From positions 99,092-110,091 of IMG/VR virus record IMGVR_UViG_2974499940_000001: 11,000 nt of DNA; one strand, written 5' to 3'. A program made the position numbers and the translations under genes. Below, piece after piece: positions 1 to 11,000 of this stretch. Every line of letters starts with the position of its first letter. Within the stretch, counting starts at the first letter, position 1. The stretch comes from a virus. Lineage: Duplodnaviria; Heunggongvirae; Uroviricota; Caudoviricetes; Demerecviridae. The notes below the pieces were generated by a model, which did not search any database, was not told where the DNA came from, and saw only the letters and a program-made list of their open reading frames with translations.

Positions 1-81
1 TTTACAATCTTCCCGCTCGAACGTGTTTACATCCACCAGCTTAAAGCCTTTCGAACGTGCAAGGGAAACGTTGCGGATCAT
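1..81 (-). CDS. 5' part of a T5 pre-early hypothetical protein (MIRNVSLARSKGFKLVDVNTFEREDCK...), runs off the window
   Basis: ATG at 81-79 with SD AAGGAG (94-89) and a 7-nt spacer; the frame is open to base 1; it follows the 49-aa ORF closely. Not in the ORF track. Confidence 0.75.
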   Translation of the reverse strand, partial: MIRNVSLARSKGFKLVDVNTFEREDCK

Positions 82-83
82 TT

Positions 84-233
84 TTATTCTCCTTTACTGG
101 TCATGCAGCCTAGCAGATAAGAAAATACAGCGATACCCGCGCCGATAATAACCGCGTGAACGCCGAAAGCTATTGCAAACAGTGATAAAATAGCGCCCAA
201 GATACCCGCCAGAATAGCTCGAAAAATAACCAT
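84..233 (-). CDS. 49-aa hydrophobic membrane microprotein, probably two TM helices (MVIFRAILAGILGAILSLFAIAFGVHAVIIGAGIAVFSYLLGCMTSKGE)
   Basis: Hand translation. SD AGGAG (245-241) lies 7 nt before ATG 233-231; TAA at 86-84. The protein is almost entirely hydrophobic. Below the ORF track size cutoff. Confidence 0.75.
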   Translation of the reverse strand: MVIFRAILAGILGAILSLFAIAFGVHAVIIGAGIAVFSYLLGCMTSKGE

Positions 234-251
234 TTTCATTCTCCTAGTTAG

Positions 252-272
252 CGGGGCGAAAATAACGCCCCG
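252..272 (-). other. GC-rich intergenic stem-loop CGGGGCG-N7-CGCCCCG
   Basis: Perfect 7-bp inverted repeat (252-258/266-272) between two minus-strand genes. No U-tract on the coding strand, so it is not a typical intrinsic terminator. Confidence 0.55.
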
Positions 273-279
273 TTATTAC

Positions 280-510
280 TTACATTAAAACAATTTTAGC
301 GGCTTGTTTTTTGGTGCAATGTTCCGCCTTCAGGGTATCCAGCAAAAAGCCAGCCGTTTGCTGATCGATTTGATCATTATCATAAAGCGCCTGAATGGTA
401 GTGTAAGTTTTAGCAATGCCGTATTCTTGCACCATTTCTTGAATGATCCAGCGATTTGATACCCAGCCTTGAGCGGTGAACAGATGACTAGCAGAAGAAT
501 AAGCAACCAT
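280..510 (-). CDS. 76-aa T5 pre-early hypothetical protein (MVAYSSASHLFTAQGW...)
   Basis: Same frame as track ORF 280..543. Start revised to ATG 510-508 because GGAGG (521-517) sits 6 nt upstream; the TTG at 543 has only about 3 nt of SD spacing. Confidence 0.8.
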   Translation of the reverse strand: MVAYSSASHLFTAQGWVSNRWIIQEMVQEYGIAKTYTTIQALYDNDQIDQQTAGFLLDTLKAEHCTKKQAAKIVLM

Positions 511-566
511 TTTAAGCCTCCAATTTTTTGGGAAAATTTTCAACCGTCCTCAAACGGTGTAAAGGC

Positions 567-575
567 ATTATAACA
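567..575 (-). promoter_or_regulatory. Candidate extended -10 sigma70 promoter (TGTTATAAT)
   Basis: Perfect TGnTATAAT on the minus strand, overlapping the terminator U-tract and upstream of the 76-aa gene. No -35 hexamer at the normal spacing. Confidence 0.45.
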
Positions 576-603
576 AAAAAGGTCGCCGATTATGGCGACC
601 TTT
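575..603 (-). terminator. Intrinsic terminator after the 336-aa gene
   Basis: Minus strand reads AAAGGTCGCC-ATAATC-GGCGACC-TTTTTT: a GC stem followed by six U, starting about 25 nt after the stop codon. Confidence 0.75.
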
Positions 604-628
604 ACAAAACTTTACATTAAATTATTTA

Positions 629-985
629 TTACTCGCTTTCGGTGCTAGTGGTAAAAGTAGAAATATCAATACCTTTCACCATTTCATCAATCATCTCAGC
701 AATGTTAAAAGATTGCACCATTTCTAACATAGCCGCTTCCATAGCTGCACCTGCTACCGCTTTCGCCTTTTGGTTACTCGGGGCGTACTGGTCAACCGCT
801 ACGCTCAGCAGGTTAGCGATCACTACACGACCAATCGGCGTATCGATATAACCTTTGATCATAAACGGCGCTTTTTTAGCCGCTACTTTCGTAATTTGAG
901 TCAGTGCAATTTTACCCGCTTCCAGTTTTGCAGCGTTTACAACAGCGGATTTATTAGCGGCAACGATGTTAGCAATCTTGGTCAT
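629..985 (-). CDS. Candidate in-frame nested gene, 118 aa (MTKIANIVAANKSAVV...), equal to the C-terminal part of the 336-aa protein
   Basis: Internal Met219 (ATG 985-983) is preceded by AAGGA (999-995) and an A-rich 9-nt spacer ending in TACT-ATG, like other pre-early RBSs in this window. Confidence 0.5.
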   Translation of the reverse strand: MTKIANIVAANKSAVVNAAKLEAGKIALTQITKVAAKKAPFMIKGYIDTPIGRVVIANLLSVAVDQYAPSNQKAKAVAGAAMEAAMLEMVQSFNIAEMIDEMVKGIDISTFTTSTESE

Positions 986-1639
986 AGTATTTTTTCCTTT
1001 ATTTTCAGTAGTTTGAGTGTTAACGCTTTGAGTGTTAGAATTTACAGCATGTTTTTCGATGTTGTCAATGATCTGATTCTCATCTTTCCAGAAAATAAAA
1101 CCCGCTTCCTGTACTAGTTCATTATATACATACGGGTATAATTTCGATGGTAATAAAAAATTACCGTCGCCATCAAAAGCCATTACAGCCGTATATTGAG
1201 ATCCATCACTATCAGGTCTATGCCATCCAGCAGATAAATACTTCCAGATAACATCTAAAAATCCCTCAAGGCTAGAAAGTCCGTTTATTAAGTCAAGCCC
1301 AATAAGCTCAAAATTATTTATATTAAATGATTGACGGCCTGAATTGCTATGATACGCAACGATATTATTACCCTGCGCAACAATAAAATCGGTATCCGGC
1401 CCCGCTCCCCTACCTGTAAAGATATGGCAATCACGATTATATAAGATAATCGTTGCCCCCTGTTTATATAAGGGTAGAAAACTACTCATGTCATAGGCAT
1501 CATAATCATCAAAAAAGTTTTGGTGAATAGTTTCAGCCTTGTTAATAAAATGTTTAATGCTGGTTGTTCTGCTACCGTCCAGCAGGTTACGCAGCGCACC
1601 TTTTAAGACGGTTGCGTTATCTGGTTTATACAGCCTCAT
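629..1639 (-). CDS. 336-aa T5 pre-early hypothetical protein (N-terminal domain, N/T/Q-rich linker, Ala-rich helical C-terminal domain)
   Basis: Long ORF; GGAGG (1651-1647) lies 7 nt before the ATG; upstream promoter and downstream terminator. Position matches the large rightward pre-early gene of T5. Confidence 0.88.
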   Translation of the reverse strand: MRLYKPDNATVLKGALRNLLDGSRTTSIKHFINKAETIHQNFFDDYDAYDMSSFLPLYKQGATIILYNRDCHIFTGRGAGPDTDFIVAQGNNIVAYHSNSGRQSFNINNFELIGLDLINGLSSLEGFLDVIWKYLSAGWHRPDSDGSQYTAVMAFDGDGNFLLPSKLYPYVYNELVQEAGFIFWKDENQIIDNIEKHAVNSNTQSVNTQTTENKGKNTMTKIANIVAANKSAVVNAAKLEAGKIALTQITKVAAKKAPFMIKGYIDTPIGRVVIANLLSVAVDQYAPSNQKAKAVAGAAMEAAMLEMVQSFNIAEMIDEMVKGIDISTFTTSTESE

Positions 1640-1670
1640 TTGTTGGCCTCCCTCGTTAATCGGTGAGTGA

Positions 1671-1700
1671 ATGATAAAGGTATTTTCTTTCTAGGGGCAA
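1671..1700 (-). promoter_or_regulatory. Candidate sigma70 promoter for the minus-strand pre-early block
   Basis: TTGCCC (1700-1695), 18-nt spacer, TATCAT (1676-1671), with an A/T-rich UP-like tract upstream; about 30 nt before the ATG. Confidence 0.55.
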
Positions 1701-1903
1701 ATATTATTTTACCTTTTTATTTTTCTTGCCTAACGCCTAGTTTTATGCTAACCGCGCAGCGGTATAGTAAAGAGCAAAACACGGCGAAGCCACCAGGGCG
1801 ACGGGTGAAGGCTTTACTTTAATATTACCCCACCGCATTTAGCTCGTTAGAAAGCGTTTTAGGCCGCTTAAAATTGATTGCAGTTGTTAACACTACCTTT
1901 CTA

Positions 1904-1923
1904 CCCTGTATATTTATACAGTA
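1904..1923. promoter_or_regulatory. LexA (SOS) box-like palindrome CC-CTGT-ATATTTAT-ACAG-TA
   Basis: CTGT-N8-ACAG at 1906-1921; 17/20 match to the gammaproteobacterial consensus TACTGTATATATATACAGTA. Binding is inferred. Confidence 0.7.
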
Positions 1924-1931
1924 GGATAACC

Positions 1932-2013
1932 TGTGGATAAGTCTGTGGATAAGTCTTTATATCGCCGCCTATCGTGTCAAATCATTTTGTGCTGTTAATA
2001 AACTTGTGGATAA
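1932..2013. promoter_or_regulatory. DnaA-box cluster 1 (co-oriented)
   Basis: Perfect TGTGGATAA (reverse complement TTATCCACA) at 1932-1940, 1944-1952 and 2005-2013; degenerate TGTTAATAA at 1993-2001. Both pairs have 3-bp gaps. Confidence 0.8.
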
Positions 2014-2165
2014 CTTAAATGATAGTGGTTCTCACTTAGGCCGATAGTTTCTTATAGTTATTATTTCTCATTAATTTATATGTATATTATACATCATGAA
2101 ATAGTTAGTTAGCTAACGAGATTTTTCGTGATTAATAGTCTGCTGATAGTTTAGGCCGTTACAAT

Positions 2166-2173
2166 CCACCAGC
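2166..2173 (-). promoter_or_regulatory. Chi site GCTGGTGG
   Basis: Exact CCACCAGC on the plus strand. A second copy in the same orientation lies at 33-40. Confidence 0.5.
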
Positions 2174-2261
2174 ATGATTATTATTCTAGTAATTATTAGT
2201 CTGCTATCTTTCCGATGCATACTAACAAATAAAAGTCAATTAATTTATTTCATAAAATAAG

Positions 2262-2340
2262 TAGTTATCCACTGGAAAATAAAAGTCAAGTGGATAACTA
2301 GGAAAATTTCATTTTTGCTTTTGGGGATAAGTTATCAACA
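2262..2340. promoter_or_regulatory. DnaA-box cluster 2 (two oppositely oriented pairs)
   Basis: 8/9 matches: TTATCCACT 2265-2273, AGTGGATAA 2289-2297, TGGGGATAA 2322-2330, TTATCAACA 2332-2340. The first pair lies in a perfect 12-bp inverted repeat (2262-2273/2289-2300). Confidence 0.65.
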
Positions 2341-2604
2341 AGGCTAGAATGCGCCTAAAACGCCCTAGAACGCGATGAAAGTTTTAGCCATGCCATTGCA
2401 TTGCCTACCCTCGTTTATCGCTACCACGAGCTTTTTAGATTTTGTCAAGTAGGGCAAGGCAAATAAAACTGAAAAAATTACTTGCCAACCTGCTGGGTTT
2501 TATGGTATTCGCGCTCCCGTTTCTTTTAATTTTAGTGCGCCGCGCCCAGGTCGCCGCACGCCGTCCGGTGAATCGTGTCTTTACGTTTCTTTACAAAAAT
2601 AAGG

Positions 2605-2632
2605 TTGCGCCATTTTTGGTATTTGCTATTAT
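2605..2632 (+). promoter_or_regulatory. Candidate pre-early sigma70 promoter
   Basis: A-tract AAAAAT upstream, TTGCGC (2605-2610), 16-nt spacer containing an extended TG, TATTAT (2627-2632). Confidence 0.55.
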
Positions 2633-2670
2633 TTACCTCGTAGGGCGGCAATGACGAACTACACGGCGGG

Positions 2671-2731
2671 AAGTTTACCGCCGCGCTCTTTAAAAATTGG
2701 GTATATCTTAAAGTCTATCGGCGGTAAACTT
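2671..2731 (+). other. Long leader stem-loop
   Basis: Perfect 13-bp arms AAGTTTACCGCCG (2671-2683) and CGGCGGTAAACTT (2719-2731), plus an inner CTTTAA/TTAAAG stem. Confidence 0.7.
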
Positions 2732-2756
2732 ATCAATTATATAAGGAATCGCAGAT

Positions 2757-2960
2757 ATGAAACAAACTTTATTGATCACTGGTAAACCAGCTAAAAAATT
2801 AGATGGTACTACTAAAAAATTGTTGACAATAGCCCAGCAATCCGTAAAATACCGATTCACGCAGTACAAGAAAGGCCGCCAGCAAGGTTTAGAAATGATC
2901 TGGCGAAATATTATGATTGACTTGAAAGAAAATCATAAAAAACTGCAAAAAATTGTTTGA
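2757..2960 (+). CDS. 67-aa basic T5 pre-early hypothetical protein
   Basis: ATG with upstream TAAGGA; first gene of the A2-A1-dmp direction. It overlaps two promoters. One of the small genes upstream of A2 should be the T5.008/Hdi division inhibitor, but I cannot assign which. Confidence 0.62.
   Translation: MKQTLLITGKPAKKLDGTTKKLLTIAQQSVKYRFTQYKKGRQQGLEMIWRNIMIDLKENHKKLQKIV
2823..2850 (+). promoter_or_regulatory. Candidate pre-early sigma70 promoter inside the 67-aa ORF
   Basis: AAAAAATTG, then TTGACA (2823-2828), 16-nt spacer, TAAAAT (2845-2850). Confidence 0.6.
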
Positions 2961-2985
2961 CAACCTAGCCGGTAGGCTTTAAGAT
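2957..2985 (+). promoter_or_regulatory. Strong T5 promoter, homologue of P_D/E20
   Basis: TTGACA (2957-2962), 17 nt, TAAGAT (2980-2985). The context ACTGCAAAAAATTGTTTGACAACCTAGCCGGTAGGCTTTAAGATGTACCCAGTTCGAT closely matches the T5 P_D/E20 sequence as I recall it. Confidence 0.85.
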
Positions 2986-3095
2986 GTACCCAGTTCGATA
3001 AGAGCGATAACTTGATAAAATTTGACGGTCGGCACTTACCATAATGTGTCCCGCCCCCTAACTGGGATATAGCGGCCTGCGTGGAGTTCTTTAAA

Positions 3096-3173
3096 TTGAT
3101 TATATTGGCGAGCGGATTTTTTCTTATTACCTGCTACTTTCTAGCAGGTAATGCGGAACAATCCACTGAATAA
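3096..3173 (+). CDS. Candidate 25-aa hydrophobic microprotein (MIILASGFFLITCYFLAGNAEQSTE), TTG start
   Basis: GGAG (3083-3086), 9 nt, TTG; TAA at 3171-3173. It has the same GGAGTT RBS context as neighbouring genes and is the first ORF after P_D/E20. Confidence 0.42.
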   Translation: MIILASGFFLITCYFLAGNAEQSTE

Positions 3174-3188
3174 ACTGGAGTTTATACT

Positions 3189-3440
3189 ATGAAAAACGTT
3201 ATTACCGCGCCTAAAATTGGTCAATCCGTTTTTATTCCTTTCGTTACTAAAACGGATGAATTAACCGGAAAAGCCGAACGTATTAAAGGTGCGGCGCTTA
3301 TGCCGTTTGATACAATCGACGCGGTATACGCTGAAAATGAACGCAGTAACAACGGCAAGCCGATTTATAACGTTCGCGTTAAATCCGGCGACGTTGTAAA
3401 GGTTGTTCAACGTAACGAAAAATGGGAAGCTGTACTGTAA
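3189..3440 (+). CDS. 83-aa T5 pre-early hypothetical protein immediately upstream of A2
   Basis: RBS GGAGTTTATACT-ATG; well-expressed codon style; conserved position next to A2. Possible T5.007 or T5.008 (Hdi) equivalent, not assignable from memory. Confidence 0.88.
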   Translation: MKNVITAPKIGQSVFIPFVTKTDELTGKAERIKGAALMPFDTIDAVYAENERSNNGKPIYNVRVKSGDVVKVVQRNEKWEAVL

Positions 3441-3537
3441 TCTAGTGTTAACTTTATATACCCCAGTAGTTAGGGGTATATAACGATTAACATTATGTTA
3501 ATCTTATCCCTTAAATTAAACAAATAGGAGTTACATC

Positions 3538-3945
3538 ATGACTAACGTTAAAACCGCAAAATTCGCTTGGAATGAAGAAAACACTCAGAAAGCTGTTTCT
3601 ATGTACCAGCAGTTAATCAATGAAAACGGTTTAGATTTCGCAAATAGCGACGGCCTGAAAGAGATTGCAAAAGCTGTTGGTGCGGCTTCTCCCGTGTCTG
3701 TTCGCTCAAAATTGACCAGTGCAAAAGCCTACCAGAAAAGCGATAAGCCGCGTAAAGTTGGCGGCGGCAGTTCAATTCGTAAAGCTCACTATGTGCGCGT
3801 TATCGCTAAACATGCCATCGATTCCGGCATTATCAAAGACGCTGACGATCTGGCGTCACTGGAAAGTGCAAAACTTGAAACGCTGGACGCCGTGGCGCAA
3901 CTGTTAGGCGTTGCCGATGAAGTGAAACAAGCCGCAGGCGAATAA
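3538..3945 (+). CDS. A2: A2 protein, DNA-binding pre-early protein required for second-step DNA transfer
   Basis: The 135-aa sequence MTNVKTAKFAWNEENTQKAV... is recognised as T5 A2; helix-turn-helix-like segment (LKEIAKAVGAASPVSVRSKL); synteny with A1. Confidence 0.93.
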   Translation: MTNVKTAKFAWNEENTQKAVSMYQQLINENGLDFANSDGLKEIAKAVGAASPVSVRSKLTSAKAYQKSDKPRKVGGGSSIRKAHYVRVIAKHAIDSGIIKDADDLASLESAKLETLDAVAQLLGVADEVKQAAGE

Positions 3946-4032
3946 TAGTTATACATTGCCCTTCCTAGTGGGAGGGCAATAATATAACTGTTTAGCGATA
4001 GTTACCCATCCCTTAAATCAGGAGTTTTAAAA

Positions 4033-4230
4033 ATGATTTTCTTTCCCACTGAATCATTAATTCTAGGCTTATTTATTATGGCGGCCTCATTATTATTCGC
4101 TTATTTTCAAAATGATTTAGATTCATATTATTTTAAACGTAAATCTAAATTAGCAAAGCGTTTAGGTCTGATTTGTTTTATTGCCGCCGTTGCTTGTGGT
4201 GTTAGTTCTAGCCTTATGCCTTTAAATTAA
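4033..4230 (+). CDS. 65-aa membrane protein with two predicted TM segments (gene between A2 and A1)
   Basis: RBS AGGAG; two hydrophobic stretches separated by a basic loop (KRKSKLAKR); synteny with T5. Confidence 0.85.
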   Translation: MIFFPTESLILGLFIMAASLLFAYFQNDLDSYYFKRKSKLAKRLGLICFIAAVACGVSSSLMPLN

Positions 4231-4318
4231 TGTTGCAAATTATAACGCCTAGATATAAGGCGTTATATTTGGCAATATTGCCGTTATTAATCTAATCCCT
4301 TTAATGGAGTTTATTACT

Positions 4319-5989
4319 ATGATTATTTCCGCAGAAAAACAAACCGTTATCCTGAAAATGGCCGCTGATTTCAATTTCTACGGTAAACGCCTGCGCGCCA
4401 CTAAATTGGAAGTTTGTGACGATATTTCGAAAGCGGTATACGATACTACTAAACACTCCACCGCCATTTGTGATTGGTTGGAAGCAAATAAACCAGTGAA
4501 ACCAAAAGCGGCGAAAGTAGCAAAAGCCATTAAAAACGATGAGCGCCCAGAAGCGGCGGGGATTGTTTCTAGCACGGTTGAGCAATGGGAAGTAAAGCAG
4601 GGTAAACGCTTTATTATTACGTCGATTCAGAATAATACTTTCCCGCATAAAAACTTTTTAGCCTCACTGGAGCAATTTGCTAAATATATCGGCGCTGATT
4701 TGCTGGTTAGCAAGTTTATTTATAACAAAAACGGTTTTCAAAATGGCGAGGGTGCAGAAGGAATAAAATATGATTCCGCATTTGACAAATATATCTGCAA
4801 TAAAAACGTGTTTTTGAATAATCGCCGTTTTGCTTTCATGGCTGAAATTAACGTTTTGCCAACCGCAGATTATCCGCTTTCTGGATTCGCTGAAACTGCA
4901 ACGGCGCTTAATCTGGAAGGTCTGGCAATTGGTCACGCTAAAATTACCGCTGAAAGCGTACCAGCTTTAAAAGGTGAAGTAGTGCGCCGTATGTACTCAA
5001 CCGGAACGGCAACGCTCAAAAACTACATTCAGCAGAAAGCAGGACAAAAAGCGGAAGCACTGCATAACTTCGGTGCGCTTATTGTTGAGTTCGACGACGA
5101 CGGGGAATTTTTTGTTCGCCAGCTTGAAACAATGGACGAAAGCGGCGTGTTTTATGATCTGAATGTTTGCGCTACTCCTGCCGGATGCTATGAAACAACG
5201 GGGCATGTTTTAGGCTTGCAATATGGCGATATCCACGCCGAAAAATTAGATGAGGAGTGCGCCGCCGCATCTTGGGGGCATGGTGATACTTATGGGCTTG
5301 TGGATATTCTTAAACCAAAATATCAGTTTGTACATGACGTGCATGATTTTACATCGCGCAACCATCACAACCGCGCATCGGGTGTATTCCTAGCGAAACA
5401 GTATGCAGCCGGACGTGATAAAGTTCTGGATGATCTTATCGATACGGGGCGTGTGCTGGAATCAATGGAGCGTGATTTTAGTCAAACGATCATCGTAGAA
5501 TCTAATCACGATTTGGCGCTATCCCGTTGGCTTGATGATCGTAATGCTAACATTAAAGACGATCCAGCAAACGCGGAACTATATCACCGCCTAAATGCCG
5601 CGATTTATGGAGCTATTGCAGAAAAAGACGATACTTTCAACGTGCTAGATTATGCGTTGCGCAAGGTTGCAGGTTGTGAGTTTAATGCCATTTTCCTAAC
5701 GACTGACCAATCCTTTAAAATTGCAGGCATTGAATGCGGCGTACACGGTCACAATGGCATTAACGGGAGCCGTGGCAATCCGAAACAATTTAAGAAATTG
5801 GGCAAATTAAACACCGGACACACTCATACCGCCAGCATTTACGGCGGCGTTTATACCGCTGGCGTGTCTGGTAGTCTGGACATGGGTTACAACGTTGGCG
5901 CGTCAAGCTGGACGCAAACGCATTTAATTACCTATGCAAACGGTCAGCGCACTTTGATTGACTTTAAAAACGGTAAATTCTTTGCGTAA
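4319..5989 (+). CDS. A1: A1 protein (host DNA degradation, pre-early shut-off, second-step transfer); metallophosphoesterase-type nuclease domain, 556 aa
   Basis: Size, sequence and synteny match T5 A1. Motifs GDIH, HDVHD, SNHD, HGH and GHTH. Start moved from 4304 to 4319, where GGAG (4306-4309) gives a 9-nt spacer. Confidence 0.93.
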   Translation: MIISAEKQTVILKMAADFNFYGKRLRATKLEVCDDISKAVYDTTKHSTAICDWLEANKPVKPKAAKVAKAIKNDERPEAAGIVSSTVEQWEVKQGKRFIITSIQNNTFPHKNFLASLEQFAKYIGADLLVSKFIYNKNGFQNGEGAEGIKYDSAFDKYICNKNVFLNNRRFAFMAEINVLPTADYPLSGFAETATALNLEGLAIGHAKITAESVPALKGEVVRRMYSTGTATLKNYIQQKAGQKAEALHNFGALIVEFDDDGEFFVRQLETMDESGVFYDLNVCATPAGCYETTGHVLGLQYGDIHAEKLDEECAAASWGHGDTYGLVDILKPKYQFVHDVHDFTSRNHHNRASGVFLAKQYAAGRDKVLDDLIDTGRVLESMERDFSQTIIVESNHDLALSRWLDDRNANIKDDPANAELYHRLNAAIYGAIAEKDDTFNVLDYALRKVAGCEFNAIFLTTDQSFKIAGIECGVHGHNGINGSRGNPKQFKKLGKLNTGHTHTASIYGGVYTAGVSGSLDMGYNVGASSWTQTHLITYANGQRTLIDFKNGKFFA

Positions 5990-6044
5990 ATAATTAATCC
6001 CCTAGCGGCTTGAAATATAGCCGCTATTACAGGAGCTAAATTAA

Positions 6045-6323
6045 ATGGCTATTAAAATTAATCTTCCCAACATTAAAAACACCGCTGATACCTGGTCGAT
6101 TGATACTATATTGCGTGGCACTGTATACCGTAACTTAAAAGATAATAATTGTTATATTTATCAAAATGAATTAAGTGGCCATACTTATATAATCGAGTCT
6201 GATGGTTTTTGTTCTTTTGAGACTGAGTATGAAGCGAAAGATCATATACAGGCAAATGATATTCCTGACGTATGGAAAGAAACAAATCTCGCTTTTGTTG
6301 TAAGTCTTGAAGCTAACAAATAA
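6045..6323 (+). CDS. 92-aa pre-early hypothetical protein
   Basis: AGGAG RBS; sits in the A1-dmp interval; noticeably AT-rich. Confidence 0.82.
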   Translation: MAIKINLPNIKNTADTWSIDTILRGTVYRNLKDNNCYIYQNELSGHTYIIESDGFCSFETEYEAKDHIQANDIPDVWKETNLAFVVSLEANK

Positions 6324-6359
6324 ATTAAATCCCTTATTAAATTAATTGGAGTTATAAAC

Positions 6360-6755
6360 ATGGCTAAATCTAATCGCATCCCATTTGACCGCGCTCAATC
6401 CTCAATTGTTCTGGTTTATTCTAACGGCGAACGTTACCACGTCGAGGCGGGGCATGTTATTGATGATCTATTAGATTTCAATGACGCTTTACAGGTTACA
6501 ACATTCGCATATACGCAGGGCAAACTAACCAGTCATATTAAAGCAAAAGGTGTTTATGTTGATACGGTGAAGCAAGAAACGATTATCATCGACGCCGTAA
6601 AATCCGGCCTTGCCTTTGCAGTTGTCGCGCCTTGCCCCGCTTGCCTTGATGATCAATTGATCAGTGCAAAAGTATATACTTGTGCTGGTATTCGTTCCAG
6701 CGTATCAGGTGAGGATGTTAGTTTTATTGCCGATGCGTTGGCTTATGGTCTTTAA
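6360..6755 (+). CDS. 131-aa T5 pre-early hypothetical protein adjacent to dmp
   Basis: GGAG RBS; conserved position; contains a CPAC (CxxC) motif. Confidence 0.87.
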   Translation: MAKSNRIPFDRAQSSIVLVYSNGERYHVEAGHVIDDLLDFNDALQVTTFAYTQGKLTSHIKAKGVYVDTVKQETIIIDAVKSGLAFAVVAPCPACLDDQLISAKVYTCAGIRSSVSGEDVSFIADALAYGL

Positions 6756-6834
6756 TAGTTAATTTATTATTACCCGCTTATAAATAGCGGGTAATGCTGA
6801 AATAACTAAATCCCTTTAATGGAGAACGTAACAA

Positions 6835-7569
6835 ATGAATAAATCTATTATTAATTCTTTCCGTAATTTCCCGCATATTTCCCGCGTCATGATTTGGGAT
6901 TTAGACGGCACTATCGTTAATTCTTTCCATCGTGTAGCGCCTTGCTTTGATAATGAGGGCAATTTAGATTTAAATAAATATAAAAATGAAGCCTGCAAAC
7001 ATCATTTAATAATGCAAGATACTTTATTGCCATTGGTTGAATATATGCGCCAGTGCATGAATGATGCAAATACTTTAAACATTATTTGCACCGCTCGATT
7101 GATGAGTAAGTCGGACTATTATTTCTTGCGCAAACAAGGCTTGCGAGGTCGAGGAAATAGCAATATCCGCGTATTTTCCCGCGACACACTGCATAAATAT
7201 TTTAAAGCTGATAAAGTTAGCGAAATATACCACAGCAAAGACGCAGTATATAAATCTTATTATTTTGAATTATTTAAACAGTTATATCCGAACGCTGATT
7301 TTACAATGATTGATGATCATAAAGGTGTGCTATCGGCGGCGGCATCATACGGATTTAAAACGCTGGACGCACAAGCCGTTAACGATATTCTATCAATCGG
7401 TGTTACATTGATTGGTGAAACCTTTATTGATGAATCGCTCGACGATGATAATGATTATCAGTTCCTAGCCGACCGCCTGCAATTATGTTGGGAAGGTATG
7501 ACCGAGGAAGAACGCGCAGAATATAGTTGCAGTCCTCAACAGTACATCGAGAAATTAAAAGTTGCGTAA
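6835..7569 (+). CDS. dmp: Deoxynucleoside-5'-monophosphatase (HAD superfamily)
   Basis: 244 aa; HAD motif I WDLDGT, motif II CTAR, motif IV IDD; last gene of the T5 pre-early operon. Confidence 0.93.
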   Translation: MNKSIINSFRNFPHISRVMIWDLDGTIVNSFHRVAPCFDNEGNLDLNKYKNEACKHHLIMQDTLLPLVEYMRQCMNDANTLNIICTARLMSKSDYYFLRKQGLRGRGNSNIRVFSRDTLHKYFKADKVSEIYHSKDAVYKSYYFELFKQLYPNADFTMIDDHKGVLSAAASYGFKTLDAQAVNDILSIGVTLIGETFIDESLDDDNDYQFLADRLQLCWEGMTEEERAEYSCSPQQYIEKLKVA

Positions 7570-7582
7570 TAATTAAAGTTGA

Positions 7583-7621
7583 AATAGTCACGGTGTGTAA
7601 TGATAACATGCCGTGACTATT
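7583..7621. terminator. Long hairpin ending the dmp operon, possibly also acting on the converging operon
   Basis: Perfect 11-bp arms AATAGTCACGG/CCGTGACTATT, extended by 5 inner pairs (two G-U); lies between convergent genes. The U-tract is weak. Confidence 0.6.
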
Positions 7622-7726
7622 AGCCTGCTAAGTACCGGGCGGTAATGAGACTCATTCTCATCTGGGAGGCCACTGGACACACCCCCATGTGTAATCTTAT
7701 GAAATTTGGCAAAAAGGTAATTAGCG

Positions 7727-7930
7727 CTATTTACGGACTGACTGCTCAAAGACTTCCCGCCACAGAGGGTCAGTCTTAACAAGATTATTAATATGCTCAA
7801 TAGCTTCATCAAATCTCATGAATCCTTCCGGGATTTCCGAAGACTTAGGAAAAACTTGCAGCATCTCCTGTGTGATACCCATCTTTTCAAGATCTTCTTG
7901 GGTTAACTTAAACTGTCCGAATTCTTTCAT
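7727..7930 (-). CDS. 67-aa acidic hypothetical protein
   Basis: AGGAG RBS; ATGA overlap with the upstream gene. Confidence 0.75.
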   Translation of the reverse strand: MKEFGQFKLTQEDLEKMGITQEMLQVFPKSSEIPEGFMRFDEAIEHINNLVKTDPLWREVFEQSVRK

Positions 7931-8172
7931 GAACTTCTCCTGTCTACCGGCTTATCTCCAGATTCTGACATACGAAATCTCCTCCGCGACGCCCGAGATC
8001 CATCCGACCATTCCCGCTCAAACTCCGCACGCTTCTCGTCAAACTTCCGCTCTCTTTCCGCAATCTCCCGCGTCACTCCCGCGATATATTCCCGATGCTT
8101 GTTAATAGCCGCAGTTGTCCCGAAAACTCCCGCGATTACCCCGATAATAAAAGCAACTATAATACTAAACAT
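7927..8172 (-). CDS. 81-aa protein, N-terminal TM anchor and charged coiled-coil-like tail
   Basis: Hydrophobic residues 1-22 followed by an E/R-rich helix; 8-nt overlap with the upstream gene; purine-rich RBS. Confidence 0.8.
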   Translation of the reverse strand: MFSIIVAFIIGVIAGVFGTTAAINKHREYIAGVTREIAERERKFDEKRAEFEREWSDGSRASRRRFRMSESGDKPVDRRSS

Positions 8173-8359
8173 CTAATTCCCTCTCAATTTGCAGAATACG
8201 GGTACTATCACAACGTTGCATCTCTACTAATTTTTCTATGGCAAATTGTTGCTGTTTTACCTGAGCCTCTAGAGTTTTTAGGCGAACATACGCGGTGTAA
8301 GAAATAATGAAAGCTGCCCAAACTGCTAGTACTATTAATATAGCTACTACTTCCATCAT
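8165..8359 (-). CDS. 64-aa protein, N-terminal TM anchor and short coiled coil
   Basis: GGAG RBS; ATGA overlap with the 35-aa ORF; hydrophobic N-terminus. Confidence 0.8.
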   Translation of the reverse strand: MMEVVAILIVLAVWAAFIISYTAYVRLKTLEAQVKQQQFAIEKLVEMQRCDSTRILQIERELDV

Positions 8360-8463
8360 TTACGTTTCTCCAGTAACAGAGTTTCAATTCTAGCTAAGTG
8401 ATTATCTAAAATACACTGCCCAATAATCACAATCCCTAGTAGTACAATAATTACCCATTCCAT
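8356..8463 (-). CDS. 35-aa single-pass membrane microprotein (MEWVIIVLLGIVIIGQCILDNHLARIETLLLEKRK)
   Basis: Hand translation. TAATG overlap with the upstream ORF and ATGA overlap with the downstream ORF; GGGGTGG upstream. Not in the ORF track. Confidence 0.7.
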   Translation of the reverse strand: MEWVIIVLLGIVIIGQCILDNHLARIETLLLEKRK

Positions 8464-8591
8464 TAAATCCACCCCGCCATAGCTGCTAGCCAAAAACCTA
8501 CGAAAATAAAGAATAGGATAGTACCAAACCCAAAACTATTTATCCAACTCTCATACACTTCTCCGCGTCTACTCTTTCTTCTGTTTGACAT
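8463..8591 (-). CDS. 42-aa membrane microprotein with basic N-terminus (MSNRRKSRRGEVYESWINSFGFGTILFFIFVGFWLAAMAGWI)
   Basis: Hand translation. AGGAG (8606-8602) lies 10 nt before ATG 8591-8589; the stop overlaps the next ATG. Not in the ORF track. Confidence 0.7.
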   Translation of the reverse strand: MSNRRKSRRGEVYESWINSFGFGTILFFIFVGFWLAAMAGWI

Positions 8592-8626
8592 ATCTTTAAT
8601 GCTCCTGTAAATGTTGTATTTGGAAT

Positions 8627-8655
8627 ATTCTAGCAATTGTATTGATTAGTGTAAC
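8627..8655 (-). promoter_or_regulatory. Candidate promoter of the small membrane protein operon
   Basis: GTTACA (8655-8650), 17 nt, extended -10 TGC-TAGAAT (8635-8627). Confidence 0.45.
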
Positions 8656-8754
8656 TATTCTCACTACACCTTCAAGAGTGTATTATGTGGTATCCTGATT
8701 TAATTCTGCGCTAGACCCATCTTAAGGGGTGATGGTTACTGAGGCGATCTTTAC

Positions 8755-8988
8755 TTAGAAAACCCCCTCGCATGTATTTCCTTTGGTAAAGTAGCTTACC
8801 GGAGCCCAGAAAGACCCGTAGGCCATGATTGGTGCCACTAAGAACATATCCCCTTTCCTATCAAAAACATTAGCCTTATATTTCACATGATCCTGCATAT
8901 AGTAGGCCTCACATTTAATATCTTTAGGACCAAAAGTAGAGCAAGCCGAAAGAAGTACCACTGCCATAGCTAAAAATAATTTTTTCAT
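8755..8988 (-). CDS. llp: Receptor-blocking (lytic conversion, superinfection exclusion) lipoprotein Llp, FhuA type
   Basis: 77 aa; lipobox LSAC; sequence nearly identical to T5 Llp as I recall it; divergent from pb5. Confidence 0.95.
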   Translation of the reverse strand: MKKLFLAMAVVLLSACSTFGPKDIKCEAYYMQDHVKYKANVFDRKGDMFLVAPIMAYGSFWAPVSYFTKGNTCEGVF

Positions 8989-9016
8989 TTACATTCTCCT
9001 CTGTTTAATTTATAAT
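8988..9016 (+). promoter_or_regulatory. Candidate promoter for pb5
   Basis: TTTACA (8988-8993), 17 nt, TATAAT (9011-9016). Confidence 0.6.
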
Positions 9017-9019
9017 ACT

Positions 9020-9048
9020 ATTATACAGAATTATAGCAATATAGGCAA
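9020..9048 (-). promoter_or_regulatory. Promoter for llp
   Basis: A-tract, TTGCCT (9048-9043), 17 nt, TATAAT (9025-9020); typical T5 early promoter layout. Confidence 0.75.
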
Positions 9049-9067
9049 TTAAATTTTTGGAGAACTT

Positions 9068-10990
9068 ATGAGTTTTTTCGCTGGCAAGCTAAATAATAAA
9101 TCTATACTCTCTCTGCGCAGGGGTAGTGGCGGAGATACTAATCAACATATTAATCCTGACTCTCAGACCATATTCCATTCAGATATGCCCCATGTTATCA
9201 TAACAGAAACTCACTCCACAGGGTTAAGGCTAGATCAGGGTGCTGGTGACTATTACTGGTCTGAAATGCCTAGCAGAATTACCCAGTTACATAATAATGA
9301 TCCTAATAGGGTTGTGCTGACGGAGATTGAGTTCTCAGATGGCTCTAGACATATGTTATCCGGTATGTCTATGGGGGTAGGTGCTAAGGCGTACGGAATT
9401 ATAAATCCACAGGTCATGTCCCAGGGTGGCTTAAAAACACAAATAACAGCTAGTGCTGATCTATCCCTTGATGTAGGTTATTTTAATAGTGGTACTAGCG
9501 GTACGATCCCCCAGAAATTAAGAGACGGTACTGGATGTCAGCATATGTTTGGCGCCTTTAGTGGGCGTAGAGGGTTTGCATCTAGTGCAATGTATTTAGG
9601 GGGTGCCGCTCTTTATAAGTCTGCCTGGGATGGTTCAGGATATGTAGTGCCGGATTCAGGAACTCTAACTATCCCTAGCGACTACGTTAGGCATCCCGGA
9701 GCTAGAAACTTTGGATTTAACGCCATATATGTTCGTGGTAGGTCTTGTAATAGAGTTCTTTATGGTATGGAAGGGCCCAACTACACCACTGCTGGAGCTG
9801 TACATGGGGCGTCGAGTTCAGGGGCTCTTAACTTTATGTCTAATCCTAGCAATCCCTCGGCTCCTAAGTACACTGTAGGTTTCGCACGTGCTGATCCTAC
9901 TAACTATGCTTATTGGGAAAGTATGGGTGATCCGAATGATGCTGCTAATGGGCCTATAGGTATATATAGTGAGCACCTCGGTATTTATCCATCTAAAATT
10001 ACTTGGTATGTTACCAATCTAGTATACAATGGCTCAGGATACAGTATTGATAGTGGGCTATTTACTGGCAATGATATTAAACTTAGTCCAAGAGAATTTA
10101 TTATTAAAGGGGTTAACGTTAATAATACGTCGTGGAAGTTTATTAACTTTGTTGAAAAAAACTTTAATGTAGGGAGCAGAGCTGATTTTCGTGATGTTGG
10201 GTGTAACTTGAGTATGGGTGCCCCCTCTACTGGAGTTTCTGGCATAGCAACATTTGGGCTGCCCGCTACGGAAAGCAATAACGCACCAAGTATTAAAGGT
10301 GGTAACGTTGGTGGTTTGCACACTAATGTTGTTAGTATTTATAACTTTTTGCCTTCAGCATCTTGGTATGTTTCTAGTAACCCCCCAAAAATAGGCAGCA
10401 ATTATGGAGATGTTTGGAGTGAGAATCTTTTACCTTTAAGACTTCTAGGTGGTAGCGGAAGTACTGTACTATCTGGTAACATAGTATTTCAGGGTAATGG
10501 TTCCGTGCATGTTGGGACCGTGGGACTAGATCTTAATAGTAGTAGAAATGGAGCGATTGTATGTACTATGGAGTTCCTGGATGACACATGGTTGTCTGCA
10601 GGAGGTATTGGTTGCTTTAACCCTACGGAAATGCTATCTAAAGGTGCTGAATATGGCGATAGTAGGTTTAGAATGGGTGGCAATACTATTGATAAAAAAC
10701 TTCACCAAATATTGTCTCTACCTGCAGGAGAATATGTACCATTTTTTACTATTAAAGGTACTGTAGTAAATGCTTGTAAATTACAGGCTGCTGGGTATAC
10801 TCCAACTCCGTACTGGGTATCTGGGTTGCCAGGATCCGTAGGTCAAACGGGTTACTATACTCTAACATACTATATGAGAAATGATGGAAATAATAATATC
10901 TCTATTTGGTTAGAATCCTCTATGAGCAATATAATTGGCATGAAAGCATGCTTACCAAATATTAAACTTATAATTCAACGCCTTACCTAA
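9068..10990 (+). CDS. oad: Receptor-binding tail tip protein pb5, FhuA-binding type
   Basis: 640 aa beginning MSFFAGKLNNKSILSLRRGSGGDTNQHINPDSQTIFHSD, recognised as T5 pb5; paired with T5-type llp; GGAG RBS. Confidence 0.95.
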   Translation: MSFFAGKLNNKSILSLRRGSGGDTNQHINPDSQTIFHSDMPHVIITETHSTGLRLDQGAGDYYWSEMPSRITQLHNNDPNRVVLTEIEFSDGSRHMLSGMSMGVGAKAYGIINPQVMSQGGLKTQITASADLSLDVGYFNSGTSGTIPQKLRDGTGCQHMFGAFSGRRGFASSAMYLGGAALYKSAWDGSGYVVPDSGTLTIPSDYVRHPGARNFGFNAIYVRGRSCNRVLYGMEGPNYTTAGAVHGASSSGALNFMSNPSNPSAPKYTVGFARADPTNYAYWESMGDPNDAANGPIGIYSEHLGIYPSKITWYVTNLVYNGSGYSIDSGLFTGNDIKLSPREFIIKGVNVNNTSWKFINFVEKNFNVGSRADFRDVGCNLSMGAPSTGVSGIATFGLPATESNNAPSIKGGNVGGLHTNVVSIYNFLPSASWYVSSNPPKIGSNYGDVWSENLLPLRLLGGSGSTVLSGNIVFQGNGSVHVGTVGLDLNSSRNGAIVCTMEFLDDTWLSAGGIGCFNPTEMLSKGAEYGDSRFRMGGNTIDKKLHQILSLPAGEYVPFFTIKGTVVNACKLQAAGYTPTPYWVSGLPGSVGQTGYYTLTYYMRNDGNNNISIWLESSMSNIIGMKACLPNIKLIIQRLT

Positions 10991-10996
10991 AGGAGG
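10991..10996 (+). promoter_or_regulatory. RBS of the next gene (terminase small subunit in T5 synteny), start outside the window
   Basis: AGGAGG directly after the pb5 stop codon. Confidence 0.6.
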
Positions 10997-11000
10997 AAAT

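Follow-up and report, generated by a model that had tools for sequence, protein, structure and literature searches.

For bacteriophage T5, GenBank record AY587007 (Wang et al. 2005) places the inverted repeats B, C, D and B' in the pre-early spacer. The spacer repeats have been named Repeat Regions 1 and 2 by Davison (2020, bioRxiv 10.1101/866236), and the inverted repeats A and A' belong to these regions as well. An HNH gene splits the two regions in T5 but not in most relatives, and the fused arrangement without this gene is regarded by Davison as the ancestral state (bioRxiv 10.1101/866236). T5 has eight DnaA boxes in pairs with a spacing of 3 bp; the injection-stop region contains an inverted partner of the "IRC-spacer-IRD", and the boxes are common to both (bioRxiv 10.1101/866236). 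The spacer between repeats D and C is given as 52 bp for T5 (Davison 2020, bioRxiv 10.1101/866236). The only current proposal for the T5 transfer stop involves membrane-bound DnaA on the DnaA boxes; a second first-step band near 5.8 kb, close to the arm described here, was reported by Davison and is unexplained (bioRxiv 10.1101/866236).

The untranslated spacer of the divergent pre-early operons

The window, i.e. the whole stretch of 11,000 nucleotides that was analysed, is the last 11 kb of the 110,091-bp record of a T5-like phage. The nearest named relative is Escherichia phage AKFV33 of the genus Tequintavirus (95% identity). The gene order is the same as in T5 and AKFV33, and the orientation of the window is opposite to that of the standard T5 map. 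Within the terminal repeat, the interval under study is located upstream of the T5.011 homologue and separates the divergent pre-early operons (Table 1). The first-injected end is found at about 7.7 kb of the window, past dmp on the high-coordinate side. The GC content is 32% across the interval, 27% in its core and about 40% in the surroundings.

The longest open reading frame of the interval encodes 35 aa and none is longer, in agreement with the initial annotation, in which no credible reading frame was seen. The promoter scan of the interval gave no strong promoters. The T5 promoters known by experiment have been published and map to the same places as the T5.011-homologue promoter and the plus-strand promoters of the window, all of which are outside the interval. 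The Rfam search of the whole window (E <= 1) returned sub-threshold chance matches only.

The interval is almost certainly the Tequintavirus copy of the T5 pre-early Repeat Regions 1 and 2. It is the untranslated spacer of the divergent pre-early operons in the ancestral form that lacks the HNH gene. It has in common with T5 the position, with the T5.011 promoter on one side and the leftward pre-early operon on the other, the order B', D, spacer, C and B, the DnaA pairs with 3 bp between the boxes and the 51-bp spacer. It differs in that no HNH gene is found between C and B, so that the two regions are fused, in that only an 11-nt perfect core remains of the B arm, and in an extra DnaA-like allele at 2262-2340.

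Table 1. Positions of the genes, promoters, repeats and predicted protein sites in the window.
Feature	Position	Strand	Description
T5.011 homologue	629-1639	minus	DUF7566
T5.011-homologue promoter	1671-1700	minus	TTGCCC-18-TATCAT; marks the left border of the interval, outside it
Bracket left arm	1838-1864		Corresponds to T5 'inverted repeat B''; the core, GCGTTTTAGG (1854-1863), is one of the CCTARAACGC motifs
Interval under study	1854-2363		Between the T5.011 homologue and the small pre-early genes
Sigma-70-like site	1887-1914	plus	TTAACA-16-TATATT; 10/12 match, -10 inside the LexA box; weak
LexA (SOS) box	1904-1923		Core CTGTATATTTATACAG at 1906-1921; outer end of T5 'inverted repeat D'
Inverted repeat D	1906-1946		LexA box and first DnaA pair
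Three boxes, 12-bp period	1921-1952	minus	Weak TTATCCTAC at 1921-1929; TTATCCACA at 1932-1940 and 1944-1952
Spacer between inverted repeats D and C	1947-1997		51 bp
Second DnaA pair	1993-2013	minus	TTATTAACA variant at 1993-2001, TTATCCACA at 2005-2013; 3 bp apart
Inverted repeat C	1998-2036		Includes part of the second DnaA pair
Distal block	2014-2036		23 bp; consensus CTTAAATGATAGTGKTTCTCACT
AT-rich repeat tract	2037-2066		One to about four units among relatives; shortest form in the window
AT-rich conserved block	2067-2147		Present in 19/22 relatives compared, T5 included
Chi-bearing segment	2148-2234		Present only in sequences without the HNH endonuclease gene
Chi octamer	2166-2173	minus	
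Palindrome with one-mismatch DnaA-like arms, 'allele A'	2262-2300		TTATCCACT at 2265 and 2289
Back-to-back DnaA-like variants	2322-2340		TTATCCCCA and TTATCAACA, one-mismatch, at 2322 and 2332; allele A only
Bracket right arm	2353-2373	plus	T5 'inverted repeat B'; tandem CCTAAAACGC (2354-2363), then CCTAGAACGC
Strong promoters	2823-2850 and 2957-2985	plus	Both outside the interval
A2	3538-3945		After the small pre-early genes in window order
A1	4304-5989		
dmp	6835-7569		
Receptor-binding protein gene			Beyond the repeat boundary, last in window order

The motifs named in the initial annotation (LexA box, DnaA boxes, Chi and the arms of the bracket) are all in place. The LexA box agrees with the consensus TACTGTATATATATACAGTA in 17 of 20 positions overall and in 15 of the 16 positions of the core. 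The last base of this core is shared with the weak box at 1921-1929, so that LexA and DnaA may either compete or cooperate there. The pattern CTGT-N8-ACAG has its sole occurrence in the 11-kb window at this box, where 0.10 is expected, and genome-wide both AT-centred near-consensus LexA boxes fall in the module described below or in its inverted twin. The box shares with the enterobacterial LexA operators, which have the same consensus, the CTGT-N8-ACAG pattern with an AT-only centre. It differs from these operators in that the promoter-like match that overlaps it is not conserved and a regulated gene is not evident, and in that it is found in a strictly lytic phage, where it abuts a DnaA array. 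In the AY587007 features the end of the T5 repeat D coincides exactly with the LexA box; the first DnaA pair is inside repeat D and the second inside repeat C. The published descriptions of this end of repeat D carry no LexA-site label. The LexA box in T5-type repeats thus appears to be unreported. Neither T5-like phages in connection with a LexA or SOS box, nor palindrome D as a LexA site, were found in the literature searched, which did not cover Davison 2015 (PMC4743489), Heusterspreute 1987 and Wang 2005.

The consensus DnaA boxes are three copies of TTATCCACA on the minus strand, at 1932, 1944 and 2005, and these are the only matches to TTWTNCACA in the 11 kb. With at most one mismatch to TTATCCACA, seven of the eight matches in the window are inside the 510-bp interval, while 3.2 are expected for the whole window. 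Genome-wide, five of the six perfect TTATCCACA boxes are in the module or its twin. The DnaA pairs at 1932/1944 and 1993/2005 have 3 bp within each pair, as in the T5-type Repeat Region 2. Several close consensus DnaA boxes in fixed phase are also a property of the oriC, datA and DARS clusters. The array differs from these in its 12-bp period and in the lack of GATC, 13-mers and a conserved unwinding element, and opposed boxes of the DARS type are limited to 9 of 23 sequences. Judged from the sequence, the interval appears non-coding and cis-acting in character, with predicted host DnaA and LexA sites clustered on first-injected DNA, and this part of the initial annotation stands.

The same motifs had been described as lying inside an inverted-repeat bracket. 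Approximately 0.7 perfect 10-mer inverted repeats are expected in 1.2 kb (own estimate), and the 10-bp bracket alone is at chance level. It is taken as real because it is homologous to the T5 inverted repeat B/B'. The extended repeat is 27 nt long with 74% complementarity. The T5 repeat is 37 nt with 86% complementarity; its B' contains CCTAAAACGC and its B contains GCGTTTTAGG. The B arm is conserved among the aligned relatives. In each arm of the module the motif CCTARAACGC is found on the outer side of the LexA box, at a distance of about 43 bp, and it occurs in tandem at repeat B. Because the motif is dispersed in this way, the bracket can be described as two members of a motif family rather than as a closed frame.

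The conserved module and its inverted twin

The window sequence 1906-2037 has an inverted twin at G000:C1:97736-97867, in the injection-stop region of the same record, with 78% identity, and together they define a module of approximately 131 bp. The twin is found about 1.2 kb before the start of the window, the two arms are 3.1 kb apart, and the match starts exactly at the LexA box. The LexA box of the twin, TACTGTATATTTATACAGTA, agrees in 19 of 20 positions with the consensus quoted in PMC8072944, and the same 20-mer in the T5 twin is annotated only as "palindrome D". The T5 counterpart is Repeat Region 3 (D', spacer, C', palindrome D), with the LexA box, the DnaA pairs, the distal block and a flanking CCTAAAACG motif in common. 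Unlike the arm in the window, the twin is located beside the DRC/DRD repeat arrays and the 7.9% nick, outside the window, and its spacer has a conserved sequence of its own.

The identity between the two arms within one genome is 0.93 for the LexA box, 0.81-0.87 for the DnaA boxes and the distal block (0.87 for the distal block) and 0.56 for the spacer. The spacers of each arm are well conserved among orthologues. The high identity of the motifs compared to the spacer is the pattern of protein sites and not that of a pairing stem. An RNA or DNA stem between the arms was considered and rejected, the inter-arm identity being concentrated in the motifs.

Related loci were gathered via the neighbouring T5.011 protein, which gave 29 loci in a sample that is not biased by the motifs. 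The alignment comprised 23 unique upstream regions, that of the window included, and 51 unique copies of the module were collected, which come from both positions and include four distant genera. The sequence 1610-2036 is conserved in all 23 aligned sequences, and the only family-wide unit is 1838-2036, the left approximately 200 bp. The order in this unit is B' motif, LexA box, three DnaA-type boxes in 12-bp phase, 51-bp spacer, DnaA pair and distal block.

In the left 200 bp the motifs show higher conservation than the spacers, the comparison that the initial annotation had proposed. The 51 copies gave 1.79 bits per position for the LexA 16-mer (CTGT 1.90, ACAG 1.92), 1.5-1.8 for the DnaA boxes, 1.57 for the distal block, 1.11 for the spacer and 0.75-0.93 for the flanks. 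CTGT and ACAG are intact in 44 of the 51 copies, the other seven having one substitution each, and every sampled genome with both copies recovered keeps at least one intact CTGT...ACAG. The spacing from LexA box to DnaA box, 26 bp from start to start, is invariant in all T5.011-anchored loci. The LexA box together with the first DnaA pair is the only part detected by BLAST in Pectobacterium My1, Vibrio X1 and Proteus PL1, where it is located in the gap that follows the pre-early genes, and this part is present in the Klebsiella relatives too. The distal block is kept in both arms and in the Proteus, Pectobacterium and Klebsiella relatives. The comparison shows a conserved module in two inverted copies, which is composed of consensus sites for host proteins at fixed distances and is carried on the first-injected DNA; one of its arms is at the mapped pause.

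Variable parts of the interval

The sequence to the right of the distal block is less uniform. The segment 2148-2234 is found in the 12 of 23 sequences that have no HNH gene; in the remaining 11, among them T5, this place is taken by hegG and its promoter. Chi is intact in all 12 of the HNH-less sequences and is part of a 16-bp block that is equally invariant. Two alleles were found at 2262-2345. Allele A, with the opposed DnaA pairs, is present in 9 of the 23 sequences, and the other allele has a palindrome around AAAAGTCAAG without DnaA-like arms.

Three components, the AT-rich tract, the segment with Chi and the second cluster of DnaA-like boxes, are specific to certain lineages and do not belong to the putative device. 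Given this variation among the relatives, the hub proposed in the initial annotation, a single bracketed composite, is better described as a mosaic: about half or more of the relatives lack its AT-rich core, which is a variable tract, and the same is true of its Chi segment and of its opposed DnaA pairs. The initial annotation had asked for a literature check on the novelty of the combined architecture. The element itself is published, and earlier descriptions cover its DnaA boxes, the inverted repeat of 131 bp and the B/B' bracket. New here are the negative verdict on the larger composite and the HNH-or-Chi alternative at 2148-2234, together with the argument from the orientation of Chi given below and the recognition of the distal block and CCTARAACGC as further conserved motifs.

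Candidate functions of the module

The best reading of the module, which we hold tentatively and in which both binding and function are what we infer, is that of a cis-acting site onto which host DnaA and LexA would be loaded and which may act together with the injection-stop twin. The palindrome, the distal block and CCTARAACGC could be bound by pre-early phage proteins, for example A2 with A1, and the likeness to a LexA operator would then be incidental; this possibility counts against the LexA and DnaA reading. A2 is annotated as DNA-binding and is needed for the second transfer step (bioRxiv 10.1101/866236). Its sequence has a helix-turn-helix-like stretch, and two more conserved motifs of the module have no known host partner. 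A2 presumably binds as a dimer. The palindrome is, however, a match of 17-19 out of 20 to the host LexA consensus, flanks included, and CTGT-N8-ACAG is kept across genera where A2 is only 40% identical, as in the Vibrio and Proteus phages. The AF2 model of A2 (mean pLDDT 85.3) is all-helical without a LexA-like winged helix and has no PDB match at E < 1, the best rows being above E = 1 with a weak three-helix HTH resemblance; the Pfam search of A2 and A1 gave no match. Sites for phage proteins are therefore considered unlikely. A transcriptional device, which is also unlikely, could take two forms: the LexA box as operator of the weak rightward promoter-like site that overlaps it, or bound LexA and DnaA as roadblocks insulating the divergent operons. 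The -35 of this site is retained in most copies of this arm, and box-bound DnaA can reportedly block RNA polymerase, a finding credited to Schaefer and Messer. On the other hand neither T5 nor any of the injection-stop copies has the -35, no gene begins within 500 bp downstream, and the characterised promoters are all outside the interval. In Klebsiella Roth39 and Pectobacterium My1 the T5.011 homologue, and with it the enclosed operon, has the opposite orientation between the arms, whereas the boxes hold their place and are therefore independent of the T5.011 promoter. This inversion is what would be seen if the inverted copies were maintained to provide homology by which the enclosed cassette can be inverted or exchanged, aided by co-oriented Chi; the cassette between the arms is poorly conserved, and the Chi sites in the repeat are nearly all in one orientation. 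Recombination arms are expected to be evenly conserved, whereas here the protein-site motifs agree between the arms at 81-93% and the spacer at 56%, which makes this role quite unlikely.

The functions offered in the initial annotation were a host-primed origin, a shield and a titration sponge, and all of them are poorly supported. An origin, with the DnaA-box cluster next to an AT-rich unwinding region, would be consistent with the five same-orientation boxes that adjoin DNA of 27% GC. The AT-rich tract is, however, variable in unit number, and the HNH gene interrupts it in half of the relatives. No conserved unwinding element and no 13-mer (at most two mismatches) was found, and GATC is found 0 times in the 510 bp compared to 33 times in the window. 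In T5 the origins map to the central part of the genome, and first-step DNA does not carry the replication genes (bioRxiv 10.1101/866236). An origin is thus very unlikely. A shield against RecBCD or A1, made up of Chi and of host proteins bound to the injected DNA, could explain the invariance of Chi and its block in the HNH-less sequences. Chi is found twice in the window (0.17 expected), and the second copy, at 33-40, is present in all 29 related loci but is inside a coding region. RecBCD recognises Chi only from the 3' side of GCTGGTGG. The Chi of the interval is on the minus strand and is therefore readable only by RecBCD going from low to high coordinates, that is from the injection-stop side, and with the first-injected end at about 7.7 kb RecBCD entering there meets the wrong face of Chi. 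The Chi segment is also absent from T5 and 10 other sequences, half of the family, and the excess of Chi genome-wide is unconvincing, with 6 sites where roughly 1.5-5 are expected for the two strands combined, according to the Markov order used. A shield is scarcely plausible on this evidence. The least plausible function is that of a sponge or decoy that soaks up LexA and DnaA, thereby derepressing SOS and blocking host initiation. The clustering of high-quality sites for both proteins is in its favour. Each cell has pools of roughly a thousand or more molecules each of LexA and DnaA, and the two LexA and approximately eight DnaA boxes per terminal repeat are too few for such pools. The host chromosome is destroyed anyway, and fixed spacing and a paired inverted arrangement are needless for a sponge.

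According to the reading in which host DnaA and LexA are loaded on the module, each arm would on cell entry receive a cooperative host DnaA array and one LexA dimer. The two arms would then be cis-acting nucleoprotein anchors that hold or pause the first-step DNA, and the arm in the window could be a secondary stop, matching the 5.8-kb band cited by Davison. The model can be described as Davison's DnaA model with LexA added. The parts of this reading are not equally probable. LexA and DnaA probably occupy the module. A role of the module in the injection pause is possible but doubtful. A question that speaks against such a role is how proteins on DNA inside the cell would stop DNA that is still outside. 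The seven copies with a substitution in CTGT or ACAG indicate that one arm can lose the box, an observation that goes against the LexA and DnaA reading. Natural single-arm variants comprise four loci for the arm in the window and three for the twin, Pectobacterium My1 being one of the latter.

In its most far-reaching form, LexA and DnaA would be a working part of the two-step injection of T5-type phages: the LexA dimer on each arm would set or stabilise the pause, and the SOS state of the host, at infection, or LexA cleavage triggered by the A1-dependent breakdown of host DNA, would tune the time or the place of resumption. This form is speculative and rather unlikely. T5-type phages are routinely grown on recA hosts, and LexA cleavage can therefore not be required for the second transfer step, a point that also counts against the role of the module in the pause.

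The stop of T5 DNA transfer after 8% of the genome has been an open question since the 1960s. The larger hub, with Chi, the AT-rich core, the second DnaA cluster and the bracket as one unit, fails the comparison with relatives, which is a useful negative result. The best-conserved element of both arms is a top-grade predicted LexA operator that is kept from Escherichia to Vibrio and Proteus phages. The match to a LexA operator points to a second host factor beside DnaA, one that is testable with standard strains.

Presence and direction of Chi sites

The 87 bp that include the Chi octamer upstream of T5.011 (window 2148-2234) are polymorphic for presence and absence among the 23 aligned sequences (compared loci L003-L028). 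In 11 of these an HNH endonuclease gene (hegG in T5) with its own promoter takes the place of the segment; wherever the segment is intact the 16-mer surrounding Chi is invariant. The intact segment with this 16-mer could be the homing site. The second Chi of the window has an equivalent in all of the related loci (29/29, L003-L031). Chi octamers are nearly all co-oriented across the sampled 8-kb loci, the locus L020 being the single exception, and the direction they share can be read when coming from the right end of the genome and passing through its right terminal repeat.

Coordinates of individual features in the window
Feature	Window position	Strand	Length	Location
Second Chi	33-40	minus		within T5.014-like coding region
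Perfect palindrome ATGTATATTATACAT	2080-2094		15 bp	
A2	3538-3945			

The inter-arm cassette and the A2 protein

In Klebsiella phage Roth39 (L040, 3037-7001) and Pectobacterium phage My1 (L037, 3050-7001) the T5.011 homologue is on the opposite strand; within the segment bounded by the module and its inverted twin, it occupies the far end. The identity is 35% overall and 53% across the C-terminal part. Had the inverted repeats recombined and flipped the cassette, this placement would be expected.

The predicted fold of A2 is confident (mean pLDDT 85.3) and consists of two parts, both all-helical, with a linker of low confidence connecting them; the model gave no PDB matches with E < 1. A2 also has a stretch resembling a helix-turn-helix (IAKAVGA..SVRSKL) that is kept out to the Vibrio phage and partially in the Proteus phage.

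Repeats and palindromes

Direct repeats about 757 bp apart (window 2401-2420 and 2497-2514 versus 1643-1662 and 1740-1757) resemble what a duplication of the promoter and leader of T5.011 would leave after decay. All that follows them is an ORF of 5-13 codons on the minus strand. The minus strand of the 15-bp palindrome reads TGTATAAT, an extended -10; the palindromic form is not kept in relatives.

Outside the window, in this genome's injection-stop region, about 10 copies of GTCGGATTTGCACA, minor variants included, lie upstream of the twin module (G000:C1:96700-97740); their counterpart in the T5 annotation may be the array named 'direct repeat D'. The injection-stop region also contains many AATGAGAAT-n-ATTCTCATT palindromes. 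Because the half-sites AAATGA ... TTCTCA of the distal block (window 2014-2036) recur in the injection-stop palindromes (G000:C1:97500-97740), the shared motif suggests one further DNA-binding protein.
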